Shown: positions 1 through 64,000 of the stretch, piece after piece
Layout of the letters: each line of letters opens with the position of its first letter
How positions within the stretch are numbered: the first letter of the stretch is position 1
Assembly: GCA_000146465.1 (NCBI GenBank)
Contig: CP001947.1
Reading direction: 5' to 3' (one strand)
Length of the DNA stretch: 64,000 nucleotides
The notes under the pieces: generated by a model
The model's input: the letters and a program-made list of their open reading frames with translations, nothing else
Database searches by the model: none
What the model was told of the DNA's origin: nothing
Program-made: the position numbers and the translations under genes

Positions 1-297
1 CATCTCAGGGACAAACCGGTTGAGTGTGCTTGGAATTCTCTTCAATATTCTTTTGTTCAACATGTGCACATGATAGTTCAATGACCTCTGTGCATACCGA
101 GGACACTTTATCCCTCTACTTTGTGCATGGCGCAGATATGCAAGAAGAGCCACAGCACTTCTCCTGTCTAATATTTTCGAGACTGTACAGAAGAAGTATA
201 TCACCTCCATCGGGCTCATGTTCTTAAGATAGAAGATAAGAAAGGTCAGGCCTTCTTCAGAAGGCCTCTCGACAAGATGATGTCTTATCTTTTCCAT
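1..297 (-). CDS. 5' part of an unidentified protein-coding gene that runs off the window start
   Basis: Reverse-strand ATG at 295-297 followed by 99 sense codons with no stop to position 1. Absent from the ORF track because no stop lies inside the window. No recognisable domain. Confidence 0.25.
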   Translation of the reverse strand, partial: MEKIRHHLVERPSEEGLTFLIFYLKNMSPMEVIYFFCTVSKILDRRSAVALLAYLRHAQSRGIKCPRYAQRSLNYHVHMLNKRILKRIPSTLNRFVPEM

Positions 298-370
298 CAA
301 CAAGGCCTTTGAGAATCCAATCTTAAAACCAGTTTCCAAGAAAACTAAAAGAACAAGCCAAAACCATTTA

Positions 371-1792
371 CTAAGGGTAGAGTCTGCTTGGGTCCCTGGG
401 GAACAGCGAGAAGCATCTTATGTCCCCCATTCCAAAATATGCCTTCATCACCCTCTCAAGTCCAATCCCACATCCCCCGTGGGGTGGAACCCCATATTTG
501 AACGACTCCAAATATCCTCCAAGAGAAGATGGAGATATCCCATGCTCCGAAACATACCTGACCAAGTCCTCATAGACATTTACTCTCTGTGCTCCAGATA
601 AAATCTCCTCTCCCCGTAAAATAAAGTCGTACGACCTTGTTATTCCTTTCTCCTCATTTCTGTATGTGTAGAACGGTCTTGCAGATATCGGATAATCCTT
701 TATCACAAAGATGTCGACATCATGTATCCTCTTCACTATCGATCCCAGTCTCTTCTCGTTTTCACTGTTGAAGTCATCTCCATATCCCATCTCAACACCC
801 TCGCCCAAAAGAAGATCTACACATTCCCTGTGCGTCAGAACAACAGGCTCCCGATTATACTTGACATCTTCAAATCGATGGAAAGACCTTATTGTATCCA
901 GCTCTTCGCTGTACTCCTTTTTCAAATTGTCGAAGATGCTTACAAACATAGAGTGGATGAACTTGATCACATCGTTATAGTCTGTGGATATCTCCATCTC
1001 CATGTCAAGCCCAACAAACTCACTTAGATATCTGTTGATGTTGGACTCCTCTGCACGATACACATGCCCTATCTCATACACCCTTTTGAGTCCTCCTGCA
1101 ACAGCCATCTGCTTGTACAGCTGAGGACTCTGAGCCATGAACGCCTTTTTCTTGAAGTAGTCCACACTGAAGAGATTTGCCCCTCCTTCGCTCGAGCTTC
1201 CAATCAGCTTCGGTGTCTTTATCTCTACAAATCCGTTTCTACGGAGATAGTCCCTGAAGAAGAACATCACCCCATCAATCACCCGAAAGGTGGCTCTTGT
1301 CTGCGGTGCTCGAAGATCCAGGGATCTGTTGTCCAGTCGGATGTGGTATGCAACGCTTTGGAGTGTTGGGTTTTTTTCCCGTTCCTCAATCGTTGCAGAA
1401 ACATCCTTCATGGTGAATGGAAGGTTTTTGTCTGCCATGCTGAGAACAGAAAATCCGAGGATGCGGATCTCCACATCCTTCTTGCTACATCCAGATATTT
1501 CTGTCTCCTGCTTGACAACCCTTCCCTTTACTTCAATATAGGACTCGTGCGCCACCTTCTTGAGAGAGTTGAACTCCTCTATAGACAGATCCCCTTTCCC
1601 ATCCTTGGGTCTCTCGCACATGCACTGGACTGTACATCCATTGTCTCGCAGGACTATGAAGATATACTTGCCTGTGCAAGAGGACTTGAGAACAAACCCT
1701 CGGACAATCACGTGTCTTCCGTCAAGGTCTCCGCTCAGGTCCTTGATTTCACTTACTCCGCTTATGGAAATCTTGGAAAGTTGGTCTTCCAT
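371..1792 (-). CDS. DARS: Aspartyl-tRNA synthetase, cytoplasmic, class IIb
   Basis: ORF-track protein of 473 aa. N-terminal OB fold, class II motif 2 (YRAEESNINRYLSEFVGLDME), motif 3 (GGCGIGLERV) and the eukaryotic AspRS C-terminus FPRDPSRLYP. Start ATG confirmed as CAT at 1790-1792. Confidence 0.85.
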   Translation of the reverse strand: MEDQLSKISISGVSEIKDLSGDLDGRHVIVRGFVLKSSCTGKYIFIVLRDNGCTVQCMCERPKDGKGDLSIEEFNSLKKVAHESYIEVKGRVVKQETEISGCSKKDVEIRILGFSVLSMADKNLPFTMKDVSATIEEREKNPTLQSVAYHIRLDNRSLDLRAPQTRATFRVIDGVMFFFRDYLRRNGFVEIKTPKLIGSSSEGGANLFSVDYFKKKAFMAQSPQLYKQMAVAGGLKRVYEIGHVYRAEESNINRYLSEFVGLDMEMEISTDYNDVIKFIHSMFVSIFDNLKKEYSEELDTIRSFHRFEDVKYNREPVVLTHRECVDLLLGEGVEMGYGDDFNSENEKRLGSIVKRIHDVDIFVIKDYPISARPFYTYRNEEKGITRSYDFILRGEEILSGAQRVNVYEDLVRYVSEHGISPSSLGGYLESFKYGVPPHGGCGIGLERVMKAYFGMGDIRCFSLFPRDPSRLYP

Positions 1793-1967
1793 GGAAGGGT
1801 TGAAAATTCAACCTCTTTCTTCCCCAAAGCTCCAACTTAGTTCTTGGCCAGAACAGAAATTGGCCCGGCAACTCAGGACTGGTGATATCGGCTGGTTTAG
1901 GAGTCTTTTGTCCATTAAGGGGAAGAAAGGAGAAAAAAGTATAAGTATGGAAAAATGAAAGCTACCA

Positions 1968-2732
1968 ATGCAAGAGAACAAGACATCAGAAGAACTCAAG
2001 AAGAGACATATTCCTCTGGATTTCATCCTAAGTATAATCAACTTTTTCGTTGCTGCTGTACAGCTGGGGTATGGAAAGTTTAAAGGGGACCAAAGTAAGG
2101 ATAGCGGGTTTAGCAAGTATTCTAAATTTATAACTGCTATAGTTCTTCTGATTCCCATATTCAAGATCTTTTACCAGCTGAGTAGATTCAGAAGAGAGTG
2201 TGGAGTCAAGAAGATGAATCGAATTAAGATTCTTTGTATGGTTGCGTATTTGCTGGTCCTTTCTGCAGCAATTGTATTGCTTTTTAAAGATTCACCCAGT
2301 TTCTCCCTGGAAACCCAAGGTATGATGGTAGCTCAAGCATCACTTTTGGGAATGGTCATTTCGTCCTTGCTGATAAATTACAAGAATCTCCAAAAAGGAA
2401 ACTACATAGACTACTTCATCATATTGGCTTCTCTTGCCTTTGCAGCCAGGCTCGTAGCTCTCTTTCCTCCTTTCAAAGTCTATGGTATAGTGGTGGCAAT
2501 ATCCGAATGGGCCTCCATAGCTATTGCACTTGTTCTCCCTGTCCTCCAAAGCCTCCTCTATCCCGAAATCATCTCCTTACCGATCTCTTCAGAGGACTTT
2601 GCTATGCTAAATGCCTTGAATGCAGCTATTCTTATTCTTGGAGCAGGGATAGTAGCATCTCCTTACATCCAGAATTGGTACTCCAAATTTAGAAAGGATG
2701 GAAATGGCACTCAAAAAATACCAGCAAAGTAG
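1968..2732 (+). CDS. Hypothetical multi-pass membrane protein
   Basis: 254-aa ORF starting at ATG with about six hydrophobic helices and no recognised family. Divergent from the AspRS gene across a 175-nt spacer. Confidence 0.45.
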   Translation: MQENKTSEELKKRHIPLDFILSIINFFVAAVQLGYGKFKGDQSKDSGFSKYSKFITAIVLLIPIFKIFYQLSRFRRECGVKKMNRIKILCMVAYLLVLSAAIVLLFKDSPSFSLETQGMMVAQASLLGMVISSLLINYKNLQKGNYIDYFIILASLAFAARLVALFPPFKVYGIVVAISEWASIAIALVLPVLQSLLYPEIISLPISSEDFAMLNALNAAILILGAGIVASPYIQNWYSKFRKDGNGTQKIPAK

Positions 2733-2903
2733 CAAGCAGCGTTCGAACACCAAGTTAAAGTCCCCAATAAAAGGCCATCATTGCAATGAATATAACGATA
2801 ATTAGACAAACTTTCGATCCAAAACATTTTAATTGGAACAAAGAACACAGTGATATCAATCGTAGAATCTGGTATAGAAACAATTTAATAAAGGACGTAC
2901 CAA

Positions 2904-3272
2904 CTATTCAATTTCTGCAAACATCTCATCAATGTCATCAATTTCTTCGTCGCATCTAATGCCACCTGCTAGATAATGAATCCTCGAGGAAAGCCCCAGG
3001 ACAATCAGTGTGTATCCAATCAGGTGTCCCTCTGGAATGTTTGATGTCCCCAGGACATAAAGTTCCTCAGCTACCCGACGTATCTTGTCTCTTTTACTTC
3101 TGGATTTGTCGAGTAGGAACAGATTCCCAAGCCTCTTTAGATGAACAAGCTCCCTAAACAGCCTTGATCCTCGATGTCCATTCTTGGACTTGTATACAAC
3201 CATCTCTAAAATTTTCAACTCTTCTGCCAGCTCCTGACTATTATCTCTTGCCTTCTGTGTCTTTAAGGCCAT
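2904..3272 (-). CDS. Hypothetical small protein with an acidic C-terminal tail
   Basis: 122-aa ORF with ATG start and acidic tail EEIDDIDEMFAEIE. Faint resemblance to RNase P/MRP Pop5-type subunits; unverified. Confidence 0.35.
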   Translation of the reverse strand: MALKTQKARDNSQELAEELKILEMVVYKSKNGHRGSRLFRELVHLKRLGNLFLLDKSRSKRDKIRRVAEELYVLGTSNIPEGHLIGYTLIVLGLSSRIHYLAGGIRCDEEIDDIDEMFAEIE

Positions 3273-3323
3273 TCCAACCAGGGGTCCCCAACCCTGGCCT
3301 TCAACCCACGTTCTTCAGGATAA

Positions 3324-4994
3324 TCAGTTGCATTTCTTAATGTTGAACTGCCACAGATTCCCAAGCTGGGAGGTCGCTCCTACGTTCTTCAGCTGATTGC
3401 TTCCAATCCCTAAGGATTCAAGGACATTCAGCTTCGACAGAAGCTTGGGCCACACATACTCGTCGATCGTTCCTCTTGCAACCAAGTATATGATATCCAC
3501 ACTGTTCTTCTGCCCTATCCTATGTATTCTATCTTCGGCTTGTAGAAGAACTCCGGGATTCCAATACAGCTCTGCAAACACCACTGCTCTTCCTGCAGTA
3601 AGAGTAAGCCCCGTACTGCATGCCGTGATACTCAAAAGTGCAGTTTTTATCTCTTCGTTCTCCTGAAAGCTTTTGACCAGCATGTGCCTGTTACTGCTAG
3701 GTGTCGATCCGTCAATCCGAATAATCGAAACTCCTTTTTCTCTGAGAAACTCTTCAAGTCCATCCATCATCTCGACATGGTGGCAAAAGATGATGAACTT
3801 CATGTCTTTTTCTACGATCGTTGATATATACTGTTTTACCTGGTCTATCTTCAGTTTAACCGCTTCTCTGTACTGTGCAACCACATTCGTGTCTACATTC
3901 TCCCCCACAAGCTCTTTTGCCGGATCCCTTTGCTTTCCTTTGCATTGCAAAACAACCTGCCTTCGGAACTTGGGAGGTAGTTGGCTTAGCACCTCGTCCT
4001 TTGTTCTTCTGATCATCAGACATTTCTTCAAGATGTAATGAAGTTCCTCTGCATTGCTGCAACCCTTGTAGTCATACCACTGCCCAACCTTTCTACCGTT
4101 ACAGTACCTGGCTCCATACTCGGCAAACCGTGGAAAGATCGTTCTGTCGATAGACGATATTATGGGGTAAAGCTCCAATGGCCTACTCACTGCAGGTGTT
4201 CCCGAGAGTAGGAGCGCCCTAGATGCCCTCTGCAACAACGGAACTATTGCCTTTGTTCTCTTGGTATTCATACTCTTGAGATAATGGCACTCATCAGCAA
4301 TTACAACACCTGCTTTGCTCCCAAGTAGTACAGATCCATTGCTAGAGGCCATCTCGTAACTTACAATCCCAACCACTTGCCCAAAATCCTCCTTTCTCCT
4401 CATCACAACTGCATCTTCTCCTAAGAATCTTCTACAGGCATCTGCCCAGTCTTCAAGTAAAGATGCAGGAGCAATGATTAGAAGAGGCCATTCAGACCGG
4501 TAGTAGTATGAAACTGCAAGTGCCTGGATGGTCTTTCCTAGCCCCATGTCGTCTGCAACAATTATTCTTCCCCCTTGTCGAAGAGCGTACTGCACTCCTT
4601 CCCTTTGGAATGGAAGGAGCATGCCGTATATATCTCCCAGAAGTTCAAACTCCTGGCTGTCCGTCTCTTTCTTGGCAATCCTCAATGTCCCCTTTGGAAT
4701 ATCATCAAATACAAGTCCGTTTCTCCTCAATCCTCCCTTCACGGCCATATAGTCCTTCACACTTATCCTCCACTCGTTACTGCTAACATCATACACGCTT
4801 TCATCCAACCTGCTCAGTTCTGTAGACAATCTCTTGTTCGACGGCTTCAGCACAACCTTTCCATCTCCATTCACATAAACCTTTATCTTCGTTATCTTCA
4901 TACTTTCCTTCCCCTCGCTCTTCTTCTCCTCTTTGCTCCTCTCAGACATCCGAAGTTTGGCCTCAATTGCTCTTTCCCATCTCTCCTCTCCCAT
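3324..4994 (-). CDS. SNF2-family ATPase, SMARCAL1/HARP-like annealing helicase
   Basis: Helicase motifs DDMGLGKT (I) and DECHYLK (II), and the SMARCAL1-diagnostic LLLSGTPAVSRPLELYPII. The ORF track begins at TTG 5000; first ATG is at 4994. Confidence 0.8.
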   Translation of the reverse strand: MGEERWERAIEAKLRMSERSKEEKKSEGKESMKITKIKVYVNGDGKVVLKPSNKRLSTELSRLDESVYDVSSNEWRISVKDYMAVKGGLRRNGLVFDDIPKGTLRIAKKETDSQEFELLGDIYGMLLPFQREGVQYALRQGGRIIVADDMGLGKTIQALAVSYYYRSEWPLLIIAPASLLEDWADACRRFLGEDAVVMRRKEDFGQVVGIVSYEMASSNGSVLLGSKAGVVIADECHYLKSMNTKRTKAIVPLLQRASRALLLSGTPAVSRPLELYPIISSIDRTIFPRFAEYGARYCNGRKVGQWYDYKGCSNAEELHYILKKCLMIRRTKDEVLSQLPPKFRRQVVLQCKGKQRDPAKELVGENVDTNVVAQYREAVKLKIDQVKQYISTIVEKDMKFIIFCHHVEMMDGLEEFLREKGVSIIRIDGSTPSSNRHMLVKSFQENEEIKTALLSITACSTGLTLTAGRAVVFAELYWNPGVLLQAEDRIHRIGQKNSVDIIYLVARGTIDEYVWPKLLSKLNVLESLGIGSNQLKNVGATSQLGNLWQFNIKKCN

Positions 4995-5051
4995 CCTCAA
5001 ACCCTATGCCCAAAAGAATAAATAGCTAAGACTCCTCTTTATTAACAAAAA

Positions 5052-7466
5052 TCACTCCTCATCAAAGTTCACAACCCTTCTCTCAACCAGGTAGTTCTCG
5101 TCCATAAGTCTTTTGTAGAAGTCCTTGTCGCTCTGGATACTTTGTCCCACCTTCTTAGACACAAAGATAATATATCCAACAACCACTCCAAGCACAATAA
5201 ACTCCGTATTGCTCAGCCCAAGCAGCAGGGTCACTGCATTGTACATGTACCAAATCCCAAACAGAACAGAGATAAAGGCATTGACCTTGCAGAGTTCTCT
5301 GACAAGTGCTCGGAAGGTATAGTTCTCGGGAGATGAACTTAGAATGGTTTCCACAATCGAAGTGGAACTAAAGAAAAACAGAAACAGCCTCAGAGGCCGC
5401 ACTCCCGTGATGTTCGTCCCGTCATTCGACAGCACAATCACCATTAGGCTCCCGAAAAGAGGATACACTGTGTTTATGTATACATTCACAACCCCGTGCT
5501 TGCACAACTCTCCAATCGTCTGCAGGAAGCCCTTCTCTTCCTTCACAATGCTCGTTGTAACATGGATTACAATCCAAGAAATCCGAAAGAGAAAAGCTAG
5601 TGCCAAGTAGAATAAGATGTCCCCGGAGTCTCGGATATATGCATCTATATTGATTCCCCGGACAATGTGCTTGGCTATAAAGACATATCCGGTGTAAATA
5701 CAATAGAAGGACAGAATAACAGATAGACTTATCAACCCGCACCTTAAGGCAAACTGCCTCGGAACATAGAAAATGGCAAAATCCGAGGACAAGCGGGAAT
5801 TGAAGTATCTGCAGATCTCTCTTTCGGTTGGCCTCCTTTGCTCTCTTGCTCTGATATGCTGTCTCCTGAAGATCTTGTTCCTGTTCACACACCACATCAG
5901 CATTCGTTTATCACATCCCACTGCCCGGGCATTGTAAAGAAAGTTTTCCATCCCAAGCATCCGGGCTTCCAGCCTTACAACCCTGTTGAGCCCTTTAACC
6001 ACATAATCACAAAGGATTCTGTTGGAATACAAGAGCATTGTAAAGGTTTTATATGTAAGAGACAGTTTCAGAAAGCTTCTTATCGAGAACCTTATCTCAA
6101 TTTCCCCACAAGCCCATCGCATCATTGTAAGCCCTATCCCGTAGAACAGGGAAAAGGCCACCAGGTAAGTAATGACCCGGAGGAATATTCTTGAGATTCC
6201 TATCTTTGATGCCTCGTACAGTTCGTCCATGCGAGAGTCGTCATCGTCGGGAACAAAGTGCAGGACACCAGGCCGGAAACATCTTTTGAATCTAAGGAAG
6301 ACATTTCTTATTACAATGCTAAATGTATATCCAATCGACATGTGGAATACCAGCGAAACTCCTCCCTTCAAGACAACACTGTGCTCACTGCTCAGATGTA
6401 GTACATACACTCCCTTGTTCAGTATGTTTCCAAACATGTAGTGGAGAACCAGACCAAACGTTAGGTTCATGAAGAATATGTTCAGCATTATTATAAAGTA
6501 TATCTTCATGAAAATACATACATACTTTATCTTACTAATGCAGAACCTTTTCCGAACATCTTCTGCAAGGCTCATGATTGCCCAGAAAACCATGCCGAAT
6601 CCTACTAGTCTAGTGTACAAGCCTTCGAGATTCATTGCAGAGAGGAACTCATTAAAGGGCCCGTAGATCTTGGGAACGGAAATGTATCTCCCCATTGCAT
6701 ACATTAAAGGTATAAATGAAACAGGTAGAGTCATCCCAATGGCCCCTGATATTATTGGCTTGAAGAGAAAATTGTTCATAGGATCACTCAGCCTTCTGAA
6801 ATTAGTTCTCTCAACACCTGTGGTCTCGGAAATCTCTCTAGAAACAGATACGTTGGAATCCGAGGATAGATTCTCATCTATTCTACCCCCTTCATCCTCT
6901 CTAGACCCCTCCTCCCGCGGCTCTCTCTCTAGAGACTCTAGTATTGCGCGTGGATTCATCGTCATCCTCCTCCTTCTTATGTCTTCTCCAAACCTTTCTC
7001 TAATTTGGTTAAATAAACATCGGTTGACTTGCGCCAGCCATGCAAACGGAATCCCAACTGCTATCCACACCAGAATGTCTCCGAGCTCGGCCCTGGCGTT
7101 GGAATCATACAATCCTGTTGACACCATGAAAAAGTATCCATTGAAATAGAACACTACTATCCACTTCACCATCTGTAGGATACACCATGCAAGCACAGTC
7201 CCAACCCTCTGTCCTATACCTGCCACCCCCTTTATAAGTACCGATAGAGGCAGCACCTGGGGAGTGTCTGGCTTGTAGATGTCTCGGAACTTGTATTCAT
7301 AGTGGCATATATCGCACCTCTTGATCTTCGAACACTCCATCCACGACATCAAGCATTCCTTATGAATATACTTGATTGTTCCTGAGCACCGGCATGGACT
7401 GCACAGCTCGTCTCCCCTTACATCTCCCGTATGGCAGATCTTGCAGTTCCTTTTTTCTTCGCTCAT
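5052..7466 (-). CDS. DOA10: ER membrane RING-CH E3 ubiquitin ligase, Doa10/TEB4/MARCH6 family
   Basis: 804 aa. N-terminal RING-CH motif CKICHTG...CSPCRCSGTIKYIHKECLMSWM...CDICHYEY followed by many transmembrane helices. Confidence 0.8.
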   Translation of the reverse strand: MSEEKRNCKICHTGDVRGDELCSPCRCSGTIKYIHKECLMSWMECSKIKRCDICHYEYKFRDIYKPDTPQVLPLSVLIKGVAGIGQRVGTVLAWCILQMVKWIVVFYFNGYFFMVSTGLYDSNARAELGDILVWIAVGIPFAWLAQVNRCLFNQIRERFGEDIRRRRMTMNPRAILESLEREPREEGSREDEGGRIDENLSSDSNVSVSREISETTGVERTNFRRLSDPMNNFLFKPIISGAIGMTLPVSFIPLMYAMGRYISVPKIYGPFNEFLSAMNLEGLYTRLVGFGMVFWAIMSLAEDVRKRFCISKIKYVCIFMKIYFIIMLNIFFMNLTFGLVLHYMFGNILNKGVYVLHLSSEHSVVLKGGVSLVFHMSIGYTFSIVIRNVFLRFKRCFRPGVLHFVPDDDDSRMDELYEASKIGISRIFLRVITYLVAFSLFYGIGLTMMRWACGEIEIRFSIRSFLKLSLTYKTFTMLLYSNRILCDYVVKGLNRVVRLEARMLGMENFLYNARAVGCDKRMLMWCVNRNKIFRRQHIRAREQRRPTEREICRYFNSRLSSDFAIFYVPRQFALRCGLISLSVILSFYCIYTGYVFIAKHIVRGINIDAYIRDSGDILFYLALAFLFRISWIVIHVTTSIVKEEKGFLQTIGELCKHGVVNVYINTVYPLFGSLMVIVLSNDGTNITGVRPLRLFLFFFSSTSIVETILSSSPENYTFRALVRELCKVNAFISVLFGIWYMYNAVTLLLGLSNTEFIVLGVVVGYIIFVSKKVGQSIQSDKDFYKRLMDENYLVERRVVNFDEE

Positions 7467-7560
7467 AGGGGTACTTCATTTTGCCGAGAATCAAGCAATA
7501 AATAACATAAGTAGATACAAAAAACACCAATCGAGTGGTAAGAACTTTATTGACCCCGGT

Positions 7561-8151
7561 CTATAGATTCACAACAGTAAACAGAAGCATCACCCCTTTT
7601 CTCTCGAAGTGTTTCTTCAGCGCCAAATCCACGGCATAGCTCAATCCCTCCTCTTCCAGAGAAAGCACATCCTCTACAAACTCAAGTATCTCCTGCGCCC
7701 CTGTGATGGCATCCGACGGTGTGTCCTTAATATCGAAGTTCACCATGAAAAAGTGTTTTGTGCACGAAGGCGTATCTACATAGTACTCAAATATGCTGGT
7801 AAACACCCTCTCCTCACATGTTATCACTAGATCAAAGTCTTCACACCTCTGGAAGAAGTTCTCGGGCTTCTCCTTTACTCCCATGTTTCGTTCCAGTAGA
7901 TACAAAATCCCAGACTCTCTGTAGTAGTCTTCGTTTTTCATACACAAATCGTTATAAATCTTTTGGTAGGTCCAGTCAAAGCTATACACATTCGGCTTAT
8001 CTATTGCTTCCCCCGGGAGTTTTATAACGGGGCTGGTGCCAAAGGACTTGATTGGAATTCCCTTCTTCATAAACAGGTCATGTGTCTGCATGCTTCTATT
8101 CTGATTCATTGCACAGCTGACTGCAAGCTTCATTAGGGGCATCCCATTCAT
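7561..8151 (-). CDS. SSU72: RNA polymerase II CTD phosphatase Ssu72
   Basis: 196 aa. CX5R phosphatase loop VSCAMNQNRSMQ, with SFGTSPVIKLPG and FDLVITCEERVF matching the Ssu72 family along the whole length. Confidence 0.85.
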   Translation of the reverse strand: MNGMPLMKLAVSCAMNQNRSMQTHDLFMKKGIPIKSFGTSPVIKLPGEAIDKPNVYSFDWTYQKIYNDLCMKNEDYYRESGILYLLERNMGVKEKPENFFQRCEDFDLVITCEERVFTSIFEYYVDTPSCTKHFFMVNFDIKDTPSDAITGAQEILEFVEDVLSLEEEGLSYAVDLALKKHFERKGVMLLFTVVNL

Positions 8152-8195
8152 TCAAGGTAAAGCAAAGAACTTTCGCTATCTTGTGCCTACAAGCT

Positions 8196-8663
8196 CTAGT
8201 CTTCTTGGCTGCTTTCCGAGCTGGAGTCGTTCAGGAAATTCACCATGGGCAATGAAGGAAACGGAGGAAGATACAAGCTGGTGCTTTCATACCCAGGCGG
8301 GTACAATCTGTTCTGCCCCACAATTCCAGAGTGCGACACTAGCCCTCCAAGGTCCACATCAAACTCCTCTCCATTTTCCAACTTCTCCATTGTTTTGATC
8401 CGCTCCTCAATCCATAAGATTCCATCGTACATCCTCCTTTTCATTCCAAGGGCCTCAGACGACTTTTCCTCAATCACATCGTTCCATTTGTGGGCGTTGA
8501 ATGCAAGGGTCTCCCTTAAAGAAAGCCTCTCAAGTTCGGAATACGATATTTCGTCGTTCAGATACCTCTTAAGGCCTGCCAGAAACTCCTCGCTAACCTC
8601 CCTGTATAACCTGTCCATTAAGGGATAAAAATCCAATAGAACCATTAAAACTTTATTCCTCAT
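8196..8663 (-). CDS. Hypothetical protein
   Basis: 155-aa ORF with ATG at 8663, overlapping the 3' end of the upstream gene by 11 nt. An in-frame ATG at 8645 would remove the overlap. No recognised domain. Confidence 0.35.
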   Translation of the reverse strand: MRNKVLMVLLDFYPLMDRLYREVSEEFLAGLKRYLNDEISYSELERLSLRETLAFNAHKWNDVIEEKSSEALGMKRRMYDGILWIEERIKTMEKLENGEEFDVDLGGLVSHSGIVGQNRLYPPGYESTSLYLPPFPSLPMVNFLNDSSSESSQED

Positions 8664-9900
8664 TCACATTCTTCTTGGTCTTGTCGGGCTCAGGACCCTC
8701 ATCCTCTGTCTTTTCCTTGGCCTTCTTGGTGCCTTTCCTTTTCTTACTCACTCTTGGCGAGGACTCAGAAACCCGCTTTCTTCCTCTAATCGAAGCTTTT
8801 CTGGGTTGTACAGTATCATTCTCTTCGCTCCCCCTTTCCAGGAGTCTCATCGCACTCGATCTCTTTTTCCTTCCTACTCCCTTCCCTTCTGTATCTTCTT
8901 TTCTTTCCTCGTCTTCCTTCTTTTCTTCTCCTACGATACCCCGTTCCTCTTCCTTATTCACTTCCCTTTCTAGTTCAATCCGGCTTATAACATCACTAGC
9001 TATTGCATTTTTTATGTCACTCGATGATAACACTTCCTTAACCTCTTCCCTAATGTCTTCTTTGACATCTCCCATAAACTCTCTCTTCAGATCTTCTCGC
9101 AATTCCTCCTTGATATTATCCTTGACATTCTGTTTCAACTCGTCAAGACCCTCTTCTATAACCCCATTCTCATTCCTCATCTTCTCATCAACCACCTTTT
9201 CTGCTGTGTCCAGAATCTCCTTCTCTATCATCACCTCTCCAAGGTCTCTTGAGTTCTTCCGGCCCATCGATGGAAGAACAGGCGTGTCAACAACAGATAT
9301 CTCAATCGATTCCTTGATCTCCTTATTAAGAACCTCCTTCTGCTCCTCAATAGCCTGCTTCACACATGATACCCCTTCTCCATCTTCTCCCTTGCATAGT
9401 GAGATGTTCACTCCCGCTACCTTATTCAGTGCAATCGAAATAACCGCTTCTCCAATCCCCTCGTTCTTTTCAGACTCTCCTCCTAGGGTCTTCTCCTTCT
9501 TTTCAAATTCTAAACAGGGTCTTTCTCTCCCCTCTCCATTCAGGTAGCTCAGTTCCATCGTAGGCCTTCTAATGATCTTGTCCTCGTCTACAAAGTCCCC
9601 AGGCTCCGTCAAAGAAAACATAAACCTGTATCTGTTTATCCTTAGAACATCTCCAAATCCGAAGCCATATACAGATTCCTTCTCAAGAGCCTCCTCGTTC
9701 AAAAACACATTGTTCCCAAGCACCCGGATCTTCATTTGCTCAAAGTACACCATCACATGGTTTTCCTCCACCGATGGCTGTTGCAGCCGTACATCTGCAT
9801 CTAGCCCGCTCCCTATTGTTATCTCTGTCTCATTGGTAAATGCAATGCTCCGCACCTTATCGTCGCTCCCTAATGATGATAGTTTGTATTTCTCTCCCAT
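8653..9900 (-). CDS. FHA-domain protein with a long K/E-rich charged tail
   Basis: N-terminal FHA-like region (ITIGSG...VRLQQ...HVMVYF...GNNVFLN...GDVLRI), then E/K/R low complexity. The ORF track starts at TTG 9939; first ATG is at 9900. Confidence 0.5.
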   Translation of the reverse strand: MGEKYKLSSLGSDDKVRSIAFTNETEITIGSGLDADVRLQQPSVEENHVMVYFEQMKIRVLGNNVFLNEEALEKESVYGFGFGDVLRINRYRFMFSLTEPGDFVDEDKIIRRPTMELSYLNGEGRERPCLEFEKKEKTLGGESEKNEGIGEAVISIALNKVAGVNISLCKGEDGEGVSCVKQAIEEQKEVLNKEIKESIEISVVDTPVLPSMGRKNSRDLGEVMIEKEILDTAEKVVDEKMRNENGVIEEGLDELKQNVKDNIKEELREDLKREFMGDVKEDIREEVKEVLSSSDIKNAIASDVISRIELEREVNKEEERGIVGEEKKEDEERKEDTEGKGVGRKKRSSAMRLLERGSEENDTVQPRKASIRGRKRVSESSPRVSKKRKGTKKAKEKTEDEGPEPDKTKKNVNEE

Positions 9901-9968
9901 CAGTTCAAGGGCTTCCAAAGAGGATTCACATATCTTCAAACAAACACCGCAGATAGTAAAAGAGGGAT

Positions 9969-11633
9969 TTATTCAACTTTGATCACAATACTCTTTTCTG
10001 CATTTCTATTCAGATACTCTCCACACCCCACAAATACCTTACATTCACATGCCTTCTTTAGCTCTCCAGAGTCAATGCTGAATCTAACCTTAGCCTTTTT
10101 CGAAAAGTCGTCTATAATCTGTATCTTCCCATAGATAACATTGTCTATGGTCAACATCACAATCCACTTGACAAAAAAGGATTCCTTCATGAAAGGTGCA
10201 TGCACTATAACTTCTCCTTTCTTTTCATCAAGATAGCACTCTCGCTCAAGGGTCACGTTGATTGTTGCAATGCTACCCCCGGGAATCACATACACCGCTT
10301 GCTCAGACCTCCCGTTCCGTACCCCTTCCTCCCCTTCATTCCGGGTAACAAGATTTTCTGTCTCAGACTCAGAGACATCACTAATGTCCTTGACAACCCC
10401 TGTCTCAATCACAGATGCACTGAACTCACTTATCTTAATTACAGGAATGCTTCTGTATACATTCATTCCAGACTCTAGATTGCTTCCTGAGAAGAAAGCC
10501 CTTAGACACTCCTCCTCAGACATCTTCTCCTTCCTATTCTCCTGGATAAATAAGTCTTCAAACCTCACAAAGGGAATCTCCAGCATCCAATACTTCGGAT
10601 CAAATACCGCCTGGATAATCATCGACTCAAGAACCACAAGGCTCTTCACAACATTTCCGTATCTCTTTGCAATTCCAATCGCCTTCATCCCCTCTATCAG
10701 CCGAAGAGATGCTTTTTGCACATACTCCACATCGCTCTTTGCCGCCTGTCCAGTCCTAAACAAATGATCCATCAACACAAGATATCCCTTCCCCTCCTTT
10801 CCACAGTCTCGTAGTGGATATCCAAATCCGCTTTCAATCCGTCCCCGAAGACCCTCTACATTGCTCTTCCATCCATACTCCATAAACTCAACCGACCTCG
10901 TCATAAGGGCCATCAGCTTTTCCACCACGTCATGGTTGTACTTTCCCTGGTTCATCCTGTCATCGATCTTCTCATAAAACATCTCCATCGTTCGGAAGTT
11001 CACTCCCACCCTGTTAAGGTCACGAATTTCCTTCCACTTCCTGTATGCCCACCGGGGAAGCAGTACCCCCAAAAGTAGAGAGTACAACACAAATGCGTAA
11101 ATCCCCTGGCTAACAATCATCTTAGGAATCGCTACAATCTCCCCAGTCTTCGACTCCCTGTTCAGCCACGTCTCGTATTTTTTCTTGTTGCTCACAAGCC
11201 CATACGCCCTGTTGATCATCTTCTGCTTTTCTTCATACTCTTTCCGAAGCTCCTCCGGTGCCTTTCCAAGGTTGTATTTCATCAAGAGCATTCTCAACCT
11301 CTTCTTAATCTCCTTCTCTCCCGCATCCTCGTCTATCCCAAGCACCTCCAAAGGGTTAAATCCCTTCTTGTACTCAATCTTCAAAGTTCGGATATTCCCA
11401 ACCAAATACGATATAACAATCCATATAATAATTGTAAATACCTTCCTCTTAGTCTTCCTCTTCACATTCTTGTTTTTACATCCAGGGCAAAAGCACCGTA
11501 CCCTTCGGATCGGCGTACTATCAACCAAGTCGTATGTCATATACAAAGCCACAGGAACCAGCATCGATAGCAACAAATAGCTCGAGGCAAGCCCCGACTC
11601 ATCATACTCGTAGTCATATGCCATCAAGGGCAT
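9969..11633 (-). CDS. SEC63: Sec63-like ER translocation protein: three TM segments, a degenerate J domain, and a Sec63/Brl domain
   Basis: 554 aa. Two N-terminal TM helices, a lumenal J-like segment (NPLEVLGIDEDAGEKEIKKRLRMLLMKYN, no HPD), a third TM, then a long cytosolic domain, matching Sec63 topology. Confidence 0.5.
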   Translation of the reverse strand: MPLMAYDYEYDESGLASSYLLLSMLVPVALYMTYDLVDSTPIRRVRCFCPGCKNKNVKRKTKRKVFTIIIWIVISYLVGNIRTLKIEYKKGFNPLEVLGIDEDAGEKEIKKRLRMLLMKYNLGKAPEELRKEYEEKQKMINRAYGLVSNKKKYETWLNRESKTGEIVAIPKMIVSQGIYAFVLYSLLLGVLLPRWAYRKWKEIRDLNRVGVNFRTMEMFYEKIDDRMNQGKYNHDVVEKLMALMTRSVEFMEYGWKSNVEGLRGRIESGFGYPLRDCGKEGKGYLVLMDHLFRTGQAAKSDVEYVQKASLRLIEGMKAIGIAKRYGNVVKSLVVLESMIIQAVFDPKYWMLEIPFVRFEDLFIQENRKEKMSEEECLRAFFSGSNLESGMNVYRSIPVIKISEFSASVIETGVVKDISDVSESETENLVTRNEGEEGVRNGRSEQAVYVIPGGSIATINVTLERECYLDEKKGEVIVHAPFMKESFFVKWIVMLTIDNVIYGKIQIIDDFSKKAKVRFSIDSGELKKACECKVFVGCGEYLNRNAEKSIVIKVE

Positions 11634-11691
11634 TTGTTGATTTCCAAAAAAACAAAAATTTAATCTCTATTCATCCAGGGTCTCCATCCCC

Positions 11692-13815
11692 TCAGGGAAG
11701 GTACTCCAGATAGCCTTCATCAGCTCTACAATACTCCTTCTCAATCAGCTTCCCAATGGCCTTCATCACAGTCTTCTCGTCGTTCCCAGACTCCTCCTCG
11801 ATAATTTTGACCATCCCAGGAACTTCAATTCTCTTTCTTCTCTTCAATATTCTCATGATCCTAGCCTCCAAAACCGCATCAAAAGCCCCCACCGTTTCCA
11901 TCTCTCTCTTGGTTGTGGCTTCCCCAAACTCAATTTCAAACAGATCCACAATCTCACAGCCTTCTTCTCCCTCCATGTCTTCTCCATTTCTATCCAAGGT
12001 CAGATTCCACTCAGAGTCCATAAGACACACCCGGTCCTTGTATTTCTTTCTAATATAGCTGTACTCCTTGAGGGAAAACATCCTGTTCAGTGACAAAACC
12101 CCGTCCTTGCACCCAACAAATCCGTTCGATAGAAGATACTCAAGGTTTCCCTCAAATCCAGAACCTCCGACACATCTTCCAGCATCACTCATCTCTCTAT
12201 CAACATCCAACCACAGCATTATCAGAACCTTGTCCATGCTCATCCGGAAGTAGAACCCGTTGATCGAAAATATCATCCATGATAGATTATGGCAGCACTC
12301 CAATTCTCCCCGCGGATATTTCATCATCTTTGGCCGCGACACAATTCCCCAAATGTCCTTCAGGGGCTGGGGGAGATTCTCTCCACTTGCCCTCAGGTCG
12401 TAGAACCCCTTTGTCAGAAACCTTGTCTCTGTAATCAGTTCTATGTCTTGCCCTGCGATGCAGAAATCGTTTCGGTCGTAGTTCACCTGATTTTCATACA
12501 TTATGCTCATACTTCTGTTAATACTAGTCCCTATATATCTCTCCATCAATGAAACCAACATCCCTTCTCTTTTTTGTGACCCTCTCCATCCCAACATTCT
12601 CCTTCTTGCATCTTCTGTTATCTTTCCAACAATCCCTTCCTTGTTTGACATAAGGCTTGCAAACACAACAAGAACCTCTATCTCTCCTTCCGTCTCCTCT
12701 CCATTCCTTACTGCCCTGTCAATGTGCTTGTGAATCTCATCCTCAAACCCAAGTCTGCCCGAAATGTGAAGGTACTTCCTTATCTCCTCGTTGAGATGCA
12801 GAATCAGTTCCTCCTCATTCATAAGATTCTCCTTCATCTGCTTGCGGATCCGAAGATACTCCGTCTTCAGATCCCCCAGACTCTCAGTCCCAAGTATCTT
12901 CCTTCTCATAACTTCCTTGTACTTTTCCGCAACCCTTGCCATATACTCAGGTTCCATGAAGTGGATGATCTTTACATACAGCTTAAACTTCTCAAACTTC
13001 TCCATCCTCTGCACAACCACCTTCAAAACATCGTCAAACCTGTCCTGCACCCTACATGCAATCCCCTTGTACAGCTTGTTGTTATCTGGATCAAAAACCT
13101 TTGAAGCAATGTATATCTCCAGATACACCCTTTTTAGAACCTTGTTGATCTCTCCGTCGAAGTCCATCGATGCATGGAATCCCTCGAGGTATTTCCGCAT
13201 CATGTCCTCATACTCCAAGGATTCGTCACAGAAAAACAACATTCTCTTGAGAAGCCGGACTGTCTCCGCTAGCCGCAGGAAGTTGTAATCCTTGCATCCC
13301 CGTGAAACCCCAATCTCAAAGAACACTATGTCCTTGGCTTGTCCCACCACTCTTTCCATGTATCTTCTGTAGAAGACCGTATTCCCAAGTGTCCGGATGT
13401 CCTGGATGTGTCCATCCCTTCTCTCCAGGCTGATCCGGATAAAGTATCTTTCCAAGTACGAGTAAGCCTTGGCCACCAGATCCAAGGCATTGGAGAACTC
13501 CAGCAGCTGGCTGTGCAGGGTCTTCAGAGATGTAAAACACCTCAGCCCATCCACATACGCCAGAAGCGTCTTCTTCAAGCACTCATAAACTTTTGCTCCT
13601 CTTGTCTCAAATATCGGAGTCGCCTCTGTGCAGTGACTGTATATGGTGTCGTATACTTCCATAAAGTCCTTCGAGGAAGATGCCTTATGGTTACAAAGAA
13701 GAGACATGGTTAAATCCTCCAGCCTCTCCAACTCCTGTATACCCATTCGTGGGTATGTCCAATAAACATAAATGCTTCCTCGGACATCGAATCGAGCCGC
13801 AGGAACAAACGGCAT
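11692..13815 (-). CDS. Cullin-family scaffold protein
   Basis: 707 aa. C-terminal cullin neddylation/winged-helix signature ARIMRILKRRKRIE...IGKLIEKEYCRADEGYLEYLP. Confidence 0.7.
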   Translation of the reverse strand: MPFVPAARFDVRGSIYVYWTYPRMGIQELERLEDLTMSLLCNHKASSSKDFMEVYDTIYSHCTEATPIFETRGAKVYECLKKTLLAYVDGLRCFTSLKTLHSQLLEFSNALDLVAKAYSYLERYFIRISLERRDGHIQDIRTLGNTVFYRRYMERVVGQAKDIVFFEIGVSRGCKDYNFLRLAETVRLLKRMLFFCDESLEYEDMMRKYLEGFHASMDFDGEINKVLKRVYLEIYIASKVFDPDNNKLYKGIACRVQDRFDDVLKVVVQRMEKFEKFKLYVKIIHFMEPEYMARVAEKYKEVMRRKILGTESLGDLKTEYLRIRKQMKENLMNEEELILHLNEEIRKYLHISGRLGFEDEIHKHIDRAVRNGEETEGEIEVLVVFASLMSNKEGIVGKITEDARRRMLGWRGSQKREGMLVSLMERYIGTSINRSMSIMYENQVNYDRNDFCIAGQDIELITETRFLTKGFYDLRASGENLPQPLKDIWGIVSRPKMMKYPRGELECCHNLSWMIFSINGFYFRMSMDKVLIMLWLDVDREMSDAGRCVGGSGFEGNLEYLLSNGFVGCKDGVLSLNRMFSLKEYSYIRKKYKDRVCLMDSEWNLTLDRNGEDMEGEEGCEIVDLFEIEFGEATTKREMETVGAFDAVLEARIMRILKRRKRIEVPGMVKIIEEESGNDEKTVMKAIGKLIEKEYCRADEGYLEYLP

Positions 13816-13843
13816 TCGGGAGACTCTTGGCCCAAAACAATCA

Positions 13844-14425
13844 TTATATCGAGTTTATTCTTTCTCTTATCATGTCCTCAAGATCACAAGGCTGGAGTAC
13901 ATTGAACATCTTCATCTTGGACAAGGCAAATATTGTATGGAGGTCGTTGTATTCGTTTAAAAAGTATGATAGCACCCCCTCTCGGCTTTCGCCTCTTCTG
14001 TTCTGCTTGATCACCAAAGAGCTTTCCAAATGGAGATAATGGAACTTCACATTGAACAAGACCAGCCGAAGAAATGCTGTGGCCTCTTCATCCTCGCCCA
14101 AAGACCCGATGGCCCTACAGATGTACTTCCCCAGGCTCTTCCATTTATAAATCATGTCGACTACCTTGCACTTTCCACTTTCCTCTGTGTATCCCTTTAT
14201 ATACATCATGATTGCCTCCATAAGCATCTTTATTCCCTCTTTCCTAGACTCCCCCATCATTGCATCTGCCTTGGCTCTCAAATCCTTTGCCTTTTGAAGA
14301 AGCAGACTTGTATCTGGGGCCTGGGGTTTCTGGAATGTTCCATATCCAAGCTTGTCGATTTCTGGGTTGCGGAAGATTTTTGACTCGACCAGCTTCTTTA
14401 TCCTGGAGGATATAGAGCTGTCCAT
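13844..14425 (-). CDS. Hypothetical protein
   Basis: 194-aa ORF. The track starts at TTG 14428; first ATG is at 14425. No recognised domain. Confidence 0.35.
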   Translation of the reverse strand: MDSSISSRIKKLVESKIFRNPEIDKLGYGTFQKPQAPDTSLLLQKAKDLRAKADAMMGESRKEGIKMLMEAIMMYIKGYTEESGKCKVVDMIYKWKSLGKYICRAIGSLGEDEEATAFLRLVLFNVKFHYLHLESSLVIKQNRRGESREGVLSYFLNEYNDLHTIFALSKMKMFNVLQPCDLEDMIRERINSI

Positions 14426-14501
14426 CAAGGGATGAAAATGGTGCTGAATAGTGGCTACCCCAGGGCGAGGAGGAAAGGCCCTGGAGGCCGAAGGATATCT
14501 T

Positions 14502-14524
14502 GAAAAATTTGCAGCCCCAGGAAA
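14502..14524 (+). promoter_or_regulatory. AAATTT-like plus CCC-like upstream motif of RPL5 (GAAAAATTTGCAGCCCCAGGAAA directly before ATG)
   Basis: Read in sequence. The same module occurs upstream of RPL19, RPL14, RPS18 and RPL36 in this window. Matches the transcription signals described for microsporidian highly expressed genes. Confidence 0.5.
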
Positions 14525-15413
14525 ATGGTAAGTGGCACATGGTAATTTTAAGAGTAATGCAAAGGGGACCAGGAACTACCACAAGAACTTCCAGGTGAAG
14601 AGAAGAAGAAGACGAGAGGGCAAGACCGACTACAAGCACAGAACCAATATGATTCGACAGGATTCCAACTCATACGGGTCTGTGAAGCACAGGCTGGTTG
14701 TCCGGATTACAAAGAGCCGGGTGATTTGCCAGATCACAGGAGCCTACATGGATGGAGACCGAGTGATGGTGTATGCAGACTCGTCTGAGCTGAAGAAGTA
14801 TGGAATCAACTTTGGGCTTACAAACTACTCTGCAGCATATGCAACTGGATTCCTGATTGGAAGAAGGGCACTGACAGCATTGTCTCTGGATGGAGTATAT
14901 GGGCCCAAGGAGATTGACGGGACATACAGTATTACGGAGGATGTTGATGGAGAGAGAAAGGCGCCCAAGGTGTTCCTCGACATTGGACTTGCAAGGTCCA
15001 CAAAGGGAGCAAAGGTGTTTGGAGCAATGAAGGGAGCATCTGATGCAGGACTGAACATCCCACACAGCGAGGTGAAGTTCTATGGGTACCAAGAGGATGG
15101 GAGCTTTGATGCAAAGGAGCTGCACGACAGGATTTTTGGATACAACGTCTCTGAGTACATGCAGAAGTTGCGGGACAGTGATGAAGAGAAGTACAAGACC
15201 CAGTTTTCAGACTATATCAAGAAAGGCATCTCGGCCGAGGACATTCCACAGATCTACAAGAGTGCTCTGGACAAGATTGCATCAGACCCATCGAAGGAAG
15301 CAAGGGAAGTGAAGGACTACTCTTCGCTTAAGAAGTACCGGCCGGTTCGACTTACATATGAGGAGCGCAAGGAGAGGATACAGGCCAAGCTTTCCACGAT
15401 TGAGAGCGAATAA
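14525..15413 (+). CDS. RPL5: 60S ribosomal protein L5 (uL18); exon 1 is ATG 14525-14527, a 25-nt intron spans 14528-14552, and exon 2 is 14553-15413
   Basis: The ORF-track protein (from GTG 14532) is RPL5 ([15 protein letters not shown]...). In that frame a stop lies immediately upstream and there is no ATG. ATGGTAAGT at 14525 and TTTTAAG ending at 14552 restore the frame to give [28 protein letters not shown]. Confidence 0.85.
14528..14552 (+). other. Spliceosomal intron of RPL5, 25 nt: GTAAGTGGCACATGGTAATTTTAAG
   Basis: GTAAGT donor immediately after ATG, TAATTTT branch-like element, AG acceptor, frame preserved. Confidence 0.75.
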
Positions 15414-15511
15414 ATTCTTTTTATCTGAACTTTTGGCTTTACTAACTGGATGAGGTTAGTATCTGTAGAAGGGTGTTTGGTGAAAAGAGGGTGAGGAGAG
15501 GGGCATTGCTA

Positions 15512-15583
15512 GACGGTGTGGCGCAATGGTAGCGCGTCGGATTCCAGTCCCGAAGGTTCTAGGTTCAAATCCTAGCTCCGTCA
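15512..15583 (+). tRNA. tRNA-Trp (anticodon CCA), 72 nt
   Basis: Hand-folded cloverleaf. D-arm GCGC/AATGGTA/GCGC, anticodon loop TTCCAGT, T-arm CTAGG/TTCAAAT/CCTAG. Near-identical to eukaryotic tRNA-Trp. Mismatches at acceptor 6:67 (U.U) and anticodon stem 31:39 (A.C). Confidence 0.7.
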
Positions 15584-15673
15584 TTTCTTTTCTCTCGGGA
15601 AGTCTCGGAATGTCTTTTGTCCCAAAGGAAAATGGCCATTGAACCATAGTAAATCAAAACAAAACAATCCCCT

Positions 15674-17821
15674 ATGAAAGCCGAGGAATCTCGGGGCCAA
15701 AGCCCTGTCTCAGACCAAGGGTTATGGGAATATGCAGTTTCTTCCATCTTCACCGGAGCTCAAAGGAAGTTTAGAGAAGCATTGGTCATCCCAGGCCTTC
15801 GGCCTCCGGGACCTAGGATTCATTTTGTACCCAAGGATGTCTGGAAGGCCATAAAGGAGGATCTTTCCACGGAATGCAACCCTTGCTACGAGTATCGGGA
15901 AGAGCCTTGGAGAGCAGTTTTTGTTACGTTTGTGATAGATGAGCTTGTCCCTAACACCAATGCCCCAGAGACCGGAAGAAGCATGGTTGTCAAGGTTGGA
16001 TGGATACTTTCCATACTCCAGTCTCTTGTTAGCCTCAACGACTTTAGGTCTTACGAACGGCCTTGCCGTACAGGAGGAATGGGGAAGTCTAGAAAGATAG
16101 TAAATGTCCTCTCCAGTTCGACAGATAGAGTGTTTGATGTGGTGCTGGAAATAATGGGCTTCGAGGTTGGGCTGGACGAGTTTATGAGCCTGTACAGAAT
16201 TATGGCGCTGGACGGGAGGGTGATCCATCCCTTAGTGAAACTTGAAGGCTTTGGAGATGGAAGTGTACTCCGGATCTCAAGGATTGTAAGGATGCCTGAC
16301 GGAAGGGCTCTGTCTGCCGACAGCCACATGAAGAACATAGCCCGGGGACTTAAGAATCAAGGGAATACGTGTTTTATGAATAGCGGGCTTCAATGCCTGA
16401 CAAATTGCTGGAAGCTCACGGAGTATTTCATGAGCAAGGAGTATGAAAAACATTTGGACGAGACAAAGCCTATTCATGTATCTCTGGCCAATGCATACTA
16501 TGATCTTATCTCGGAGATGTACAATGGAGATCAACAGTCCATTGTGCCATCTGGGATCCGTGCAAGCCTGGGATCGGTTTATGAGGAATACAAGGGAAAT
16601 GAAGAGCAGGATGCAGCGGAATTTATCGGAAAGACACTAGACATGCTTCATGAGGGTCTTTCAAAGGGATATGGGGACAGCGAGAAGAAAGAAAGCTGGA
16701 AGCGGTCGATTGTCACCGACCTGTTTTTCTTCTCTCAGAAATCGACGTTGACATGCAAGGAGTGCGGAAGAAGCAAGACATCTGTCGAGCCCTCGATGTG
16801 TCTTTCTTTGCCTATTCCATACCAAAGGGAATACAAAGAGAACATTGTGTTGTTCTATGAGTCTGGCAGGAGACAGCCTTTAAGAACGTATGCAGACGTG
16901 TCTTCCAGCATTGGAGATCTTAAGAGGATACTGAGAGCAGACTATGATGTGGCTGGAAAGGTTACGTGCATATGGTATGGCGCAGGACGGAGGATGTTTG
17001 AACTTGGAGATGACGTTATTCTGAAGGATGTTCCGCAGACCTTGTTCTGCTACGAGTACTTTGAGGATAAGAAATACTGCTGGGTCCATCTGAAGACTAA
17101 GAAACTGTTTATAGACAGGTCATTTAAGTTCAACATATTGATCCGAGCCTTTGGAAGTAATGAATCGCTAATATTCTTGGAGATGAAGAAGACGATAGCC
17201 CATCTTGTTGAAAGGGAAGCACAGTGCATTCTGGAACGGGAGGACATTTCCCCATACTTCAAGCTAGAAATAGCGGCGTGGGATTATGGGGAGAAAACAA
17301 TCGACTCTCCTGTTGTGGTGGCGATAAGTAGATCCCACGGGGGGAAAAGGCTGTTTGGGGCTTCCTGGAACCCTCTGGACACGATTCGGGCGATAGATGC
17401 ACCATCCATTACCCTTCAACACTGCTTAGACAAGTTTCTGGAGAAGGAAGATCTTCATCCCTCGGAGCTCTTACATTGCGAGGGGTGTGGCAGAAAGAGA
17501 AGGTTCAGTAAGAAGATGGACTTGGAGTGTCTCCCTGTGTATCTGATAGTCCAGCTGAAGAGGTTCCAGTATGTCAACTCCTTTCCCGTAAAGATCTCAA
17601 CTCTGGTTGGATATTCCCTGGATAGATTTTCCATTTGTGGAACGGAATACAAAGTCATAGGAGTGTGCAACCATGACTCGGATACAGTCACATCTAGTGG
17701 ACATTATGTAAGCTATCTTCGAAAGGACGGATGGTACCTTTGCAACGACCAGAAGATTGAGAAGGTCTCGAAAATAGACCAGGAATACACATATGTTCTC
17801 TTTCTTGAAAGATGTGTCTAG
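15674..17821 (+). CDS. Ubiquitin carboxyl-terminal hydrolase, USP/UBP family
   Basis: 715 aa. Cys box GLKNQGNTCFMNSGLQCL and His box GHYVSYLRKDGWYLCNDQKI. Confidence 0.8.
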   Translation: MKAEESRGQSPVSDQGLWEYAVSSIFTGAQRKFREALVIPGLRPPGPRIHFVPKDVWKAIKEDLSTECNPCYEYREEPWRAVFVTFVIDELVPNTNAPETGRSMVVKVGWILSILQSLVSLNDFRSYERPCRTGGMGKSRKIVNVLSSSTDRVFDVVLEIMGFEVGLDEFMSLYRIMALDGRVIHPLVKLEGFGDGSVLRISRIVRMPDGRALSADSHMKNIARGLKNQGNTCFMNSGLQCLTNCWKLTEYFMSKEYEKHLDETKPIHVSLANAYYDLISEMYNGDQQSIVPSGIRASLGSVYEEYKGNEEQDAAEFIGKTLDMLHEGLSKGYGDSEKKESWKRSIVTDLFFFSQKSTLTCKECGRSKTSVEPSMCLSLPIPYQREYKENIVLFYESGRRQPLRTYADVSSSIGDLKRILRADYDVAGKVTCIWYGAGRRMFELGDDVILKDVPQTLFCYEYFEDKKYCWVHLKTKKLFIDRSFKFNILIRAFGSNESLIFLEMKKTIAHLVEREAQCILEREDISPYFKLEIAAWDYGEKTIDSPVVVAISRSHGGKRLFGASWNPLDTIRAIDAPSITLQHCLDKFLEKEDLHPSELLHCEGCGRKRRFSKKMDLECLPVYLIVQLKRFQYVNSFPVKISTLVGYSLDRFSICGTEYKVIGVCNHDSDTVTSSGHYVSYLRKDGWYLCNDQKIEKVSKIDQEYTYVLFLERCV

Positions 17822-17876
17822 AATAATAAATGGTTGTATTTAGCTGTTGAAGCCTAGGATTGGTTTTGGTAAAAAG

Positions 17877-20800
17877 ATGGGGAAGGCAGTCCCCATGGGA
17901 TTTGAGTCCACGGGGGACCTTGGATATACTGACTATTTTGAGCGGTTAGGAACGGTTGTTGGGAGAAGTGACGAGTTAGTGGTAAGGAGGGTGATGGAGG
18001 TGCTGTGTGGAGATGTAAGCTGTAAGCAGGAGATTGTTGAGGAGGTTATTGGAAAAAGCTTAGCGAGGGAAGACTTTGAAGAGATGGTGAAGCTAACAGA
18101 AAGATTCCTCAACAGAGATACAAAGAAGATTGACTTTGAAGATGTTGAGCTATTTGATGTTTTATTTACTCTTCGAGAGAAGAAGAGGCTCCTTGAGATT
18201 ATAAGGAAAAGCACGGATCTTGAAAAGGATCTCCTTAGGGCTCTTGGGGGCCGGAAGATGTATTTTATGAGATACATACTCGACAACAAAAAGATGTTTG
18301 AACATTTTCTTGGCTATCAACTGTTTCCAGATACAAGAAGGGAGATACAGAAACTGATGAGGAGCGAAGGAGGTCCTCCAGCCTTTATCAAGTACATAGA
18401 CAGCGATGTACTGAGTCTTATGAAGGGGAGCAAGGTGATTGATTTGGAAAAGACATCAGATGCCAGCGGTACACATATGATAAGAGGGGAGTATCCTACA
18501 GGATCAAGTGTAAGGTACGAAGATGGAGCCAAGATTGTTTTTGTTCCAGGGCAAAAGGTGGATGTTGAGTTTGACGGAGAGCCTCCGGAAAATGTAAAGA
18601 GGCTCTTTGGAAGGAACTTTGTGTTCAACTATGTCCAAAGTGTAGTCCAGAGCTCTGTGCTGAAAGGAGATGGGAATGTTCTTGTGTGTGCACCTACGGG
18701 GAGTGGAAAGACAGTTATAGGAATGATGTGTATTCTCAAGGAGATTGAAGCAAGAAAGAAGGTGCGGGTTGGATACATTGCTCCCATGAAAGCACTGGCA
18801 AGGGAGATATGCAAGACCATTGGAAAAGTGTTTTCAAAACATGAGGTTTCTGTTGTAGAACACACTTCGGATATCTACTCTGGATATAGGCGTCTTGAGC
18901 AGGCAGGGGTGATAGTATCCACACCGGAGAAGTTTGATATTTTGACAAGAAACACGGACCTCCGCTTCGACCTGGTGATTATTGACGAGATCCACATTAT
19001 TGGGGATTCAAGGGGTGCGACAATAGAAGCCATTGTGGCAAGAATGGCCATGCAAAAGAAATGCAGGATTGTTGGGCTCAGTGCAACTCTTCCTAATTAC
19101 ATGGATGTCGGGACATTTATTGGATGCAGGGATTCGGACATATTCCACTTTGGGCCAGAATTTCGAAAAAACGCAATAGACTACGAATTGATAAACGTTG
19201 GAATGAAGGAAAGGGAAATGGGAGTGGTAATAGAAAAGACGTTGGAGAATCTGGAGTTAGATAAGCCGGTGATTGTGTTTGTACACTCCAGGAGCGAAAC
19301 TCTTGAGGTTGCAAGTGAAATAAGAAGGTATATGGAAAAGACTAGTGATTTGGAAGTGGATGTGAGTGCAGGAGTCCGAGAGCTTCTGAAGTACAGAGTC
19401 GGAATTCATCATGCTGGACTGGACAAGAAGACAAGACAAACAGTTGAAAATCTGTATCGAGATGGAAAAATAGATGTGATGGTGTGCACAGCTACGCTTG
19501 CATGGGGAGTGAATCTCCCTGGAAAGACTGTGATAGTTAAGGGGACCGAAGTGTATGATACTTCTTGCGGATGGAAGGCTATAAAGCAGATCGAGATGCT
19601 CCAGATGTTTGGAAGAGCCGGAAGGTTTGGCGATGGCCGGTGCAAAGGAATACTGGTATCGAGCAAAGACAACGAATTTCTTATTCAACGGAGTATAGAT
19701 TCTAGACTACTTCCTGGATTGTGTGATTGCCTCAATGCAGAGATAGTAAGAGGAATGAGGAGATTTGAGGAGATGGTGGACTGGTTCAAGCATACCTTTT
19801 ACTATACAAGACTGGTGAAAATGAATAGGGAGCCTGGGAAGATGGTTAAAAGCCTTGTGTATAGTGCTCTGAAGCTTTTGGAAGGAGCAGGACTCATTGT
19901 GCTGGAACCCGATATACACCCCACAGCTGTTGGAGAAGTAGCATCTAGATATTACATCTACTATAAGGATGCAAAGAGGCTGTTTGATGGCCTTTCTCAA
20001 AACATGTTGGAATCGTCTTTACTGCAAATCCTAGAGGGAACAAGGGAATTCTCTGATCTAAATGGTAACGAGAAGGAGATGGAGTCCCTCAAGGATCTTG
20101 TGCCTATCCCCACTGAATCCATATTTGGGCTACAGGTACAGTGTTATATAGCCAACCGAATGAACTCAGCACCTCTCTCTCAGAATCTCTGCAGGGTGTT
20201 CAGGGCGCTGTTTGAGATTGGAATGAGAAAGAAGCTTGGGATCGCAAAGACAATACTGGGGTGGTGTAAAGCAGCAGAGCATAGGATATTTCCGTACCAG
20301 ACACCTTTGAGGCATTTTACAGACGATGTGGAAGTCCTGAGGAGTCTGGAGATGAAGGAAATTCCTTTTAAGGTGTTGGAGGTACTGGGCAAGGATGGGC
20401 TAGATGAGATAGGAATTGGAGGGAGCATCATAGTTGAAGCCCTAAAATATGTTCCCAAATTCAATATCTCTCCGAGTATTCGAGTTGCAGCACCTGGAAA
20501 CTATGTCATAAGCATTGGAATCGAAAAAACGTTCTGCGACAGCAAGATCGAAAGTAATATGTACCATCTTTTCATAACCGATTCAAAAGAGTCGAGTCTG
20601 GTTGTGTGTGACACAGTAATATTCCAAAAGGAGTGTGAGTATGTATGCCAGAATTATGGGGTATGCACAGACTCTCCATTTCTGAACATCTACCTTCTCT
20701 CTAGTCATTATCTGTGTCCCATACATCCTGTAACATTAGATCTGAGGAGTAGTATGGAATCTTCTCCTTCGGTATTTAGTAGAGTGTGGAGGTCTTTTAT

Positions 20801-22319
20801 GGAAAAGAAAGCATCTGGGATGAACAATTGCGTCAAACTGGATCTATTCCACAATGAAATTTCCACAGAAGTGGTGGTTGTGCCCAGCTATGCTGAGAAA
20901 AGAAGGTTAATGCTTCTGGGCTACAGGGCATACACTTATGAGGAGTTTGTTTCTTGGAGGGTTATTTCTGGCCCTGTTACTATTGTGGAGGTGGACGGGA
21001 TTATTTCGAACCACCTTATAGAAGCTTGCATGGCACATTGTATCATAAGAAATATTCGGATGGTTCTGGTAGGACTTCCATTTACAACGGGTGGAGGAAT
21101 TGAATCGATCGGAAAGATTGAAAAGAACCTGAAGGAAATAGGTGTAGAAGTTTGTGAGTCTTACTCTCCTACATACCATGGCCAGCTCTTTGACTTCAAG
21201 ATTAGGATAATCGAAAATATCCGTGGGGTGGATGTGGAGGAGAGCTCATGTCTTATCATTTGCTCTACAATGAAGATGATTGGATATTTCAAAAAGTTCT
21301 TTGAAGATGCAAGGATTGCTTCAGAGTATACAGGAATCCATAAGGGTGTGTACTTCGCTACAAAGAGAGTGGTTGATCTATGGGTAGATAGGAGATGGAG
21401 TCCCGAAGTATCCCAAGTCCACATTGTCGGGACAGACTACTACGACCACGAGACCTCATCTTATGTCGATTACTCTCTTGCGGATGTTAAGAGGTATTCC
21501 CTCCTTGGTAAAAAGGCAGTTCTTTACGTGAGGGAAAGTAAGAAGGCGCTATACTTTGGAAATGGAACTGTTCCTTTGCACTATTGCTCGTCTGAAAGGA
21601 AAGAGCTCTATTTGTATCCATACTGGTTGGGATGTAAACCAGAGAAGAGCCAAGGAAGTTCTCTATTTGTTAAGGACCAAGAACTAACGCGATATGGGAT
21701 GATACTGTGTAAGTATTGTGTTGGAATCGACACTGTTGAAATGTTCATTGAAAAGGCCAAGGATAAGATGGGGTTGAAGAGCATTCGGGCTCTTGTGTGT
21801 GGGGCAGGGGAGCTTGTGCTTGATGTTGATCCAGATGAGTTGGAAGCATTATCTAAGACAGGGGTGGATCTTTCGTTTGGAAAGGCATATGGGATGACTT
21901 CATACGTACTGGATATGAGTGAAGGAGACGAAAGGATTCTTCAGCAGTATGCTGGGAGTATACTTCCGGTGGTGAATAGGTTATACTTGTGTCTCGTGGA
22001 AGTTTCATTAGAAAAAATGTATCTGAAAACAGCATTCAACACCATGTTTGGACTCCAGAATATTATGAGTGTCTTTATCGAGGACAAGGACAAGTTCTAC
22101 AATGCAAAGCTTTGCGGGGGAGCTGTGCTCATTGAAGTTTTGTCCGTCCCTCGAAGCCCGATGGGATGGGTTGTGTTCTTTCTATTTGACGGATCGAAAG
22201 AGTCCGAGATTATTTATATCGAATGCCCAGGAACATACTCCACATCTTGGAACCACAAGATCTGCTATGTGATGAGCGACAGCTACCCTGGCTTTGAGAA
22301 GATCGAGGACAAGGCATAA
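17877..22319 (+). CDS. BRR2: Brr2/Ski2-like DExH-box RNA helicase with Sec63 domains, most likely the U5 snRNP helicase Brr2 in reduced form
   Basis: Motifs VCAPTGSGKT (I), DEIHIIGDSRG (II), SATLPN (III), QMFGRAGR (VI). The second cassette has no Walker A. The track ORF starts at TTG 17847; first ATG is at 17877. About 1480 aa against roughly 2100 aa in other eukaryotes. Confidence 0.7.
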   Translation: MGKAVPMGFESTGDLGYTDYFERLGTVVGRSDELVVRRVMEVLCGDVSCKQEIVEEVIGKSLAREDFEEMVKLTERFLNRDTKKIDFEDVELFDVLFTLREKKRLLEIIRKSTDLEKDLLRALGGRKMYFMRYILDNKKMFEHFLGYQLFPDTRREIQKLMRSEGGPPAFIKYIDSDVLSLMKGSKVIDLEKTSDASGTHMIRGEYPTGSSVRYEDGAKIVFVPGQKVDVEFDGEPPENVKRLFGRNFVFNYVQSVVQSSVLKGDGNVLVCAPTGSGKTVIGMMCILKEIEARKKVRVGYIAPMKALAREICKTIGKVFSKHEVSVVEHTSDIYSGYRRLEQAGVIVSTPEKFDILTRNTDLRFDLVIIDEIHIIGDSRGATIEAIVARMAMQKKCRIVGLSATLPNYMDVGTFIGCRDSDIFHFGPEFRKNAIDYELINVGMKEREMGVVIEKTLENLELDKPVIVFVHSRSETLEVASEIRRYMEKTSDLEVDVSAGVRELLKYRVGIHHAGLDKKTRQTVENLYRDGKIDVMVCTATLAWGVNLPGKTVIVKGTEVYDTSCGWKAIKQIEMLQMFGRAGRFGDGRCKGILVSSKDNEFLIQRSIDSRLLPGLCDCLNAEIVRGMRRFEEMVDWFKHTFYYTRLVKMNREPGKMVKSLVYSALKLLEGAGLIVLEPDIHPTAVGEVASRYYIYYKDAKRLFDGLSQNMLESSLLQILEGTREFSDLNGNEKEMESLKDLVPIPTESIFGLQVQCYIANRMNSAPLSQNLCRVFRALFEIGMRKKLGIAKTILGWCKAAEHRIFPYQTPLRHFTDDVEVLRSLEMKEIPFKVLEVLGKDGLDEIGIGGSIIVEALKYVPKFNISPSIRVAAPGNYVISIGIEKTFCDSKIESNMYHLFITDSKESSLVVCDTVIFQKECEYVCQNYGVCTDSPFLNIYLLSSHYLCPIHPVTLDLRSSMESSPSVFSRVWRSFMEKKASGMNNCVKLDLFHNEISTEVVVVPSYAEKRRLMLLGYRAYTYEEFVSWRVISGPVTIVEVDGIISNHLIEACMAHCIIRNIRMVLVGLPFTTGGGIESIGKIEKNLKEIGVEVCESYSPTYHGQLFDFKIRIIENIRGVDVEESSCLIICSTMKMIGYFKKFFEDARIASEYTGIHKGVYFATKRVVDLWVDRRWSPEVSQVHIVGTDYYDHETSSYVDYSLADVKRYSLLGKKAVLYVRESKKALYFGNGTVPLHYCSSERKELYLYPYWLGCKPEKSQGSSLFVKDQELTRYGMILCKYCVGIDTVEMFIEKAKDKMGLKSIRALVCGAGELVLDVDPDELEALSKTGVDLSFGKAYGMTSYVLDMSEGDERILQQYAGSILPVVNRLYLCLVEVSLEKMYLKTAFNTMFGLQNIMSVFIEDKDKFYNAKLCGGAVLIEVLSVPRSPMGWVVFFLFDGSKESEIIYIECPGTYSTSWNHKICYVMSDSYPGFEKIEDKA

Positions 22320-22385
22320 AACCTTGAGACTGTGGAACAATTTGACACCACGTCTATTAAATCTGAAGGGAGAACCCATATCATA

Positions 22386-25358
22386 ATGAACAGGAAGGAG
22401 AATAAAATAGTCACATCCAAGTATACAGCCATGACTTTTTTTCCTTTGAACATATACCATCAGTTGTCAAGGCCATCAAATCTATTTTTCCTTCTGACTC
22501 TTATTCTTCTATCAATTCCGGCGATATCTCCTTTCAGCCCATTTACCTATCTCCTGGCGTTTGTTGTTGTTGTTGGGGCATCGATGATGAAGGATGGAGT
22601 TGAGGACTACAGAAGACACAAGCAAGACAGAATCATAAACGAGAAGCCGGCCAATGTAGTTCGGAGACAAGGGGAAGATGCAAGGGTGGAGGAAATACAT
22701 GTGGAAGATCTCAGTGCTGGAGATCTTATATTTATAATGAAGGATCAGGAAGTACCTGGAGATGTGGTTTTGCTAAACAGCAGAGTAAAGACCTCTGATG
22801 GAATCAAATGCAAAAACTACTGCTTCATAGAGACAAGCAACCTAGATGGAGAAACAAATCTGAAGAAGAAGACGGCACAGCATCATATTCCGTGTGAGGA
22901 AGGAAGGACTGTGCTTGAGTGTGGAGAAGGAAAACTGGACATATGCAGTTGTGACAAATATTACATGGACAGTATATCCGAGTTCTATGTCGAGGATACG
23001 GGGGATTTACTTAACAAGTTTGAGTGCCAAGTGACCATTGGCGGGGAAAACACTCTATGCAACGAAAAGAATGTTCTTTTGAGAGGATCAAGAGTTAGGA
23101 ACACAGAACGTGTTCTTGGTATTGTAGTGTCTGTAGGGAAGCAGACGAAGCTGGGGAAAAGCCACTTCAAGGTAAAGATGAAAATATCTCTTTTTGAAAA
23201 AAGAATAGGAGACTTTATATTTGGAATATTCATGATATACCTGGGGATTCTGGCAGTGACCTCTATTCTTGGCGCTAGATTTCTTAGGAAGGATGACATC
23301 GAATATTTGTACTTGCATGAGTATCTTACCAACGACTCCCTGAAGCAAACAGGAACCAACTATATTCTGTTCAGCTACTTGATTCCTCTGTCTCTGTTTG
23401 TAACTCTTGAGGTATCCCGAATGTTCCATTCGATGTTTATATCTTATGATGACGAAATGGTTGGGAATGGAATGAAGTCCATGTGCAGAAACTCCAACAT
23501 TACAGAGGACATAGGGATGATTGAATATATCTTAACGGATAAGACCGGAACTCTCACAAAGAACTCCATGGTCTTCAAGTATTGCCACGTGTACAACTCT
23601 GAGGATCTTATTTCTCGAGAAGATTTAAAGGAGGAAAGCCTCCATGTGGAACTTGTAAACGACCTGAGTTTGGAAGCTAAGAAGAGCCGGTCGAGAATGA
23701 TGTTCATACTTGCGCTCTTGTGCTGCAATTCGATAGAGCCTCTCAACAACAATTTCGAAGGGATCTCGCAGGACGAGCTGTGTATTATTCAGGAATTAAA
23801 GAACCAGGGCTATGTGCTAGTGAAGAGAGACGAAGACTATGTTCTAGTGGAGATAAACGGAAAAAGAACCAGGTTCAACATAGTGATTTCCCTGGACTTT
23901 ACTTCTGCAAGGCAAAGGATGTCTGTGGTGATGGAGGTGTTGGGAAGGTACATTCTGTTCTGCAAGGGCTCTGACCAGAAACTTCTCGGAGACAAGAGAA
24001 TGGTTTTTGAGCAAGGAGACATGGGAACGATCAAGGCACTTATAAACAACAACTCGGAATACAGGTCCCTTGTTGTCGGATACAAAGAACTGGACAAAAA
24101 AGTAACGGATGAGCTGAAAAGGAAGTATGCTGGGGTTTCCTTGAGAGACAAGTTCCTGGAGCAGGAAAGAATCTTCGACTCGGTGGAGGAGGAGATGGTT
24201 TACTTAGGAACAACGTTTATCGAAGATGAGCTTCAGGAAGACGTAAGAAGTACTATAACTTCCCTCCGGGATGCAGGGATCAAGATATGGATGATCACAG
24301 GCGACAAGAAAGAGACTGCAATCAGCTGCTCAGAAGACTGTGGAATTGTTCAGAAGAACCATGAGGTGCAATCTCTTGCCATAGATGGTAAGGAGTTTCT
24401 GAAGAGGCTCTCAGACCCAGGGATCTTCGATTACAAGTCAATTGTGATATATCGGGCAACACCCTATCATAAGGGAAAGATAGCCGAAAAGATAGTCGAG
24501 CTTGGGAAGAACACACTTTCGATTGGTGACGGAAACAATGATGTCCCCATGCTTACAAGCTCTCATGTTGGTGTAGGGATCATGGGCAAGGAGGGCACAC
24601 AGGCAAGCTTGTCGGCAGACTTTGCCATCCCAGAGTTTAGGTTTCTAAAGAGGCTCATACTTGTCTACGGGCGCTACAACCTCATAAGATTCTCCAAGAT
24701 AACTCTGAATGCATTCTTCAAGAACATATTCTTCATCTCGATACAGTTTCTGTACAATTTCTTCAACGGATACTCGGGAAAACCCATATACAACAACTTC
24801 TTTCTGAACTATTACAATGTACTCTTTACATCCTTTGTCCCGCTGTCCATAGGACTCTTCGACAAGGACAAGCCAGAAAACTACCTAATGTCACATCCCG
24901 AGGATTACAAAAATGCAAGAAGGCTCTTTGGAAGACCTTCATTTGTGTTTGGATTTATCTACACGATCCTTCTTGGGATTGTAGTGTTTTTGCTTTCGGT
25001 CGGCACTGTCTATGTGAAGGACATGGTAAACAAGGAAGGGCTTGTCGGGGGATATATCCTCCTCACGAACTATTTTTCCATTGTTGTCTTTCTGGTTGTA
25101 CTGTCCACACAGATCCGGGAGATCTCCTTCTTTGTTGTATATTCATGGATAGCAATTGCTCTTAGTGTCATTCTTAACTTTGTAACTCTTTTTTTCATTC
25201 AGGAGTTGGATGCCACTGCAAACAATGCAGCCTTTAACCTGTTTTCTCTCCCTGTCTTCTACTTGACTATCCTCTTTGTACTCTCAGGAGTACTGCTTGT
25301 CGACTTTGTTATTATGAAGATGCTTTCTGCAGTAAAGAAGAATCGGGGATGGCCTTGA
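22386..25358 (+). CDS. P4-type ATPase, phospholipid flippase of the Drs2/Dnf family
   Basis: DKTGTLT phosphorylation site, TGDKKETA, GDGNNDVPM hinge, and the flippase-type N-terminus with 10 TM helices. The track starts at GTG 22332; first ATG is at 22386. Confidence 0.85.
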   Translation: MNRKENKIVTSKYTAMTFFPLNIYHQLSRPSNLFFLLTLILLSIPAISPFSPFTYLLAFVVVVGASMMKDGVEDYRRHKQDRIINEKPANVVRRQGEDARVEEIHVEDLSAGDLIFIMKDQEVPGDVVLLNSRVKTSDGIKCKNYCFIETSNLDGETNLKKKTAQHHIPCEEGRTVLECGEGKLDICSCDKYYMDSISEFYVEDTGDLLNKFECQVTIGGENTLCNEKNVLLRGSRVRNTERVLGIVVSVGKQTKLGKSHFKVKMKISLFEKRIGDFIFGIFMIYLGILAVTSILGARFLRKDDIEYLYLHEYLTNDSLKQTGTNYILFSYLIPLSLFVTLEVSRMFHSMFISYDDEMVGNGMKSMCRNSNITEDIGMIEYILTDKTGTLTKNSMVFKYCHVYNSEDLISREDLKEESLHVELVNDLSLEAKKSRSRMMFILALLCCNSIEPLNNNFEGISQDELCIIQELKNQGYVLVKRDEDYVLVEINGKRTRFNIVISLDFTSARQRMSVVMEVLGRYILFCKGSDQKLLGDKRMVFEQGDMGTIKALINNNSEYRSLVVGYKELDKKVTDELKRKYAGVSLRDKFLEQERIFDSVEEEMVYLGTTFIEDELQEDVRSTITSLRDAGIKIWMITGDKKETAISCSEDCGIVQKNHEVQSLAIDGKEFLKRLSDPGIFDYKSIVIYRATPYHKGKIAEKIVELGKNTLSIGDGNNDVPMLTSSHVGVGIMGKEGTQASLSADFAIPEFRFLKRLILVYGRYNLIRFSKITLNAFFKNIFFISIQFLYNFFNGYSGKPIYNNFFLNYYNVLFTSFVPLSIGLFDKDKPENYLMSHPEDYKNARRLFGRPSFVFGFIYTILLGIVVFLLSVGTVYVKDMVNKEGLVGGYILLTNYFSIVVFLVVLSTQIREISFFVVYSWIAIALSVILNFVTLFFIQELDATANNAAFNLFSLPVFYLTILFVLSGVLLVDFVIMKMLSAVKKNRGWP

Positions 25359-25681
25359 GAGGTCCTATCTACTGGTGTGTATCCTGGAGTTTGGTAGTTA
25401 AGGAAATTTTTGTATCCCCCTGGATGAAAGAAAGCGATAGACAAATATTTTTTGATGTCAATGCTATCCACAGCTCCACGGAAACAACAGAAGAGGACGA
25501 GATATCCGATATGTTTGATGAAAGGATGTTTAATGACTCCCTTGGAGGAGGAGATTTCATTAAGCTTGAAGAGGAATTAAAAAAGGTAAGGAGCATCAAG
25601 AAACAATAGGCATATTTGCATTCATACTATTCCTAAATTGTGAATAAAGGCTTAAATGCTCTCGATATTCCTTCTTCATGT

Positions 25682-26827
25682 CTAGCAACATTTTCTGAAC
25701 AATGCAGCCACCCCATGGCCTCCACCCACACAAAGAGCTGCAACTCCATATTTGCCTGGTTGTTCTTTCTCCATGGTGTTTAGTAACGTGCAAACAATCC
25801 TTGCTCCAGAGGCTCCTATTGGATGCCCAAGGGCTATGGCTCCTCCGCACTTGTTAACCCTTTCTCTTGCAATCCCTAGTTCCTTCAGACAGCAAAGAAC
25901 TTGAGATGCAAATGCCTCATTTATTTCAAAGCACGAAATCTGCTCTTTCTCGAGACCGTTCTTTTTCAGTAGTTTCTCGATCGCGAAAACAGGTCCCAAG
26001 CCCATATCTCTGGGCTTAAGCCCGACTGTTGCAAAATCGACAAACTCTGCAATGGCTGGAAGACCCAGGTCACTGGCTTTTGCTCTTGTCATCAAAAGAA
26101 CTGCAGAAGCTCCATCAGATAGCTGTGAAGAATTTGCCGGCGTGCAAATCCCGTCTTGGCGGAACACAGGTTTTAGATTTCCGATGACTTCCAAAAGCGT
26201 TTCCCTTATGCCTTCATCATGCTCGACAGTTTCCCCTTCAATCTCCATAGGAATGATTTCCCTGAGGAATATGCCCTTCTTTGTGGCCTCGGCAGCCCTA
26301 TTCTGGCTTTCTACTGCATATTTGTCTGCCTCCTCGCGTGTTATTCCATATGTTTTACCTAGCATCTCAGACACTTCTCCCAATCCCAACAGACAATCCT
26401 CGGCATCTGTATTTTCTTCCTTTCTACTAAGATTGTATTCTTTAGGAAGTCCATAAGACGTCATGGATTCAAATCCCCCTGCTAGTCCAACCTCTATCTT
26501 CCCCAGCTTGATCTTCTCTGCAATAAGCCCAATAGACTCGAGTCCCGAACCGCATATTCTGTTTATGGTCATAACCGGTGTTGAGGCCGGTATTCCTGCT
26601 CTTAAGACTCCCATTCTTGCAGCAATACTCCCTTCCATCGAGGAAAGACAATGCCCAAGAACGACCTCTTCAATGGCCTGAGGATCAATCCCTGTCTTTT
26701 TGATGACTCCATGGACGGCTGCACCTATCAACTCATCATTCTTGAGATTCTTGAACTTGCCCCTTCCTGCCTTTGCAATGGGTGTTCGAAGTGCACAAAC
26801 AACAACAACATCTTCCATAAGTATCAT
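25682..26827 (-). CDS. ERG10: Acetyl-CoA C-acetyltransferase (thiolase II)
   Basis: 381 aa. N-terminal VVVVCALRTPIAKAGRGKF, active-site region NRICGSGLESI, C-terminal GVAALCVGGGHGVAALF. Confidence 0.85.
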   Translation of the reverse strand: MILMEDVVVVCALRTPIAKAGRGKFKNLKNDELIGAAVHGVIKKTGIDPQAIEEVVLGHCLSSMEGSIAARMGVLRAGIPASTPVMTINRICGSGLESIGLIAEKIKLGKIEVGLAGGFESMTSYGLPKEYNLSRKEENTDAEDCLLGLGEVSEMLGKTYGITREEADKYAVESQNRAAEATKKGIFLREIIPMEIEGETVEHDEGIRETLLEVIGNLKPVFRQDGICTPANSSQLSDGASAVLLMTRAKASDLGLPAIAEFVDFATVGLKPRDMGLGPVFAIEKLLKKNGLEKEQISCFEINEAFASQVLCCLKELGIARERVNKCGGAIALGHPIGASGARIVCTLLNTMEKEQPGKYGVAALCVGGGHGVAALFRKCC

Positions 26828-26933
26828 TCCTCAGGGCTTTTCAACATGTCCTTTATCAAAAAGCCTCTTGTCTAGGTTGTAAGGAGAGAGGAATTGTTTA
26901 CCAGGTATAAATACACAGATCAAAACAAACAAC

Positions 26934-28745
26934 ATGGCCAAGCCATTGCAAACCAAGATCAAGAGCTCTCGCTCAAACCAACTAGCCCAGGGTGTACTTA
27001 TAGTGATTCTGTCGATTCTTCTGTTCAATAAGAAAGCATCTATAACAAGAGATGAGACCGAGTTTATAAGAAGTCTTAAATCTTATGAACAAGGGAGATT
27101 CTGTCTCTACAAGCATCTTCCATTGCCAGGCATACTCTGCCATGGCCTGAAGAAGACCTTCTCGTATATGAATGTTCCTTTGCTATCCTTGGTATTGGAA
27201 AGCCCTAGACTGGTCAGCCTTGGACTCTTTGTTGTGACCATGCTGCAGATCTCCTGGCTATCCCAAGAAACATACAATCTGGAAGCTTCATGGATGGTTT
27301 TGGTGGTCTATATGGTCAGGTTGTTGGTCAACACTCAAACCATATTCTCCACAAACGAGATGTTTTCTATATGTTTTCTTGCAGGAGGGATTGTTCAGAT
27401 AAAAAAGAAACGCTCCTTTACCTCTGGGATTCTGATTGGGCTTTCGGTGGCGTCTAGCTGGGCATCTCTGTGTATTTTGCCTCCTCTTGCAATATTTTAC
27501 GGCATTGAACTGTTCTCATTTGCAGCGAACCCTGTAAATCGGTTAAGCAAGGCTTTTCAGAAACTTTTCAAAGGAATTATTGCATTTGCAGTCATCCCAG
27601 CTTCTATATATTTCCTGTCGTTTCTTGTGCACTATTCTATCCAGAACCAACATGCAAGAGATGCCGAAAAGTTTTCTGTCGAATTCCAAGCAACACTGAA
27701 AGGAAGCATGCACGAGCCCACAGACAAGTATCTCATGGACAGAAGCATAGTTACTATCCTAAACCAAAAACACAACGTGTATTTAAATATGAAGGAAGGC
27801 ATTCCCTCATGCTCTGGACAGAAGGCGGAAGACTCCATGTGGATGATCATTAAGGTTCATTCCAACCACTCGGGGGGAGAAGTTGAGGAGGAGGGTAGAT
27901 ACATTAATCATGGAGATCTTGTGAAGATGGTGGAGTTTGGAAGTAATATGTGTCTGAGGGTTGTGAATGAAGACACAGAAGACAAGTTTAGAAAAGTTCT
28001 TGGATTTGTCCAGGAGGACAACGAAGCAAATGAAGAAGATATATGGCAGATAATCGGAGATGGACCAGTTGTCAGCAGGAACTCGTTGGTAAGATTCAGG
28101 CACTACAAAACAGCAATGGATCTGTGTATCAGGAGCCTCCGGAGATCCGAGGAAAGCGAAGATGGAGAAAACACTATTGAAAAAGGTGTGAGTGGGTCGT
28201 TGTACAGCGATAACAAGTCTAGACTGTTCTACATCAGTGATAACAGAAACCATGACTTCTTCAAGAAGAACTTTGAGGATGGAAGGCCTAAAGAAGAAGT
28301 CCTTAACTTTCCCCAAAAGGGCTTTATGTCAAAGATGTTTGAGCATCATAGGAAACTCATAAAAACGTCCTCTGGGTGGAAATGGGGTTCACCAGGTTAC
28401 TCCATGCTACATCTTCAAAGTGGGGAGAGGTATTTGATGAAACACGACATAGTTTTCAATATCTTTACAGTTGTATCTTCATTTTTATTTCCTGTAGTAC
28501 TTCTGGCCAACCACATTTCTTGGAAGAAGTACGATAAAGGTTTTAGAGCGAGAAAAGACGATTCTTTTGTATGTGTGATGTACTTCTGTGCAGTTCTTAT
28601 GGGAAGCATCCTCGGTTTTGGCCTAGCACCCTTGGAAATGTTAAGCACCTGGATGATGCTGAACCTTGTGTTCCTTCTTGGGATGAAGCCAGCCTTGATT
28701 TTCTTTTCTGTCCTCCTCTCTACTTCGATGAGAATCTTGAGATAA
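26934..28745 (+). CDS. PMT: Dolichyl-phosphate-mannose:protein O-mannosyltransferase (PMT family)
   Basis: 603 aa. N-terminal DE motif region (ITRDETEFIRSL...KHLPLPG), multiple TM helices, a central MIR-like loop (HSNHSGGEVEEEGRYINHGDLVKMVEF), and C-terminal TM helices. Confidence 0.6.
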   Translation: MAKPLQTKIKSSRSNQLAQGVLIVILSILLFNKKASITRDETEFIRSLKSYEQGRFCLYKHLPLPGILCHGLKKTFSYMNVPLLSLVLESPRLVSLGLFVVTMLQISWLSQETYNLEASWMVLVVYMVRLLVNTQTIFSTNEMFSICFLAGGIVQIKKKRSFTSGILIGLSVASSWASLCILPPLAIFYGIELFSFAANPVNRLSKAFQKLFKGIIAFAVIPASIYFLSFLVHYSIQNQHARDAEKFSVEFQATLKGSMHEPTDKYLMDRSIVTILNQKHNVYLNMKEGIPSCSGQKAEDSMWMIIKVHSNHSGGEVEEEGRYINHGDLVKMVEFGSNMCLRVVNEDTEDKFRKVLGFVQEDNEANEEDIWQIIGDGPVVSRNSLVRFRHYKTAMDLCIRSLRRSEESEDGENTIEKGVSGSLYSDNKSRLFYISDNRNHDFFKKNFEDGRPKEEVLNFPQKGFMSKMFEHHRKLIKTSSGWKWGSPGYSMLHLQSGERYLMKHDIVFNIFTVVSSFLFPVVLLANHISWKKYDKGFRARKDDSFVCVMYFCAVLMGSILGFGLAPLEMLSTWMMLNLVFLLGMKPALIFFSVLLSTSMRILR

Positions 28746-28788
28746 AAACTGAGATTAAAAGTATGATTGACTATATACTTTACAGGTT

Positions 28789-29580
28789 TTATTTATGAAT
28801 ACAAAATAGATGTTTCTTGGCGTTCCAGGAGTAGTCGGGTATCAAACAATTCTCTAAGATGCAGATATTTCTATTGGAATGGTTTAGCATCTCAAAGGTC
28901 TTCTCCACGACATCTCCGTAGATTTCAAGAAATTCGTTGTGCCGCACCATAATGTGTCCCTTGCTCACAGCTATCCGAATCCCTATGGGAAGGAGATCTG
29001 TCTTCCTGTCCCCAGACTCTTCATAATAAAGATTTTTTAAATTAGAAGAAATGCACTTGATCTCTCTATAAAACTCTATAGAGAAATCAAGTGCATTTGG
29101 AATATCTGTAAACACAAACAAGAAGGAGTCTCCTTCATTTCGCACCTCTAGGCCTCCATGCTCCTTACATAATCTCCTTGCAATTTCGTCGTGAAAGACA
29201 ATTGTTCTATTCATTGCATCAGGGAAACAGTTCCAAAGGTTCGAACTGTCAACAATGTCCGTTATAACCAGGATAAGGTTTCCTTGAAGAAACCTCCTGG
29301 GGATTCTTCGAGAAATGTATTTTCTGTAACAAAGCTTCCCTCCCTTCTTTCCCTGGGGAACCTCCATCTTTTTAATCTTTAAAGGCTCTTTCCCTTGGCT
29401 CCGAGAAATAAGCATGCATTTCACTCCGTCGATTATCCCGACCTTGAAGCCACAGAACACCGACCCGAGTATCCATACCGGATTAATTGCCACCCATATC
29501 GCACATGCAATCATCTGTGTATGCATCCTAAAACTATATGCCACTAGCTGAAGAATAAGCGTCATGTTGTTCTTCAACAT
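28789..29580 (-). CDS. Membrane-anchored protein with a class III adenylate-cyclase catalytic domain of fungal Cyr1 type, at minimal length
   Basis: 263 aa. Two N-terminal TM helices, then LILVITDIVDSSNLWNCFPDAMNRTIVFHDEIARRL..GGLEVRNEGDSFLFVF and GIRIAVSKGHIMV..YGDVVEKT. These match the metal-binding D..D and the core of the Cyr1 catalytic domain. The N in the conserved (V/I)N motif is replaced by E. Confidence 0.65.
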   Translation of the reverse strand: MLKNNMTLILQLVAYSFRMHTQMIACAIWVAINPVWILGSVFCGFKVGIIDGVKCMLISRSQGKEPLKIKKMEVPQGKKGGKLCYRKYISRRIPRRFLQGNLILVITDIVDSSNLWNCFPDAMNRTIVFHDEIARRLCKEHGGLEVRNEGDSFLFVFTDIPNALDFSIEFYREIKCISSNLKNLYYEESGDRKTDLLPIGIRIAVSKGHIMVRHNEFLEIYGDVVEKTFEMLNHSNRNICILENCLIPDYSWNAKKHLFCIHK

Positions 29581-29834
29581 GGGGGCTTTTTAAATCCGTT
29601 TACTTTTATGTCCTACCGTTTTGACAGATAATTTTGGCACAATTGCAATTTTGAGAAATTAAAATTTAATCCTCTTTCAATTATACTTCACATTTTTCCA
29701 TAGGATACACTCCCTGGATAGATTGAATTCTATTCTTCGGCCAATTTCCATAATTGGAAATATAAATAACAATATTTACAAATAAGGAATAAAAAGTAGG
29801 TAGCGGTAATAACGAAAGATGTGATGGAAAATCT

Positions 29835-30731
29835 TCACTCTACCATTTTCCAACCAAACTCAACCTCCATGCCCTTTTCCCAGTTATATTCCTTTACAAC
29901 TCCCACAGTAAAGCCGATGGTTAACCTTGTCCCTTCTCCCATTACACTGCATATCTCTTCCCTAAGGCAATTGCTGTAGACAGCCTTGAGATCCTTCCCC
30001 AGAAATATAACGTTGTTCTTACTGTCGCCAACAATAATCAAGTCGTTCCATATAGTAGAGGCCTTGATATTGTACGGGAGCTCGGTGAACGAGGCTTCTC
30101 TGGTCTTGGGATCAAACACAAGAACCTTTCTGTCAAACAACGATATCACCAATGTTTCTCTAAGAGCACCCATCGATACTATAGGCTCCTTTAGAAATAC
30201 CAAGCATGGATACTCATCCATCCAAACTTCTCTCTTCCTCCTAAATATAATGTCTTCTATCTCTACCTTCTCTATACAAAATACCTTTCCATTTTCAAAC
30301 GAGAGAAATAGTCTGTCCTCACTAACCATTCCATATGTGCATATCCCATTGGTTGATTCCATCTTCGTCTTCTTAACCTCAACATCCTCATCTTCAATGC
30401 TAATTACCATAATCTCTTTACTGCCCACAATCAGGAGCCAATTCTTGTATACAACAGAGACATCTAATGGTCCTTTTGGCGTAATGTCCTTGATCTCGTA
30501 CCCAGAAAGGAACTCGACTCTGATCTTGGACAACAGTACCCATCCATCACTGAAATACTTGATATCAACTATCTCCTTGTTCAGAGCCACTTCCTTAAGA
30601 ATCTTTCTTCTTGGCCTGTTCCATACAACCAACTTGCTTGATGTTGCAACAAGAAGAATGTCCCCTTCAGAGCCAAGAGCGAGAATCTTATCTCCGTGTC
30701 TGTATGTAAACGAACCACATCTCTTGTCCAT
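29835..30731 (-). CDS. Hypothetical beta-propeller (WD-like) protein
   Basis: 298 aa with repeated beta-strand-rich blades (e.g. ILLVATSSKLVVWN, LLIVGSKEIMVISI, LIIVGDSKNNVIFLG). No family assignment. Confidence 0.4.
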   Translation of the reverse strand: MDKRCGSFTYRHGDKILALGSEGDILLVATSSKLVVWNRPRRKILKEVALNKEIVDIKYFSDGWVLLSKIRVEFLSGYEIKDITPKGPLDVSVVYKNWLLIVGSKEIMVISIEDEDVEVKKTKMESTNGICTYGMVSEDRLFLSFENGKVFCIEKVEIEDIIFRRKREVWMDEYPCLVFLKEPIVSMGALRETLVISLFDRKVLVFDPKTREASFTELPYNIKASTIWNDLIIVGDSKNNVIFLGKDLKAVYSNCLREEICSVMGEGTRLTIGFTVGVVKEYNWEKGMEVEFGWKMVE

Positions 30732-30782
30732 CCAGTGGGAGACTTGGGAGAGAAATATATCAATGCAGTTTATTTGAGCTCC

Positions 30783-32285
30783 TCAGAAGTTTTTGAGGAA
30801 GTATCTAAATCCTGTCTTCAGCAGCAGAACATAAAGCAGTTCTTCGGGATCGCAGTCTTCATTAACCTTGACCATCAGGACAGAGTGTCTGGAAGAATAG
30901 AAGAAGTATCCCTTACTCCGAAGACTTGGTGTCAAGAGCTCCTCAATAAGTGGAGTTCCAAAGAGAAACGGGGGATCCGTCTTGTCCTCAACCTCCTCAA
31001 AGCCTGTTCTGGAGTAAAGGCTAAGGATAAAGTCGTAGTCTCGGAAGGTGGGCTGCAGTAACTTATGTGTTTGGAGCCTCATGTTTTCATCGAATAGGGG
31101 AATCTTCAGCCCTAGCACAGTTTTCTTGAGCCCGTTCAGCCTTTGCACAATCTTCAGAGGTGGGGTTTTTATAACTACTATGTCATGCTGGTACACCACC
31201 TCAAACCTCTTGTTCTTGTTCTCCGTAACTTTCAGCGTCTCAAGGTTGAACGAATACCCCTCAAGTCTGATTCGATGTCCCAAAAACTCTTGGAAAAATC
31301 TTCCAAACGATCTTATTTCTCTCCCAATCATCAGACATATCAGCTCCACAAGTCTGTCGTCAAAGTACACAGGAAAATATCCATGGCTGTCTAGAAAAAT
31401 CTTGGTAATCATCGTATTTTTCTTAACCACATCAGACTGCTCGCTCATAATTTCAGATATCCGCTCGTTAATTCTAAATTCCGCCTTTCGGTCTCCTTTT
31501 ATCATAATCTTAAATTTGAAGTACGATCCTCGGTACTTCAAGAGAACATGGCTATACCCAATCGCACATCGGTACTTGCTCTTCTTATAGATCAAGCAAT
31601 AGAGAGCTGTCTTTGCACAGTTAAGTGCATCCTGATCCTGCGGCCAGTTTGCATACGATCCGCAATGTAAATAGCACTCGTGGATGTTTGTAACCGAGGT
31701 GCTCATATGCATTGTACCACTGTCGATAATTTCCACGGGAAGTCTTATCTTCTTGATGTGCTCAAGAATCTCAACATATTTTGAATACTCGTCTCCCATC
31801 AGCTTGATCCCAAACACTATCTCATTCCACACAAAGTCATCCGCCTTGAATCCCTTCAGTCCATTCACTAGCAGGAAGTAAGGAATAGTGCTCTCGGGCC
31901 CGTTATAATTCGGTACAGGACTGTATCCTCTGTTGCTGAGCTTGATCCCAATAAAATGCTTGCCTTCAGAGGTATTAACATAGACATATCTCATCCGATC
32001 TCCATAGATCCGAATCACATCCTCCTTAAGCTTCTCGCTGCTGTATAGGGATTCCTTGTCCCTGAGGACTGCTTCAATGTCAAATAGATATTCCCCGTTG
32101 AGAATCGACCTGTACACCTCATCCTTCTTCCCTAGATGCATCAAAAGTACACTGTATACAGAACTTGGAGGCATGAACTCGTTTATCTTGTTCGACAATG
32201 TAAGCTCCTCAATCACCGAGTCCACATCTATTTTTATCTTATACTTTTCCAGTCTATCCTCTATGTACCTCTTGGCATTTTCCAT
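30783..32285 (-). CDS. Hypothetical protein, 500 aa
   Basis: Long ORF with ATG start, codon usage like its neighbours, and no recognisable domain. Confidence 0.4.
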   Translation of the reverse strand: MENAKRYIEDRLEKYKIKIDVDSVIEELTLSNKINEFMPPSSVYSVLLMHLGKKDEVYRSILNGEYLFDIEAVLRDKESLYSSEKLKEDVIRIYGDRMRYVYVNTSEGKHFIGIKLSNRGYSPVPNYNGPESTIPYFLLVNGLKGFKADDFVWNEIVFGIKLMGDEYSKYVEILEHIKKIRLPVEIIDSGTMHMSTSVTNIHECYLHCGSYANWPQDQDALNCAKTALYCLIYKKSKYRCAIGYSHVLLKYRGSYFKFKIMIKGDRKAEFRINERISEIMSEQSDVVKKNTMITKIFLDSHGYFPVYFDDRLVELICLMIGREIRSFGRFFQEFLGHRIRLEGYSFNLETLKVTENKNKRFEVVYQHDIVVIKTPPLKIVQRLNGLKKTVLGLKIPLFDENMRLQTHKLLQPTFRDYDFILSLYSRTGFEEVEDKTDPPFLFGTPLIEELLTPSLRSKGYFFYSSRHSVLMVKVNEDCDPEELLYVLLLKTGFRYFLKNF

Positions 32286-32365
32286 AACAGAATGGGTTGG
32301 GATCCAGGAAATCTAAATTGAAGAAGAAAGTTCTCTTCCTCTTTCACAAGAAACAGAAATAACCT

Positions 32366-33964
32366 TTAATCATAAAAATCAGAGATGACATTGTCGATCT
32401 TGAGAACCATTGTAACAAGCTGTGTTGCCATCTGGAACTGCCGAATCTTGCTGCTGAGAGCATCAAAAACCCCCAACTTCTTCATGTCCTGCTCCCCAAC
32501 GTCCAGGCAATCAACTCCAAGCCTGAAGTTCTTACTTTCCATTTGCAATTTCCGAAGGTCCGACGAATACTCAATCGGGTTGTAACCACTGTTTCTTGCC
32601 AAACAGAGCGGAATCTCCTCAAGAGCCCTTCCAAACCCAAGGATCGCTTCTTGCTCCTCTCCAGAATACTTCCCTGCTTCCTCTTCCAAGGAAAGAGAGC
32701 ACGACATCTCAGAAGATCCTCCTCCGTAAACTATTCTGTTGTTGGTAAGGATGTTCCGAACGGCACAAAGAGCATCTCGGATAGATCTTTTGGCTTCCTC
32801 AATAACTAGATCATTTGCTCCTCGAACAAGAATAGTAACGGCCCTGCTACGCTCCGGGTTCTCAACTACAATAATCTTGTCGTTTTCCGTTCCAAGACTC
32901 TCCTCACGGATACTTGCCTTTCCAAGATCAGATTCGTCGAGATCTTCAAATCGGGCTATTATCGATCCTCCTGTATGGACAGCCAGAAGCTCAAGCTCGT
33001 GTCCTCCAACCCACCTCACCGCTGGAAGATCATTCTCCATAAGAAGAGAGTTTGCTTCGTCATCAAACCCCCATTGGCACATAACAATGTTGGCTCCGCT
33101 TTTCCTGACACTTTCTATCATCTCTGTAAACTTCCTTCTTTCATATTCCTCTAGCTCCTTGTACTCCTTAGCATTCCCAATAATAAGACTATGCTTGGTC
33201 TTCAGCTTCGGAGGTTCAAAGGGACAGCTGAGAAGTGCTATCCGTCCGTCCTCAATCTTCTTCTTCATCTGAGGATGGCTGATCTCCTTGTTAAGAACAA
33301 CCCCCTTCACAAGCGTGGTGTCAGATATATCCCGTCCAACCTTACCTTCAATGTTGATTAACTCAAAGTCAAGGTCCTTTCTCTCTGTATCCGCAACCAT
33401 CAAAACTGCAGATGTACATATCTCTGCAAACTTCTCAAGAGACTTGCTCACTATCTTACTCCCTAGGCTTGTCTTTGCTGCTTTCATCATCGTCTCTCTT
33501 AGATCGCATATCTCTTCGGAAATCTCATTTAGATGCTTAACAGCACACTCTAGAGCTAGCTCAAAACCCTCAGATATCTTAACCGGATGTATCCCTTGTC
33601 CAAGTAGTATCTGGGCCTGTCCAAGGAGAGCAGAAGCAAGTACAACTACCCCTGTGGTCCCATCTCCTATCTCCTCATCCTGAGATTCACTTAACTGCAC
33701 TATAAGCCTTGATATCGGATTCTCTGTCATCTCCATCTCTTTAAGTATGGTTGCTCCATCATTGGTCACAACTATATCGTCGTCCTTGCTCTGCAGTATC
33801 TTATCCATTCCAGTCGGCCCCAAAGAAGTTGAGAGAAAAGCTGCTATCGACCTAACAACTCCAATGTTTGCAATAATACATTGATGTCCCTTGGTCCTGC
33901 ACATCTTGTCCTCTTCAGTTATCTGAAACGTCTGCCCTAGTTCGTCAGTTAGAAGATCCGGCAT
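32366..33964 (-). CDS. CCT5: T-complex protein 1 (CCT/TRiC) subunit epsilon
   Basis: 532 aa. VTNDGATIL, EIGDGTTGVVVLA, CQWGFDDEANSLLMENDLPAVRWVGGHELELLA and RIVYGGGSSEMSCSL match CCT5 along the whole length. Confidence 0.9.
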   Translation of the reverse strand: MPDLLTDELGQTFQITEEDKMCRTKGHQCIIANIGVVRSIAAFLSTSLGPTGMDKILQSKDDDIVVTNDGATILKEMEMTENPISRLIVQLSESQDEEIGDGTTGVVVLASALLGQAQILLGQGIHPVKISEGFELALECAVKHLNEISEEICDLRETMMKAAKTSLGSKIVSKSLEKFAEICTSAVLMVADTERKDLDFELINIEGKVGRDISDTTLVKGVVLNKEISHPQMKKKIEDGRIALLSCPFEPPKLKTKHSLIIGNAKEYKELEEYERRKFTEMIESVRKSGANIVMCQWGFDDEANSLLMENDLPAVRWVGGHELELLAVHTGGSIIARFEDLDESDLGKASIREESLGTENDKIIVVENPERSRAVTILVRGANDLVIEEAKRSIRDALCAVRNILTNNRIVYGGGSSEMSCSLSLEEEAGKYSGEEQEAILGFGRALEEIPLCLARNSGYNPIEYSSDLRKLQMESKNFRLGVDCLDVGEQDMKKLGVFDALSSKIRQFQMATQLVTMVLKIDNVISDFYD

Positions 33965-34006
33965 CCACTGGGGTAATTTTTTCCAGGACTCTTTTCCACC
34001 AAAACT

Positions 34007-34453
34007 TTAGTCCCGCTTGTTCAACACCATTTCATAAAACTTATTACATTTATATTCCTTGTTAATCTCAAATCCATTTCTTCTGTAGAATTCCAGGCCT
34101 CTTGTGTTTTCTCTGTACACATACAAAACCACTCTCCCCACAATCTCGTTGTACTGCACCTTGCACTCATTCAGCAGCAAGGTTCCAATTCCCTGCGACC
34201 TATAGTTCTCCTCAACATGGAGCTCAAACACATACGCAGTATCTTTGGAAAATCGGAACGTAATAAATCCAGCAGGCTCCTTTCCAACATAACAGAAGAT
34301 GTAATTATTACTTCTATTTGTCAGAGACTTATACTTTGAAAATCGAAGCAAAGGACTTTTGCAATATTGGCGTATATTTGAGACTGCCAGATCTAAAGCC
34401 CACTCAATCATATTCTTACTAGGTTTTTCCACCTTCAGGACTCTCCTCTCCAT
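34007..34453 (-). CDS. GNAT-family N-acetyltransferase
   Basis: Acetyl-CoA-binding motif YRSQGIGTLLLNE and a GNAT fold. The track starts at 34555, but the ATG at 34453 avoids overlap with the divergent gene at 34491. Confidence 0.6.
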   Translation of the reverse strand: MERRVLKVEKPSKNMIEWALDLAVSNIRQYCKSPLLRFSKYKSLTNRSNNYIFCYVGKEPAGFITFRFSKDTAYVFELHVEENYRSQGIGTLLLNECKVQYNEIVGRVVLYVYRENTRGLEFYRRNGFEINKEYKCNKFYEMVLNKRD

Positions 34454-34490
34454 TGGAAATATTTTTCTAAGGCTTCTTCCCAGCCCAGCC

Positions 34491-34964
34491 ATGGAAAGCA
34501 AAAGAAAAAACACCACGAAGGAGCTTCTTAGAAAAATAGAATCACAGATAGACAAAGTGGCCTTTCTTCATTCTAATCCTACTCAAGCCAGAGAAATCGG
34601 AAAGGCTCTCCCCCCTCTACACCATCCCCAGGAAATTCTTGGAAGGTGTATTGCGAGGATGGACCGGCTGAACTCAATGATGAATCCAATGAAGTGCTTC
34701 ACAACATCTATTCCTTCAATAGAGAAACAGGTGGAGTACTTGTACCAAAGAAAAAAAGAATTTGACGAGGACAAGTGTTATTCTCTTCTTACAAAAAATA
34801 GAGTCGATGGAATCCTTTCCAACAGAAAAGCAACAATCAGGACAAAAGGAAGAACTCTAAGCTACGAGTTTAAGGAAAAGCTCACAGGATTCTTGTCAAA
34901 GAGAGGTAATGCTTCATGGAGCAATGAGAAAATAGATGACTTCATTAACTCGATGATGAAGTAA
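34491..34964 (+). CDS. Hypothetical protein
   Basis: 158 aa counted from the first ATG (the track begins upstream at 34359). No recognised domain. Confidence 0.35.
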   Translation: MESKRKNTTKELLRKIESQIDKVAFLHSNPTQAREIGKALPPLHHPQEILGRCIARMDRLNSMMNPMKCFTTSIPSIEKQVEYLYQRKKEFDEDKCYSLLTKNRVDGILSNRKATIRTKGRTLSYEFKEKLTGFLSKRGNASWSNEKIDDFINSMMK

Positions 34965-34989
34965 CTCATATAAACCATCCTAAGCCTGT

Positions 34990-35766
34990 TTATTTATCTT
35001 TTCTGGACTTTGTTCTACCAATGTACTTGGTTCTACACTGGATGGGGTTTCGAGTCATTACATGTGTGCTCACGTTTCGCCAATCTCCCTCTCCATATAT
35101 GTTCACACCTTCCATTAGTCTTTCATTTTCATCCTCTGTCCATTTGCCTTTGCGAAAATTTTTGTTGAGGAAATAAAATCTCATGGCACATTCCTTCCCA
35201 GTCTTTGTCTTAACTATCTTCGATACATATCTCCATTTCGAAAGCCCGTACTTCTCCACTCCCTGCTCCAAAAGCTTGTCTTCCTCCACACTCCACATCT
35301 TCGGTACAGATATGGTATTTGACCGAAGATGCTCTGTAAACACTTTAAAGGGTCTACATCCAACTTCCTTGGATATTTCAATCCAGTCTCTGCCCTCCTC
35401 GCTCATTTCCTTGACTCTGGCCATGTCGCTCTTACTCAGTTTCTTGTCGAGGCTCTCCTCCTTGTTGATCCATTTGTTAAAGCATTCATTTCTTGAAATG
35501 CTGAACTTTTCAGACATCTCCTTCCAGAAAGAGTCCTTGAGATCAAATCTCATGCAGTTCTTTGTTTTCTTGTGGAACTCCTTGTCCCGTTGAATGTCCG
35601 CTTCAACAGATATGGATACTTTTCCCTTCGGCTTAAGCCTGGCTATTGTGTTATTATAAGAGCATTGTCTTTTTATGTCTCGAAGCCTCTTCAAAATTTT
35701 CTCTATCTCTATGTAATCCATGTAAAGTCTCTCCAACCTTTTGTTCAGAGACCCCTTCTCTACCAT
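34990..35766 (-). CDS. Myb/SANT-domain DNA-binding protein
   Basis: Two Myb repeats (WSVEEDKLLEQGVEKYG..W and WTEDENERLMEGVNIYGEGDW). The track starts at TTG 35787; first ATG is at 35766. Confidence 0.55.
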   Translation of the reverse strand: MVEKGSLNKRLERLYMDYIEIEKILKRLRDIKRQCSYNNTIARLKPKGKVSISVEADIQRDKEFHKKTKNCMRFDLKDSFWKEMSEKFSISRNECFNKWINKEESLDKKLSKSDMARVKEMSEEGRDWIEISKEVGCRPFKVFTEHLRSNTISVPKMWSVEEDKLLEQGVEKYGLSKWRYVSKIVKTKTGKECAMRFYFLNKNFRKGKWTEDENERLMEGVNIYGEGDWRNVSTHVMTRNPIQCRTKYIGRTKSRKDK

Positions 35767-35790
35767 TGGGCTGTCTTGTCCATCCAATTT

Positions 35791-36816
35791 TCACTTCAGC
35801 TGTCTGCTTATGTTCGTAAGCCCACATCCAGGCCCAAACACAGTATGTCCTTGTGCAGTGTTCCGAACCTCGTACTCAAACCCAAAAAACCGCTTCAGCA
35901 TTTCCAGGATCTTTTCCACATCCAAGTCAACCTTTCCAACCCACAGACCTCCTACACTTGGAGGTGCCAAGGACATTAAGGAAAGTGCAAGATAAAGAAG
36001 CTTCTTGTCAAACATCCCTCCATATTTGATGCTCTTTAAAAGATCTTTGCAGGCTCTTGTTGCTGTTTCTCTCGGTGTTAGACCTTCCCCGTTCATTACA
36101 GAATAATAAATCCCGTTCTTCGATTCCGCAAAAACTGCACACTGGAATCCAGGAGACGGCCCCGAATCTAGTCTATTCGACATGTTGGAGAACACCTTTG
36201 TGTTTGAAACATCCTCCATAAGTTCCTTAATTCGCTCGGTCATCTCCTTGACAGGTATGGAACTCACTCTGCTGCTCAGAACTAACCCTCGGATCTTGAG
36301 AATCTTCTCTGGATTCTCCAATGAAATGGTAGTTATCTTCCCAGGCATGTCTACTGTGAATATAACCTCTCCTTTCCCTTCAGGCCCAAAGCCCCTCTTC
36401 TTGACTACAATCTCGCATCCCTTGATCCCAAATCTCTTCAGCACTCCAAAATGTGCAATTCTAATAAGATCGACACACAGCTTGTCGTTTGTTACTCCTT
36501 TAAACCTTATCTTCAAGGGCTCCGTTATAAAGGGACACAGAATAAGAAGGGGCTCTATATACATCGAGATCTCATCTTCACATCTTGCAACAACATCTCC
36601 TCCTTTCAGCGACCCAGGAGTAAAAACCATCTGGCCCTCCTCCCAAGAACAAGTAGATCCATGGGATATGCTCCGTAGAAGTTTGATAAACGATCTTGCC
36701 ATCTTAAGTCTCTTTTCTACTGCCACCCTGACTTTGTTCTTGGACAAAAGACTAAAGACAAGAATAAGCTCCAGATTCTCTTCGCAGTCAAAGACCATCT
36801 CTTCTATGCAATTCAT
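35791..36816 (-). CDS. RCL1: RNA 3'-terminal phosphate cyclase-like protein (Rcl1/RtcA family)
   Basis: 341 aa. Overall pattern resembles the RTC family, including the insert-domain region and C-terminal GPGCGLTN. Assignment is moderate. Confidence 0.5.
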   Translation of the reverse strand: MNCIEEMVFDCEENLELILVFSLLSKNKVRVAVEKRLKMARSFIKLLRSISHGSTCSWEEGQMVFTPGSLKGGDVVARCEDEISMYIEPLLILCPFITEPLKIRFKGVTNDKLCVDLIRIAHFGVLKRFGIKGCEIVVKKRGFGPEGKGEVIFTVDMPGKITTISLENPEKILKIRGLVLSSRVSSIPVKEMTERIKELMEDVSNTKVFSNMSNRLDSGPSPGFQCAVFAESKNGIYYSVMNGEGLTPRETATRACKDLLKSIKYGGMFDKKLLYLALSLMSLAPPSVGGLWVGKVDLDVEKILEMLKRFFGFEYEVRNTAQGHTVFGPGCGLTNISRQLK

Positions 36817-36824
36817 CCAGAGGG

Positions 36825-37487
36825 TTAGGGGCAGTGCAAAAAAGAATCCCTCGAGAAAGGGCTTCCCAGAAACTGCTCTGTGATCTCTTCCAGGAATCTT
36901 TTTCTATCTTTAGATCTGAAATACCCAGACCCAACCACTGCATAATCCACTCCCCTAATCTCCTTGATATTTTCAATTCCTATTCCTCCATCAATTCCAA
37001 CTATCTTTCCACTCCTCTGGATCTCCTCCACTTTTGCCAAGCATTCTCTTTGGAATCTTTGCCCTCCAAACCCTGGACTAACACTCATTACGAGAACGAA
37101 GTCTATGCCTTCCATCCCCACCTCTTCCACTCGAGTCTCAGGATTGATGGCAATCCCAAACAACACATCTCTTTGCTTTAGATATTCCCTAACTCCTCTT
37201 TTGTTAGATATCTCATGATGGATTGTCACCAGAGTCACTTTCCTCAGATCTATCCTCATAATAACATCCAGAGGCGACTCCACCATCATATGTATATCAA
37301 ACACAAAGTCATGCTCAAGGATCCTGTTGATTATACATGGCCCGAACGTGATGTTCTTGACAAAGGTCGTGTCCATGACATCCAAGTGAACATTGGTCAC
37401 TCCATTCCTCTTTAAGTCTTGAAGCTCCTCTTCAAGTCTCAAGAAGTCGCAATCTAGTATGCTTATTCCTATCTTTCTCTTTAACAT
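36825..37487 (-). CDS. RPE1: Ribulose-phosphate 3-epimerase
   Basis: 220 aa. HLDVMD, DIHMMV, SVSPGFGGQ and GGIGIENIKEI motifs of the RPE TIM barrel. Confidence 0.85.
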   Translation of the reverse strand: MLKRKIGISILDCDFLRLEEELQDLKRNGVTNVHLDVMDTTFVKNITFGPCIINRILEHDFVFDIHMMVESPLDVIMRIDLRKVTLVTIHHEISNKRGVREYLKQRDVLFGIAINPETRVEEVGMEGIDFVLVMSVSPGFGGQRFQRECLAKVEEIQRSGKIVGIDGGIGIENIKEIRGVDYAVVGSGYFRSKDRKRFLEEITEQFLGSPFSRDSFLHCP

Positions 37488-37534
37488 TCAGGATGGGTCC
37501 AAAAGCGTCTATCCAATATCATTTATTTATCTTC

Positions 37535-37882
37535 TTAGAACGTCAGGTCACTATCTTCACATGGAATAGGCTCTGAAAGGAACTTGTAAACCCAAATCCT
37601 CCTTATCTTCATCTCATGTAGGTCCTGTGTCAGGCTATTACAACAGCAGAGGCTTTTAATCGCACTTGTTTCAAAACTCTCTCTATATTGAAGCTTGTCT
37701 TGCACATACCTTCGGATTCCATATACACTGAACGGAACAAGAAAGAACCCAAATGCAGAAAACCTTTTGTTCCTGAATATCCTTGCATAGACTATCGAAG
37801 ATAGATAGCATGGACATAAAGTAGATGCCAGGCAAAATCTGGGCGAAAGTATAGGACACACGAATGGAAGATCATAATCCAT
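37535..37882 (-). CDS. Hypothetical small membrane protein
   Basis: 115 aa from the first ATG (the track starts at TTG 37888), with one or two hydrophobic helices. Confidence 0.3.
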   Translation of the reverse strand: MDYDLPFVCPILSPRFCLASTLCPCYLSSIVYARIFRNKRFSAFGFFLVPFSVYGIRRYVQDKLQYRESFETSAIKSLCCCNSLTQDLHEMKIRRIWVYKFLSEPIPCEDSDLTF

Positions 37883-37994
37883 TACCAAACCTTGAAAGGA
37901 AAAATATATCCTCTCTTCTCCTATTCAAATAGGAGATTGCCCAATAGGATCATCGGCCTCATTAAGGAGGACGATAAGGAGATGCCATGGCAAG

Positions 37995-38300
37995 TCATGC
38001 CATCCAGAATCTTCCATACACTGCTTTCCCACACACATTACATTCATCCCCATCCTGATACTTCTTTATTGCACACAAAGAGCAAAAGCTATGCCCGCAT
38101 TCTGTGAGGACTCTTTCCTCAAATGTCTTCTTGCATATTCCGCACAAAAGATCATCATCTGAAATCATCCCCATCTCTGAAAATCCTATTGATCTTTCAT
38201 GCAAATATTTGCAGGAATCTCCATATCCGCAGTATCCCGTTTCTCTAAATGGCTTGCAGATGATTTTGTGTGTCTCTACCATTTCATTATCTTTGGCCAT
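37995..38300 (-). CDS. CWC24: CCCH zinc finger plus RING finger protein, Cwc24/RNF113-like splicing factor
   Basis: CKPFRETGYCGYGDSCKYLH (C3H1) followed by the RING CGICKKTFEERVLTECGHSFCSLCAIKKYQDGDECNVCGK. First ATG at 38300 (track TTG at 38309). Confidence 0.7.
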   Translation of the reverse strand: MAKDNEMVETHKIICKPFRETGYCGYGDSCKYLHERSIGFSEMGMISDDDLLCGICKKTFEERVLTECGHSFCSLCAIKKYQDGDECNVCGKAVYGRFWMA

Positions 38301-38356
38301 AAGCCCCAAGGATAGTCTTGATGGGTCTTATATTTTTCCCAAAGCAATCTCAACAT

Positions 38357-39385
38357 TCAATCAAATTCGTCAGACAACGGGGCTTCTCTGGGAGGCTTTG
38401 TCCACCATCCATAAAAAGATTTCGAGGCTTTGGAAAGACTCCCAAGTGCTTGAGGAACATACTCTTGAACCTTATTCTTAATGGTACTTCCAAGTTCTTG
38501 AGGAACATACTCTTGGATCTTTTCCCTAACGATGTTTTTAAAATTGGGAATATACTCCTGCAATATCTTCTTTACAATAGATGGAATTATCTTCTTTGCA
38601 TATTCTAGAACAAGGATCTTGGCCTCTTCCTCCGATAGGGAGGAGCCCTTCTTTTTTGAGCTGTGCTCCTCATTTTCGATTGCAATGATCCATTCAAAAA
38701 AGAGAACAATGCATCTCTTTGCTATTGGATATAAAAAGGGAAAAGATACCACGATCAAAAACAAAAAAGTTATTGGTAGTGAAAACTTTTCAAATCTAAA
38801 CGGAACTCTCTCCATTCTCTCTTCAACCTTTCTCTTGATAGTCGACTCCATTGCCATCAGAACAACACCCACCAGATAGGAAATCTCTGAGGGAATTCCT
38901 TCTCTTCCGTGATTCAGAAAATCAACTGCCAGTGCTGTTCCAATGATCAGAATAGTCAAAGATGAAAATATAGTCTTACTGGCAGAATAAGGAGTAGTGG
39001 AATTCAATGTCTCACAAGCATTTGGCAGTAGATATCCCATCGACACAAAAATGGCACACTTGTGGATTCCAGCCTTTCCAGTTTTGAATGCAACAATTGC
39101 CCTGAGAAAGTATATTGTTAGAACAGCTATGCAGAATAGCTTCATCATAGTTTTGATATTTATATCATTCAAAGCAGACTTCCCGTCGCTTCTGTTGATG
39201 GAAATCAATCGCAATAAGAGTCTTACTTGGTAAAGGAAATTCACAAGCATAAGAATCCTAATTATCCAGCTAGCCAACACCCAGTTTACATTTGCGTATT
39301 GTATTCCAACTATAAAGTACAAGGTAAATAGTGTCAAAACCTCACTGCTAAACGGTTTTATGTTTATGGAAGCGATCTTCTCCAT
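38357..39385 (-). CDS. Hypothetical multi-pass membrane protein with C-terminal 16-aa tandem repeats
   Basis: 342 aa. TM helices, then repeated K(I/V)QEYVPQ(E/A)LGS units. Confidence 0.45.
   Translation of the reverse strand: MEKIASINIKPFSSEVLTLFTLYFIVGIQYANVNWVLASWIIRILMLVNFLYQVRLLLRLISINRSDGKSALNDINIKTMMKLFCIAVLTIYFLRAIVAFKTGKAGIHKCAIFVSMGYLLPNACETLNSTTPYSASKTIFSSLTILIIGTALAVDFLNHGREGIPSEISYLVGVVLMAMESTIKRKVEERMERVPFRFEKFSLPITFLFLIVVSFPFLYPIAKRCIVLFFEWIIAIENEEHSSKKKGSSLSEEEAKILVLEYAKKIIPSIVKKILQEYIPNFKNIVREKIQEYVPQELGSTIKNKVQEYVPQALGSLSKASKSFYGWWTKPPREAPLSDEFD
38444..38575. repeat. Imperfect tandem repeat, about 2.5 units of about 47 nt, inside the coding region
   Basis: CAAGTGCTTGAGGAACATACTCTTG at 38444 is repeated as CAAGTTCTTGAGGAACATACTCTTG at 38491, with a third degenerate unit. 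It encodes the KIQEYVPQELGS repeats of the gene above. Confidence 0.6.
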
Positions 39386-39523
39386 TCCCTACTTCTGAGA
39401 GAAAACCAAGATAAATTAATTACAACTGTGAACCAATAAAAACACTCTTTCTCTCCTTATTAATCAAATTCAAAAAGAAAATCCATGTTATTCAGGATCG
39501 CAGGGCTAAGTAAAGATGTTTAT

Positions 39524-40068
39524 TCAAGACGAGACTGCTCTGTTCGACAAGTTAAGTGCCTCTGCCTGCTCGGCAAGCTCTCGGGCTCTTTGCTCATCGG
39601 CCTTTCTCTTGATTATGCTATCTTTCATGTGGAATCTGTGCTTGAAAAGATGGCCCTTTGCCTGCTTGTAAAACACTCGGAAGTCTTCCTTGGTGATCTC
39701 TCCATTGGCCCTCATCTCCTTCAGCATCTTCCTCATTGCACGAATCTTCTTCATCCATAGCTCCTTCCTTGGCATTCTTGCATTGGCCGTACCAAAGCGC
39801 TTTCCAGGCCCCATGTGCCTCCCCTTCTTCTTGGCTGCCAGGCGCTTTCGGAGTCGTCCTCTGCTGGTGTGCTTGTCCTGCTTCATAATAATCACATTGT
39901 CTTGTATCAGCTGCCTAATCTGATCCCGAGTGGTTGCTCCGTTGAGCCTCTCAATTTCGTTGTTATCCAACCAAAGCTTCTTCTTCCCACATCCTAGGAT
40001 GTCTGCTGCCAAACGCCTGACTCTCTCCTCGTTCGACCTTCAAATTAGAAATGATCCATCACTTACAT
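39524..40068 (-). CDS. RPL19: 60S ribosomal protein L19e; exon 1 is AT at 40068-40067, a 29-nt intron spans 40066-40038, and exon 2 is 40037-39524
   Basis: The ORF-track protein (TTG start) is L19e but lacks the conserved N-terminus. AAAATGTAAGTG on the minus strand gives AT|GTAAGT...TTTGAAG|G. Splicing completes ATG and yields MSNEERVRRLAADILGCGKKKLWLD, matching the L19e N-terminus. Confidence 0.8.
40038..40066 (-). other. Spliceosomal intron of RPL19, 29 nt, sitting inside the start codon: GTAAGTGATGGATCATTTCTAATTTGAAG
   Basis: GTAAGT donor begins at the G of ATG, CTAATTT branch-like element, AG acceptor, frame restored. Confidence 0.7.
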
Positions 40069-40089
40069 TTTTAGGGTGCAAATTTTTCC
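40069..40089 (-). promoter_or_regulatory. AAATTT/CCC upstream module of RPL19 (GGAAAAATTTGCACCCTAAAA before ATG)
   Basis: Read in sequence. Nearly identical to the RPL14 module at 53015-53034. Confidence 0.5.
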
Positions 40090-40152
40090 GGGCTTTTGCC
40101 TAAAGGCCTGATCAAACAACTCTCCAAAAACAAGATTTATTCGTCCGAGTCT

Positions 40153-40641
40153 CTAGGCCTCGCATCCACACTGCCAAATCTCATCAACGGTCCTGCAATC
40201 AACAATAGTCTTTCCAAGTCTCTCGTTAACTATGTTGTGGACCTCGCACAGCCATGTCTTGAATTCCTTACCACTTCCAACTCTTGGAGGATGATCTTGA
40301 ATCAGCTTTTGAAAGTGCTTAGTACACTCACCACAGGGAAACAGAGATGACAGGAGATGAATGAAGCTTAGGGTATCTTTCTTCTGCTGGAAGCTTGGCG
40401 ACGCTGGATATCTCGACCCCATTGTGTGGAGTAGTGTCCATGTAGCCCTTCCCAGCCTTTCTCTTATCTCCTTCTTGTTCATCTTCCTCACCTGAAAGTC
40501 TTCAAGCCTAACTCCATTCCAGGAGGATAGGTTGGAAATCTTCTTTTCTCTATTTCCTGCTACAAACTCGTAGCATCTATATATAATCCATGCTGCAATC
40601 AGTACTGCTAAGATCTTTCCATACCCCTTCTCTCTCTTCAT
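40153..40641 (-). CDS. FAD-linked sulfhydryl oxidase of the Erv/ALR family, Erv2-like architecture
   Basis: N-terminal TM anchor, Erv core (WTLLHTM, CGECTKHF), and a C-terminal CGC shuttle motif (QCGCEA). First ATG at 40641 (track GTG at 40656). Confidence 0.7.
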   Translation of the reverse strand: MKREKGYGKILAVLIAAWIIYRCYEFVAGNREKKISNLSSWNGVRLEDFQVRKMNKKEIRERLGRATWTLLHTMGSRYPASPSFQQKKDTLSFIHLLSSLFPCGECTKHFQKLIQDHPPRVGSGKEFKTWLCEVHNIVNERLGKTIVDCRTVDEIWQCGCEA

Positions 40642-40802
40642 GTTTATACTCCACACTTCTTTATTTATAGACTTTCATGTTTCATCCTTATCACTCCTCA
40701 TCAGTTTTCGTCCCTTGGATATTTACTTGACAGAGCTCTTGAAAGCCGGATATCCAGTCATACTCGCAAGGAATAAATATAGCTGGTTGGCAGACCCCAA
40801 GG

Positions 40803-41741
40803 ATGAAAACACTTCCGAAGTTCAAGCCGTTTGTCCAGGCTTGTACAGACTGCGGAGAAACACAGAACATAGTCGAAGACTACAAAAACGGATACCATGT
40901 GTGTGGAAGATGTGGATGTATTGTGGGAAACAGAATCATAGACGAGGGAAGCGAGTGGAGATCATTTGGAGATAGCAATAAGGTAGATCCATGCCGAATC
41001 GGAAGTGCAAGTAACCCTTATCTCGAATCGGAACAGCTAGACACCATTATAAGCACAGGCGGAGGAATGAATTCCTATATGCTGTCGAAAATCCAGATGA
41101 AAAACAGCATGAGAGGTCCAGAAAGAGCTCTAAAGCATGGGATGAATCTTATCACTGCATTCTGTGAGAGGTCGAATCTTTCAAGGACCATCATCGACAG
41201 AGCACATTACATCTTCAAGAACATCGAGGAGAGAAAGCTTCTGAAGGGTAAAAACGTGGAAGGGATTGTTGCAGCCTGCATATACATAGCATGCAGGCAA
41301 GAGGAGTGTCCCAGAACATTCAAGGAGATAAGTGTGATGACTGCTGTACAGAAAAGAGAGATAGGAAGATGCTTCAAGTTGATATCTCCCCACTTGGAGA
41401 GGATGGCAACAATGTCTACAGAGAATATAATAGCAAGATTCTGCTCCGATCTTAATTTGAACATCAAGATCCAGAAGATTGCTACAGAAATAGCAAAGGC
41501 AGCACATGAGCTGGGATGTCTTGCAGGTAAAAGCCCTGATTCCATAGCAGCAGCAGTCATATACATGGTAACAAATCTATTTCCCGAGGAAAAGAGAATC
41601 CAGAAGGATATTCAGTTTGTAACCAATGTCACGGAAGTTACAATCAAGAATACATATAAAGAATTGCTGGCCTTCAAATATGACATAATCCCCGAAAACA
41701 TGGTCTGCAAGGAAAACATAGACAAACTCCCTGGATATTGA
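40803..41741 (+). CDS. TFIIB: Transcription initiation factor IIB
   Basis: 312 aa. N-terminal zinc ribbon CTDCGE...CGRCGCIVGNRIIDEGSEWRSF, B-finger and linker, then two cyclin repeats. Confidence 0.9.
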   Translation: MKTLPKFKPFVQACTDCGETQNIVEDYKNGYHVCGRCGCIVGNRIIDEGSEWRSFGDSNKVDPCRIGSASNPYLESEQLDTIISTGGGMNSYMLSKIQMKNSMRGPERALKHGMNLITAFCERSNLSRTIIDRAHYIFKNIEERKLLKGKNVEGIVAACIYIACRQEECPRTFKEISVMTAVQKREIGRCFKLISPHLERMATMSTENIIARFCSDLNLNIKIQKIATEIAKAAHELGCLAGKSPDSIAAAVIYMVTNLFPEEKRIQKDIQFVTNVTEVTIKNTYKELLAFKYDIIPENMVCKENIDKLPGY

Positions 41742-41801
41742 TGAGATGCTAAGGACTGTAATTTCTAGGGATAGAGATATGCATAAGAATTAAAAATTCC
41801 T

Positions 41802-42263
41802 TTATTTCTTTCTTGAAACACCCATGGACTTCCCACGTCTTCCATTTGACTTGGTCCTTTGTCCACGGACCTTGAGGCCAACATCGAGTCTGCATGCTCT
41901 GATGCGCTTGTTCTTCTTTCCTCTTTCAATCATCATTCTTAGATCTGCATCGAGTTTTGTACCTATGAGATGGGATGTTGTCCCGTCAACAGGATCCTTC
42001 TGATGGTTTAGATAAGATTCCGGAATTCCTAGGCTTGCAGGGTCGAGAATTGCATCTGAAATCCTCTTCATCTCCTCCTCAGACATTTCTCCGGCACGCC
42101 TCTTCAAATCAATCCCAAGGCGCTTGCATATGGCTGTCGAGATTCTTATTCCCACACCTCTGATCTTTGTAAGAGCAAAAGCAATTCTCTTTGTCCCGTC
42201 AATGTTGGTGTTGTGGATACGAACGATGTACTGGACGTCAGCCGGGTCGTAGACATAGTTCAT
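41802..42263 (-). CDS. RPS18: 40S ribosomal protein S18 (uS13)
   Basis: 153 aa. VRIHNTNIDGTKRIAFALTKIRGVGIRIS...RACRLDVGLKVRGQRTKSNGRRGKSMGVSRKK. Confidence 0.9.
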   Translation of the reverse strand: MNYVYDPADVQYIVRIHNTNIDGTKRIAFALTKIRGVGIRISTAICKRLGIDLKRRAGEMSEEEMKRISDAILDPASLGIPESYLNHQKDPVDGTTSHLIGTKLDADLRMMIERGKKNKRIRACRLDVGLKVRGQRTKSNGRRGKSMGVSRKK

Positions 42264-42282
42264 TTAAGGGATTAAATTTTTC
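42264..42282 (-). promoter_or_regulatory. AAATTT/CCC upstream module of RPS18 (GAAAAATTTAATCCCTTAA before ATG)
   Basis: Read in sequence. Confidence 0.45.
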
Positions 42283-42358
42283 ACGGTTCAAAATGAAGGC
42301 AGACTTTCAAGATGGAAAGACAACAGGACGTAGTAACAGATAAAACCAAAAGTATACT

Positions 42359-42643
42359 TTATTCCTCCAGAAGCATCTTTGTCAACTTCTTCATCCTCTT
42401 TCCTGCACGCTTGTGAGACCCCAATCTCTTTCGGAGAATCCTCTGTGCCTTGCTATTGTTCTTTGCCTCAATAAGCGAAATAACTTTCTTCTCAAGTGGA
42501 GAATAACCGCATAACTCCTCTGCAACTGAGGCTGCAAACATGCGTATCTTTCCAGACTCCTCGCTGGGCTTCTTGGCTTCTCTCTTCACATCGGGCCTCT
42601 TTACTGGATAACGTACTCGAACTTTCTTGAGAGCGTTCTTCAT
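42359..42643 (-). CDS. RPL36: 60S ribosomal protein L36e
   Basis: The ORF track gives a 197-aa ORF. Only the C-terminal 94 aa, from the ATG at 42643 (CAT at 42641-42643 confirmed), match L36e (..SPLEKKVISLIEAKNNSKAQRILRKRLGSHKRAGKRMKKL). Confidence 0.8.
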   Translation of the reverse strand: MKNALKKVRVRYPVKRPDVKREAKKPSEESGKIRMFAASVAEELCGYSPLEKKVISLIEAKNNSKAQRILRKRLGSHKRAGKRMKKLTKMLLEE

Positions 42644-42647
42644 TGCA

Positions 42648-42664
42648 GGGCCGAGAAAAATTTT
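42648..42664 (-). promoter_or_regulatory. AAATTT/CCC upstream module of RPL36 (AAAATTTTTCTCGGCCCTGCA before ATG)
   Basis: Read in sequence. Confidence 0.45.
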
Positions 42665-42695
42665 AATTCTACAAGGATGCAGTCCTTGCAAACCA

Positions 42696-45287
42696 ATGCT
42701 TATTGAGAGGTTCAAAGAAATAAGAAACAAGATATATGAGGATATCCATGCAGCCTCTGAGACAGACATAAGATTTATGAGGGATGCTCTGGGTCTACAA
42801 GACATGGCATATGGAAGGATCAAGACGTATTCTGCCGAGGACAGCAAGGTTCTGGCGCTTTTTACATTGAAGTACAATGTTGCAGTTCTCTTGGAGTTTA
42901 TTTCCCGAAACGGAGTCGAGCTTGGGAGCGATATATGTATGGCGCTTTGCAATGCATTGTTTGAGGAGATTCCTCAGGCATCTCCTGAATGTTCCCTGGA
43001 GATCGAGGATATAAAAGCACGAACGGACGAGGTGATTGTAGACATCCTGTGTAGCATTGGAGAGGGGATGCATGTTGAGAAGATCAAGTCATATTTGAGC
43101 TTGCAGGAGATTCCTGACGGGGTTAGCGTCAATCTTGCAGTGGTGTTTACAGCTCCATCCTGGAAGTCGTATGACCTCCGTGTGATTAATGAATTGGTTC
43201 TTGGGCCTGTTTTGGTGGAGCTGCTGAGAAGTTTTAAGGAATCTCTCCGGCCGCAAATAAAGGAAAGAATATTGGACTCTTGCAAGAAGAGACTTAGGAA
43301 TGAAAGAGATCGGTCGATTATTTACCAAATATTCTACGAGCTTAACACAGGGAAGGACATTAAGATGTTTGAAATTGAAGAAGACGAGAAAGAGGAGGCA
43401 TATGTTGGATTTATATACTCTCTAATGGTTGATGAAGAAAGTTGCTTAAAGGGATATGAGGTTTTGTCAAAGGCAGGTCTTTTTAACGACCTAAGAAAGG
43501 CTCTTGAAATGATAAATGTTCTAAGCCAGGCAGAATATAAAAGAATTAGGCCTGAAGATGAAAAGCTCATCTATCATCTTATGCAAGTGATTGAGAGGCT
43601 TGTATCTTCAGACTGGCATGGCCTTGGCTTTGTAAGGCTGTACTTCATGAGATTTGTCGAGCTGTTTCTTAACACTCTTGTAGGGCAAATTTCTCTAAGG
43701 ATAAAAGGGCAGATATACGAGATCCTATCTTCATTCATGAGAGATGGAGACTGTAAGGAAACAATCTGCGAGTTTATGAGAGGAGTTGGGATATTCAACA
43801 AAGAGGCCATCCATGCTGATTTCGAGAAAGAACTTGAGAGTAAGAACTTCTCTATGGCTCCGAGTTTCCTCCGGTTTTGTACGTTTCTTGGAAATGAGGA
43901 ATGTATCAGATTTGCCATGTACGCACTTAAAAGCGAGGATCCATCAACAGTCACCCGGTGCTTTGACGTCATCGAAAGGTTTGTGGACAAGAAAAACACA
44001 GAGGGGGGGAGTAGCAGTGAGTTTATTGTTTCTCAGCTCTCCTTGATGTCTCAACATATTCGAGTAGCAATGCTAAACAACTCACAAGTCACCAACAGGA
44101 TTTTGGAATTCCAGCTGAGCACGGGCATTGTGATTGGAGATGTGTCGATAATCAATGTGATCATAAATACACCGAACCCAAGGTTCTTTGAGTATGTAAG
44201 GCTTTTTGAGGACTTCTCATTCTTCATGAATGAAAACTTCCTTGAAAGGCTTTCTGAAGATGAAGAAGAAGGCTTCAAATATCTCTGTGAGGTGACTGCT
44301 AACAACCATGAAGCATGCAAGTTTGTGATGAACAATGAAGATTGGTTCAATGCTTATGTCAAAAACAATCCTTGTGTTCAAGAAGCAGCCATTAGGATAT
44401 ACGAGAACCTGGTTGATTATGACATCGAGAATGTGGAAGTCAGCTTTGACAGAGGGTTTATCCTTCCAGACATACCACATCGGTCAGTATTCTCGATTCT
44501 TAGCAAGTTGATTCTTTATTCGGTTTATACAAGAAAGACTTCATACTCAAGATATATCACAGACAAAGACTACAGCTTGGATAGCTCAAATATCAATGAG
44601 TACTGTTTGTATATCAAATGCAGAATAGTTGTAGGAGACAATGTTGAGGATAGGATCAAATATCTTATGAAACAGTATACAGGAATAGAAGATCTACTCG
44701 GATATTATGAGGTTTCCACTGGGATATCACTGAACATCTCCTCCTCAAAGAACCTCTTGGTAAACATAGGAAAGAAGGATACAAGCATGTTTATCAACAT
44801 GTTTAGCAATGCTAGTAACTTCGAGAAGTTTCTTTTATTCTTTTTCATTGGAGAAATTGATGCAGAGGAAGGCAAGGCAATTGAGAAAATAGTCAAAGAG
44901 GAAATCACAAGAATAATGGTATCCCAGTCCTCGAGCACATCGGAGAAAATGATTCTGAGGCAATGCTTGATAACACTCTTGTCTCTTAACAACATAGACT
45001 CGATTGTGAGGTTGATAGGCGAATATGACGACACCGATCTACTTCTAAAAGCCAACATAAGAAATCTTCTGTGCGGAGGGTCATACTTCAATAGCTCTTT
45101 GGTCATGAAAGGCCCATTGGAGCTGCAAGTCTATGCTGTTCTCCTCCTTTATTACAAATCAGTCTGGGACTTAGCTGCTCTGAAGGATTGGATCCTGTAT
45201 CTTAGGAGAGAGTGTAAGGATAACGACGACCTGGAATATCTTATAAGCGATATCAAGAGCAAAAACATACGGATTGAGCTTGAGTAA
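42696..45287 (+). CDS. Large hypothetical protein, about 864 aa, probably alpha-helical-repeat, with no family assignment
   Basis: The track ORF begins at TTG 42627, overlapping the RPL36 start. First ATG is at 42696. Long uninterrupted frame with neighbour-like composition. Confidence 0.45.
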   Translation: MLIERFKEIRNKIYEDIHAASETDIRFMRDALGLQDMAYGRIKTYSAEDSKVLALFTLKYNVAVLLEFISRNGVELGSDICMALCNALFEEIPQASPECSLEIEDIKARTDEVIVDILCSIGEGMHVEKIKSYLSLQEIPDGVSVNLAVVFTAPSWKSYDLRVINELVLGPVLVELLRSFKESLRPQIKERILDSCKKRLRNERDRSIIYQIFYELNTGKDIKMFEIEEDEKEEAYVGFIYSLMVDEESCLKGYEVLSKAGLFNDLRKALEMINVLSQAEYKRIRPEDEKLIYHLMQVIERLVSSDWHGLGFVRLYFMRFVELFLNTLVGQISLRIKGQIYEILSSFMRDGDCKETICEFMRGVGIFNKEAIHADFEKELESKNFSMAPSFLRFCTFLGNEECIRFAMYALKSEDPSTVTRCFDVIERFVDKKNTEGGSSSEFIVSQLSLMSQHIRVAMLNNSQVTNRILEFQLSTGIVIGDVSIINVIINTPNPRFFEYVRLFEDFSFFMNENFLERLSEDEEEGFKYLCEVTANNHEACKFVMNNEDWFNAYVKNNPCVQEAAIRIYENLVDYDIENVEVSFDRGFILPDIPHRSVFSILSKLILYSVYTRKTSYSRYITDKDYSLDSSNINEYCLYIKCRIVVGDNVEDRIKYLMKQYTGIEDLLGYYEVSTGISLNISSSKNLLVNIGKKDTSMFINMFSNASNFEKFLLFFFIGEIDAEEGKAIEKIVKEEITRIMVSQSSSTSEKMILRQCLITLLSLNNIDSIVRLIGEYDDTDLLLKANIRNLLCGGSYFNSSLVMKGPLELQVYAVLLLYYKSVWDLAALKDWILYLRRECKDNDDLEYLISDIKSKNIRIELE

Positions 45288-45415
45288 TAAAATATCTTAA
45301 AGCACGCGATTGCGCTTCCTGTGTAATCTACTTCTCATCAAAACTGAAACAAGAAAGAGGCCGAAGCTATTTATTCAAGAAGGGCTTGACTTCCGTGCAG
45401 GCCCGTGGGTCTGGC

Positions 45416-45637
45416 TCAAGGCTTGCTTGTATTCTCTTGCTTCTTGATCTCTCTCTGCTTCTGCCGCTCCCTTAAGAAGTTCCTCTTCTTTGTCTTTAAG
45501 ATCTTGATCTTGCTAAGGAGGCTCTTTCTTTCCTCCTGCTTCTGCTGCTTTATTCTCAGCCTCTGCTTGAAGGAGAGGACTGTATTGGGATCTTTTTGTT
45601 TCTTCTCCTTCCATACCTTCAAGTAAGTTTTGCTCAT
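45416..45637 (-). CDS. Small lysine-rich coiled-coil protein, 74 aa, possibly Cgr1-like nucleolar protein
   Basis: MSKTYLKVWKEKKQKDPNTVLSFKQRLRIKQQKQEERK... from the ATG at 45637. The longer track ORF (to 45868) is antisense to the Sm-like gene. Confidence 0.4.
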   Translation of the reverse strand: MSKTYLKVWKEKKQKDPNTVLSFKQRLRIKQQKQEERKSLLSKIKILKTKKRNFLRERQKQREIKKQENTSKP

Positions 45638-45721
45638 TGCTGCGGTTCCTTGAAAAATATTTTTATCGTTAAGACATTCAAGCCAAAATAGTTGTGAGGG
45701 TGGAAAAGCCCTTAATTCGAA

Positions 45722-45937
45722 ATGGACAACACCCTGTACACAGCCTTTATAGGAAAGGCTGTTAAGGTCAAGATTTGCGACGGCTCTGAGTTTAGAGGAA
45801 CATCGGCAGCAATAGATGCATATCTCAACATATCCTTGGAGTCTGTATTCTACCTTCAGAAAGGCCAAGAGCCCAGATATTATTCCTCTCTATTCATCAA
45901 AGGATCGTATATCGACCACATAGCATTGGATGTATGA
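45722..45937 (+). CDS. Sm-like protein (LSm/SmF-type Sm fold)
   Basis: 71 aa. Sm1/Sm2 pattern FIGKAVKVKICDGSEFRGTSAAIDAYLNISLE...FIKGSYIDHIA. Confidence 0.7.
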   Translation: MDNTLYTAFIGKAVKVKICDGSEFRGTSAAIDAYLNISLESVFYLQKGQEPRYYSSLFIKGSYIDHIALDV

Positions 45938-45980
45938 GGTTTTCAGGCCGAATAGGCAAGTCTTCTATCTAAAATGAAGT

Positions 45981-46418
45981 TTATAAGGAAGGTTTATTTC
46001 TTTTGATCTTACAGACTATCTTACTGCTCATAGCCTGGATGTTATGCCGTATGGACTCGATGTCATTCATGATCCTTAGGGTTTCTCTACGATACTCCGT
46101 AAGAAGTTTTCCTAAGTACTCGATCTTCATCATTAGATTCTCACTTTTACTATCAACAGCCTCGTGGCGGAGAAGATGTTTCTTAAGAGGATCGCTTCGT
46201 GTATAATCCTTCCCACACAAATGACACTCGAAGGGCCGTTCTCCCGTATGTCTCCGTGCATGGGCAAGCAGTGCGTGCTTACTAACCTGGACTTCTCCAT
46301 ATCTCGGACAATCTTTCCACAAGCACCTAGCCTCCTCGTCCTTTTCTATGTGGGAGAGCAGATGACCTCTCACATTATCTTCGATGTCTTTCTGACACTC
46401 CTCCCATTCACATCTCAT
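45981..46418 (-). CDS. C2H2 zinc-finger protein
   Basis: 145 aa with three to four C2H2 units (CxxC...HxxxH), e.g. FECHLCGKDYTRSDPLKKHLLRH. Confidence 0.65.
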   Translation of the reverse strand: MRCEWEECQKDIEDNVRGHLLSHIEKDEEARCLWKDCPRYGEVQVSKHALLAHARRHTGERPFECHLCGKDYTRSDPLKKHLLRHEAVDSKSENLMMKIEYLGKLLTEYRRETLRIMNDIESIRHNIQAMSSKIVCKIKRNKPSL

Positions 46419-46493
46419 TGCTTAGGAGGGCTACCATGGGCAAAAGCTCTTCTCCAAAAGGAAAACAACATTTTAGCTTTATCATCATATAGA

Positions 46494-47411
46494 TCATGTT
46501 CTGTATAGATTATTGTATTTCTTGAAAGCTTGGGCTTCAGAATCATACTCGCCTAGGCATGCTCGCTCCCTAGCCTCTTGGATTCTTTGCTTGAGTAGTC
46601 GAATCCTTGTTCTGTCAAACATAATGTCTCCAATAGTTCCGCTTGCACAAACCACTCCATCCTTCGGAGATTTTCCATGTCTATCCAGTATCTTCCTACC
46701 CATCTTCTTCCTTGCTTTCCTGGAACTGTTCTTCATGAGCAAACAAAATGTTTCGAGCAAGCTGCACTCCACATCCTCCAGATCCCTTTCCAGCTTGTTT
46801 CTCTTGCCATAAAGCTTGCACAATGCCTCAAGTAGATGTAGCTCTTTCCACATCCTTTCGACCTTCTCCTTCGAGAGCTCTTCACTTCTTCTACTTCTCC
46901 TACTAGGCTTAATAATTCTCTTGCGGAAGCACACATAAGCAAGAGGATTGAATTTCTCGTTTCTGATTAGTATTCTGGATGCAACCATCCTGGAGAACTT
47001 TTCCTTGCCTTCTAAAAGGTCTTGCTTGTTGGAGATCGTAGACAGTATCCCATAAAACTGCTTTTCATCCACTCCAGACTCCTTGCATATTCTCCTATCT
47101 TCGTTGTTCATCAAGTACTCGTTCTCGGCATCTCCAATCCATTCGACATATTTGCGCTTGGGAACATATTTGCCATAAATTTCTCGTGCCGGGTTATCCA
47201 CTTTAGTTATCACCGGAATCGGGATGTTTCCCTTCTCTCCCTCCATTATCTTTTTCAGGTGGAGCTCTTTCTCTTCATCGGCTTCCATCCCTGTGTCAAG
47301 CGACGGAGGAACATACTCCTCCAAGGAAGACACGTCGAAGGACCCGGGTTTGTAAATAGCATATGGCAAGCCATTGTCTATTTTCACATTTCTCTTTCTC
47401 TTGTATACCAT
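46494..47411 (-). CDS. EPL1: Enhancer-of-polycomb-like protein (Epl1/EPC, NuA4 subunit)
   Basis: EPcA-like block IPIPVITKVDNPAREIYGKYVPKRKYVEWIGDAENEYLMNNEDRRICKESG. First ATG at 47411 (track TTG at 47447). Confidence 0.55.
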   Translation of the reverse strand: MVYKRKRNVKIDNGLPYAIYKPGSFDVSSLEEYVPPSLDTGMEADEEKELHLKKIMEGEKGNIPIPVITKVDNPAREIYGKYVPKRKYVEWIGDAENEYLMNNEDRRICKESGVDEKQFYGILSTISNKQDLLEGKEKFSRMVASRILIRNEKFNPLAYVCFRKRIIKPSRRSRRSEELSKEKVERMWKELHLLEALCKLYGKRNKLERDLEDVECSLLETFCLLMKNSSRKARKKMGRKILDRHGKSPKDGVVCASGTIGDIMFDRTRIRLLKQRIQEARERACLGEYDSEAQAFKKYNNLYRT

Positions 47412-47498
47412 GGATAATTTTTCAGAGACCACGTTTAAGCACAACAAATTGAGTTTATTGGGAGAGAATATAGGGCCGGAAGTCTTTTGGGCCCTTGA

Positions 47499-48146
47499 AT
47501 GGAGAGAGCAATAGAGCTGGTGATGGAGGAGCTAGGAAGTACTCACGACTCTGAATGCATAAGGAATTGGTACTTCTCGTATCTTCAAAGGAAAGAGAGC
47601 CCAAAAAGCAAGTTCAAGGATGTTCTATCGATTATCAAGGCAGACATTGAAGATATCAAGGTGCTGGAATCGACGGTCATGCTCTTTGAAATTTCACAAG
47701 AGACAGCAGATGAGATTTCCTTGAAAGATGTGGCCCATTCTTACGAGAATTCGATGGAGATCATCTCGATTTTGTCTTTATACAATTCTATCTTCCCTAT
47801 AATTCAAAGATGCATCAGGAACGAGAGTGTTGGAAGCCGAGTCTCTGATCTCTACAATGAGGTTAGTATGCATTTGAATGGGCCACGGGAAGGATCCCGA
47901 GAAGTCCTGGAAGGGAGAAGGAGGTTTTTCTTTGATTTCTATATTCCTGTTGAGATATACTTTATGTCTGTGGGAAAGAACTATGAAATGAAAGAGAAGG
48001 AGAAGAAGTTCGTCGAAATGTATTTGACTAAGAAGAAGCTGGATAAGAAGGGTTTGGCCTATGGAGACAAATTTTATGAGGAGATGTCGTGCGGGGACGA
48101 AAAGGTTTCCAAGGCATTAAAATTTCTCTTTGAAGAGGTTTATTAG
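47499..48146 (+). CDS. Hypothetical protein
   Basis: 215-aa ORF with ATG start and no recognised domain. Confidence 0.4.
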   Translation: MERAIELVMEELGSTHDSECIRNWYFSYLQRKESPKSKFKDVLSIIKADIEDIKVLESTVMLFEISQETADEISLKDVAHSYENSMEIISILSLYNSIFPIIQRCIRNESVGSRVSDLYNEVSMHLNGPREGSREVLEGRRRFFFDFYIPVEIYFMSVGKNYEMKEKEKKFVEMYLTKKKLDKKGLAYGDKFYEEMSCGDEKVSKALKFLFEEVY

Positions 48147-48201
48147 ATTGGAAAATTGCAAGATAGTATAGATGTTGAAAATCCGGATGATTTTTTGACC
48201 C

Positions 48202-49140
48202 ATGACGATGGAAATTAATAATAAGGAGGATGAAAATCTCTCTAGCTTTAAAAGGAATCTCAGGAAGATGATTCAACTGGAGGAGGAGGCCAAGAAGAGG
48301 AGAGAAGATCAAAGGTCCCGGAAGCTGGTCTCTATCAGGGTTGGGAAGATTGAGGGAATGGGAGAGTCACCTGAAAGAAAATTTGTTCAGGACAGGAAAA
48401 GGGTATTTGAAGAGCCAAAGGTGGAATATGAAGGAGAAGGAAAAGTAAGAGAGAGGATAGAAAGTTTCAGCAAGAAGGATGATGGTGTGGACGAAAGGAT
48501 TTTAGGCGAAGAAGAAAAGAAGGGTTTTGTTTATGATAAAGACCATGGAAGGAATGGAGAAGAGGCCCAAAACAGCACCAATGCTGAGAGGAAGGGTAGT
48601 GAGAGCCTGAAGATTGTAGAAGAATGTAAGATAAGTGTCAACAGAGAGGTATTGGAATCTGGACCTAAATATAAAGACGAAGAAGCAGAGGATGAATGCT
48701 TCAAAGAGATTTCCGTTGAAGACATCAAAAAGAGCCTCCTTGCAGAATTAGATTCGGAGAGGGAAAGTGAAGCAGATATCATAAGTACTGTGATGAAGTC
48801 TGAAAACTCAGCACCTTCGCAGCAGGAAGTTATATATGTTGACAGAGAAAGTAGTTCTTTGGAAACAGAAAAGAACCCATATAACATAGGGTGTAATGTA
48901 TATGCTTACGACATCCACTATAAGATCTCTGATCTGTCTTGGGGGAACCCATCTGGACATATAACTCCTAATGAAAAAGAACCATCGATTAGTAGCAACA
49001 AAAGTCCTGTAAGGGAACATGGAGACGTTAATCTGGAGGATGGACCTGTAACTTACCAAGATCTTGACGAGGAAAAGGAGGAGAAGGGATGGTTTTCTTT
49101 GATATTTGAGTCCGTTTTTTCTATCTGCTGTGGTAAGTAG
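48202..49140 (+). CDS. Hypothetical acidic (E/K-rich) protein
   Basis: 312-aa ORF with ATG start and a low-complexity charged sequence. Confidence 0.4.
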   Translation: MTMEINNKEDENLSSFKRNLRKMIQLEEEAKKRREDQRSRKLVSIRVGKIEGMGESPERKFVQDRKRVFEEPKVEYEGEGKVRERIESFSKKDDGVDERILGEEEKKGFVYDKDHGRNGEEAQNSTNAERKGSESLKIVEECKISVNREVLESGPKYKDEEAEDECFKEISVEDIKKSLLAELDSERESEADIISTVMKSENSAPSQQEVIYVDRESSSLETEKNPYNIGCNVYAYDIHYKISDLSWGNPSGHITPNEKEPSISSNKSPVREHGDVNLEDGPVTYQDLDEEKEEKGWFSLIFESVFSICCGK

Positions 49141-49236
49141 AAATAAAGAGTTGTAATAGTTTTTAGCTAAGCCTAAGGGTCTTTGTCTTTATGCATCCAA
49201 GTAATAAAATTTATAGACGAAAATTCTAGCCCTGAG

Positions 49237-50346
49237 ATGGTTGACCGAAAGGTGCTGTTTGCAAGGTCTTCGAAGTCAAATAACTTGAGCATGGGAATAG
49301 TTGGACTTCCAAATGTAGGGAAGTCAACTCTTTTCAACTTTCTTACAAGGAACAATGTTCCTGCGGAAAATTACCCGTTCTGCACGATTGATCCTTCGGA
49401 AGGTCGTGTGGAGATTCAGGACGAGAGAGTGGACTTTCTGGAAAAGAAGTACTCTCCTCAAAATGTTGTGAAGGCATATTTAAGTATAACAGACATAGCC
49501 GGACTTGTCAAGGGAGCTAGTACTGGAGTTGGGCTTGGAAATCATTTTCTGGACAACATCCGAAGTGTGGATGGAATATTTCATGTTGTAAGATGCTTTG
49601 AAGATACAGGAGTGGCTCATTTTGAGGATGGGGTTGATCCAATAAGAGACATAGAAATAGTCAACGAGGAGCTGAGGCTCAAGGACTATGAGACTATGGT
49701 TCGCCATGAAGAGAAAATGTCGAAGGATCTGAAGTCGAAACCTTCTGACAAAAAGCTGAAGGATCAGGTTTTGCTGGTCAGGAGGCTTGTGGAGATATTG
49801 AAGAGCGATTGGGTAAACAAGCATTCGTTCAACGAAGAAGAGATTGGATACATAAGCACTCTGAATCTGCTCACAGTGAAGAATGTAGTGTATCTAGCCA
49901 ATATCAGTGAGAAGGATTATGAAATGCGGCGGGCAAACAAGCACCTACGAGCGGTTATGAAGTATTCTGAGGATGTTATTGTGTTTAGTGCTACATATGA
50001 GGCCAACCATGAATCCAAGGTATTTTTGAACAAGCTTGTAAAGAAGGGATATGAGTCTTTAGACCTAATAAACTTCTTTACTGTGGGAAAGGACGAGGTC
50101 AGGAGCTGGACGATAAGAAGAGGAATAAATGCACCTTCTGCAGGGGCAGTAATCCACACGGACTTCAAGAAATATTTTATTATGGCCGAGGTGATGTCTT
50201 TTGAAGATTTCAAGACATATGGAGGAGAGGCTGAGGTCAAGAAGGCTGGAAAGTACCACCAGAGAGGGAAAACATACATTGTTAATGACGGAGACATAAT
50301 TCTCTTCAAGGTCAATCCACCCAAGTCCACAGGAAAGAAGAAATGA
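49237..50346 (+). CDS. OLA1: Obg-like ATPase 1 (OLA1/YchF)
   Basis: G1 GIVGLPNVGKSTLFN, a YchF-type G domain, and C-terminal TGS and ThrRS-like regions. The track starts at TTG 49183; first ATG is at 49237. Confidence 0.85.
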   Translation: MVDRKVLFARSSKSNNLSMGIVGLPNVGKSTLFNFLTRNNVPAENYPFCTIDPSEGRVEIQDERVDFLEKKYSPQNVVKAYLSITDIAGLVKGASTGVGLGNHFLDNIRSVDGIFHVVRCFEDTGVAHFEDGVDPIRDIEIVNEELRLKDYETMVRHEEKMSKDLKSKPSDKKLKDQVLLVRRLVEILKSDWVNKHSFNEEEIGYISTLNLLTVKNVVYLANISEKDYEMRRANKHLRAVMKYSEDVIVFSATYEANHESKVFLNKLVKKGYESLDLINFFTVGKDEVRSWTIRRGINAPSAGAVIHTDFKKYFIMAEVMSFEDFKTYGGEAEVKKAGKYHQRGKTYIVNDGDIILFKVNPPKSTGKKK

Positions 50347-50396
50347 ATATCTGTTCCGATTAAATAGAATTTATTTAAGTTTCTATGCATATACAA

Positions 50397-52187
50397 CTAG
50401 AAGAAATAGAACTCAAAGTCGTCGATTTCCTTTGTTTTTTCCTGCACGTGCTCCTCAGGCTTGTGTGCCTCCTTTCCATCTATCTTCTTGAGAATGTCCT
50501 GAAGTCTTTCGATAAGCTCGTTTTTCTTACCGGTGTGGTTCAGTCCAAACTCTTTCATAAGACTCTTGAGTTGCTGAACTGTGACATTGTTAAAGTCAAG
50601 CTCGCTTACCGAGTCCTTGAAGTTTTGAACCACTTCCTTAAACTCGTCTGTAACGCCTTTATTGGAATTAAGGAATAGCGGAAATATAGAATTTCCGTTG
50701 CTTCTCTCTGGAGAACTCTTTCTCATTGTCCCAAGATACATCTTTTGGCTGTCATCGACCCCTTGGATGAAGTCCAGACTCGAGTATTTTGATGGATGAA
50801 CAATTCCCGGGTGCAAACCTTGGTTACTCTTTATGTATTGCCACAAGAGAGGATTACTCTTCCTCTTTTTCCGGTTCATCCATGCATTGTTTTGTACAGG
50901 TACATCCGTATACCTCTGCTGGAAATGCGTCCTGAAGGCTGGATTCGGAAAGAGAGATGCCATCATTCTCCGGTCATAGTCTGCTCCGTCCACCTGCCTG
51001 TGCATTTTTTGGCCGCTTCCGAAAGAGGCTTGGCTATGACCGAACTCACGGTCGCCAAGAGTATGTGGTGAGGAAAATGCTCCACTATGTAGGTGATTTC
51101 TTGGTCCTTCGGAGCCATGTATTCTAGAAATTTCCCCAGGCCCAAGGGGAACAGCTCTTCCTTCATAAAAGGAATGCCTTTCATTATTTCCAAATCCTCC
51201 TTCATAGTAGGAGTCAGGCCCCATCCTCACTTGAAAAGGCCCTTTGCGAAATCCTTGATTTAGTTCTTCGCCTTCCTTATACAAGAGATGTGTTGGGCCT
51301 TCAGAAAGCTTTTCCTCTCCCATACTCTTTCTTGAGGGCCCATATCTACCATATTCCTCTTTTCCTTTGGAAAATTCTTGATGGAAATTCCATGGTGTGC
51401 CTTGACTTCCAAAAGATCCAGTATTACCGAATGCATCGTCTTCTTGGAACAGTCTTCTTCCCATTTCTCCGAAGTTGCTATCTTGTGAGCCTTTGGGCTC
51501 TCCCGGGAATTCCTGAAAAAAGGATGGAAGCCCAGTGCTCTGCTCATTTCCAGCTCTTCCACTATAATATGGATTTCTATTCCCTAGGTAGTCTCCTCCA
51601 TCTTTCCCCACCCCATTCAGACCGTTATTGCTATAGGTCTCCACTTTTTTTACATCTAGAGAATTATCGGAGTTAATGCTATTGTTGCATGCTTCATTAG
51701 AAGAAATATCACCTGCTCTGGAAAATGGCTTACTAAATCCAAGAAAATTAGTTATGCTATCTGAGGAGTCTCCGGCCCTGCTGGTCTGTAGATATTCGCT
51801 AGGTAGGGAATTCTGCATCCCTTGCAGTCCTCCTAAAGAGAAATGCTCTACTTGATTTGTAAACTGCTTTTGCCCATAGTCAACTTTGTCTCCAAAGCCA
51901 TTTCGAATCTGGGTAACATGTAGAAAGGATTCCACATCTCTCTTTCGAGGCCTTCCTCTGGATGGAATTTCTATTGGCTTGGAATTCTGGTCGTCATCCA
52001 TCTTGTCTCCTTCCTCTGTCCTCCATTTTGCTTTTAAATGTTTTAGGTACTCTGTTTCATTTCTCACAAATAGGATCTTGAGACTTCGTTTGTGGCCAGT
52101 AGCAGGGCGAGACTTGATTCCCAAAACCTTCATTTTAGTAAAAGACAAGCGCAGGTCCAAATAATTGTTTTGTTTATGGATGTCCAT
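50397..52187 (-). CDS. SAP-domain nuclear protein with an AT-hook and an FG/G-rich low-complexity centre
   Basis: 596 aa. AT-hook RGRPRK near the N-terminus, G/F/N/S-rich middle with scattered FG dipeptides, and a C-terminal SAP motif VTVQQLKSLMKEFGLNHTGKKNELIERL. Confidence 0.5.
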   Translation of the reverse strand: MDIHKQNNYLDLRLSFTKMKVLGIKSRPATGHKRSLKILFVRNETEYLKHLKAKWRTEEGDKMDDDQNSKPIEIPSRGRPRKRDVESFLHVTQIRNGFGDKVDYGQKQFTNQVEHFSLGGLQGMQNSLPSEYLQTSRAGDSSDSITNFLGFSKPFSRAGDISSNEACNNSINSDNSLDVKKVETYSNNGLNGVGKDGGDYLGNRNPYYSGRAGNEQSTGLPSFFQEFPGEPKGSQDSNFGEMGRRLFQEDDAFGNTGSFGSQGTPWNFHQEFSKGKEEYGRYGPSRKSMGEEKLSEGPTHLLYKEGEELNQGFRKGPFQVRMGPDSYYEGGFGNNERHSFYEGRAVPLGPGEISRIHGSEGPRNHLHSGAFSSPHTLGDREFGHSQASFGSGQKMHRQVDGADYDRRMMASLFPNPAFRTHFQQRYTDVPVQNNAWMNRKKRKSNPLLWQYIKSNQGLHPGIVHPSKYSSLDFIQGVDDSQKMYLGTMRKSSPERSNGNSIFPLFLNSNKGVTDEFKEVVQNFKDSVSELDFNNVTVQQLKSLMKEFGLNHTGKKNELIERLQDILKKIDGKEAHKPEEHVQEKTKEIDDFEFYFF

Positions 52188-52632
52188 GGCTAAAGACCAA
52201 GAGAAGGTTTACATGCTTTTGGAACTAGAAAGGATCCGGCAGCTGAATATCCCGCACGTGTATGCATTTCCTACTGGAACTCTGGAATTCACATGTGCAA
52301 TGTTCCGAGGCTCGGACCATACTGTCTTCAAGCTAATAAAATCAGACATTTATGAGAAGTGGAGTGTCCTAATCGATGGGGAATGTAGTGAGGAAATGAA
52401 CAAGATGTCTGGCTCATGCGATGCACATATAACACTAGAAACAACTGTACAGACACTAAGCAGATGCCATAATACCAGTCTCTTTGGAAAGTCTAAAAAC
52501 ATCTTTCCATTTATTTCCGAAGGTTTTCCAAACAGAGAGAAAAATATTACAGCGCTTTTGCTCTTTGTTAAAAATAGATGTTCCAAGACAAATGGTTGTG
52601 GAGAGAAGATGGCTATTCAGATAAAAGAGTAG
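52180..52632 (+). CDS. Hypothetical protein
   Basis: The track ORF starts at TTG 52165. In-frame ATGs at 52180 and 52186 lie within a CCATGG shared with the divergent SAP gene start. No recognised domain. Confidence 0.3.
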   Translation: MSMAKDQEKVYMLLELERIRQLNIPHVYAFPTGTLEFTCAMFRGSDHTVFKLIKSDIYEKWSVLIDGECSEEMNKMSGSCDAHITLETTVQTLSRCHNTSLFGKSKNIFPFISEGFPNREKNITALLLFVKNRCSKTNGCGEKMAIQIKE

Positions 52633-52663
52633 AAACAAACAGAAGCGAAGATAAGATGTTTAA

Positions 52664-53014
52664 TCATGCCAGTCCCTTTTCCTTTAGGAGCTCGTCCTCA
52701 ACTCTTTTCCTCAGCTTCATCTGGAATCTCTCGAAATCATTGGTTGTATCCTCCTCACTAATGCTTTCTGGAATGAGCTTTCCTATCTCTTCTGGACTAA
52801 GATCCTTAATGTCAAACGACTCATCCTCAAGGTGGAGATTAGATATAGAGCACATTTCCCTCTCTCCATCCTTCCTCTGGAGAAGTACAAAGGTTGCATC
52901 GATGATGCCAACAATTATGCCATATGTTTTTCTTTTTTCTTTGAGTGCAGGTGTCACAATCCTTCCCAGCCTTACTGTCTTCTAAAGTTAGCCAAAAAGA
53001 AGCTCACTTACCAT
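52664..53014 (-). CDS. RPL14: 60S ribosomal protein L14e; exon 1 is ATG at 53014-53012, a 30-nt intron spans 53011-52982, and exon 2 is 52981-52664
   Basis: The ORF-track 97-aa ORF begins at GTG with no early ATG. Its sequence (YGIIVGIIDATFVLLQ...NDFERFQMKLRKR) matches L14e. Upstream, ATGGTAAGTGAGC...GGCTAACTTTAG|AAG restores the frame to give MKTVRLGRIVTPALKEK..., matching the L14e N-terminus (FKRFVEIGRVALV). Confidence 0.8.
52982..53011 (-). other. Spliceosomal intron of RPL14, 30 nt: GTAAGTGAGCTTCTTTTTGGCTAACTTTAG
   Basis: GTAAGT donor directly after ATG, CTAAC branch-like element, AG acceptor, frame preserved. Confidence 0.75.
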
Positions 53015-53034
53015 TTTTAGGGCAAATTTTTGTG
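53015..53034 (-). promoter_or_regulatory. AAATTT/CCC upstream module of RPL14 (CACAAAAATTTGCCCTAAAA before ATG)
   Basis: Read in sequence. Almost identical to the RPL19 module. Confidence 0.5.
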
Positions 53035-53061
53035 TAGATTTAACCGTAGGAAAGTACACTG

Positions 53062-53379
53062 GTGAATCCCCAGGCACAGATGAAGATAACAGACTTGCAG
53101 AATGAGGTCAACCACCTCCTGTTTCTTTATTTCACATCTATAGGGGTCATCCAAAGAGATGCGGGACTAGGAGACATTTACGACAAGATGGAAGAGCTGA
53201 AGAGAGAGATTGATGACTGCCGAAAAAGGATTATGCGGCTCATGGACTCTGAGGAAGTGGATGTAGAACTCTGCAATGACTACAAAGAAATCATCACCGA
53301 GGGTAAGGAATTTGTGAGAGATGGGCTGAGTTTCCTTGACAAGCTTCTGAAGAAAGACTATGGACCTGGAAACTATTAA
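53062..53379 (+). CDS. MED21: Mediator complex subunit 21 (Srb7)
   Basis: 105 aa. N-terminal ITDLQNEVNHLLFLYFTSIGVIQ matches the Med21 signature (DRLTQLQDAVN..FCNAIGVLQ), followed by coiled-coil heptads. Confidence 0.6.
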   Translation: MNPQAQMKITDLQNEVNHLLFLYFTSIGVIQRDAGLGDIYDKMEELKREIDDCRKRIMRLMDSEEVDVELCNDYKEIITEGKEFVRDGLSFLDKLLKKDYGPGNY

Positions 53380-53406
53380 CATGAAAGATTTCAAGCTGCC
53401 CCTAAA

Positions 53407-55446
53407 ATGGTTATTAAAATTTCTATGGGAGATGGTGAAGATATTAGCTTTGATATCGAGAATCCTCCTCTAGATTCGAAGTTTGATGAGCTGTTAAAAC
53501 TTCTGGATACTAATAAGGTTTCTCGATCTATACAACATAAAATAGTATATGGATATAGAAGACGTCCAGAGCTTGCCATGAAGATACTTGAGCAGCTGAT
53601 CAGGGCTGACGGTGAGGATCAGATCACACTTCTACTTCTACTTGCATGCAAGCTTCAAGCAGGAATGGATGGAGTTGACATAGTACAAAGGATGGAGCTT
53701 TTTGAATCTCCAATGCTTGATATTCTCAAAGGATTTGCTTCTCTAAGGAAGGAGAGCTATGACGGAGCACTGTTTCTCTTTGGAAAGGCAGGGTTTTCTC
53801 TCGGGATCCAAATCTGCAACTATTATCTTGGGAACATTGCAGAAGCCAAGAAGTCTGAAAATAAGGTGGTGAAGGGATATTGTCTTCTAAAGGAAGCCAA
53901 AAGCAACGACGAGCTCCGGGAGGTTACACGATTGTTTCGGGAGACCGGCAAAAAGGATCTTCTGTTTGGACTAGGAGTCGGAGAGGATTATGAAAATCGG
54001 GAGAATGTTGATGTGAAGATGAGACTTATTGGGGAATTTGTGGAAAGAGGAGAGTTTCAAGAGGCATGGGAGGAAATGGAAGGGATGCCAAGGAGCGCAG
54101 AAGTTCTCTATCTAAGAGGAAAGGTAGAGCACATGAAAGGGGATTTCGAGAAAGCAAAGAGGTACTACACAGAAAGTCTGGAGTGTGATAGAGATTTCTT
54201 TAAGAGTGAATACAATCTACAAAGGATAGTCCAGAATAAGATGAGAGAAGCGCACTATCGGTCTCCCGAGTTTTGTGATTTCAAAGCCTATCTCGAGCTC
54301 AAGAACAAGATAGTTGATATAAATCTAGACGGATGCAGTGAAGAATTTCGGAATGTGGTCTCTGTGATAGCCAACAAAGGGCTGAGGAGAAGAGATACTC
54401 TTCTAAGAAGATATATGAAGCTGATAGGGAATCCATGGATTGAGAACTTTGTAGTGATGAACAATATTGGATATTCCCTGTGCAGTCACATGAGACCTTT
54501 TGACGAAACAGAAGAAAGGACGGAAGGAAACGACCGATTTCTTATTGGATCGATTGGAATAGATGAAGAAGACAAGAAATGGAGGGGAGAAGGAGAAGAG
54601 GGGGAAAAGAGAGCAAAGGAAGGAGAAAAGTATTTGAGAAAGGCATTAGACGAATGCCCTGATGAGTACAGGGAAGTGATAAGATACAACCTTGGATATG
54701 TGATGGAAGATAAAGAGTTGCTAGCAGATCTGTCATTAAAAGAAGCAAGGTTGCTGCTCTCAGTTGAAGGAGAAGGGATATCTTCCATTCCCAACGAGCT
54801 TGAACTAGCAGGGTTTTATCATATGAAGAGAAAGGAATTCAAATTAGCAAAAAAGATATTCCAGAAGTTGGATACATTGTACAGTAGCATTGGGCTTGGA
54901 AATATATACATTAGAAGCTTCTACAAGGACAAGGACGAATCTGCATTAGGGAAGGCTATGAAAGCGTTTTCCAAGGGGTTGAAGTCGTACTATTGTGGAA
55001 ATGGAGTTGGGATATGCCTTGCATTGAAGGGGAGGATGGAAGAGGCTATCGATGTGTTTAATAACGTTTCGATTGACTGGCCTGGAGGATATGTAAATCT
55101 TGGAAACACACTGATTCTTTGTAGAAGATATAGAGAGGCTATGGATGCCTTTTTGAAGACCTCTTCGATGAGATATTCTCGGAAGATGCTTGAAAGGCTC
55201 TGTAATATTGTTAATGAAATTGACGGATATAGACTGTGTGTGGATGTGGGGATAGCCGGGGCTAGAGAGAAGGCTTTTGAGCTTCTTGTTGAGCAAGGAC
55301 GGTTTGAGGAAGCTTCTAAGCTTGGAGTCTCTGATGAAAGGCTTGTAAGAATATACGACGAAAAGAGAGAAGAGGAAAGAAAGAAGAAGGAGGAGTTGAA
55401 GAAAAAGGCTGAGGAGATGAGGGAATACAGAAAGAGAAGAAAATAA
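53407..55446 (+). CDS. CTR9: TPR-repeat protein, Ctr9-like (Paf1 complex)
   Basis: 679 aa. The N-terminus IKISMGDGEDISFDIENPPLDSKFDELLKLL resembles the Ctr9 N-terminus (IEIPL.D.DEVIELD..LP..DEV..IL). Multiple TPRs and a C-terminal K/E-rich tail. Confidence 0.5.
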   Translation: MVIKISMGDGEDISFDIENPPLDSKFDELLKLLDTNKVSRSIQHKIVYGYRRRPELAMKILEQLIRADGEDQITLLLLLACKLQAGMDGVDIVQRMELFESPMLDILKGFASLRKESYDGALFLFGKAGFSLGIQICNYYLGNIAEAKKSENKVVKGYCLLKEAKSNDELREVTRLFRETGKKDLLFGLGVGEDYENRENVDVKMRLIGEFVERGEFQEAWEEMEGMPRSAEVLYLRGKVEHMKGDFEKAKRYYTESLECDRDFFKSEYNLQRIVQNKMREAHYRSPEFCDFKAYLELKNKIVDINLDGCSEEFRNVVSVIANKGLRRRDTLLRRYMKLIGNPWIENFVVMNNIGYSLCSHMRPFDETEERTEGNDRFLIGSIGIDEEDKKWRGEGEEGEKRAKEGEKYLRKALDECPDEYREVIRYNLGYVMEDKELLADLSLKEARLLLSVEGEGISSIPNELELAGFYHMKRKEFKLAKKIFQKLDTLYSSIGLGNIYIRSFYKDKDESALGKAMKAFSKGLKSYYCGNGVGICLALKGRMEEAIDVFNNVSIDWPGGYVNLGNTLILCRRYREAMDAFLKTSSMRYSRKMLERLCNIVNEIDGYRLCVDVGIAGAREKAFELLVEQGRFEEASKLGVSDERLVRIYDEKREEERKKKEELKKKAEEMREYRKRRK

Positions 55447-55509
55447 ATACTATTAAAGCTTCATGGGGTGGTTGTTTCCTTTTTAGAAGGATTTAATGTC
55501 CCTTGTATA

Positions 55510-56973
55510 ATGAATGATTTTGAAACCATAGGAGTTAAAAGATTCTTCAATGGGCATATCAAGGACGGAGAATGTGTACTAAAACAGGAAGTATTTGACT
55601 TTATAGTTCAGGAGATGACACCAACTAGGCTGTGTGGAATACTCCCTATTGTCGACCATAAAGGATTTCTGGAAGGAAAAGAAGTAGTCGGATATTCTGA
55701 GGGTCTAAGTATTGAGGAGAAGGAACAACGCACTATAATGCACAAGAAGCTAAAGTGTTATCCATTTGTAAAGGCCAAAACTATTGGGGGGAAGATATGT
55801 CTTGAGCATACCGACGAGGATGTATATTCATTTGTTCTCCAGAAGGTGATGTTTAATACGATTGATGCAGGAAAATGGATCTGTAAAAGACTTGGAGTTC
55901 CCGATAATGCATTTCAGTTTGCAGGGAATAAGGATAAGAGAGCTGTTACATTCCAGGAGGTTACTGTTCAATGTTCCTTCATGAAACTCTACAAACTTGC
56001 AGTGAAGTTGAACAAGGAAGAGAATTCTTTCGAATGGGAAGATTTGATTGGGGAAGGTTACAGCAGGGAAAGTATTGAAGAGGAAAACAGAAAGGTGGAA
56101 GAAGAAATCCTAAAGATTAAGGGGATAAGCTCAGAAGAATGGAAAGAAGAACTTGAGAGGAGTTGGCCGGAGGAAAGAGAAAGGATAGAAAAGCCCTTAG
56201 ATAGAGAACTAGCTGAATGGGAAAGATTCAGGTCTTCAATAAAGATCTTTGATATCAAGAAGTCGTCAGTAAGGAAACTGGGAGACTTAAAGGGAAATAG
56301 GTTTAGTATAGCATTGCGAGGCTTCAAGGACAAAGGACTGATAGAGAACCTAGAAAGGGGCTTTTTGAATTACTTTGGACAGCAGAGATTTGGAAATAAG
56401 CTAAAAAATCACGAGATAGGATATGAAATTCTGACAAAGAAATACGAAGAGGCTGTTAATAAGATTATGAAGGGAGGAAAATGCTATGAACTTTATATAG
56501 ACGGGAAGTACGAAGAAGCCATGAGCCTCGGAGATGGAGTGGAAAAGTACATTCTGAAGTGCAAATCCAAAGGGATAAAGGAAAAGGATATGATATATGG
56601 ACTACGCAGGGAGCTTCGGATGTTATACCTCCATTCTTACCAGAGTCTAAAGTTTAACGAAGCTATTAACAGCAGGATGGAGTATGGAACAAGTGTTGTT
56701 GAGGGAGACATGGTTTATGTGGATGGAGAGGTCAAGGCTGTGGAGAATCCATCTGAGTTTAGTATATTCGATGTGGTCCTACCGTTGGAGAAATTCAACA
56801 ACAAGATGCTAAAGGGTGGGTATAGAAAAATAGTGGAAAAGGCCAACAACGTCATTATGACTGAGTTTGAGGATCGGGTTGTGGTTAAGTTTTTCCTGAA
56901 TAGCTCGTGCTATGCCACAATGGCTCTGAGAGAGGTAATTGGAAACTCTGTACTGAATAAAGTAAGCGTTTAA
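55510..56973 (+). CDS. PUS7: tRNA pseudouridine synthase of the TruD/Pus7 family
   Basis: NYFGQQRFG motif plus a TruD-type catalytic core. The track ORF begins at GTG 55468; first ATG is at 55510. Confidence 0.7.
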   Translation: MNDFETIGVKRFFNGHIKDGECVLKQEVFDFIVQEMTPTRLCGILPIVDHKGFLEGKEVVGYSEGLSIEEKEQRTIMHKKLKCYPFVKAKTIGGKICLEHTDEDVYSFVLQKVMFNTIDAGKWICKRLGVPDNAFQFAGNKDKRAVTFQEVTVQCSFMKLYKLAVKLNKEENSFEWEDLIGEGYSRESIEEENRKVEEEILKIKGISSEEWKEELERSWPEERERIEKPLDRELAEWERFRSSIKIFDIKKSSVRKLGDLKGNRFSIALRGFKDKGLIENLERGFLNYFGQQRFGNKLKNHEIGYEILTKKYEEAVNKIMKGGKCYELYIDGKYEEAMSLGDGVEKYILKCKSKGIKEKDMIYGLRRELRMLYLHSYQSLKFNEAINSRMEYGTSVVEGDMVYVDGEVKAVENPSEFSIFDVVLPLEKFNNKMLKGGYRKIVEKANNVIMTEFEDRVVVKFFLNSSCYATMALREVIGNSVLNKVSV

Positions 56974-56980
56974 TTCCGTA

Positions 56981-58213
56981 TTAGTTGAGAAGTCCTTTTT
57001 CCAGGTTCTTTAAGATTTGGATTCGTTTCCAAACGATAAGCTTTTTTACATACCAAACGTTTCGGTTGAAGATCTTTTTGTGTTTATCGCAACGCCTTCT
57101 CCAATAGTTGTTTAGTGATTCTGGGGTCTTGCAGCAGCTTAGCAAAGACTTGAAGTCTTTTATATTTTTTTCTATAATGTAGTTTCCAGTCCATGTAATT
57201 TTTGATATTAGGGTTTTGAGATAGATCTGGAGTCTTTCTTCTTCCCCTCCAAAGATTTCCAGCTGTTCTTGGGTGGTTTCCTCCACAGAGGTGTCGTAGG
57301 GCTTGTGAAGGATCTTGTTGAGGTTTTTTATGGCTCTCAACACATCAAAATTCTTTTTGTAGTTCATGATATATATGTACAGAAAGGTTGATATCTCTAT
57401 CTCTGGAATGTGGATGGTCCAAGTGGTGTCGAGTGCATAAAAAAATGTCTTGAACTTCCTTTCAAGATCTTCGGTGATCTCCAGGAGAAAGATTCCACAA
57501 ATCCTTTGAAGATACTGGAAAAACATTCCATAATCTCTTCTAAGATCCTGTCTGAAGCAAGCCTTGTTATTTTCAATCTCTTCATCAGGAATTCCTGTTT
57601 CGTTGTAGAATTCCACAATGCGACAAGCATGGCGATTCTTTTGAATGCTAGTGCATTTTTCTCCAAGACGTTTAAGTATTCTATACACAGGAATTAGGCC
57701 TGTGTCTTCAAAGCGGGCCGTAAGGAATCGGGAGTATTTCATTCCTAAAGCCTCAAGCCTTTCCCTTTCTCTTTCTTCGCGTGGATACAGCTGCATCGAC
57801 TGATAATAGTCCAAGTAAAGATAAGTCTTTCCTTCGGCTTCCATCTCTATTCTCTTCGAGTAATAGCCCAGTGCTCTGAGAACCGGATATATCGGCAAGG
57901 GCTTTGAAAGAGCTCTTCCCGGCATTTCTTTAACTGTGTCCGCAAAGATATCGAAGTATCTGGTGGATTTAATACCTAGATAGTTTTTGATGTCATCAAA
58001 CAGTACATAGTAGATCAACAAGTTCACATAGTCCTCGCTATATTTCTTGATTAGGAACTTCCTGGGCTTTTCCTTGTTGATGGTTTTTCCAACAAAAGCT
58101 GGTAGAATTTCGCTTGAAACTTCCATTCTGTCTTTTATGATATGACCCTCCTCACAGATATAGTCGTTCTCTATCATCTCGAGGGGAGCACCACATATTT
58201 CACAGACAATCAT
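56981..58213 (-). CDS. Zinc-ribbon protein, possibly a TFIIB-related factor (Brf1/Rrn7-like)
   Basis: The first ATG at 58213 gives the N-terminus MIVCEICGAPLEMIENDYICEEGH (CxxC...CxxH ribbon), followed by a helical region. The track starts at TTG 58273. Confidence 0.4.
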   Translation of the reverse strand: MIVCEICGAPLEMIENDYICEEGHIIKDRMEVSSEILPAFVGKTINKEKPRKFLIKKYSEDYVNLLIYYVLFDDIKNYLGIKSTRYFDIFADTVKEMPGRALSKPLPIYPVLRALGYYSKRIEMEAEGKTYLYLDYYQSMQLYPREERERERLEALGMKYSRFLTARFEDTGLIPVYRILKRLGEKCTSIQKNRHACRIVEFYNETGIPDEEIENNKACFRQDLRRDYGMFFQYLQRICGIFLLEITEDLERKFKTFFYALDTTWTIHIPEIEISTFLYIYIMNYKKNFDVLRAIKNLNKILHKPYDTSVEETTQEQLEIFGGEEERLQIYLKTLISKITWTGNYIIEKNIKDFKSLLSCCKTPESLNNYWRRRCDKHKKIFNRNVWYVKKLIVWKRIQILKNLEKGLLN

Positions 58214-58257
58214 TCTGGGATTTCCAAGGGCATTTTTATCTATGTCTTCCTTCGCCC

Positions 58258-59652
58258 ATGGAAAAGAACACAAAGATCAAGGGCGGGTCCTTCAAAACCA
58301 TGGGATTGGATTACAGACTTCTCCGAAACATTCTTTACGAAAACCCAACGCCAATTCAAAGAAAGACAATTCCGTTGGTTCTGGAGAGAAGGAGTCTAAT
58401 GGGGGTTGGAAGAACAGGGAGTGGAAAGACACTATGCTATCTCATCCCTGCTGTGCAACGAGCCATCGAGGGAGAAAGAACACTTGTGATTGCCCCTACC
58501 AAGGAGCTTGTCACCCAGGTCAGAAGGGTACTGAAGAGACTGGCAAGAGGGATAGAGGATGTATGGAAGCTCATTGAAATCAACACTCCAGGAAATATTC
58601 AAAGCACAAGTGTTGAGATGCTGGTGGTTGATGAAATAGATAGAATTCTGGAAGAGCCAAGCCTGAAGTTGGTATTTGATAGGATAAGCGAAGAGGTGGC
58701 GTGCCAGAAGGTATTCTTTAGTGCAACACTCCCAGATCATCCATTGAACATAAAGGTAGTTGAAATAGAGGCCAAGATAAACGAGACGGTTAAGCATTTT
58801 TTCTTCTATGTTCCAAGTGAGAGCAAGGAGGCAGCTCTGCTTCGAGTATTGGATAAGACAAGAAAGACAATTGTGTTTGTTGCAACTAAGTATGCTGTGG
58901 AATTGCTTCTAGAGATCCTTAACAAAAACAATTTCGAGTCACGTGGAATTTATTCTTCAATGGACGATGAGGCAAGAAGAACCAATTTCAAAGACTTCAA
59001 CTCTTCCAAGTTCAACATTCTTGTTGTGACGGATGTTGCAGCACGTGGACTAGACATCCCATATCTTGACACTGTTGTAAACTATGATCTGTGTGACGAA
59101 AGGACATTTCTGCACAGGGTTGGGCGTGTTCGGGGAATGGGAGTGCAATACAGCTTTGTGACATACACAGATGTCTTTCACTTCTTCAACATACAGGAAA
59201 CATATCTTCCCAATGTTGAGATCGGAACAATTCCTCAGGAGTATCTAGATGTTTATGACTTCGGGGAATTTGAGCATCTAAAGTCTGTTGCAAACAAAGG
59301 ACATCAGAAATGCCTTGAATTTAGAAGAAAAGTCAGTGTTCCGGCCGAGTACAAAGACAAGATAAAGGGATTCAAAACTCATTCTATGTTTGAGCATAAG
59401 GAAACACTTCTTGACCAGCTTAAAGAGATGGAGAGCCGCAAGACATTACCTCGAAAGGAAGATGAAAAAGTAGAAAACAAAGAGTACAGAGACCAGACAT
59501 TTATACCCTATGCCCGTAAGGACTCTAGAATTCATTCATCTGCGTTTGGAGTGGCGAAAGATGATTACGTCAGAGAAAGAAAGGAAAAATTTTCTTTTTC
59601 CATGATGAGGAGGAGAACAGCAAAGAAAACGGCGGAAACAAGTAAAAAATAA
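58258..59652 (+). CDS. DEAD-box ATP-dependent RNA helicase
   Basis: Q motif (PTPIQ), motif I GRTGSGKT, motif II VVDEID, motif III SAT, motif VI HRVGRVRGMG. Confidence 0.85.
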   Translation: MEKNTKIKGGSFKTMGLDYRLLRNILYENPTPIQRKTIPLVLERRSLMGVGRTGSGKTLCYLIPAVQRAIEGERTLVIAPTKELVTQVRRVLKRLARGIEDVWKLIEINTPGNIQSTSVEMLVVDEIDRILEEPSLKLVFDRISEEVACQKVFFSATLPDHPLNIKVVEIEAKINETVKHFFFYVPSESKEAALLRVLDKTRKTIVFVATKYAVELLLEILNKNNFESRGIYSSMDDEARRTNFKDFNSSKFNILVVTDVAARGLDIPYLDTVVNYDLCDERTFLHRVGRVRGMGVQYSFVTYTDVFHFFNIQETYLPNVEIGTIPQEYLDVYDFGEFEHLKSVANKGHQKCLEFRRKVSVPAEYKDKIKGFKTHSMFEHKETLLDQLKEMESRKTLPRKEDEKVENKEYRDQTFIPYARKDSRIHSSAFGVAKDDYVRERKEKFSFSMMRRRTAKKTAETSKK

Positions 59653-59749
59653 ACGAATTTTATTGGCAAGTAAGTTGTTGTGTCTTCTTAGTTATAAAGG
59701 TTTTCAAGAAATCAGGGTTTTGGAATTGTGTATCTCCTTTAAAGTAGGA

Positions 59750-59822
59750 GGCCTCATAGCTCAATGGTTAGAGTGTCGGCCTACGGAGCCGAAGGTTGAG
59801 GGTTCGAGTCCCTCTGGGGTCG
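59750..59822 (+). tRNA. tRNA-Arg (anticodon ACG), 73 nt
   Basis: Hand-folded: acceptor GGCCTCA/TGGGGTC, D-arm GCTC/AATGGTTA/GAGT, anticodon stem TCGGC/GCCGA with loop CTACGGA, T-arm GAGGG/TTCGAGT/CCCTC, discriminator G. Confidence 0.85.
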
Positions 59823-60404
59823 GCTGTCTTTTGTGCTTCTTTTTTTCTTCCTAGACTTTTTCATCCACATCTCTAGTGCATTGCTTCTGTATCTGCCCTG
59901 CACATCTTCATCCAACGAGTTCCACATCTTAATGAACATACGAACGTTTTCTTCTGGAGACACATTTATGTCGCCACAGATGTCGAAGAGTTCGTTTACA
60001 AAGAAAAGATATCCTGAACACTCCCATCGCTGTATATCCCGTATTTTAACATATTTTCTTAGCTTCTTTATCGTGTTTGTATCATTGACTAAATTGCCGT
60101 CGTCACAGCCATCCAACTCATTGGCTTCCTCAAGATCTTTATTGCATTTTTCCACATACATATTCCTCTCCTCGTCCGGCATTTCCTTCCATACAGCCAT
60201 CATATTCAAGGCAGTATCGACACAACTTGTGTATTTGTAATTATTACTTTGGAAAAAGTCCCTGGCAAAGACCGTGAATGGAGATCTCTGCTTGGTAGGC
60301 ATTGAATACAAGGATTCAAAAAATTTCATCTCGGGGGTATGTATCTTCGAAAAATACACCAAAGGAATTAGATAGTACAGTAGAGGCCAATAAATAGAGT
60401 CCAT
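59781..60404 (-). CDS. HMG-box protein (two divergent HMG boxes, basic tail). Its 3' end overlaps tRNA-Arg in antisense.
   Basis: Box-like segments KQRSPFTVFARDFF...MMAVWKEMPDEERNMY and KKLRKYVKIRD...IKMWNSLDEDVQGRY, with tail KKSRKKKRSTKD. The last 14 codons are the reverse complement of the tRNA. An alternative start ATG lies at 60329. Confidence 0.5.
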   Translation of the reverse strand: MDSIYWPLLYYLIPLVYFSKIHTPEMKFFESLYSMPTKQRSPFTVFARDFFQSNNYKYTSCVDTALNMMAVWKEMPDEERNMYVEKCNKDLEEANELDGCDDGNLVNDTNTIKKLRKYVKIRDIQRWECSGYLFFVNELFDICGDINVSPEENVRMFIKMWNSLDEDVQGRYRSNALEMWMKKSRKKKRSTKDSRPQRDSNPQPSAP

Positions 60405-60411
60405 TTAATCC

Positions 60412-60957
60412 CTATTTTCCCACCAGGCCCGAATTCACATTCTTTTCTTCAGCAATCTTGTTATAGACGGCCTTCTCGTCGTCGCTGAGTTCTTTCCATC
60501 TCTTTGCAACAGCAGACGTAGTCTCCATCATCGTGAAGCTGGGATTCTCTTCAGAAACAGCTTTTCGGACTGCCTTAAAGAACTCGTTGTACCCAGTTAC
60601 TTTCTTGGCTCCTTTTTTCTTTCTTCCAGCTGCTGCTTCATCAGCTGCAACCTTCTCAAGATAATCCTGGTACTCATCGCTCTTCTTGTATTCCTCAACC
60701 TTTGCCAGATATAGCTCTCTCTCCTTGTTTGAAATCTTGTTGTATTCCTCTCTTTCCTCATCAGAGAGCTTCTTCCACATCTCAGAAATAGATCTTCCTT
60801 GGTCTGCTACGGGTAGCTTGCTCAGTTCCTCATTCTTCTTCCTTTGCTCCTGCCCAAAAATAAAGTACCCCGACATAGGCTTCTTCGGTGCATTGGGGTC
60901 CTTGCGTTTTTTTACTGCCGCTTTACTCCTTGGCTTTTTGCTCTTCTCAGTTACCAT
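60412..60957 (-). CDS. HMGB-type protein with two HMG boxes
   Basis: 181 aa. KDPNAPKKPMSGYFIFGQEQRKK...SEMWKKLSDEEREEYNK and KKVTGYNEFFKAVRK...AKRWKELSDDEKAVYNK. Confidence 0.75.
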   Translation of the reverse strand: MVTEKSKKPRSKAAVKKRKDPNAPKKPMSGYFIFGQEQRKKNEELSKLPVADQGRSISEMWKKLSDEEREEYNKISNKERELYLAKVEEYKKSDEYQDYLEKVAADEAAAGRKKKGAKKVTGYNEFFKAVRKAVSEENPSFTMMETTSAVAKRWKELSDDEKAVYNKIAEEKNVNSGLVGK

Positions 60958-61083
60958 AATGATGGGGGTAGAAGAAATAGCTTATAAAATTTTAATAAGA
61001 ACCAGCCCAGTCGATATTTTACAGTTAAATCGCCCTTCTAACCTCTTATCATATGCAGTAGATACCAATTGATAGAGTGTCTT

Positions 61084-61860
61084 TTACAAAATATCATTCT
61101 CGGGCCTGAGTCTCTCCTTAACAATCTCAAGTAGCTTCTTCACCTCGGAAAGCATAGCATGTGTTGAAATGTATTCCTCTATGACTCTGTGTGCCTCATT
61201 CAAGTCTCCCTGAAGTGCATTACATACCTCCTTCTCATCTCCACTGACATCAAGATCTAGAGGCGTCCCCTCGATGGAATAGCAGAGAAATCCACAGAAG
61301 GTGTATATGTTTTCCTTGAACCCCAAGAATATTTTAGCTGCCTCTCCATACCTTCCAAGTTCTATATACACCTCTGCAATGTCTCTCATTGCCTTTTTCT
61401 TATGATGCTTCCAGCTGCTTCCACAGTAGCACTCAGCAACCTTCTGCAGGCATTCCAGGCATCCCTCGAGATTTCCTTCCTTTCTTAGTATCTCAGATGC
61501 TCTTTGGAAACTCACTGCTGCCAAGCTCTCTCGTCCACATTGCTTGGAATACATCCCAGACTTCTTATATGCCGAAATGGCTTTTTCAGGATATTCATCC
61601 TCACATGTCTGTGCTATCTTCTCATACACCTGCGAAGCTTGATATCTTCCATACTCTCCGTCCTCCATCTCATAGGTCTTTGCCGCCTCCTCGTAGTATC
61701 GTATCTTTTCAGATGTCTCCTCTTCCATATTTCCAATCTCCATGAAAATCTCCGCAGAGCTTTCATAGTCTGGCGATGAAAACAGATTGAATGGAAATGC
61801 TCCCTTTGTCCTCAATTTCTCTGCTTCCTTTAGTTTTCTGGTTTTGGATTCAGCATCCAT
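61084..61860 (-). CDS. SEC17: Alpha-soluble NSF attachment protein (alpha-SNAP/Sec17)
   Basis: N-terminus KGAFPFNLFSSPDYESSAEIFMEIGN and TPR-like helical repeats match alpha-SNAP. First ATG at 61860 (track TTG at 61926). Confidence 0.6.
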   Translation of the reverse strand: MDAESKTRKLKEAEKLRTKGAFPFNLFSSPDYESSAEIFMEIGNMEEETSEKIRYYEEAAKTYEMEDGEYGRYQASQVYEKIAQTCEDEYPEKAISAYKKSGMYSKQCGRESLAAVSFQRASEILRKEGNLEGCLECLQKVAECYCGSSWKHHKKKAMRDIAEVYIELGRYGEAAKIFLGFKENIYTFCGFLCYSIEGTPLDLDVSGDEKEVCNALQGDLNEAHRVIEEYISTHAMLSEVKKLLEIVKERLRPENDIL

Positions 61861-61966
61861 GGGCCCCTTCCCGTGTGTTTTTTTAAGCACCTCCGCTTTT
61901 TCAAATCCAGAGAGCAACCTGCACAAAACTTTATTTAATAAACATCAATAAATCTATCCTGAAGAC

Positions 61967-62890
61967 TTAATGGGAGCAGAAGGGCTTTCTGCTGAGATTG
62001 TATATTAGTATCCCCACAATACTTATGGCTAATCCTGCATAGTTCAAACTGCTTAGGGTGATATCTTTTGTTACTATTGCATAAAAAATAATTATCAGCT
62101 CCTTAACAATCCCTGCAACACTTAGAAACACAACACCGGTTTCCGAAACAAGCATGAACTCTGCACATAGTAGCGTAAATGATAGGACCCCGCAAAGAGA
62201 AATATACCCAAAATTTCGTAGGGCAGCATCAAACGTGTTGAAAAACCTAGATGTTGCTATCTCCATGAGACCTTCAACATGCAAAGAAATTAAGAGGAGG
62301 AGGAACGATATGGGAAGGCAAAGGTCCCTTATGGTTACAAGAATTCCTTCCTTCCGGACTTCCTGATTTCTAATAAGGTATTGGACAAACGCCCATCGGA
62401 ACCCTGCCATCAAAGAAGCAAACGAGATGGTTCCGAATCCAATAATATCAAAGCTTGTGTTTTTTATTGACGTGAGAAACACTCCCACGCCAATGGTGAA
62501 TATCGTCAGAAAAAACGTTATCGATGGTTTCTCGATCCCAAGTGCAAATCCAAATAACAGAATAAACACCGGAGAAGAAGACTTCACCATTGTGTAGAAT
62601 GCAAGGGTTGCCGACCTTAGAGATATGGATGAAAGGCCTATGTCTGTGGCTCCTGCAAGGGCACATGGAAACGAAGGCCCAAAGTAATTAGGCTTTGGAG
62701 CTTTTTCCTTCTGAAACCTCAGGGCTGTGGATGCTCCGAAAAAATGGATCAGGTTCTGCATGGACGCCTTGAACAAGGGAAAGGAGAAATTGTATGTCTT
62801 TTTGGAAAGCAGAAACGATGTTAGATATCCCAGGCTTAATGACAGAACATAATACATGAGCACTAATCCCAGTACTCTGATTCTGTTCAT
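61967..62890 (-). CDS. Drug/metabolite-transporter-superfamily membrane transporter, nucleotide-sugar/triose-phosphate transporter-like
   Basis: 307 aa with about 9-10 TM helices and a TPT/NST-like C-terminal region (KELIIIFYAIVTKDITLSSLNYAGLAISIVGILIYN). Confidence 0.5.
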   Translation of the reverse strand: MNRIRVLGLVLMYYVLSLSLGYLTSFLLSKKTYNFSFPLFKASMQNLIHFFGASTALRFQKEKAPKPNYFGPSFPCALAGATDIGLSSISLRSATLAFYTMVKSSSPVFILLFGFALGIEKPSITFFLTIFTIGVGVFLTSIKNTSFDIIGFGTISFASLMAGFRWAFVQYLIRNQEVRKEGILVTIRDLCLPISFLLLLISLHVEGLMEIATSRFFNTFDAALRNFGYISLCGVLSFTLLCAEFMLVSETGVVFLSVAGIVKELIIIFYAIVTKDITLSSLNYAGLAISIVGILIYNLSRKPFCSH

Positions 62891-62990
62891 TCCTCTTGAG
62901 TGTATTTTCTTTGGAGAGTCTTTTCTTCACAATGTTTCAAAGCCCCATCCAATCACATTGTTGTGTCTGGAACAAATGAATTCTGGTTTC

Positions 62991-62998
62991 TATAAATA
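62991..62998 (+). promoter_or_regulatory. TATA box (TATAAATA) about 25 nt upstream of the U2 snRNA 5' end
   Basis: Read in sequence; the position fits snRNA-type promoters. Confidence 0.45.
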
Positions 62999-63017
62999 TG
63001 TTTTTTTTCCTAGGCCC

Positions 63018-63210
63018 TACCTCTCAAGCCAATCGGCTTTGATCAAGTGTAGTATCTGTTCTTGCCAGTGTAAGAACTGGCATTATCCGTAAGGATAAAT
63101 TCATCGAATTTTTGGATGGCAGGGTGATGTAGAGGAGCTTGAGCGCTTGCGTTTCGGCCAATCTACTTGAGGTCTGCAGGCTTCTGGGCTGTAGAGCCTA
63201 GGAAAAGCCG
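63018..63210 (+). ncRNA. U2: U2 spliceosomal snRNA
   Basis: GATCAAGTGTAGTATCTGTTCTT at 63041-63063 is identical to the conserved U2 5' region, including the GUAGUA branch-point-interacting sequence. Stem I is AAGCC/AATC/GGCTT. Stem IIa is GTTCTTGCCAG..TAAGAAC..TGGC. Canonical Sm site AATTTTTGG at 63107-63115. 3' stem-loops, then a T7 run at 63211-63217. The 5' and 3' ends are approximate. Confidence 0.8.
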
Positions 63211-63268
63211 TTTTTTTGTAATGTTTTCTGTTCTATTTCTTTTATCCAAGGATCCCCAACTCAAAGAA

Positions 63269-64000
63269 ATGAAGTATGCGGAGATCATCATAGGGCCTCC
63301 TGGAAGCGGGAAGTCTACCTATGTCATGAATAAAAAGACATGGCTCTCCCATAGAAGTCCATACACAATAAATCTTGATCCGGGGAATTCCAACTCCAAG
63401 GAGTTTGACTATTCGATATGCTCCATCTCGTCGTCTTCGGTATATCAAGAAAAACATGATGTTGGGCCTAACATGTCCACAAAATGCATTTTAGAGGAAT
63501 TTGTTACTCGTATCGATGAGTTCTTCCGGGAGAACATTGAAGATACAGACCACTACGTCCTAATAGATTTTCCAGGACAGGTGGAATTTTTTATATCCAG
63601 CGATATTCCCAACAGAATCATCAGATATCTTAAAAGAAATGGATATTCGGTTGTGGTTTTGAATCTTATCGACCTGGTATTCTTCTCGAACAGTCACTCG
63701 CTGGTTTCATCGTATCTAATCTCGACATTGTGCCTCTGTCTTCTTGAGTCGGCCCAGATCAACATCATCAGCAAATGCGACAATTGGAAAAGTCTTGAGA
63801 TGGAGTATCCGTTGGAAGAGATTGCATCGTTGGAATGTCTAGAGGAGATTCCGAGGAAGAAAAAGTTGTATAGTGAGATGATCTCTTTTGTCCTCAACCA
63901 AGGACTGCTACTGTATGAAATCCTGGACTATGACAATCCAGACTCTGTTCTAAATCTTCAGGTTGGCATAGACAGAGCAAGCGGGTTGTTTTTTGAAGAC
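63269..64000 (+). CDS. GPN-loop GTPase (Npa3/XAB1/GPN family), 5' part; the gene continues beyond the window end
   Basis: Hand-translated: MKYAEIIIGPPGSGKSTY (P-loop), LIDFPGQVEFF (G3, typical of GPN GTPases), and 244 codons open to the window end. Absent from the ORF track, probably because no stop lies inside the window. Confidence 0.7.
   Translation, partial: MKYAEIIIGPPGSGKSTYVMNKKTWLSHRSPYTINLDPGNSNSKEFDYSICSISSSSVYQEKHDVGPNMSTKCILEEFVTRIDEFFRENIEDTDHYVLIDFPGQVEFFISSDIPNRIIRYLKRNGYSVVVLNLIDLVFFSNSHSLVSSYLISTLCLCLLESAQINIISKCDNWKSLEMEYPLEEIASLECLEEIPRKKKLYSEMISFVLNQGLLLYEILDYDNPDSVLNLQVGIDRASGLFFED

Follow-up and report, generated by a model that had tools for sequence, protein, structure and literature searches.

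A 25-nucleotide intron directly after the RPL5 start codon of Encephalitozoon intestinalis: an annotated feature that prokaryote-style ORF calling misreads

In Encephalitozoon intestinalis DNA, the RPL5 gene for ribosomal protein uL18 is interrupted by a 25-nt spliceosomal intron whose first base adjoins the initiator ATG, an extreme 5' position in a ribosomal protein gene. Our analysis covered a window of 64,000 nucleotides, by which we mean the whole stretch of DNA under study, and we assign a probability of about 93% to the reading that RPL5 pre-mRNA carries this post-AUG intron at positions 14528-14552 and is spliced to encode a uL18 protein of 287 amino acids. The intron is real, and it had been read correctly from the sequence alone. 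It is not a discovery, as public annotation already contains it and introns of this kind are textbook knowledge for these genomes, and biologically it adds nothing new. The main value of the case lies in annotation quality: ORF calling in the prokaryotic manner mis-starts microsporidian ribosomal protein genes, and the RPL5 ORF that begins with GTG is an artefact of a prokaryotic ORF rule applied to a eukaryotic gene.

The RPL5 gene and its product

Exon 1 of RPL5 is the initiator ATG alone (14525-14527, forward strand); no other ATG from the promoter signal to the coding body leads, after excision of the intron, into an open frame. Exon 2 (14553-15413, forward strand) begins with the codons AGT AAT GCA AAG GGG ACC and includes the TAA stop at 15411-15413; its assignment is based on the open frame together with Pfam matches and an alignment to the ribosome structure 7QEP. 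Conceptual splicing of 14525-14527 to 14553-15413 yields an open frame of 287 residues. Read unspliced from the ATG at 14525, the same DNA encodes MVSGTW and then a stop after six codons. In the exon 2 frame the closest upstream stop is a TAA at 14529-14531, within the 5' splice site GTAAGT, and no ATG occurs until 14649; the bacterial-style caller behind the mechanical ORF list took the GTG at 14532-14534, inside the intron, as the start, and returned an artefactual protein of 293 residues (14532..15413).

This is the situation described by the sequence-only reading, whose span (14502-14560) covers the promoter signal and start codon, the whole intron and the opening codons of exon 2. It had claimed a 25-nt intron directly after the RPL5 ATG, a GTG-start protein from the ORF caller, a frame closed upstream by a stop and lacking an ATG, and an N-terminus that is restored by joining ATG to AGT. 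All of this is borne out: the GT-AG intron is seen in the sequence, the stop and the GTG lie where described, and the spliced product equals ADM11690.1, the 60S ribosomal protein L5 of E. intestinalis ATCC 50506, residue for residue (287/287 identical, equal length). The same protein sequence is also deposited under KAL7345584.1, KAL7347532.1 and KAL7349492.1. Identity to ADM11690.1 implies that the exon structure is the same as that of the deposited gene, and thus that the intron had already been annotated. We therefore assign the window to E. intestinalis, either this strain or one nearly identical to it, and 14525-15413 on the forward strand to RPL5/uL18; the assignment draws on the protein match with its accessions and on gene order. 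The G+C content of the window is 42.9%; that of the E. intestinalis genome is 41.4% (PMC4355639).

The spliced product matches the Pfam families PF17144 (Ribosomal_L5e, 4.1e-70, residues 12-173) and PF14204 (Ribosomal_L18_c, 4.6e-13, residues 232-284), and its residues 1-287 align with residues 1-287 of chain L5 of the Encephalitozoon cuniculi ribosome (7QEP, E = 4.6e-157). It also matches microsporidian, yeast and human L5 from solved ribosomes. The protein has the L5e domain, the eukaryotic L18 C-terminal region and an end-to-end alignment to a ribosome structure that includes the N-terminal block, the features by which we assign it to uL18.

A tRNA-Trp(CCA) gene (15512-15583, forward strand) lies 98 nt 3' of the RPL5 stop and about 90 nt 5' of a gene for a UCH-type hydrolase (15674-17821, forward strand), the next gene after RPL5 and the tRNA. 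The order cullin-like gene (reverse strand), gene of about 194 aa (reverse), RPL5 (forward) and UCH-type hydrolase (forward) is common to the window, Encephalitozoon hellem and Ordospora colligata. A further tRNA gene, for tRNA-Arg(ACG), is found at 59750-59822 (forward strand). An antisense ORF overlapping the intron site (14244..14639, 131 aa, GTG start) lies across the promoter-bearing intergenic DNA and the first part of RPL5; we take it for a chance ORF.

The intron, its signals and related elements in the window

The intron, GTAAGTGGCACATGGTAATTTTAAG (14528-14552, forward strand), has GT...AG ends that are both conserved in seven species, and its removal yields exactly ADM11690.1. Its 5' splice site is GTAAGT (14528-14533), and its 3' part is formed by the conserved block TAATTTTAAG (14543-14552), which contains a presumed branch site, TAAT (14543-14546), and the 3' AG (14551-14552). 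UGGUAAU, the putative branch sequence, resembles the yeast consensus UACUAAC only weakly. The length of 25 nt is not divisible by three, and retention of the intron leads to a stop.

In length, boundaries and position the intron fits a described class. The short introns of Encephalitozoon are about 25 nt long, have GT-AG ends, begin after the initiator ATG and reside mostly in ribosomal protein genes (Whelan et al., PMC6349667). The proposal that length and position are as expected for a reduced spliceosomal system therefore agrees with the literature, which describes introns of about 25 nt behind the ATG (PMC6349667, PMC3629993, the supplement of PMC2803860, and PMC4355639). According to Grisdale et al. 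2013 (PMC3629993), introns of this type range from 22 to 76 nt, an interval that includes the RPL5 intron; in E. cuniculi, RNA-seq confirmed every previously annotated intron, and every one of them, if retained, causes a stop or a frameshift.

The promoter signal (14503-14518, forward strand) comprises an AAATTT-like box, AAAAATTT (14503-14510), and a CCC-like box, CCCC (14515-14518), and ends 6 nt 5' of the RPL5 ATG. Signals of both types, together with very short 5' UTRs, have been described for microsporidian ribosomal protein genes by Peyretaillade et al. 2009 (PMC2803860), and the supplement of that paper lists E. cuniculi L5 as 'AAAATTTTTCAGCCCCGAGAAA (intron)', an upstream string nearly identical to that of RPL5 here. 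The arrangement of AAAAATTT followed by CCC precedes the ATG in all seven orthologous loci.

The combination of splice signals is rare. The pattern GTAAGT-N(6-24)-TAATTT-N(0-4)-AG occurs twice on the two strands of the 64 kb, as against 0.06 occurrences expected from shuffled sequences, which argues that the RPL5 intron pattern is not due to chance; both copies mark the start codon of a ribosomal protein gene and stand behind an AAATTT/CCC promoter signal. The string ATGGTAAGT likewise occurs twice in the window, with 0.38 occurrences expected.

Two further ribosomal protein genes in the window carry introns of the same class at their start codons, behind the same promoter signal, and these introns too are real. 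In RPL19 (eL19; gene at about 39524-40068, reverse strand), the 29-nt intron GTAAGTGATGGATCATTTCTAATTTGAAG (40038-40066) splits the start codon as AT|G, and the promoter signal, AAAAATTTGCACCC, is of the same type as that of RPL5. The spliced product of 171 residues contains both Pfam L19e domains (8.4e-22 and 1.9e-31), and E. cuniculi L19 is flagged as intron-bearing in the published supplement (PMC2803860). In the gene for eL14 (reverse strand, ATG at 53012-53014, gene end at about 52664), the 30-nt intron GTAAGTGAGCTTCTTTTTGGCTAACTTTAG (52982-53011) lies directly after the ATG and has a canonical CTAAC branch motif; the spliced product of 106 residues has no Pfam matches and aligns over residues 1-106 with 7QEP chain M4 (ECU06_1215), and with microsporidian eL14. 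A U2 snRNA gene at 63017-63209 (forward strand; Rfam RF00004, full-length model match, score 83.5 bits, gathering threshold 46) retains the GUAGUA box for branch-site recognition intact (63049-63054), so that one of the key splicing components is encoded nearby.

Conservation among relatives and competing gene models

We compared the RPL5 start region with those of E. hellem (L001), O. colligata (L002 and L003), four relatives represented by Logan assemblies (L004-L008, from SRR21023581, SRR21023578, DRR353006, SRR29713749 and SRR21633403) and Enteropsectra breve (L009). The four Logan relatives are Encephalitozoon/Ordospora-like microsporidia present in public read sets, and their RPL5 proteins, 73-79% identical to the E. 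intestinalis query, come from genes that share synteny and the intron with it. An intron follows the ATG in six relatives besides the window, with lengths of 25 nt in E. intestinalis and E. hellem, 28 nt in O. colligata (both loci), and 29 nt (L004 and L005), 30 nt (L006), 26 nt (L007) and 24 nt (L008) in the Logan relatives. Both intron ends have been kept (GTAAGTG ... TAATTTnAAG), around a middle that differs in sequence and in length. At the 5' site, GTAAGT is found in five of the seven species and GTAGGT and GTATGT in one each; the TAATTTnAAG block is present in all seven. All three phases occur among these lengths, as is typical for an intron; coding sequence would not allow it.

The 12 nt that follow the intron AG behave differently: across the seven species they contain no indels and vary in a codon-like manner (S/T, N/S/D, A/T, K), with synonymous-type changes such as AGT/AGC, AAT/AAC and AAG/AAA. 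E. breve has no intron at this position; behind an upstream signal of the same AAATTT/CCC type, AAAAATTTGCAGCCC, it has a contiguous ORF, MSDNKGTRSY, of which MSDNKGTR aligns with MSNAKGTR. The spliced product thus lines up with RPL5 elsewhere, as the sequence-only reading had stated: the intron position is conserved in six relatives, and the N-terminus of the intron-less gene matches.

The annotated N-termini are MTNAKGT in E. hellem and MSNAKGT in both O. colligata and E. cuniculi GB-M1 (CAD25450.2, 287 aa). For E. cuniculi the acceptor differs between public entries, as AGE95710.1 has 283 residues and begins MGTRNY.... The sequence comparison favours the 287-residue form of E. cuniculi RPL5.

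The sequence of AGE95710.1 is exactly that expected at the N-terminus if the main acceptor were the second in-frame AG, 12 nt further 3' (14563-14564, forward strand), which would define a 37-nt intron and a 283-residue protein, MGTRNY.... This version is likewise in frame, and in three E. cuniculi genes acceptors further downstream have been reported to be used on rare occasions (PMC3629993); the alternative isoforms reported make up less than 5% of reads. We consider it very improbable that 14563-14564 is the main acceptor, and see it as a possible minor alternative: the AG at 14551-14552 is the first 3' of the conserved TAATTT block, the 12 nt between the two acceptors vary like codons and without indels over seven species, the matching codons of E. 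breve, whose gene has no intron, read SDNK, and the 25-nt type of junction is the one used in the annotations of E. intestinalis, E. hellem, O. colligata and E. cuniculi GB-M1 as well as in the 7QEP sequence. A third candidate, the AG at 14553-14554, was rejected; the resulting 27-nt intron would join ATG to TAA, an immediate stop, and be non-productive.

Models without splicing have hardly any probability. Translation of an unspliced transcript from the GTG at 14532 is what the mechanical ORF caller returns, and in E. hellem, too, the frame is open from the equivalent GTG, but in O. colligata a TGA inside the intron closes it, and with an orthologous stretch of 24-30 nt the frame relation to the GTG varies by species. 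A eukaryotic ribosome would, moreover, reach the AUG at 14525 first and stop after six codons; the promoter signal is spaced relative to the ATG; and in the N-terminal alignment no orthologue has anything to match the extra residues AHGNFK. We give equally little credence to translation from ATG 14649 (MIRQD...), which would produce a truncated L5 of about 254 residues. Without splicing, no in-frame ATG comes earlier, and the automatic protein call of one relative (P0008) starts at the equivalent internal ATG; yet the locus of that very protein, L008, has an ATG followed by GTATGT...TAATTTAAG upstream of the called start, and a start at 14649 would cut off the beginning of the Ribosomal_L5e domain (residues 12-173) and lose a conserved N-terminal block with invariant columns R19-E23, K25, T26 and Y28.

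The mis-start problem is visible in the public protein collection itself, where the RPL5 relatives P0005-P0008 have artefactual N-termini. All four automatic calls from the Logan relatives are wrong at this end (intron read-through, TTG start or internal Met): P0005-P0007 read through the intron, and P0008 begins at an internal Met. For such gene models we regard the promoter signal in combination with ATG+GTAAGT...TAATTTnAAG as a reliable rule of correction.

Proposed splicing of RPL5 and relation to known systems

From annotation, conservation and RNA-seq in E. cuniculi, we infer that the E. intestinalis spliceosome removes 14528-14552. Transcription of RPL5 would be driven by the ribosomal-protein promoter of AAATTT/CCC type and leave a 5' UTR of probably only a few nucleotides. 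In the pre-mRNA, the 25-nt U2-type GT-AG intron would come right after the AUG. The reduced microsporidian spliceosome is expected to recognise a strict 5' site, GUAAGU, and the combined branch-site and 3' block UAAUUUUAAG; the branch point is presumably an A of UAAU (14544-14545). Joining of AUG to AGU at what is probably the first AG 3' of the branch site would then give the 287-residue protein. Transcripts that remain unspliced would encode only MVSGTW before the stop and be non-productive, and they probably make up a large share. The short introns of E. cuniculi are spliced on average in less than 20% of transcripts (PMC6349667, citing PMC3629993), and 81% of its annotated introns are spliced in less than half of transcripts (PMC3629993). 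Mostly unspliced RPL5 transcripts are therefore to be expected and would not speak against the intron; by counting transcripts that retain 14528-14552 as contrary evidence, the sequence-only reading set too strict a standard.

A regulatory role seems unlikely to us. The intron would in that case be a device and no passive remnant, retained by most RPL5 transcripts, which would make only the six-residue peptide MVSGTW, so that splicing efficiency sets the output of uL18, and the +12 acceptor (14564) might add an isoform beginning MGTRNY.... For E. cuniculi in general, Grisdale 2013 (PMC3629993) had already brought up both regulation and alternative isoforms. If true, the regulatory reading of RPL5 would be at most a gene-specific example.

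Compared with the E. intestinalis gene for ADM11690.1, the RPL5 gene of the window is alike in protein (287/287) and exon structure, with no detectable difference. The E. cuniculi GB-M1 gene (CAD25450.2) is alike in product length, in its MSNAKGT N-terminus, in being flagged as intron-bearing and in its upstream signal. Both the intron with its position and the class to which it belongs have reportedly been on record since the genome papers of E. cuniculi (Katinka, 2001) and E. intestinalis (2010), and the 2010 paper by Lee is said to be the one that defined the intron motifs of E. cuniculi. Among the short introns of Encephalitozoon ribosomal protein genes (Katinka 2001; Lee 2010; Grisdale 2013; Whelan 2019), that of RPL5 is a typical member, with no difference noted.

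Outside the microsporidia, introns of Paramecium (about 25 nt) and of chlorarachniophyte nucleomorphs (18-21 nt) resemble the RPL5 intron in their extreme shortness and GT-AG ends. Introns in those genomes, however, number thousands or hundreds and are dispersed among the genes, whereas an Encephalitozoon genome has only a few dozen, strongly biased to the 5' end and inefficiently spliced (PMC3629993). The introns of yeast ribosomal protein genes are alike in their enrichment in this gene class, their 5' bias, their strict GUAUGU/GUAAGU and branch motifs and the first-AG rule, but they are hundreds of nucleotides long and about 80% spliced, whereas the RPL5 intron has 25 nt and belongs to a class that in E. 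cuniculi is spliced to less than 20% on average.

Follow-up and report, generated by a model that had tools for sequence, protein, structure and literature searches.

A small class III cyclase-like protein of Encephalitozoon intestinalis in which half of the active site appears eroded

The genomes of microsporidia are among the smallest of eukaryotes, and the triggers of their spore germination and stage transitions are poorly understood. Fungal adenylate cyclases of the Cyr1/Cdc35 type join G-alpha-binding/RA, LRR and PP2C domains to a cyclase homology domain (CHD) in proteins of about 1700-2000 aa, and a published tree places the fungal Cyr1 CHDs as sister to those of kinetoplastids (PMC2939053). 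Encephalitozoon cuniculi was reported to be without an LRR-type cyclase in the same work, and the supplementary tables examined list no PF00211 entry for this species. E. cuniculi does have a PKA catalytic subunit together with two RIIa-type regulatory homologues, CAD24891.1 and CAD25013.1 (PMC2078597). As the model that found the latter, PF02197, describes the RIIa docking domain (PMC2078597), their competence to bind cAMP remains putative. A published phosphodiesterase (PDE) tree includes a class I enzyme from E. cuniculi (PMC4561360). Nosema also has PKA (PMC4280135), which has been reported absent from E. bieneusi.

Here we analysed a cyclase-like gene within a 64-kb stretch of E. intestinalis DNA (the window, meaning the whole stretch analysed). 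The reduced parasite genome suspected by a first-pass annotation of the sequence is thus that of E. intestinalis, and the open reading frame was found exactly where that annotation had placed it:

28789..29580, minus strand: complete ORF of 263 aa, from ATG to TAA (TAA at 28789-28791)
29581..29596, minus strand: stretch just 5' of the ATG in the sequence, ATTTAAAAAGCCCCC

The encoded protein matches the E. intestinalis ATCC 50506 "class 3 adenyl cyclase-like protein" (ADM11696.1) with 100% identity, and the label "class 3 adenyl cyclase-like" is already attached to the gene in E. intestinalis, E. romaleae, E. cuniculi and V. ceranae. The gene is therefore already annotated and no new discovery. 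It is known and uncharacterised: our literature search found nothing on the E. cuniculi orthologue ECU06_0960, no functional work on microsporidian cyclases, and no biochemical or expression data for the E. intestinalis protein. The pattern of active-site erosion reported below appears not to have been described before. Encephalitozoon genes reportedly carry AAATTT-like and CCC-like signals close to their start codons. We take ATTTAAAAAGCCCCC, upstream of the ATG, to be similar to these signals, which supports the start codon.

Synteny with E. cuniculi chromosome VI is perfect. By sequence comparison the gene is among the faster-evolving ones of its neighbourhood, with 53% identity to E. cuniculi, while four of its five neighbours show 64-87%. 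Synonymous sites are saturated at 53-60% amino-acid identity. Such fast evolution, and the fact that the protein alone scores below threshold in Pfam (see below), would be expected from a spurious or decaying ORF without function. However, an intact ORF of equal length occupies the syntenic position in E. cuniculi, and invariant motifs are shared by more than 28 orthologues across the phylum. Given this conservation, we consider the spurious-ORF reading effectively refuted, and its probability negligible.

Three regions can be distinguished in the protein:

29407..29580, minus strand: residues 1-58, moderately hydrophobic helical hairpin with a hinge at the conserved P34 (AF2 model, hydropathy)
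29284..29406, minus strand: residues 59-99, linker of low conservation, predicted to be disordered (pLDDT about 26-48)
28792..29283, minus strand: residues 100-263, class III CHD (HMM, hhalign, AF2 model, fold search)

The CHD homology of the protein is solid. The first-pass annotation had proposed a search with PF00211, in which the query alone scores just below threshold (20.3 bits, E=4.4e-4, against a gathering cut-off of 21.9 bits). The other lines of evidence nevertheless agree on the domain: PF00211 matches 11 of 11 close orthologues (best 1.2e-11), a family profile finds the T. brucei GRESAG4 cyclases among solved CHDs with E=2e-9, and hhalign aligns the family to canonical CHDs with a probability of 99.5% (E=7.7e-23). 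The AF2 model shows the palm-like beta-alpha-beta-beta-alpha-beta fold of CHDs, with pLDDT of about 80-90 in its core, and gave 146 PDB matches at E<=1e-3, the best 50 of which (Foldseek) are all class III cyclases. The motif string put forward in the annotation, ITDIVDSSNLWNCFPDAMNRTIVFHDEIARRLCKEHGGLEVRNEGDSF, occurs literally in the protein and fits the consensus of Cyr1/kinetoplastid-type CHDs. No other domain was found above cut-off in a Pfam scan; a Pfam PRANC match (E=0.011), below cut-off, was dismissed as chance. The protein had also been described as a stand-alone catalytic unit, and this description stands: the scan found no LRR match, with only about 100 residues lying outside the CHD, and no PP2C or RA/G-alpha-binding domain.

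The N-terminal region had been read as two transmembrane (TM) helices, a claim we consider weak. AF2 predicts two helices at residues 3-32 and 34-56, the second with low confidence. A convincing TM pair is not seen: the best 19-residue Kyte-Doolittle mean (1.95) straddles the helix-helix junction at P34, the corresponding maximum lies below 1.6 in about half of 30 family members, and charged residues occur within the N-terminal segments of orthologues. On the Hessa scale, no segment in the 30 family members has a summed insertion energy of 0 or less. The hairpin is a possible membrane-association or dimerisation element. The linker that follows it ends in a conserved CYxKYxPQxIxKRFL motif leading into the CHD.

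Orthologues were found in Ordospora, Vairimorpha/Nosema, Pancytospora, Hamiltosporidium, Astathelohania and Dictyocoela, besides Encephalitozoon, which identifies the E. intestinalis protein as a member of a family of very small CHD proteins spread over many microsporidian lineages. Enterocytozoon-like members of the family also occur in SRA assemblies. The early-branching microsporidian Nematocida displodere encodes a protein of 1288 aa, NEDG_00199, combining LRRs and a CHD. A neighbour-joining (NJ) tree built from 192 CHDs supports the microsporidian clade at 73%, or at 68% bootstrap when Nematocida is included. That the small proteins group with the LRR+CHD protein of Nematocida favours loss of domains from a Cyr1-like ancestor, and vertical descent from an LRR-bearing, Cyr1-like adenylate cyclase is most likely from the sequence comparisons. 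All regulatory domains would have been lost first, then the W-P insert and finally the C-terminal beta7-beta8 hairpin.

The best solved relatives of the protein are the kinetoplastid CHDs of T. brucei GRESAG4.1/4.3. KTEGD and W-P motifs are found in canonical relatives, whose matches to 1fx2/1fx4 lie at E of about 1e-46. In E. intestinalis the EGD and the N-half consensus match this subclass signature, the K-T of KTEGD is replaced by R-N, and the W-P insert, which deeper-branching microsporidian homologues still have, is lost. Assignment of the CHD to the eukaryotic Cyr1/kinetoplastid-type subclass, and with it the label 'Cyr1-type', seems reasonable on indirect evidence. A homology search that started from the Nematocida CHD yielded environmental CHDs only. 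Single-domain scores plateau at about 85-95 bits without a sharp outgroup. Diplonemid multi-CHD proteins were discarded as closest relatives, because each contains 3-5 domains, which inflates its whole-protein score.

The original E. cuniculi annotation, 'similarity to Y891_MYCTU', and the presence of small mycobacterial CHDs (Ma1120, Rv1900c) among the PDB matches could suggest that a bacterial gene was gained by horizontal transfer. Against this, the kinetoplastid enzymes outscore all others with the family profile, intermediate microsporidian homologues have the eukaryote-type W-P insert and KxEGD signature, and the family falls in one clade with the Nematocida LRR+CHD protein. The phylogeny that the first-pass annotation had called for favours vertical over horizontal origin. 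A search of 185,579 bacterial and archaeal genomes with family-specific patterns gave 27 matches, none confirmed by tblastn, which excludes close relatives only. We consider horizontal transfer very improbable.

The catalytic positions were mapped by MAFFT and hhalign, anchored to 1fx2/1fx4, and residues were counted in 28 orthologues:

29257..29259, minus strand: GAC codon of D108, first metal-binding Asp, in the TDI motif (28/28)
29128..29130, minus strand: GAC codon of D151, second metal-binding Asp, in the NEGDSF motif (28/28)
29140..29142, minus strand: codon of R147, at the canonical substrate-specifying Lys position (alignment)
28924..28926, minus strand: codon of E219, at the canonical substrate-specifying Asp position (alignment)
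28903..28905, minus strand: codon of E226, at the canonical transition-state Asn position (alignment; Asn in 4/28)
28891..28893, minus strand: codon of E230, at the canonical transition-state Arg position (alignment; Arg in 2/28)

From this alignment, the half-site that may be called C1-like is intact: it retains the two metal-binding Asp, the phosphate loop (TDIxxST) and the beta4 Arg. Across the 28 orthologues the motifs NEGDSF and TDIxxST hardly vary, and position 202 is R/K in all of them. By the same alignment the C2-like half-site is lost, with its purine-specifying Lys and Asp (or Thr), the transition-state pair of Asn and Arg on helix alpha4, and the Lys of the hairpin. Lys is found at position 147 in none of the 28 (R in 15, A in 8, G and S in 2 each, M in 1), Asp at position 219 in a single one (Lys in 13), and no orthologue has the complete Lys/Asp/Asn/Arg set. 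The first-pass annotation had noticed that the conserved VN reads VE; both MAFFT and hhalign indeed place V225-E226 at the transition-state Asn position. Its doubt about catalysis was legitimate in that the Asn is replaced, and understated, as four of the six catalytic residues and the hairpin are gone family-wide. Loss of both metal-binding aspartates, which it had named as refuting a cyclase, is not what careful alignment reveals, both being kept. In class III cyclases, mutagenesis of the Asn or the Arg alone lowers kcat about 30-1000-fold, a cost that counts against an active enzyme.

Two observations on the eroded side point in different directions. A basic residue is present at 147 (R) or at 219 (K) in 27 of the 28 orthologues, with a clade-wise swap between the two, which suggests that the pocket is still under selection. 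Across Encephalitozoon species, however, position 147 reads R/R/M/R, 226 reads E/T/T/T and 230 reads E/G/E/R. As the four eroded positions differ even within the genus, they look unconstrained rather than rewired. Conservation is uneven along the domain, with 79% identity among four Encephalitozoon species in the N-half (100-175) and 61% in the C-half (198-263); the N-half is the most constrained portion of the CHD.

The domain is cut off after the first strand of the canonical beta7-beta8 hairpin. The end of the protein (...FCIHK) aligns with the beginning of beta7, and the canonical LKG/KGKG segment is missing, as is the hairpin, which in canonical enzymes gives the phosphate-binding Lys. 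Near this truncated end lies a conserved His/Cys set:

28795..28881, minus strand: span of H234, C240, C260 and H262 (alignment)

C240, C260 and H262 are each present in 28 of 28 orthologues and H234 in 26, and the set is confined to the C-terminally truncated clade. These four residues are a candidate Cys2His2 metal site or structural clip. It is tempting to propose that truncated microsporidian CHDs represent a new catalytic solution, in which a Cys2His2 (zinc) site replaces the beta7-beta8 hairpin and, with N148/E149 and R147/K219, rebuilds the second half-site, so that cAMP is still made. We regard this as unlikely. If true, no functional class III cyclase would be smaller or more divergent than this domain of about 165 residues, which would also be the parasites' only source of cAMP.

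What, then, does the protein do? We tentatively favour, at somewhat under an even chance, that it is an adenylyl cyclase of a slow, non-canonical kind. It would form a head-to-tail homodimer, as other single-CHD proteins do, tethered or dimerised by the N-terminal helical hairpin, in which two symmetric sites bind metal-ATP. Residues besides the classical Asn and Arg would aid catalysis, the candidates being N148, E149 and H234, invariant in the family, together with whichever basic residue is kept at 147 or 219. The protein would most likely be the cell's sole source of cAMP, acting on the PKA and the class I PDE that Encephalitozoon retains, and in a cell volume of about a femtolitre a very low turnover could suffice.

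A pseudo-cyclase is also a serious possibility, which we rate as almost equally probable. The CHD would then fold and bind metal-nucleotide through the kept half-site without cyclisation, serving as an ATP/metal sensor, scaffold or regulator, and the cyclic nucleotide for PDE and PKA would come from the host, or both would work without cAMP. The family-wide loss of four of six canonical residues and of the hairpin Lys, with free variation among congeners, argues for it, as do the constraint on the C-half, much below that on the N-half, the fast evolution of the gene, and the fact that the case for a cAMP-binding PKA regulatory subunit rests on the RIIa model only. On the other hand, the two Asp, NEGDSF and TDIxxST do not vary in 28 of 28 very divergent species. 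Degenerate CHD sites, such as those of tmAC C2 and sGC, mostly lose the metal-binding Asp pair, which counts against a pseudo-cyclase. So does the fact that a genome of about 2000 genes, from which no other cyclase has been reported, retains PKA and a class I PDE.

The kept metal-binding Asp pair together with the lost partner-side residues is exactly the pattern of a C1 domain, and would also be expected of one subunit of an obligate heterodimer, whose divergent C2-like CHD, encoded elsewhere, gives the Lys, Asp, Asn and Arg. Astathelohania and Nosema bombycis have two paralogues each, in line with this. Nevertheless, six-frame HMM scans of the 64-kb window with microsporidian and canonical CHD models matched only the target ORF, an Encephalitozoon paralogue is absent from the homology-search results, and the paralogues of the other genera are also without Asn/Arg. 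We think a heterodimer quite improbable. The partners of cAMP signalling proposed for checking in the first-pass annotation gave a divided answer: Pfam scans found no PKA, PDE or cNMP-binding protein among 44 ORFs of the window, and the PKA and class I PDE are those described in E. cuniculi (PMC2078597, PMC4561360).

Microsporidia keep PKA and a cyclic-nucleotide PDE alongside a sole cyclase-like protein without most of the textbook catalytic residues. If active, this protein would define a minimal class III cyclase of non-canonical type, and a drug target specific to the parasite and without a close host counterpart. If inactive, these parasites would be eukaryotes with cAMP effectors and no cyclase, dependent on host-derived cAMP or on a cAMP-independent PKA, as in trypanosomatids; the PKA of kinetoplastids is cAMP-independent. 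From Nematocida through Hamiltosporidium/Dictyocoela to Encephalitozoon, the family would offer a clean series in which the domains and the active site of a Cyr1-like ancestor erode step by step.

Among solved structures, T. brucei GRESAG4.1/4.3 (PDB 1FX2, 1FX4) are the best match in sequence and fold, sharing with the microsporidian protein the N-half signature FTDIxxSTxLW...P..M...H...YEVKTxGDSF. They differ from it in having all six catalytic residues (...VKTVGD..., DYYG..PNMAAR), a long delta-subdomain insert, the beta7-beta8 hairpin, and a large extracellular receptor domain with one true TM helix. Small mycobacterial CHDs resemble it in their minimal, stand-alone size (Ma1120/Rv1120c, the Rv1900c CHD) and in fold, with a target-normalised TM-score of up to 0.69; Rv0891c is the mycobacterial CHD protein named in the E. 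cuniculi annotation. These proteins are bacterial, have a functional or near-functional catalytic set (Ma1120 was crystallised with ATP analogues) and show no specific relation to the microsporidian family. The mammalian membrane adenylyl cyclase C1 domain, like the microsporidian protein, has the metal-binding Asp pair and the phosphate loop without the Lys/Asp/Asn/Arg side, a division of residues between C1 and C2 known from established structural work. However, C1 has its obligatory C2 partner within one polypeptide, whereas no partner is known for the microsporidian protein. Fungal Cyr1/Cdc35 is probably the ancestral lineage of the small microsporidian CHDs, although the E. intestinalis protein is about 8-fold smaller, is without RA, LRR and PP2C, has lost the catalytic Lys/Asp/Asn/Arg and is truncated at the C-terminus. 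The closest long-form microsporidian relative of the small family is N. displodere NEDG_00199, which, unlike the E. intestinalis protein, keeps the W-x insert, the beta7-beta8 hairpin and the LRRs and, unlike the small family, retains the catalytic Lys, Asp and Arg, with the Asn alone changed to Ile.

The window is DNA of Encephalitozoon intestinalis. The gene under study, whose product carries a class III cyclase homology domain (CHD), is genuine, conserved and previously named in databases. It and its immediate surroundings comprise:

28789-29580, minus strand: CHD gene, ATG to TAA, 263 aa
29581-29596, minus strand: ATTTAAAAAGCCCCC, immediately before the CHD start codon
29835-30731 and 30783-32285, minus strand: two conserved syntenic genes, of 298 and 500 aa, which come next upstream of the CHD gene
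26934-28745, plus strand: convergent multi-hydrophobic gene (603 aa), sharing 64% identity with the E. cuniculi orthologue

The CHD protein is 100% identical to ADM11696.1, a "class 3 adenyl cyclase-like protein" of E. intestinalis ATCC 50506. Annotated orthologues share 60% identity with it in E. romaleae, 56% in E. hellem and 53% in E. cuniculi; the last is ECU06_0960, labelled "similarity to the class 3 of adenyl cyclases Y891_MYCTU". The neighbourhood is collinear with E. cuniculi chromosome VI, every gene standing in the same order (TCP1 chaperonin, 500-aa gene, 298-aa gene, CHD gene, convergent 601/603-aa gene, thiolase and P4-ATPase). Gene-for-gene synteny and annotated orthologues thus show the gene to be real and conserved, and a meaningless reading frame is extremely improbable. 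Neither the gene nor its "cyclase-like" label is new, and our literature searches found no published study of either gene or protein. To judge by the searchable literature, no description exists of the erosion of a half-site across the family, the stepwise reduction series starting from a leucine-rich repeat (LRR)-bearing form or the clade-specific His/Cys motif set out below.

The protein contains a cyclase domain, as the first-pass annotation had proposed, and the family profile, hhalign and the PDB matches of the AlphaFold model all agree. The family profile matches two solved T. brucei cyclases, GRESAG4.1 (E=2e-9) and GRESAG4.3 (E=4e-9), as well as M. avium Ma1120 (E ~1.5e-7), while hhalign against the alignment of canonical CHDs (reference cyclase domains) gives a probability of 99.5% over 145 columns (E=7.7e-23). 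PDB matches of the model are class III cyclases only (146 at E<=1e-3), the best being 1fx4 and 1fx2; its pLDDT is 68 overall and ~80-90 for residues 100-263. Pfam PF00211 is matched by 11/11 close orthologues (best E=1.2e-11), although the protein alone narrowly misses the 21.9-bit cut-off (20.3 bits, E=4.4e-4), its match being limited to profile positions 10-133 of 183. An exhaustive HMMER search recovered 7,315 CHD proteins at E<=1e-3. The top whole-protein scores outside Microsporidia (P0015-P0020) go to proteins 1400-2400 aa long that have an unusual architecture of 3-5 tandem cyclase domains; some also carry a C-terminal fibronectin type III domain, and diplonemids account for at least one (P0016, Diplonema japonicum).

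Domain layout of the CHD protein in the AlphaFold model

Residues 1-58: two predicted helices, hinge at invariant Pro34
Residues 59-99: weakly conserved, predicted disordered
Residues 100-263: CHD

A Pfam scan detected no domain besides the CHD, in agreement with the earlier description of a cyclase devoid of regulatory domains. That the two N-terminal helices are transmembrane is poorly supported. The most hydrophobic 19-mer, residues 24-42 with a Kyte-Doolittle mean of 1.95, lies across the hinge between the helices; R18, H20, K46, D51 and K54 are located in the helices, and about half of 30 family members fall below the Kyte-Doolittle threshold of 1.6. On the Hessa scale, 0/30 members have a segment of summed insertion energy <=0, the values running from +1.2 to +14 kcal/mol. 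It is equally plausible that the region is a membrane hairpin of peripheral or monotopic type, or that it serves dimerisation.

Catalytic residues were tabulated from a MAFFT L-INS-i alignment of 28 small microsporidian orthologues and 14 canonical CHDs.

The six classical catalytic positions in the CHD protein and the microsporidian family

Metal Asp 1: D108; Asp in 28/28
Metal Asp 2: D151; Asp in 28/28
Substrate Lys: R147; Lys in 0/28 (R15, A8, G2, S2, M1)
Substrate Asp: E219; Asp in 1/28 (K13, E5, G4, others)
Transition-state Asn: E226; Asn in 4/28
Transition-state Arg: E230; Arg in 2/28

The complete set is found in none of the 28 microsporidian members, against 12/14 canonical references. 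An independent hhalign mapping was identical (FLEIYGDVVEKTFEM against RMDYFGAAINESARV), and the match between the canonical profile and the solved T. brucei enzymes runs through DYYG..PNMAAR (E ~1e-46), so that the residue mapping is structure-anchored. By both mappings, the earlier reading of the (V/I)N motif as VE is correct, and the change is just one among four losses; both metal-binding aspartates are kept. The C-terminus (...FCIHK) aligns at the start of canonical strand beta7. The protein lacks the beta7-beta8 hairpin (G.x.LKG...), from which a Lys contacts phosphate in canonical enzymes. This conserved stand-alone CHD retains intact its C1-like half-site (metal Asp pair, phosphate loop and beta4 Arg) and has lost the C2-like half-site, which holds the substrate and transition-state residues. 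We infer that the protein could form a head-to-tail homodimer still binding metal-ATP; a concealed C2-like partner is improbable, and no second CHD, PKA, PDE or cNMP-binding protein is encoded within the 64-kb window.

The evidence for a slow cyclase and for a pseudo-cyclase splits almost evenly. Loss of the four catalytic residues and the hairpin Lys speaks for a nucleotide-binding pseudo-cyclase, a serious possibility somewhat short of even. So does the free variation of the lost positions among congeners: their residues differ even between Encephalitozoon species, a sign of relaxed constraint there, and constraint is strongest in the metal/phosphate-binding N-half of the domain (79% identity across four Encephalitozoon species; C-half 61%, insert and linker 31-41%). 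A slow, non-canonical adenylyl cyclase, close to an even prospect, is favoured by the retention of both aspartates in 28/28 very divergent species and by a swap of a basic residue between purine-pocket positions. Such a residue occupies one of the two positions in 27/28 members: R at 147 in one clade, and K at 219 with A/G/S at 147 in the other. Near-invariant H234 (26/28), C240, C260 and H262 (28/28 each), absent from canonical CHDs, are confined to the C-terminally truncated clade and may form a Cys2His2 site stabilising the shortened C-terminus. Conservation of these residues and of the purine-pocket basic residue argues against simple decay. The slow cyclase is also favoured by the fact that PKA and PDE are kept while there is no report of another cyclase. 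In E. cuniculi, PKA is represented by a diverged catalytic subunit and by two homologues of the "PKA regulatory subunit" (PMC2078597). The two were detected by the RIIa docking-domain model PF02197, which is no indicator of cAMP binding. An E. cuniculi class I phosphodiesterase is included in a published PDE tree (PMC4561360); PKA is also present in Nosema species but was not detected in E. bieneusi (PMC4280135). Low turnover might be enough because a few hundred molecules amount to micromolar cAMP in a femtolitre-scale cell, which is an argument rather than evidence.

Other features of the window:

39524-40068, minus strand: ribosomal protein L19e gene, putative 29-nt intron splitting the start codon
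42627-49140: five-ORF run (886, 150, 317, 215 and 312 aa), no Pfam match at E<=1e-4

The L19e gene appears to have a start-codon-splitting intron, which we take to be of the short ribosomal-protein-gene type known in Encephalitozoon. Its ATG (40068-40066) overlaps GTAAGT of the putative intron (40066-40038, GTAAGTGATGGATCATTTCTAATTTGAAG). The predicted spliced product starts MSNEERVRRLAADILGCGKK, regaining the L19e N-terminus absent from the ORF call; the Pfam match of the unspliced ORF begins only at profile position 8. The five ORFs are probably microsporidia-specific proteins, and the real start of the 886-aa ORF is probably further downstream, because its TTG overlaps the opposite-strand L36e gene. 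Next to the CHD gene, ATTTAAAAAGCCCCC resembles motifs, AAATTT-like and CCC-like, that have been reported close to the starts of Encephalitozoon genes. The stop codons of the CHD and 603-aa genes lie 43 bp apart; the 603-aa protein has weak, sub-threshold Pfam matches to PIG-U and MIR and is suggestive of a PMT-like membrane glycosyltransferase. No Pfam domain is assigned with confidence to the 298-aa and 500-aa proteins, which show weak hints of beta-propeller/Utp21 and Nrap only; the 298-aa protein is 52% identical to its E. cuniculi counterpart and evolves at the same rate as the CHD protein. GC skew is strongly negative at 1-14 kb and 30-40 kb (minus genes) and positive at 14-24 kb (plus genes), and since its sign follows gene orientation it indicates a coding-strand excess of G over C, not a replication signal.

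Orthologues of the CHD protein occur in Ordospora, Vairimorpha ceranae, Nosema bombycis and Pancytospora, and somewhat longer "intermediate" forms in Hamiltosporidium, Astathelohania (two paralogues) and Dictyocoela. Nematocida displodere NEDG_00199 (1288 aa, LRR+CHD) keeps Lys, Asp and Arg, with Asn replaced by Ile. In a neighbour-joining tree (192 CHD domains, 175 columns, 300 bootstraps) the small and intermediate forms group at 73%, or 68% once the Nematocida LRR-CHD joins. Support is moderate only, because a distance method was applied to long branches with outgroups skewed to top matches. A scan of bacterial and archaeal genomes with family-specific patterns found no close relative, and horizontal transfer from bacteria is very unlikely. 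Stepwise vertical descent from a Cyr1-like ancestor is the most economical reading of these sequences: regulatory domains would have been lost first, then transition-state residues, and finally the insert and C-terminal hairpin, a last step that would also have brought in the His/Cys motif. E. cuniculi is reported to be without an LRR-type cyclase (PMC2939053). In a published tree, fungal Cyr1 CHDs are sister to those of Leishmania and Trypanosoma with 100% bootstrap (PMC2939053). The "Cyr1-type" label is one that we infer for the CHD protein; the intermediate forms, in which Asn and Arg are already missing, keep two features typical of Cyr1/kinetoplastid-type CHDs, the W-[PN] insert and the beta7-beta8 hairpin.

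Follow-up and report, generated by a model that had tools for sequence, protein, structure and literature searches.

The window, the whole 64,000-nucleotide stretch analysed here (contig CP001947.1 of GenBank assembly GCA_000146465.1), contains, besides RPL19, three genes whose products exactly match entries of the microsporidian parasite Encephalitozoon intestinalis ATCC 50506 (ADM11703, ADM11707 and ADM11710), and it therefore corresponds to chromosome VI of this organism. The gene order RTC, ribulose-phosphate epimerase, ..., RPL19, Erv1, TFIIB, S18 and L36e matches that of E. cuniculi chromosome VI. RPL19 is transcribed from the minus strand, on which its 5' end reads ...ggaaaaatttgcaccctaaaaATGTAAGTGATGGATCATTTCTAATTTGAAGGTCGAACGAGGAG... 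or, at greater length, ...GGAAAAATTTGCACCCTAAAAATGTAAGTGATGGATCATTTCTAATTTGAAGGTCGAACGAGGAGAGAGTC.... The spacer between Erv1 and RPL19, from stop codon to ATG, is ~85 nt, a degree of compaction typical of Encephalitozoon, and an AATAAA polyadenylation-like hexamer lies close behind the Erv1 stop at about 40136-40141 (minus strand). The features at the RPL19 locus are listed here in the direction of transcription.

40074..40087, minus strand: upstream signal AAAAATTTGCACCC, AAATTT-like plus CCC-like, recognized in the sequence and ending 5 nt before the RPL19 ATG
40067..40068, minus strand: coding part of RPL19 exon 1, 'AT' (start-codon bases 1-2), from the sequence and a layout common to seven lineages
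40038..40066, minus strand: RPL19 intron, 29-nt GT-AG spliceosomal, phase 2 in codon 1, GTAAGTGATGGATCATTTCTAATTTGAAG, from the sequence, orthologous introns and simulations
40061..40066, minus strand: RPL19 5' splice site GTAAGT (extended GTAAGTG), complementary to Encephalitozoon U1 snRNA ACUUAC and invariant in 7/7 lineages
40042..40048, minus strand: RPL19 branch-site motif CTAATTT, of which TAATTT is invariant in 7/7 lineages
40038..40039, minus strand: RPL19 3' splice site AG, the first AG after the branch motif, from the sequence; orthologues have AAG, TAG or CAG there
39524..40037, minus strand: RPL19 exon 2, from the start-codon G to the stop TGA (39526-39524), from the restored reading frame, Pfam, the E. 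cuniculi chain and ADM11708.1

The RPL19 ATG occupies 40068-40066 and its G is also the first base of GTAAGT, with the intron bounded by GT at 40066-40065 and AG at 40039-40038. At the 3' end the intron reads AAG^G (^ marks the splice junction), the first base of exon 2 being G40037. Joining AT to this G gives ATG TCG AAC GAG GAG AGA GTC... (MSNEERVRRLAADILGCGKKK...), the start of a 171-aa open reading frame ending with TGA at 39526-39524; the string across the splice junction is CCCTAAAAATGTCGAACGAGGAG. The original prediction had placed a GTAAGT donor at the G of the ATG, followed by a 29-nt intron whose acceptor AG precedes a G that restores ATG in frame, with the junction at 40067/40037; all of this is borne out, and the junction coordinates are exact. 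AT^GT...AG^G is the only split of the segment that satisfies the GT-AG rule. The alternative ATG^TA...GG^ yields an identical mRNA, and the choice between the two is made by the GT-AG consensus, since RNA data alone could not make it.

The RPL19 intron has the hallmarks of the short class of Encephalitozoon introns, including GT-AG termini, GTAAGT, a branch motif near the AG, a suitable length, restoration of the reading frame and a consistent pattern among orthologues. Members of this class are 22-76 nt long and are mostly located at the 5' ends of ribosomal-protein genes (PMC3629993, PMC4313915), a range that includes the 29-nt RPL19 intron; for E. intestinalis, 36 spliceosomal introns are listed, 23-76 bp in length (Pombert et al. 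2015, PMC4313915). The complementarity of the 5' splice site was judged against the published ACUUACC recognition motif of Encephalitozoon U1 snRNA (Belkorchia et al. 2017, PMC5499648). By analogy with the yeast UACUAAC, the branch adenosine would be A40045, which lies 7 nt before the intron's 3' end. Besides having GT-AG, GTAAGT and a branch site near the AG, the RPL19 intron, like other members of the class, lies at the extreme 5' end of a ribosomal-protein gene and brings in a stop codon when it is retained. It differs in phase: most short-class members, and the introns in the window's RPL5 and eL14 genes, are phase 0 just after the ATG, whereas that of RPL19 is phase 2 inside it.

The upstream signal is of the class typical of microsporidian ribosomal-protein genes, and this AAATTT/CCC class is enriched in the window, with six occurrences compared to 1.4 expected. 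The same string is listed as AAAAAATTTGCACCCTGAAA for E. cuniculi L19, itself marked '(intron)', in the supplement of Peyretaillade et al. 2009 (PMC2803860). With only 5 nt separating the signal from the ATG, the 5' UTR would be very short and the first exon of RPL19 tiny. At the other end of the gene, an AATAAA overlaps the RPL19 stop codon (39519-39526, minus strand, TGAATAAA).

The identity of the spliced product is clear. It matches both the N- and C-terminal Ribosomal_L19e domains of Pfam, PF01280 (77.3 bits) and PF25476 (108.5 bits), against a gathering cut-off of 25 bits for either domain, and PF01280 spans eL19 residues 5-54. It can also be aligned over its full length to chain 7qep_M9, the eL19 of E. 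cuniculi (residues 1-171 on 1-171, E=5.9e-98; deposited protein P0002), to which it is 89% identical; the sequence of the 7QEP chain derives from annotation and is not independent proof of residues 1-9 in the mature protein. The exact 171-aa spliced sequence has been deposited as ADM11708.1, KAL7345603.1, KAL7347551.1 and KAL7349511.1, all titled '60S ribosomal protein L19 [Encephalitozoon intestinalis ATCC 50506]'. The suggestion that the restored N-terminus is the conserved one of L19e is upheld by the orthologues described below and by identity to ADM11708.1, from which the spliced product does not differ at all. No contiguous reading of the DNA yields M-S-N-E-E, and the deposited entries must therefore join across this segment; ADM11708.1 presumably uses a join over the same 29 nt.

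Annotations of related species show the same arrangement. RPL19 of E. cuniculi GB-M1 (chromosome VI, AL590446), E. hellem and Ordospora colligata resembles that of E. intestinalis in the gene itself, in synteny (Erv1 upstream, TFIIB and S18 beyond) and in intron layout. The NCBI gene ranges in E. cuniculi, E. hellem and O. colligata are 547, 547 and 545 nt for proteins of 171, 171 and 172 aa respectively, which corresponds to annotated introns of 31, 31 and 26 nt; these differ in their interiors from the 29-nt intron of E. intestinalis. The start-codon intron of RPL19 is real and already known, being annotated in the E. intestinalis genome and in sister species and listed in the literature for E. 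cuniculi.

RPL19 5' ends were compared at the syntenic Erv1-RPL19 locus of seven lineages, namely E. intestinalis, E. cuniculi, E. hellem, O. colligata and three Logan assemblies (SRR29713747, SRR21023581 and SRR21633403). The Logan assemblies are Encephalitozoon/Ordospora-like, keep the Erv1-RPL19 synteny and encode eL19 proteins 77-80% identical to that of E. intestinalis. All seven have the layout AT^GTAAGTG ... (C/G)TAATTT followed by 3-4 nt ending in AG^G, and the search for a phase-2 start-codon intron in related RPL19 genes, which had been proposed as a check, is thus positive in every lineage. The upstream signal, AAAAATTTGCACCC(T/C)(G/A)AAA, is nearly invariant among the orthologues. 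Intron lengths are 29 nt in E. intestinalis, 31 nt in both E. cuniculi and E. hellem, 26 nt in O. colligata, and 25, 30 and 27 nt in SRR29713747, SRR21023581 and SRR21633403 respectively. All three residues modulo 3 occur among these lengths, and the interiors are not alignable to each other; mixed lengths and unrelated interiors between fixed splice signals are the signature of noncoding sequence. The RPL19 genes of Tubulinosema ratisbonensis and Cucumispora dikerogammari are both contiguous and have no intron, and among the microsporidia sampled the intron is therefore clade-restricted.

The segment immediately downstream of the intron has the opposite character. In codons 2-9 there are 72 synonymous and 41 nonsynonymous codon differences over all pairs of the seven lineages, and E. 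intestinalis and E. cuniculi differ by four synonymous and no nonsynonymous changes. By this comparison, these codons, which are upstream of any possible in-frame start, behave as coding sequence.

If the intron is retained, the RPL19 RNA reads ATG-TAA, and the second ATG encodes only MDHF*; an in-frame TGA (40043-40041, minus strand) lies directly upstream of exon 2. A bacterial-type start exists only at codon 10, a TTG that opens a 162-aa reading frame (39524..40012), and the first in-frame ATG of exon 2 is codon 52. The gene call in Logan ERR13302946 (P0001) likewise shortened RPL19 to the 162-aa TTG-start product. The unspliced gene reads M* in all seven lineages, including the two whose introns are divisible by 3 in length. 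The claim that the gene has only a TTG start without splicing is correct for an ORF finder using the bacterial code, but in a eukaryote the alternative start would be the AUG at codon 52, and the TTG itself is present in only two of the seven lineages. Given that the unspliced RNA presents AUG-UAA and offers no usable in-frame start before codon 52, only the spliced mRNA makes functional eL19, and splicing would thus be needed for eL19 in E. intestinalis.

These data bear directly on the simplest alternative, in which there is no functional intron, translation begins at the TTG of codon 10 or the AUG of codon 52, and the intron-like string is a coincidence. Both the mechanical ORF call and Logan P0001 give the 162-aa TTG-start protein such a reading would favour. 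However, codons 2-9, upstream of the TTG, are conserved as protein, and most of their changes are synonymous; codon 10 reads CTT, TTA, CTG or CTA in five of the seven lineages, and a start at Met52 would remove the whole of the PF01280 N-terminal domain. The intron motif, moreover, is invariant in the seven lineages and does not arise in simulations: the composite ATGTAAGT-N5..40-TAATTT-N0..3-AGG occurs once in the window and in none of 200 first-order Markov simulations of it. We regard this alternative as extremely improbable, and as effectively refuted by the comparative data.

The core of the intron pattern (GTAAGT...TAATTT..AG) is found twice in the window compared to 0.06 expected, and both copies are at ribosomal-protein start codons behind an AAATTT...CCC signal. 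GTAAGT itself is present 12 times on the two strands, compared to 19 +/- 4 in the simulations, and three of these 12 hexamers are real 5' splice sites. The depletion may mean that cryptic 5' splice sites are avoided, although statistically it is not convincing. Two other intron-like matches, of the GTATGT type, were found at 62792-62845 (plus strand, 54 nt) and 34124-34058 (minus strand, 67 nt); as they are without GTAAGT, TAATTT and the ribosomal-protein promoter context, they were dismissed as chance occurrences.

Two further introns, together with RNA genes, are present elsewhere in the window.

14525-15413, plus strand: RPL5 (uL18), Pfam Ribosomal_L5e 235 bits
14528-14552, plus strand: RPL5 intron, 25 nt, GTAAGTGGCACATGGTAATTTTAAG, phase 0 directly after the ATG, behind a AAATTTGCAGCCCC signal
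15512-15583, plus strand: tRNA-Trp(CCA), ~100 nt downstream of the RPL5 stop
53014-52982, minus strand: 5' part of the eL14 gene, 106-aa product
53011-52982, minus strand: eL14 intron, 30 nt, GTAAGTGAGCTTCTTTTTGGCTAACTTTAG, directly after the ATG (phase 0), behind AAATTTGCCCTAAAA
59750-59822, plus strand: tRNA-Arg(ACG)
63017-63209, plus strand: U2 spliceosomal snRNA, Rfam RF00004, 83.5 bits, full length, with T-runs on its flanks

Unspliced RPL5 reads MVSGTW*, and the intron of its E. cuniculi counterpart L5 is known and is reported to be among the least efficiently spliced, at about 5%. The spliced 106-aa product of the third intron-containing gene is identical to AHL30120.1 (Eint_061145), which was deposited as 'uncharacterized'. 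A Pfam search with this product gave no match, and AHL30120.1 matches the eL14 chains in ribosome structures from microsporidia (7qep_M4 ECU06_1215; 6rm3 eL14); the GenBank name of Eint_061145 thus undersells an eL14. In the RPL19, RPL5 and eL14 introns alike the predicted branch A is 6-7 nt from the intron end. The canonical GUAGUA box for branch recognition is present in the U2 snRNA, and inspection of this RNA revealed no complementarity to TAATTT beyond that box.

The reading we favour, with a probability of about 0.94, is that RPL19 of E. intestinalis has a canonical 29-nt U2-type GT-AG intron after the second base of its start codon. Transcription would probably start a few bases 5' of the ATG, just past the AAATTT/CCC signal, as suggested by the 5' UTR of 2 nt measured in E. 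cuniculi, and exon 1 would be only a few nucleotides long, with AU at its end. U1 would pair with GUAAGU, and U2 with the branch site CUAAU, which lies 7 nt before the 3' AG; splicing would join AU to G to form an AUG in frame with SNEERVRRLAA... and hence the full 171-aa eL19. That this splicing takes place in E. intestinalis is extrapolated from RNA-seq in E. cuniculi, in which all annotated introns were confirmed to be spliced (PMC3629993). The text and supplements of Grisdale 2013 contain no per-gene splicing value for L19, which is shown in a figure only.

How efficient such splicing might be is a separate matter. For 30 of 37 E. cuniculi introns, fewer than 50% of transcripts are spliced, and for 22 the figure is below 20%; all of these introns carry stop codons or shift the frame if retained (PMC3629993). 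Short microsporidian introns 'directly adjacent' to the start codon have been described, and in Spraguea lophii there is no detectable splicing of such introns (Campbell et al. 2013, PMC3749934). By analogy with these two species, splicing efficiency at E. intestinalis RPL19 could be very low, and the E. cuniculi RNA-seq suggests that many RPL19 transcripts probably keep the intron and cannot be translated. The proposal that splicing is obligatory for translation therefore stands in one sense, as AUG-UAA is present in 7/7 lineages, but it does not extend to efficiency, since most short E. cuniculi introns are removed from less than 50% of RNAs (PMC3629993). 'Obligatory' here means required for a productive mRNA, not efficient.

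Poor splicing also raises the question of whether the RPL19 element is a pseudo-intron in decay, spliced seldom or not at all, with eL19 made by read-through as proposed for S. lophii, whose transcripts kept six short introns adjoining start codons (PMC3749934). The mean splicing of short E. cuniculi introns, below 20% (PMC6349667), would fit with this. Read-through is impossible at RPL19, however, with ATG-TAA in 7/7 lineages and a shifted frame as well in the five whose introns are not divisible by 3 in length. Both splice sites (GTAAGT and AG) and the branch motif are strictly conserved while the interior drifts, and spliced reads were seen for all annotated E. cuniculi introns (PMC3629993); we consider this explanation very improbable.

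A further possibility accepts the intron as real and supposes that its position in the start codon is kept as a regulatory gate, in which AUG-UAA blocks downstream initiation and the spliced fraction sets the output of eL19. In its favour are the presence of AUG-UAA in 7/7 lineages and splicing in E. cuniculi that is low and gene-dependent (PMC3629993), and start-stop elements are described as translational modulators in other eukaryotes (bioRxiv 10.1101/2021.07.26.453809). Against this, AUG-UAA arises automatically wherever GTAAGT follows AT and its conservation needs no extra selection, the literature consulted records no regulated change in the splicing of RPL19, and Grisdale et al. ascribe low splicing to an inefficient, reduced spliceosome (PMC3629993). 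Such a gate is unnecessary to explain the RPL19 intron, and we think it unlikely.

Introns in yeast ribosomal-protein genes are hundreds of nucleotides long and efficiently spliced, unlike the 29-nt RPL19 intron. The first coding exon of both RPL19A and RPL19B of Saccharomyces cerevisiae is nonetheless 2 nt, 'AU' (Ma & Xia 2011 Table 2, PMC3226532), and by that table the same gene family would have the same two-nucleotide first coding exon as in E. intestinalis, whether through common ancestry or through parallel gain. The first coding exon is also 'AU' in RPL43A/B, and is 'A' in RPL20A/B (PMC3226532). More generally, start-codon introns are enriched in ribosomal-protein genes, with those that disrupt the ATG being relatively rare (Nielsen & Wernersson 2006, PMC1626468), and Yarrowia lipolytica has a 'start codon' intron class (PMC13309789). 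RPL19 resembles these eukaryotic examples in the clustering of introns at or in the start codon and in the over-representation of ribosomal-protein genes (PMC1626468, PMC13309789), but the usual start-codon intron is phase 0 after the ATG whereas that of E. intestinalis RPL19 disrupts it. A literature search for introns interrupting or splitting the start codon returned only the Yarrowia paper as relevant, and PMC8476143 makes no mention of L19 or start codons in microsporidia. One could speculate that the AU^G intron of RPL19 marks an ancient fungal position kept in Saccharomyces and in Encephalitozoon/Ordospora/Nosema through extreme intron loss, possibly because AUG-UAA gates eL19 given an inefficient spliceosome and weak RNA decay, although we find this doubtful.

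The RPL19 locus gives no information beyond the deposited and published record, and its intron is another case of the known tiny microsporidian introns at the extreme 5' ends of genes. Prokaryote-style or naive ORF callers shorten RPL19, and intron-aware models are needed for microsporidian ribosomal-protein genes. The retention of tiny introns in spite of genome reduction and poor splicing is already a well-framed question.

Follow-up and report, generated by a model that had tools for sequence, protein, structure and literature searches.

A published AAATTT-plus-CCC signal directly upstream of ribosomal-protein genes in a 64-kb window of Encephalitozoon intestinalis chromosome 6

We found that a short two-part module, an AAATTT-like block followed by a CCC triplet, stands directly before the start codons of ribosomal-protein genes in the 64-kb stretch of DNA that we analysed (the window), and that it is a known microsporidian ribosomal-gene transcription signal, already published for the genus and the phylum. 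Within the window it is confined to gene starts and over-represented before ribosomal-protein genes, and its sequence is conserved in six species, which supports an earlier note on this DNA that had proposed a shared module near the ATG. The association with ribosomal-protein genes is strong but not exclusive, since one of these genes, msL2, has an interrupted block and no CCC, whereas a non-ribosomal gene, Eint_060865, has the full module. What we add to the published picture is limited to the promoter class of eL14, of msL2 (as a variant) and of Eint_060865.

Exact protein matches, carrying locus tags of the form Eint_06xxxx, identify the window as part of chromosome 6 of the microsporidian Encephalitozoon intestinalis ATCC 50506. 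Its coding fraction is about 90%; the 64 kb contain about 56 genes that begin with ATG, and the spacers between them measure tens of bases. We scanned the window ORFs against Pfam for gene identities, which supported the ribosomal proteins L5e, L19e, S13/S18 and L36e as well as TFIIB. Altogether six ribosomal-protein genes are present: RPL5, RPL19, RPS18, RPL36, eL14 and msL2. The Pfam scan of window ORFs yielded no further ribosomal-protein gene, and a search of the ORFs lacking a Pfam hit against PDB chains for extra ribosomal proteins gained msL2 alone. Elsewhere in the window, a tRNA-Arg(ACG) gene (59750-59822, +) overlaps, in antisense, the final 42 nt of a 207-aa ORF (59781-60404, -). 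The first-ATG products of two ORFs, 9969-11633 (-) and 11692-13815 (-), have no exact match in the protein collection, so their deposited starts probably differ from the first ATG.

The five strings quoted in the earlier note each occur exactly once in the window, on the genes named and right before the ATG. Counting from the A of the ATG (14525, +, for RPL5; 40068, 42263, 42643 and 53014, all -, for RPL19, RPS18, RPL36 and eL14), the A-run/T-run block lies within -22 to -10 and the CCC within -10 to -5, which bears out the placing of the module no more than 25 nt from the ATG. The block begins 17-22 nt upstream of the ATG; 1-5 nt separate it from the CCC and 4-6 nt separate the CCC from the ATG, and a T directly follows the triplet (CCCT) in four of the five genes. 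The interval marked in the earlier note, 42264-42664, takes in the RPS18 and RPL36 modules only. The note had assigned the module to "all five ribosomal-protein genes"; the five that it named do carry it, but the window has six, and msL2 shows only a variant. An AAATTT-like A3+T3+ block at -22 to -10 with a downstream CCC is thus found in 5 of 6 ribosomal-protein genes, with msL2 as the exception.

RPL5 (uL18; Pfam Ribosomal_L5e, E = 5e-56) has its quoted string at 14502-14518 (+) and its module at 14503-14527 (+), composed of AAAAATTT at 14503-14510, CCCC at 14515-14518 and the ATG at 14525-14527. A 25-nt intron (14528-14552, +), deduced from GTAAGT...AG and the reading frame of the ORF 14532-15413, follows the start codon, and the CDS ends at 15413. 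A tRNA-Trp gene (15512-15583, +) lies within the spacer 3' of RPL5. For RPL19 (eL19; Pfam Ribosomal_L19e_C, E = 9e-32; CDS end 39524), the string is at 40088-40074 (-) and the module at 40087-40066 (-), with AAAAATTT at 40087-40080, CCC at 40076-40074 and the ATG at 40068-40066. Its 29-nt intron (40066-40038, -) opens with the last base of the start codon, the G, which divides the codon AT|G and leaves exon 1 as 'AT' alone. The RPS18 gene (uS13; Pfam Ribosomal_S13, E = 4e-35; CDS 41802-42263) carries its string at 42282-42268 (-) and its module at 42281-42261 (-), where AAAAATTT occupies 42281-42274, CCC 42270-42268 and the ATG 42263-42261; this module comes after the stop codon of RPL36, which is encoded on the same strand. 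RPL36 (eL36; Pfam Ribosomal_L36e, E = 1e-11; CDS 42359-42643, 94 aa), whose product is exactly the protein entry '60S ribosomal protein L36', differs in its block, AAAATTTTT at 42664-42656; CCC follows at 42650-42648 and the ATG at 42643-42641 (string 42664-42648, module 42664-42641, all -). The RPL36 module is situated in a 52-bp divergent spacer that is common to Eint_061060 (ATG 42696, +).

The fifth gene, quoted as RPL14, is eL14 (Eint_061145), with its string at 53032-53020 (-) and its module at 53031-53012 (-), made up of AAAAATTT at 53031-53024, CCC at 53022-53020 and the ATG at 53014-53012. The unspliced ORF has no Pfam match. Removal of a 30-nt intron (53011-52982, -) gives a 106-aa product (CDS end 52664) that matches 7QEP chain M4 (ECU06_1215, eL14; E = 4.7e-53) and also eL14 of the microsporidian ribosomes 6rm3 and 6zu5, and whose exact sequence is that of Eint_061145. 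RPL5, RPL19 and eL14 therefore all have introns of 25-30 nt that begin at or inside the start codon. Reportedly, eL14 was long thought to be lost and was recognised only through cryo-EM in 2022.

Counts of the motif in the window say little by themselves. The bare word AAAATTT is not enriched there (26 observed against 26.4 expected), and the loose composite AAATTT-N0-10-CCC-N0-10-ATG is only marginally enriched, with 6 matches against 2.2 +/- 1.8 expected and at least 6 in 7 of 100 shuffles. The case for the module consequently rests on position and conservation. Over both strands, each of the 6 composite matches ends in a gene-start ATG, a class comprising 2.2% of the 2526 ATGs in the window (P ~1e-10), and the composite is carried by 5/6 ribosomal-protein genes versus 1/50 others (Fisher 9.3e-6). 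The CCC element is much more widespread: 36 of the 56 genes (64%) have it in the 15 nt before the ATG, versus 8.9% of 2469 non-start ATGs (P = 2e-23), and in window genes its first C is mostly at -12 to -3, with a peak at -7/-8. Upstream sequences also confirm that the TFIIB, UCH, Sm and cyclase genes have the CCC block only, as the earlier note had described.

We compared loci by synteny around TFIIB in E. cuniculi, E. hellem, E. romaleae, Ordospora colligata and O. pajunii, together with E. intestinalis. The RPL19, RPS18 and RPL36 modules are almost invariant across these six Encephalitozoon/Ordospora species, whereas the distal upstream sequence of RPL19 and RPS18 is barely alignable between species. 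Invariant columns number 18/25 in the proximal part versus 6/83 in the distal part for RPL19, and 15/25 versus 6/79 for RPS18. The contrast is weaker for RPL36 (15/25 versus 11/28), as the spacer there is short and also belongs to the divergent Eint_061060. In the TFIIB-region loci of the five relatives, the pattern matches the three ribosomal-protein starts exclusively (15/15), and across all orthologous loci examined its matches are at the expected starts only (18/18). The comparison also bears on gene annotation: the deposited call of O. pajunii RPL19 (2509-3053, -) starts at 3009 and lacks the first exon, while the module and a GTAAGT intron indicate that the gene truly begins 44 nt further upstream, with its ATG at 3053. 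A common third element 5' of the A/T block was considered and rejected, as the 5-10 nt conserved there differ gene by gene (TTTTGA in RPS18, CAAAAG in RPL19 and GTAGAATT in RPL36).

The sixth ribosomal-protein gene, msL2 (Eint_061065), is a 73-aa ORF at 45416-45637 (-) with its ATG at 45637-45635, and in our PDB-chain search it matches 7QEP chain MS (ECU06_1135; E = 2.7e-26). This chain is msL2/ECU06_1135, an Encephalitozoon/Ordospora-specific ribosomal protein found by cryo-EM in 2022 (PMC8807834). The variant module of msL2 (45664-45635, -) consists of an interrupted A/T palindrome, AAAAATATTTTT, at 45664-45653 (-27 to -16), then CAAGGAACCGCAGCA, then the ATG. Neither a CCC nor a GGG triplet is present upstream of the msL2 ATG, which has GGAACC instead. 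The stretch GATAAAAATATTTTTCnAGGAACCG upstream of this gene is kept in four Encephalitozoon species.

Only one non-ribosomal gene in the window has the complete module, namely Eint_060865, which encodes a 61-aa acidic 'uncharacterized protein'. Its module spans 25404-25426 (+), with AAATTTTT at 25404-25411, CCCCC at 25416-25420 and the ATG at 25424-25426, and its CDS ends at 25609. A first-ATG call would start the gene at 25349, but the motif and the deposited annotation both give 25424. The orthologues ECU06_0935, E. hellem KMI_03g05370 and one in a further genome retain the module (four genomes in total). Relatives of Eint_060865 were found only within Encephalitozoon, and the protein has no match in Pfam, NCBIfam or PDB. 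A resemblance to DSS1/SEM1 was not supported: Pfam gave no match at E <= 10, NCBIfam gave none, and a four-sequence Eint_060865 profile searched against PDB returned an insignificant match to an unrelated chain (E = 0.024).

Beyond the five quoted genes, an A3+T3+ block occurs within 30 nt upstream in 2 of 51 ATG-ORFs, with Eint_060865 as a third when its start is taken as 25424. Two other genes have CCC near the ATG and an AAAATTT(T) block farther out, at -36 to -29 in the gene for an HMG-box protein (ATG 60957, -; region 60957-60993) and at -31 to -25 in the gene for the YchF/OLA1 GTPase (ATG 49237, +; region 49206-49237). These blocks form a looser module, which would fit the published link to high expression if the two genes are highly expressed. 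Separately, the Sec63/DnaJ gene has AAATTTTT at about -28 and no CCC before its first ATG. The 263-aa ORF 28789-29580 (-), which has no Pfam match, shows AAAAAGCCCCC-ATG at its start, and its product is weakly similar to the catalytic domains of trypanosome receptor-type adenylate cyclases (E about 1e-3).

The module has been described before. Peyretaillade et al. (2009, BMC Genomics 10:607) reported that every E. cuniculi ribosomal-protein gene is preceded by an AAATTT-like motif and then a CCC-like one, as are the orthologues in four other microsporidia; their tables extend to more distant genera (PMC2803860). In their Additional file 3, strings are given for E. cuniculi L5, L19, S18 and L36, with L5 entered as 'AAAATTTTTCAGCCCCGAGAAA (intron)', L19 likewise marked '(intron)', and S18 entered as AAAAATTTAATCCCCTAA (PMC2803860). 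The L19, S18 and L36 strings of that supplement are identical to those that we extracted from the E. cuniculi locus. Missing from the list are eL14 and msL2, which were not recognised as ribosomal proteins in 2009 (PMC2803860); eL14 nevertheless carries the module in full, together with a 5' intron. The published account links the AAATTT-like signal to highly expressed genes, notes that long T-runs replace the block in some species, and states that the block, being palindromic, can act for both genes of a divergent pair (PMC2803860), which is the situation of RPL36 and Eint_061060 in their common spacer. The CCC element was first noted in Nosema ceranae by Cornman et al. 2009, as cited in PMC2803860, and CCC/GGG is also found at the start sites of non-coding RNA genes (PMC5499648). 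These signals have since been applied to small-gene finding and, routinely, to start-codon placement, E. intestinalis included (PMC4589312, PMC10815200). No newer genome-wide mapping of start sites for microsporidia was found in the literature searched.

Very probably, the module works as a two-part proximal transcription signal of microsporidian genes. Its first part would be a CCC (rarely GGG) triplet 3-12 nt 5' of the ATG in most genes, which would mark the start of the transcript and thereby yield near-leaderless mRNAs. This reading takes its start sites from 5' RACE in E. cuniculi, where leaders are 1-7 nt long, and 2 nt in the case of RPL27A (PMC2803860); the very short 5' UTRs suggested in the earlier note agree with these values, and leaders in the window would be comparably short by analogy with that species. 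The second part would be the A-run/T-run AAATTT-like block, 1-5 nt 5' of the CCC and largely confined to ribosomal-protein genes and a few others, presumably highly expressed. The most likely role of this block is to bring in or place the RNA polymerase II machinery, which would provide strong, co-ordinated expression of the ribosomal-protein regulon. We infer a promoter or regulatory function for the A/T block, which would set strength or co-regulation. The label 'core promoter', used in the earlier note, is one that published work has inferred for the module.

We weighed this reading against several others. The chance that the module is an accident, a by-product of base composition or a set of 3'-end signals of upstream genes in short spacers is negligible: the marginal composite count, the bare word at its expected frequency and the position of the RPS18 module behind the RPL36 stop codon would be in keeping with it, but the six of six matches on gene-start ATGs, the 18/18 result in orthologous loci, the conservation in six species with diverging flanks, and the same outcome genome-wide in five species (PMC2803860) speak against chance, and the RPL36 module in its divergent spacer has no upstream 3' end to signal. 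It is very improbable that the module is instead a translation-initiation context, that is, a Kozak-like or ribosome-loading leader. Such a role would explain the fixed, very short distance to the ATG and the enrichment on genes with heavily translated products, but with RACE 5' ends only 1-7 nt before the ATG (PMC2803860) the A/T block, and usually the CCC, would be outside the mRNA, and CCC/GGG also precedes the starts of untranslated non-coding RNA genes (PMC5499648). The two remaining alternatives concern the A/T block.

Poly(dA:dT) tracts exclude nucleosomes in yeast promoters, and the block could likewise be structural, a rigid A-tract/T-tract that keeps nucleosomes out of the tiny spacer while the CCC alone selects the start. 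We regard this as unlikely. Block length and the A:T split vary between genes and species (AAAAATTT, AAAATTTTT, AAAAAATTT, AAAATTTT), the msL2 block is interrupted yet composed of A and T only, and long T-runs are found in some species (PMC2803860); such latitude would be expected of a structural element more than of a strict binding site. On the other hand, the A-run precedes the T-run on the coding strand without exception, the gap between block and CCC is tightly limited (1-5 nt), and flanking bases are invariant across species, for example in TGAAAA(A/T)TTT(A/G)ATCCC of RPS18. Fixed polarity, spacing and flanks suggest readout at the level of individual bases. It is possible, if doubtful, that in these genes TBP binds the block as a TATA box within a standard pre-initiation complex; a TATA-like role was proposed by the 2009 authors (PMC2803860), the block is A/T-rich and located upstream of the start site where a core element is expected, and TFIIB is encoded in the same window. 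However, blocks such as AAAAATTT or AAAATTTTT lack a TA step and do not match the consensus TATAWAWR, and they start at -17 to -22, whereas canonical TATAAATA/AATAAATA boxes before ERV1, TFIIB and the gene at 26934 (about 40662-40669, -; 40772-40780, +; 26906-26913, +) begin at -28 to -31 relative to the ATG. Of these boxes, the ones before ERV1 and TFIIB are conserved in the other species compared. Given leaders of 1-7 nt, as in E. cuniculi, the block would be about one helical turn too near the start site. It is thus not obviously a displaced TATA box, being about 10 bp nearer to the ATG than the boxes of neighbouring genes.

With leaders of a few nucleotides, the module allows real start codons and very small first exons to be located in microsporidian genomes, a use already made of it in annotation pipelines. 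Here it moved the start of O. pajunii RPL19 and favoured ATG 25424 over 25349 in Eint_060865. It is also one of the few instances in which a promoter common to a whole regulon can be recognised in a genome that is among the smallest of any eukaryote. A bolder proposal, to which we give little credence as a joint claim, is that the full module dependably flags parts of the Encephalitozoon translation machinery that have so far escaped recognition, and that the block defines a second, non-TATA class of core promoter. The former idea comes from the module before eL14, the variant before the lineage-specific msL2 and the full module before Eint_060865/ECU06_0935; the latter comes from the position of the block, which is nearer to the ATG, by about one helical turn, than genuine TATA boxes in the vicinity. 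If the flag reading is true, Eint_060865/ECU06_0935 could be a new ribosome-associated or otherwise very abundant factor.

Compared with known systems, the block resembles a canonical TATA box in being an A/T-rich element upstream of the start site, with genuine examples in the same window, but it differs in lacking the TATAWAWR consensus and in its closer position. Ribosomal-protein promoters in other organisms use the TCT/5'TOP initiator (animals), the Homol-D box (fission yeast), or Rap1/Fhl1 with poly(dA:dT) (budding yeast). The module is like these regulons in having a dedicated common architecture that replaces or supplements TATA, with a pyrimidine block near the start and A/T tracts, and unlike them in its sequences and in its far shorter distances. 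Unlike 5'TOP mRNAs, the transcripts would have no TOP-like pyrimidine leader, if they begin downstream of the CCC as published for E. cuniculi (PMC2803860). With the signal of Peyretaillade et al. (2009), the module of the window agrees in both elements, their order, their distance to the ATG and the association with ribosomal-protein genes, and 4/5 window instances are direct orthologues of strings in Additional file 3. The two differ in nothing of kind, only in the species, E. intestinalis rather than E. cuniculi, and in eL14 and msL2, which the 2009 list does not contain.

Follow-up and report, generated by a model that had tools for sequence, protein, structure and literature searches.

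An intron-split gene model for the highly diverged ribosomal protein eL14 at locus Eint_061145 of Encephalitozoon intestinalis

The locus at positions 52,664 to 53,034 of the window (the whole 64,000-nucleotide stretch of contig CP001947.1 analysed here) raises the question of how a ribosomal protein could be encoded by a reading frame that opens without a conventional start codon. The mechanical list of open reading frames contains a 97-residue frame that begins with GTG, and an earlier note had proposed that this frame is the larger part of a hidden RPL14 gene, that it has no ATG of its own, and that it is completed by a 30-nt intron directly behind an upstream start codon. Our analysis indicates that the locus is almost certainly a single-copy gene for the large-subunit protein eL14, Eint_061145 on chromosome VI of the microsporidian parasite Encephalitozoon intestinalis, and that it follows the intron-split model. 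The GTG-initiated frame is present exactly as described, the promoter module, the ATG, the 30-nt intron and the following AAG are exact in both coordinates and letters, and the proposed splice junction, 53012/52981, is the precise boundary between ATG and AAG. The claim that the frame has no ATG holds only upstream of codon 44, as in-frame methionines are present at Met44 and Met88. The features of the locus are as follows.

53034-53015, minus strand: upstream 20-nt string, CACAAAAATTTGCCCTAAAA
53020..53029, minus strand: promoter module, with an AAATTT-like box at 53029-53024 and a CCC-like box at 53022-53020
53012..53014, minus strand: exon 1, whose coding part is the ATG only; all seven orthologous loci have this ATG
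52982..53011, minus strand: predicted intron, GTAAGTGAGCTTCTTTTTGGCTAACTTTAG, 30 nt, U2-type, phase 0
53011-53005, minus strand: donor of the intron, GTAAGTG
52991-52987, minus strand: branch site of the intron, CTAAC, with the branch A at 52988
52983-52982, minus strand: acceptor AG of the intron
52664..52981, minus strand: exon 2, codons 2-106 and the stop codon TGA (52666-52664)
52664..52957, minus strand: 97-aa GTG-initiated frame of the mechanical list

Exon 2 opens with the codons AAG ACA GTA AGG CTG GGA AGG ATT GTG, with AAG at 52981, and the GTG chosen by ORF finders (52957-52955) is internal codon Val10 of the spliced protein. Joining the ATG to position 52981 yields a product of 106 residues, MKTVRLGRIV...KEKGLA (MKTVRLGRIVTPALKEKRKTYGIIVGIID...NDFERFQMKLRKRVEDELLKEKGLA). 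The intron contains an in-frame TAA and an in-frame TAG, and the unspliced message reads MVSELLFG-stop-L-stop, in which codons 9 and 11 are stops. Over 106/106 residues the spliced product equals AHL30120.1 (Eint_061145, E. intestinalis ATCC 50506), and therefore the deposited entry uses an identical splice model; the neighbouring 679-aa TPR protein is likewise an exact match to Eint_061160. The description of the gene as hidden is consequently true for ORF finders and first-generation annotations only, since the current public annotation contains the exact model. AHL30120.1 is named 'uncharacterized protein' in GenBank and 'Ribosomal protein L14E/L6E/L27E' in UniRef. Its interpolated tag (061145, between 061140 and 061150) and its AHL rather than ADM accession series suggest that Eint_061145 was added after the original 2010 annotation. 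A search of main texts for the locus tags ECU06_1215 and Eint_061145 returned nothing beyond the occurrence of ECU06_1215 in an expression table, and an exact look-up of the 106-aa product in the contig index was also negative, though the product is present in the cluster table. The gene model is already known, as are the mini-introns, the promoter module and the identification of the orthologue as eL14.

The intron was compared among seven loci, those of E. intestinalis, E. cuniculi (L001), E. hellem (L003), three further Encephalitozoon-type sequences (L006, L007 and L010) and Ordospora colligata (L005). The AAATTT...CCC module, the ATG, the donor, the branch site and the AG are present in 7/7 loci. 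The donor reads GTAAGTG and the branch site CTAAC across the loci, with GTATGTG and CTAAT in Ordospora, and the introns measure 30, 30, 30, 30, 32, 32 and 28 nt, with the branch A located 6 nt from the intron end in E. intestinalis and 6-8 nt from it in the orthologues. Splicing restores a 106-aa frame in all six translated loci (the seven less L010), and in the same six a stop interrupts the unspliced sequence within 11 codons, with a frameshift in addition where the intron measures 28 or 32 nt. In the deposited models for ECU06_1215 (E. cuniculi) and EHEL_061160 (E. hellem), a 106-aa product is spread over 351 nt, equal to 321 coding nucleotides plus 30, and the order of TPR protein, 99-aa gene, eL14, 139-152-aa gene and SAP-domain protein is conserved in both species. 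Mean pairwise identities among the five Encephalitozoon-type loci were distributed over the intron as follows.

Donor, first 7 nt: 100%
Intron interior, positions 8-18: 37%
Branch region: 88%

Conserved splice signals around a variable interior are the signature of a spliced intron and not of coding or neutral sequence. A close characterized relative, ECU06_1215 (M970_061160) of E. cuniculi, shares 82% protein identity, the length of 106 aa, the arrangement of ATG, 30-nt intron and exon 2, the promoter and the flanking genes. It differs in the intron interior and in the branch site, which reads UACUAAC in E. cuniculi, whereas E. intestinalis has GGCUAAC together with a second in-frame AG at the acceptor (TTTAG/AAG). 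The GC-richer Encephalitozoon-like assemblies L007 (Logan SRR21633403) and L010 (ENA ERZ28580411) carry a 32-nt eL14 intron (…GGCTAACTTTGTAG), which shows indel turnover between branch site and acceptor.

One alternative is that there is no intron at all, and that the gene is either the 97-aa frame from the GTG at 52957 or a frame with an internal ATG start such as that annotated in Ordospora colligata. ORF finders do return the GTG frame, the Logan calls P0001, P0004 and P0005 are 97-98 aa in length, and the deposited model of OCOL_000771 (GCA_052575955.1) comprises 90 aa from an internal ATG; the Logan contig with a 97-aa call (L008) is an unspliced, DNA-like sequence. However, the corresponding codon in Ordospora is ATC, and the loci share no internal ATG before codon 44. 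Codons 2-10, which lie upstream of the GTG, display variable columns in the proportion 3/2/8 at codon positions 1/2/3 as compared to 35/25/90 in the rest of the gene, and this same third-position bias indicates that the coding signature extends upstream of the GTG. An intron-less homologue from a distant, AT-rich microsporidian (L009) reads AAAAAATTTACCCA-ATG-CTT-TTT-GTT-GAA-TTA-GGA-AGA, with an ATG that corresponds in position to the spliced N-terminus; the product MLFVELGR aligns residue for residue with MKTVRLGR, so that the N-terminus is fixed independently of the splice prediction. The alignment of archaeal and plant L14e proteins also begins at position 1-2 of the spliced protein. In Ordospora itself, the upstream ATG (L005 1426-1428) and the 28-nt intron GTATGTGAATTCAATGCGCTAATTTAAG, which together occupy L005 1426-1456, restore a 106-aa eL14, so the OCOL_000771 model is truncated.

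The upstream region also bears on where the gene starts. The promoter module lies 5 nt upstream of the ATG, reading AAAAATTTGCCCTAAAA-ATG, and places both boxes of a ribosomal protein promoter directly before the upstream ATG and not before the GTG. An AAATTT-like and a CCC-like motif in combination are the published signature of microsporidian ribosomal protein genes, and RACE data place E. cuniculi 5' UTRs at less than 7 nt (PMC2803860). Given such 5' UTRs, exon 1 of eL14 is probably at most about 10 nt long, and a start 57 nt past the ATG, behind an 8-codon upstream reading frame, would be atypical. Set against these observations, a gene without the intron appears very improbable, and we retain the intron-split model. 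Positions -20..-1 are 91% identical among the five Encephalitozoon-type loci (mean pairwise) versus 66% for positions -40..-21. In the window, the AAATTT...CCC module stands upstream of five ribosomal protein genes, including RPL5, RPL19 and two intron-less genes, and a AAAAATTTGC...CCC form is common to the upstream regions of RPL5 and RPL19. The two intron-less genes are the following.

42643-42359, minus strand: eL36, intron-less, with the AAATTT...CCC module (Pfam 44.9 bits)
42263-41802, minus strand: uS13/S18, intron-less, with the AAATTT...CCC module (Pfam 121 bits)

The ATG of eL14 is separated from that of the 99-aa Eint_061150 (ATG at 53080) by a divergent spacer of 65 nt, 53015-53079, within which a GTTAAATC block is conserved; 10 nt upstream of the Eint_061150 ATG there is a CCCC box. 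A 73-aa frame beginning with MSKTYLKVWKEKKQK (window 45637-45416, minus strand) is orthologous to msL2, a ribosomal protein specific to microsporidia (7qep_MS / ECU06_1135, E 1.9e-29), and its upstream region carries AAAAATATTTTT with no clean CCC box.

The eL14 locus had been described as the third such gene in the window, and this count stands, as start-codon introns are present in RPL5 and RPL19 and both are already annotated.

14525..14552, plus strand: start of RPL5 (uL18), with the ATG at 14525-14527 and a 25-nt intron, GTAAGTGGCACATGGTAATTTTAAG, at 14528-14552; exon 2 extends to 15413
40038..40068, minus strand: start of RPL19 (eL19), whose start codon is split AT/G, with AT at 40068-40067
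40066-40038, minus strand: RPL19 intron, GTAAGTGATGGATCATTTCTAATTTGAAG, 29 nt; exon 2 extends from 40037 to 39524

Spliced RPL5 (287 aa) is identical to ADM11690.1, the E. intestinalis 60S ribosomal protein L5, and scores 235 bits against Pfam Ribosomal_L5e; spliced RPL19 (171 aa) is identical to ADM11708.1, the E. intestinalis 60S ribosomal protein L19, and matches both Pfam Ribosomal_L19e domains. The intron consensus drawn earlier from these genes, GTAAGTG...(C)TAAYTT(T)NAG, was nearly right, but its optional-T form does not fit the L19 intron (TAATTTGAAG), while TAAYTT-N(1-2)-AG accommodates the eL14, RPL5 and RPL19 introns alike (3/3).

Shuffles of the 64-kb window were used to evaluate how readily such signals arise. 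The composite pattern GTAAGT-N(8-30)-CTAAY-TT-N(0-6)-AG occurs at two loci (three overlapping matches) against an expectation of 0.02, an excess that chance does not explain, and both loci adjoin the start codon of a ribosomal protein gene; a relaxed scan adds a third start-codon intron, that of RPL5, with the branch site GTAAT. The string ATGGTAAGT occurs twice in the window against 0.38 expected. The shorter string AAAATTTGC alone is not significantly enriched in the window (3 observed, 1.16 expected, with 14/100 shuffles reaching 3), and it is the position of AAAATTTGC and not its count that carries information. An intron look-alike of 34 nt, GTAAGTAG...GTAATAGTTTTTAG (GTAAGT...TAAT...AG, window 49133-49166, plus strand), is probably a chance match because it overlaps the stop codon of a 312-aa frame and lies in an intergenic spacer; this spacer precedes a frame for a YchF/OLA1-like GTPase.

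The eL14 intron is a typical Encephalitozoon-type miniature spliceosomal intron, and its removal is predicted from these signals. Introns of E. cuniculi are 22-76 nt in length, of the GT-AG type, with strict donor and branch motifs, and disrupt the frame when retained, and RNA-seq verified every annotated one, 37 junctions in total (PMC3629993). The eL14 intron combines GT-AG ends and a GTAAGT donor with a CTAAC near the AG and a length of 30 nt, and it disrupts the frame if retained. In GT-AG ends, GTAAGT donor, CTAAC-type branch, the 22-76 nt size range and its extreme 5' position, it agrees with the mini-introns of Encephalitozoon ribosomal protein genes (PMC3629993), from which the comparison detected no differences. 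The machinery for branch recognition is represented in the same window.

63017-63209, plus strand: U2 snRNA gene (Rfam RF00004, 83.5 bits, full-length model match)
63049-63054: canonical, intact GUAGUA branch-recognition box of the U2 snRNA

The GUAGUA box can pair with G-CUA(A)C of the intron, leaving the branch A (52988) bulged. Pairing of the E. intestinalis GGCUAAC with U2 is less complete than that of the E. cuniculi UACUAAC. The first account of the intron sets was probably given by Lee et al. (2010) together with Pombert et al. (2012).

Assignment of the protein to eL14 relies on the full-length match to a deposited ribosome structure and on the reach of a profile to plant and archaeal L14e, both of which bear out the identity originally suggested. 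A search of deposited PDB sequences matched residues 1-106 of 106 to 7qep_M4, the 'ECU06_1215 protein' of E. cuniculi, with an E value of 4.7e-53, and also matched the eL14 chains in 6rm3 and 6zu5 (E 7e-29 and 9e-19), from the V. necatrix and P. locustae ribosomes. The single sequence by itself gives a far poorer result, as Pfam Ribosomal_L14e (PF01929) scores it at 13.8 bits against a cut-off of 30.5 and only over residues 79-94. The C-terminal NDFERF motif, previously called diagnostic for L14e, is therefore suggestive and not diagnostic, and the sub-threshold score is the known reason why this eL14 escaped notice for so long (PMC8807834). A search of PDB sequences with profile A2, built from eight microsporidian orthologues, reached well beyond the microsporidia, with the following matches.

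Microsporidian eL14: E 9e-58 to 1e-6
Plant eL14: E 4e-5, profile positions 2-78 to residues 5-81
Archaeal L14e: E 9e-5, profile positions 1-80 to residues 1-85
Tetrahymena RPL14: E 5e-4, with trichomonad eL14 also matched

From the top of the list to E ~0.1 the chains are eL14 throughout and cover residues 1-100. One entry, 8p5d_LM0, was labelled 'Transposase' by its depositors, yet it occupies the eL14 chain position LM0. As the plant and archaeal alignments begin at profile positions 1-2, the spliced N-terminus matches the start of the family, in agreement with the proposal that it aligns with L14e.

One could instead regard the product as a lineage-specific microsporidian protein that resembles L14e only at a short C-terminal motif. 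Such a reading would explain the weak Pfam match at residues 79-94 and the GenBank name, and it finds some encouragement in the low identity (18%) that the E. cuniculi protein has with its yeast counterpart eL14 (PMC8807834). However, the orthologue was built into the eL14 site of 7qep (PMC8807834), eL14 is the name given to the chains in 6rm3 and 6zu5, and the profile returns plant, ciliate, trichomonad and archaeal members with no competing family above E ~0.1. We consider a lineage-specific protein to be hardly credible on this evidence and treat the product as eL14. This protein had been predicted to be lost from E. cuniculi, where its gene was annotated as a hypothetical protein, and cryo-EM demonstrated its retention (Nicholson et al. 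2022, PMC8807834); the rRNA-binding helices of eL14 degenerated after loss of the rRNA expansion segment ES39L (PMC8807834). By orthology and synteny with E. cuniculi, the E. intestinalis protein would be expected to occupy the same eL14 site. In comparison to canonical eL14/L14e (PF01929 plus an N-terminal KOW/SH3-like fold), the profile search recovers the N-terminal domain and the NDF(E/D)RF helix. The E. intestinalis protein differs in being very diverged and in having 106 aa, as opposed to about 130-220 aa.

Taken as a mechanism, these features suggest that transcription begins a few nucleotides before the ATG, under control of the AAATTT-like and CCC-like module, as the E. cuniculi data would lead one to expect. 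The primary transcript would then consist of the ATG followed directly by the 30-nt U2-type intron. A reduced spliceosome would recognise GUAAGU, CUAAC (via the GUAGUA of U2) and the first AG, 6 nt downstream, and splicing would join the ATG to AAG-ACA-GTA. The resulting 106-aa protein would serve as a shortened, highly diverged eL14 in a 60S subunit that lacks ES39L, and translation of any unspliced mRNA would end after 8 codons.

The efficiency of this predicted splicing is a separate matter. The intron might be mostly retained, making the locus a low-output or regulated gene in which retention throttles eL14 synthesis. In E. cuniculi, 30/37 introns are spliced at less than 50% and short introns at less than 20% on average (PMC3629993; PMC6349667), and the expression of ECU06_1215 (FPKM 87-115) is well below that of msL2 (ECU06_1135, FPKM 1226-2079) in the same table (PMC3629993). 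The less complete pairing of GGCUAAC with U2 would be consistent with this possibility. However, the authors of the E. cuniculi study saw little to suggest that inefficient splicing serves regulation (Grisdale et al. 2013, PMC3629993), and widespread retention would refine the intron-split model and not replace it. We therefore regard a mostly retained intron as a genuine possibility, albeit not the expected one, within the intron-split model for eL14.

A related feature is the tandem acceptor TTTAG/AAG of E. intestinalis (window 52979-52983, minus strand), at which use of the second AG would give a 33-nt intron, keep the frame and lose Lys2. Rare alternative downstream acceptors have been reported in E. 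cuniculi (PMC3629993). The orthologues with TAGAG at the acceptor have their second AG at +2, where its use would shift the frame. The +3 acceptor was rejected as the main site because it is not conserved among species. That the start-adjacent mini-intron gates eL14 output through inefficient or regulated splicing, with the tandem acceptor additionally generating two isoforms with and without Lys2, is conceivable but doubtful.

The value of the locus as a discovery is small, as the model is public and in 2022 cryo-EM had already identified the orthologue as eL14. The reading of the raw sequence alone nevertheless brought out a gene cut short by ORF finders, whose product had long been considered lost from Encephalitozoon; it arrived at the published conclusion independently, which validates this way of reading. 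In terms of curation, Eint_061145 could be renamed eL14 and OCOL_000771 should be extended by the ATG and the 28-nt intron. Prokaryote-style gene calls on microsporidian reads, exemplified by the 97-98-aa GTG frames, are systematically truncated. The window also contains two tRNA genes, a tRNA-Trp(CCA) at 15512-15583 (plus strand) and a tRNA-Arg(ACG) at 59750-59822 (plus strand).
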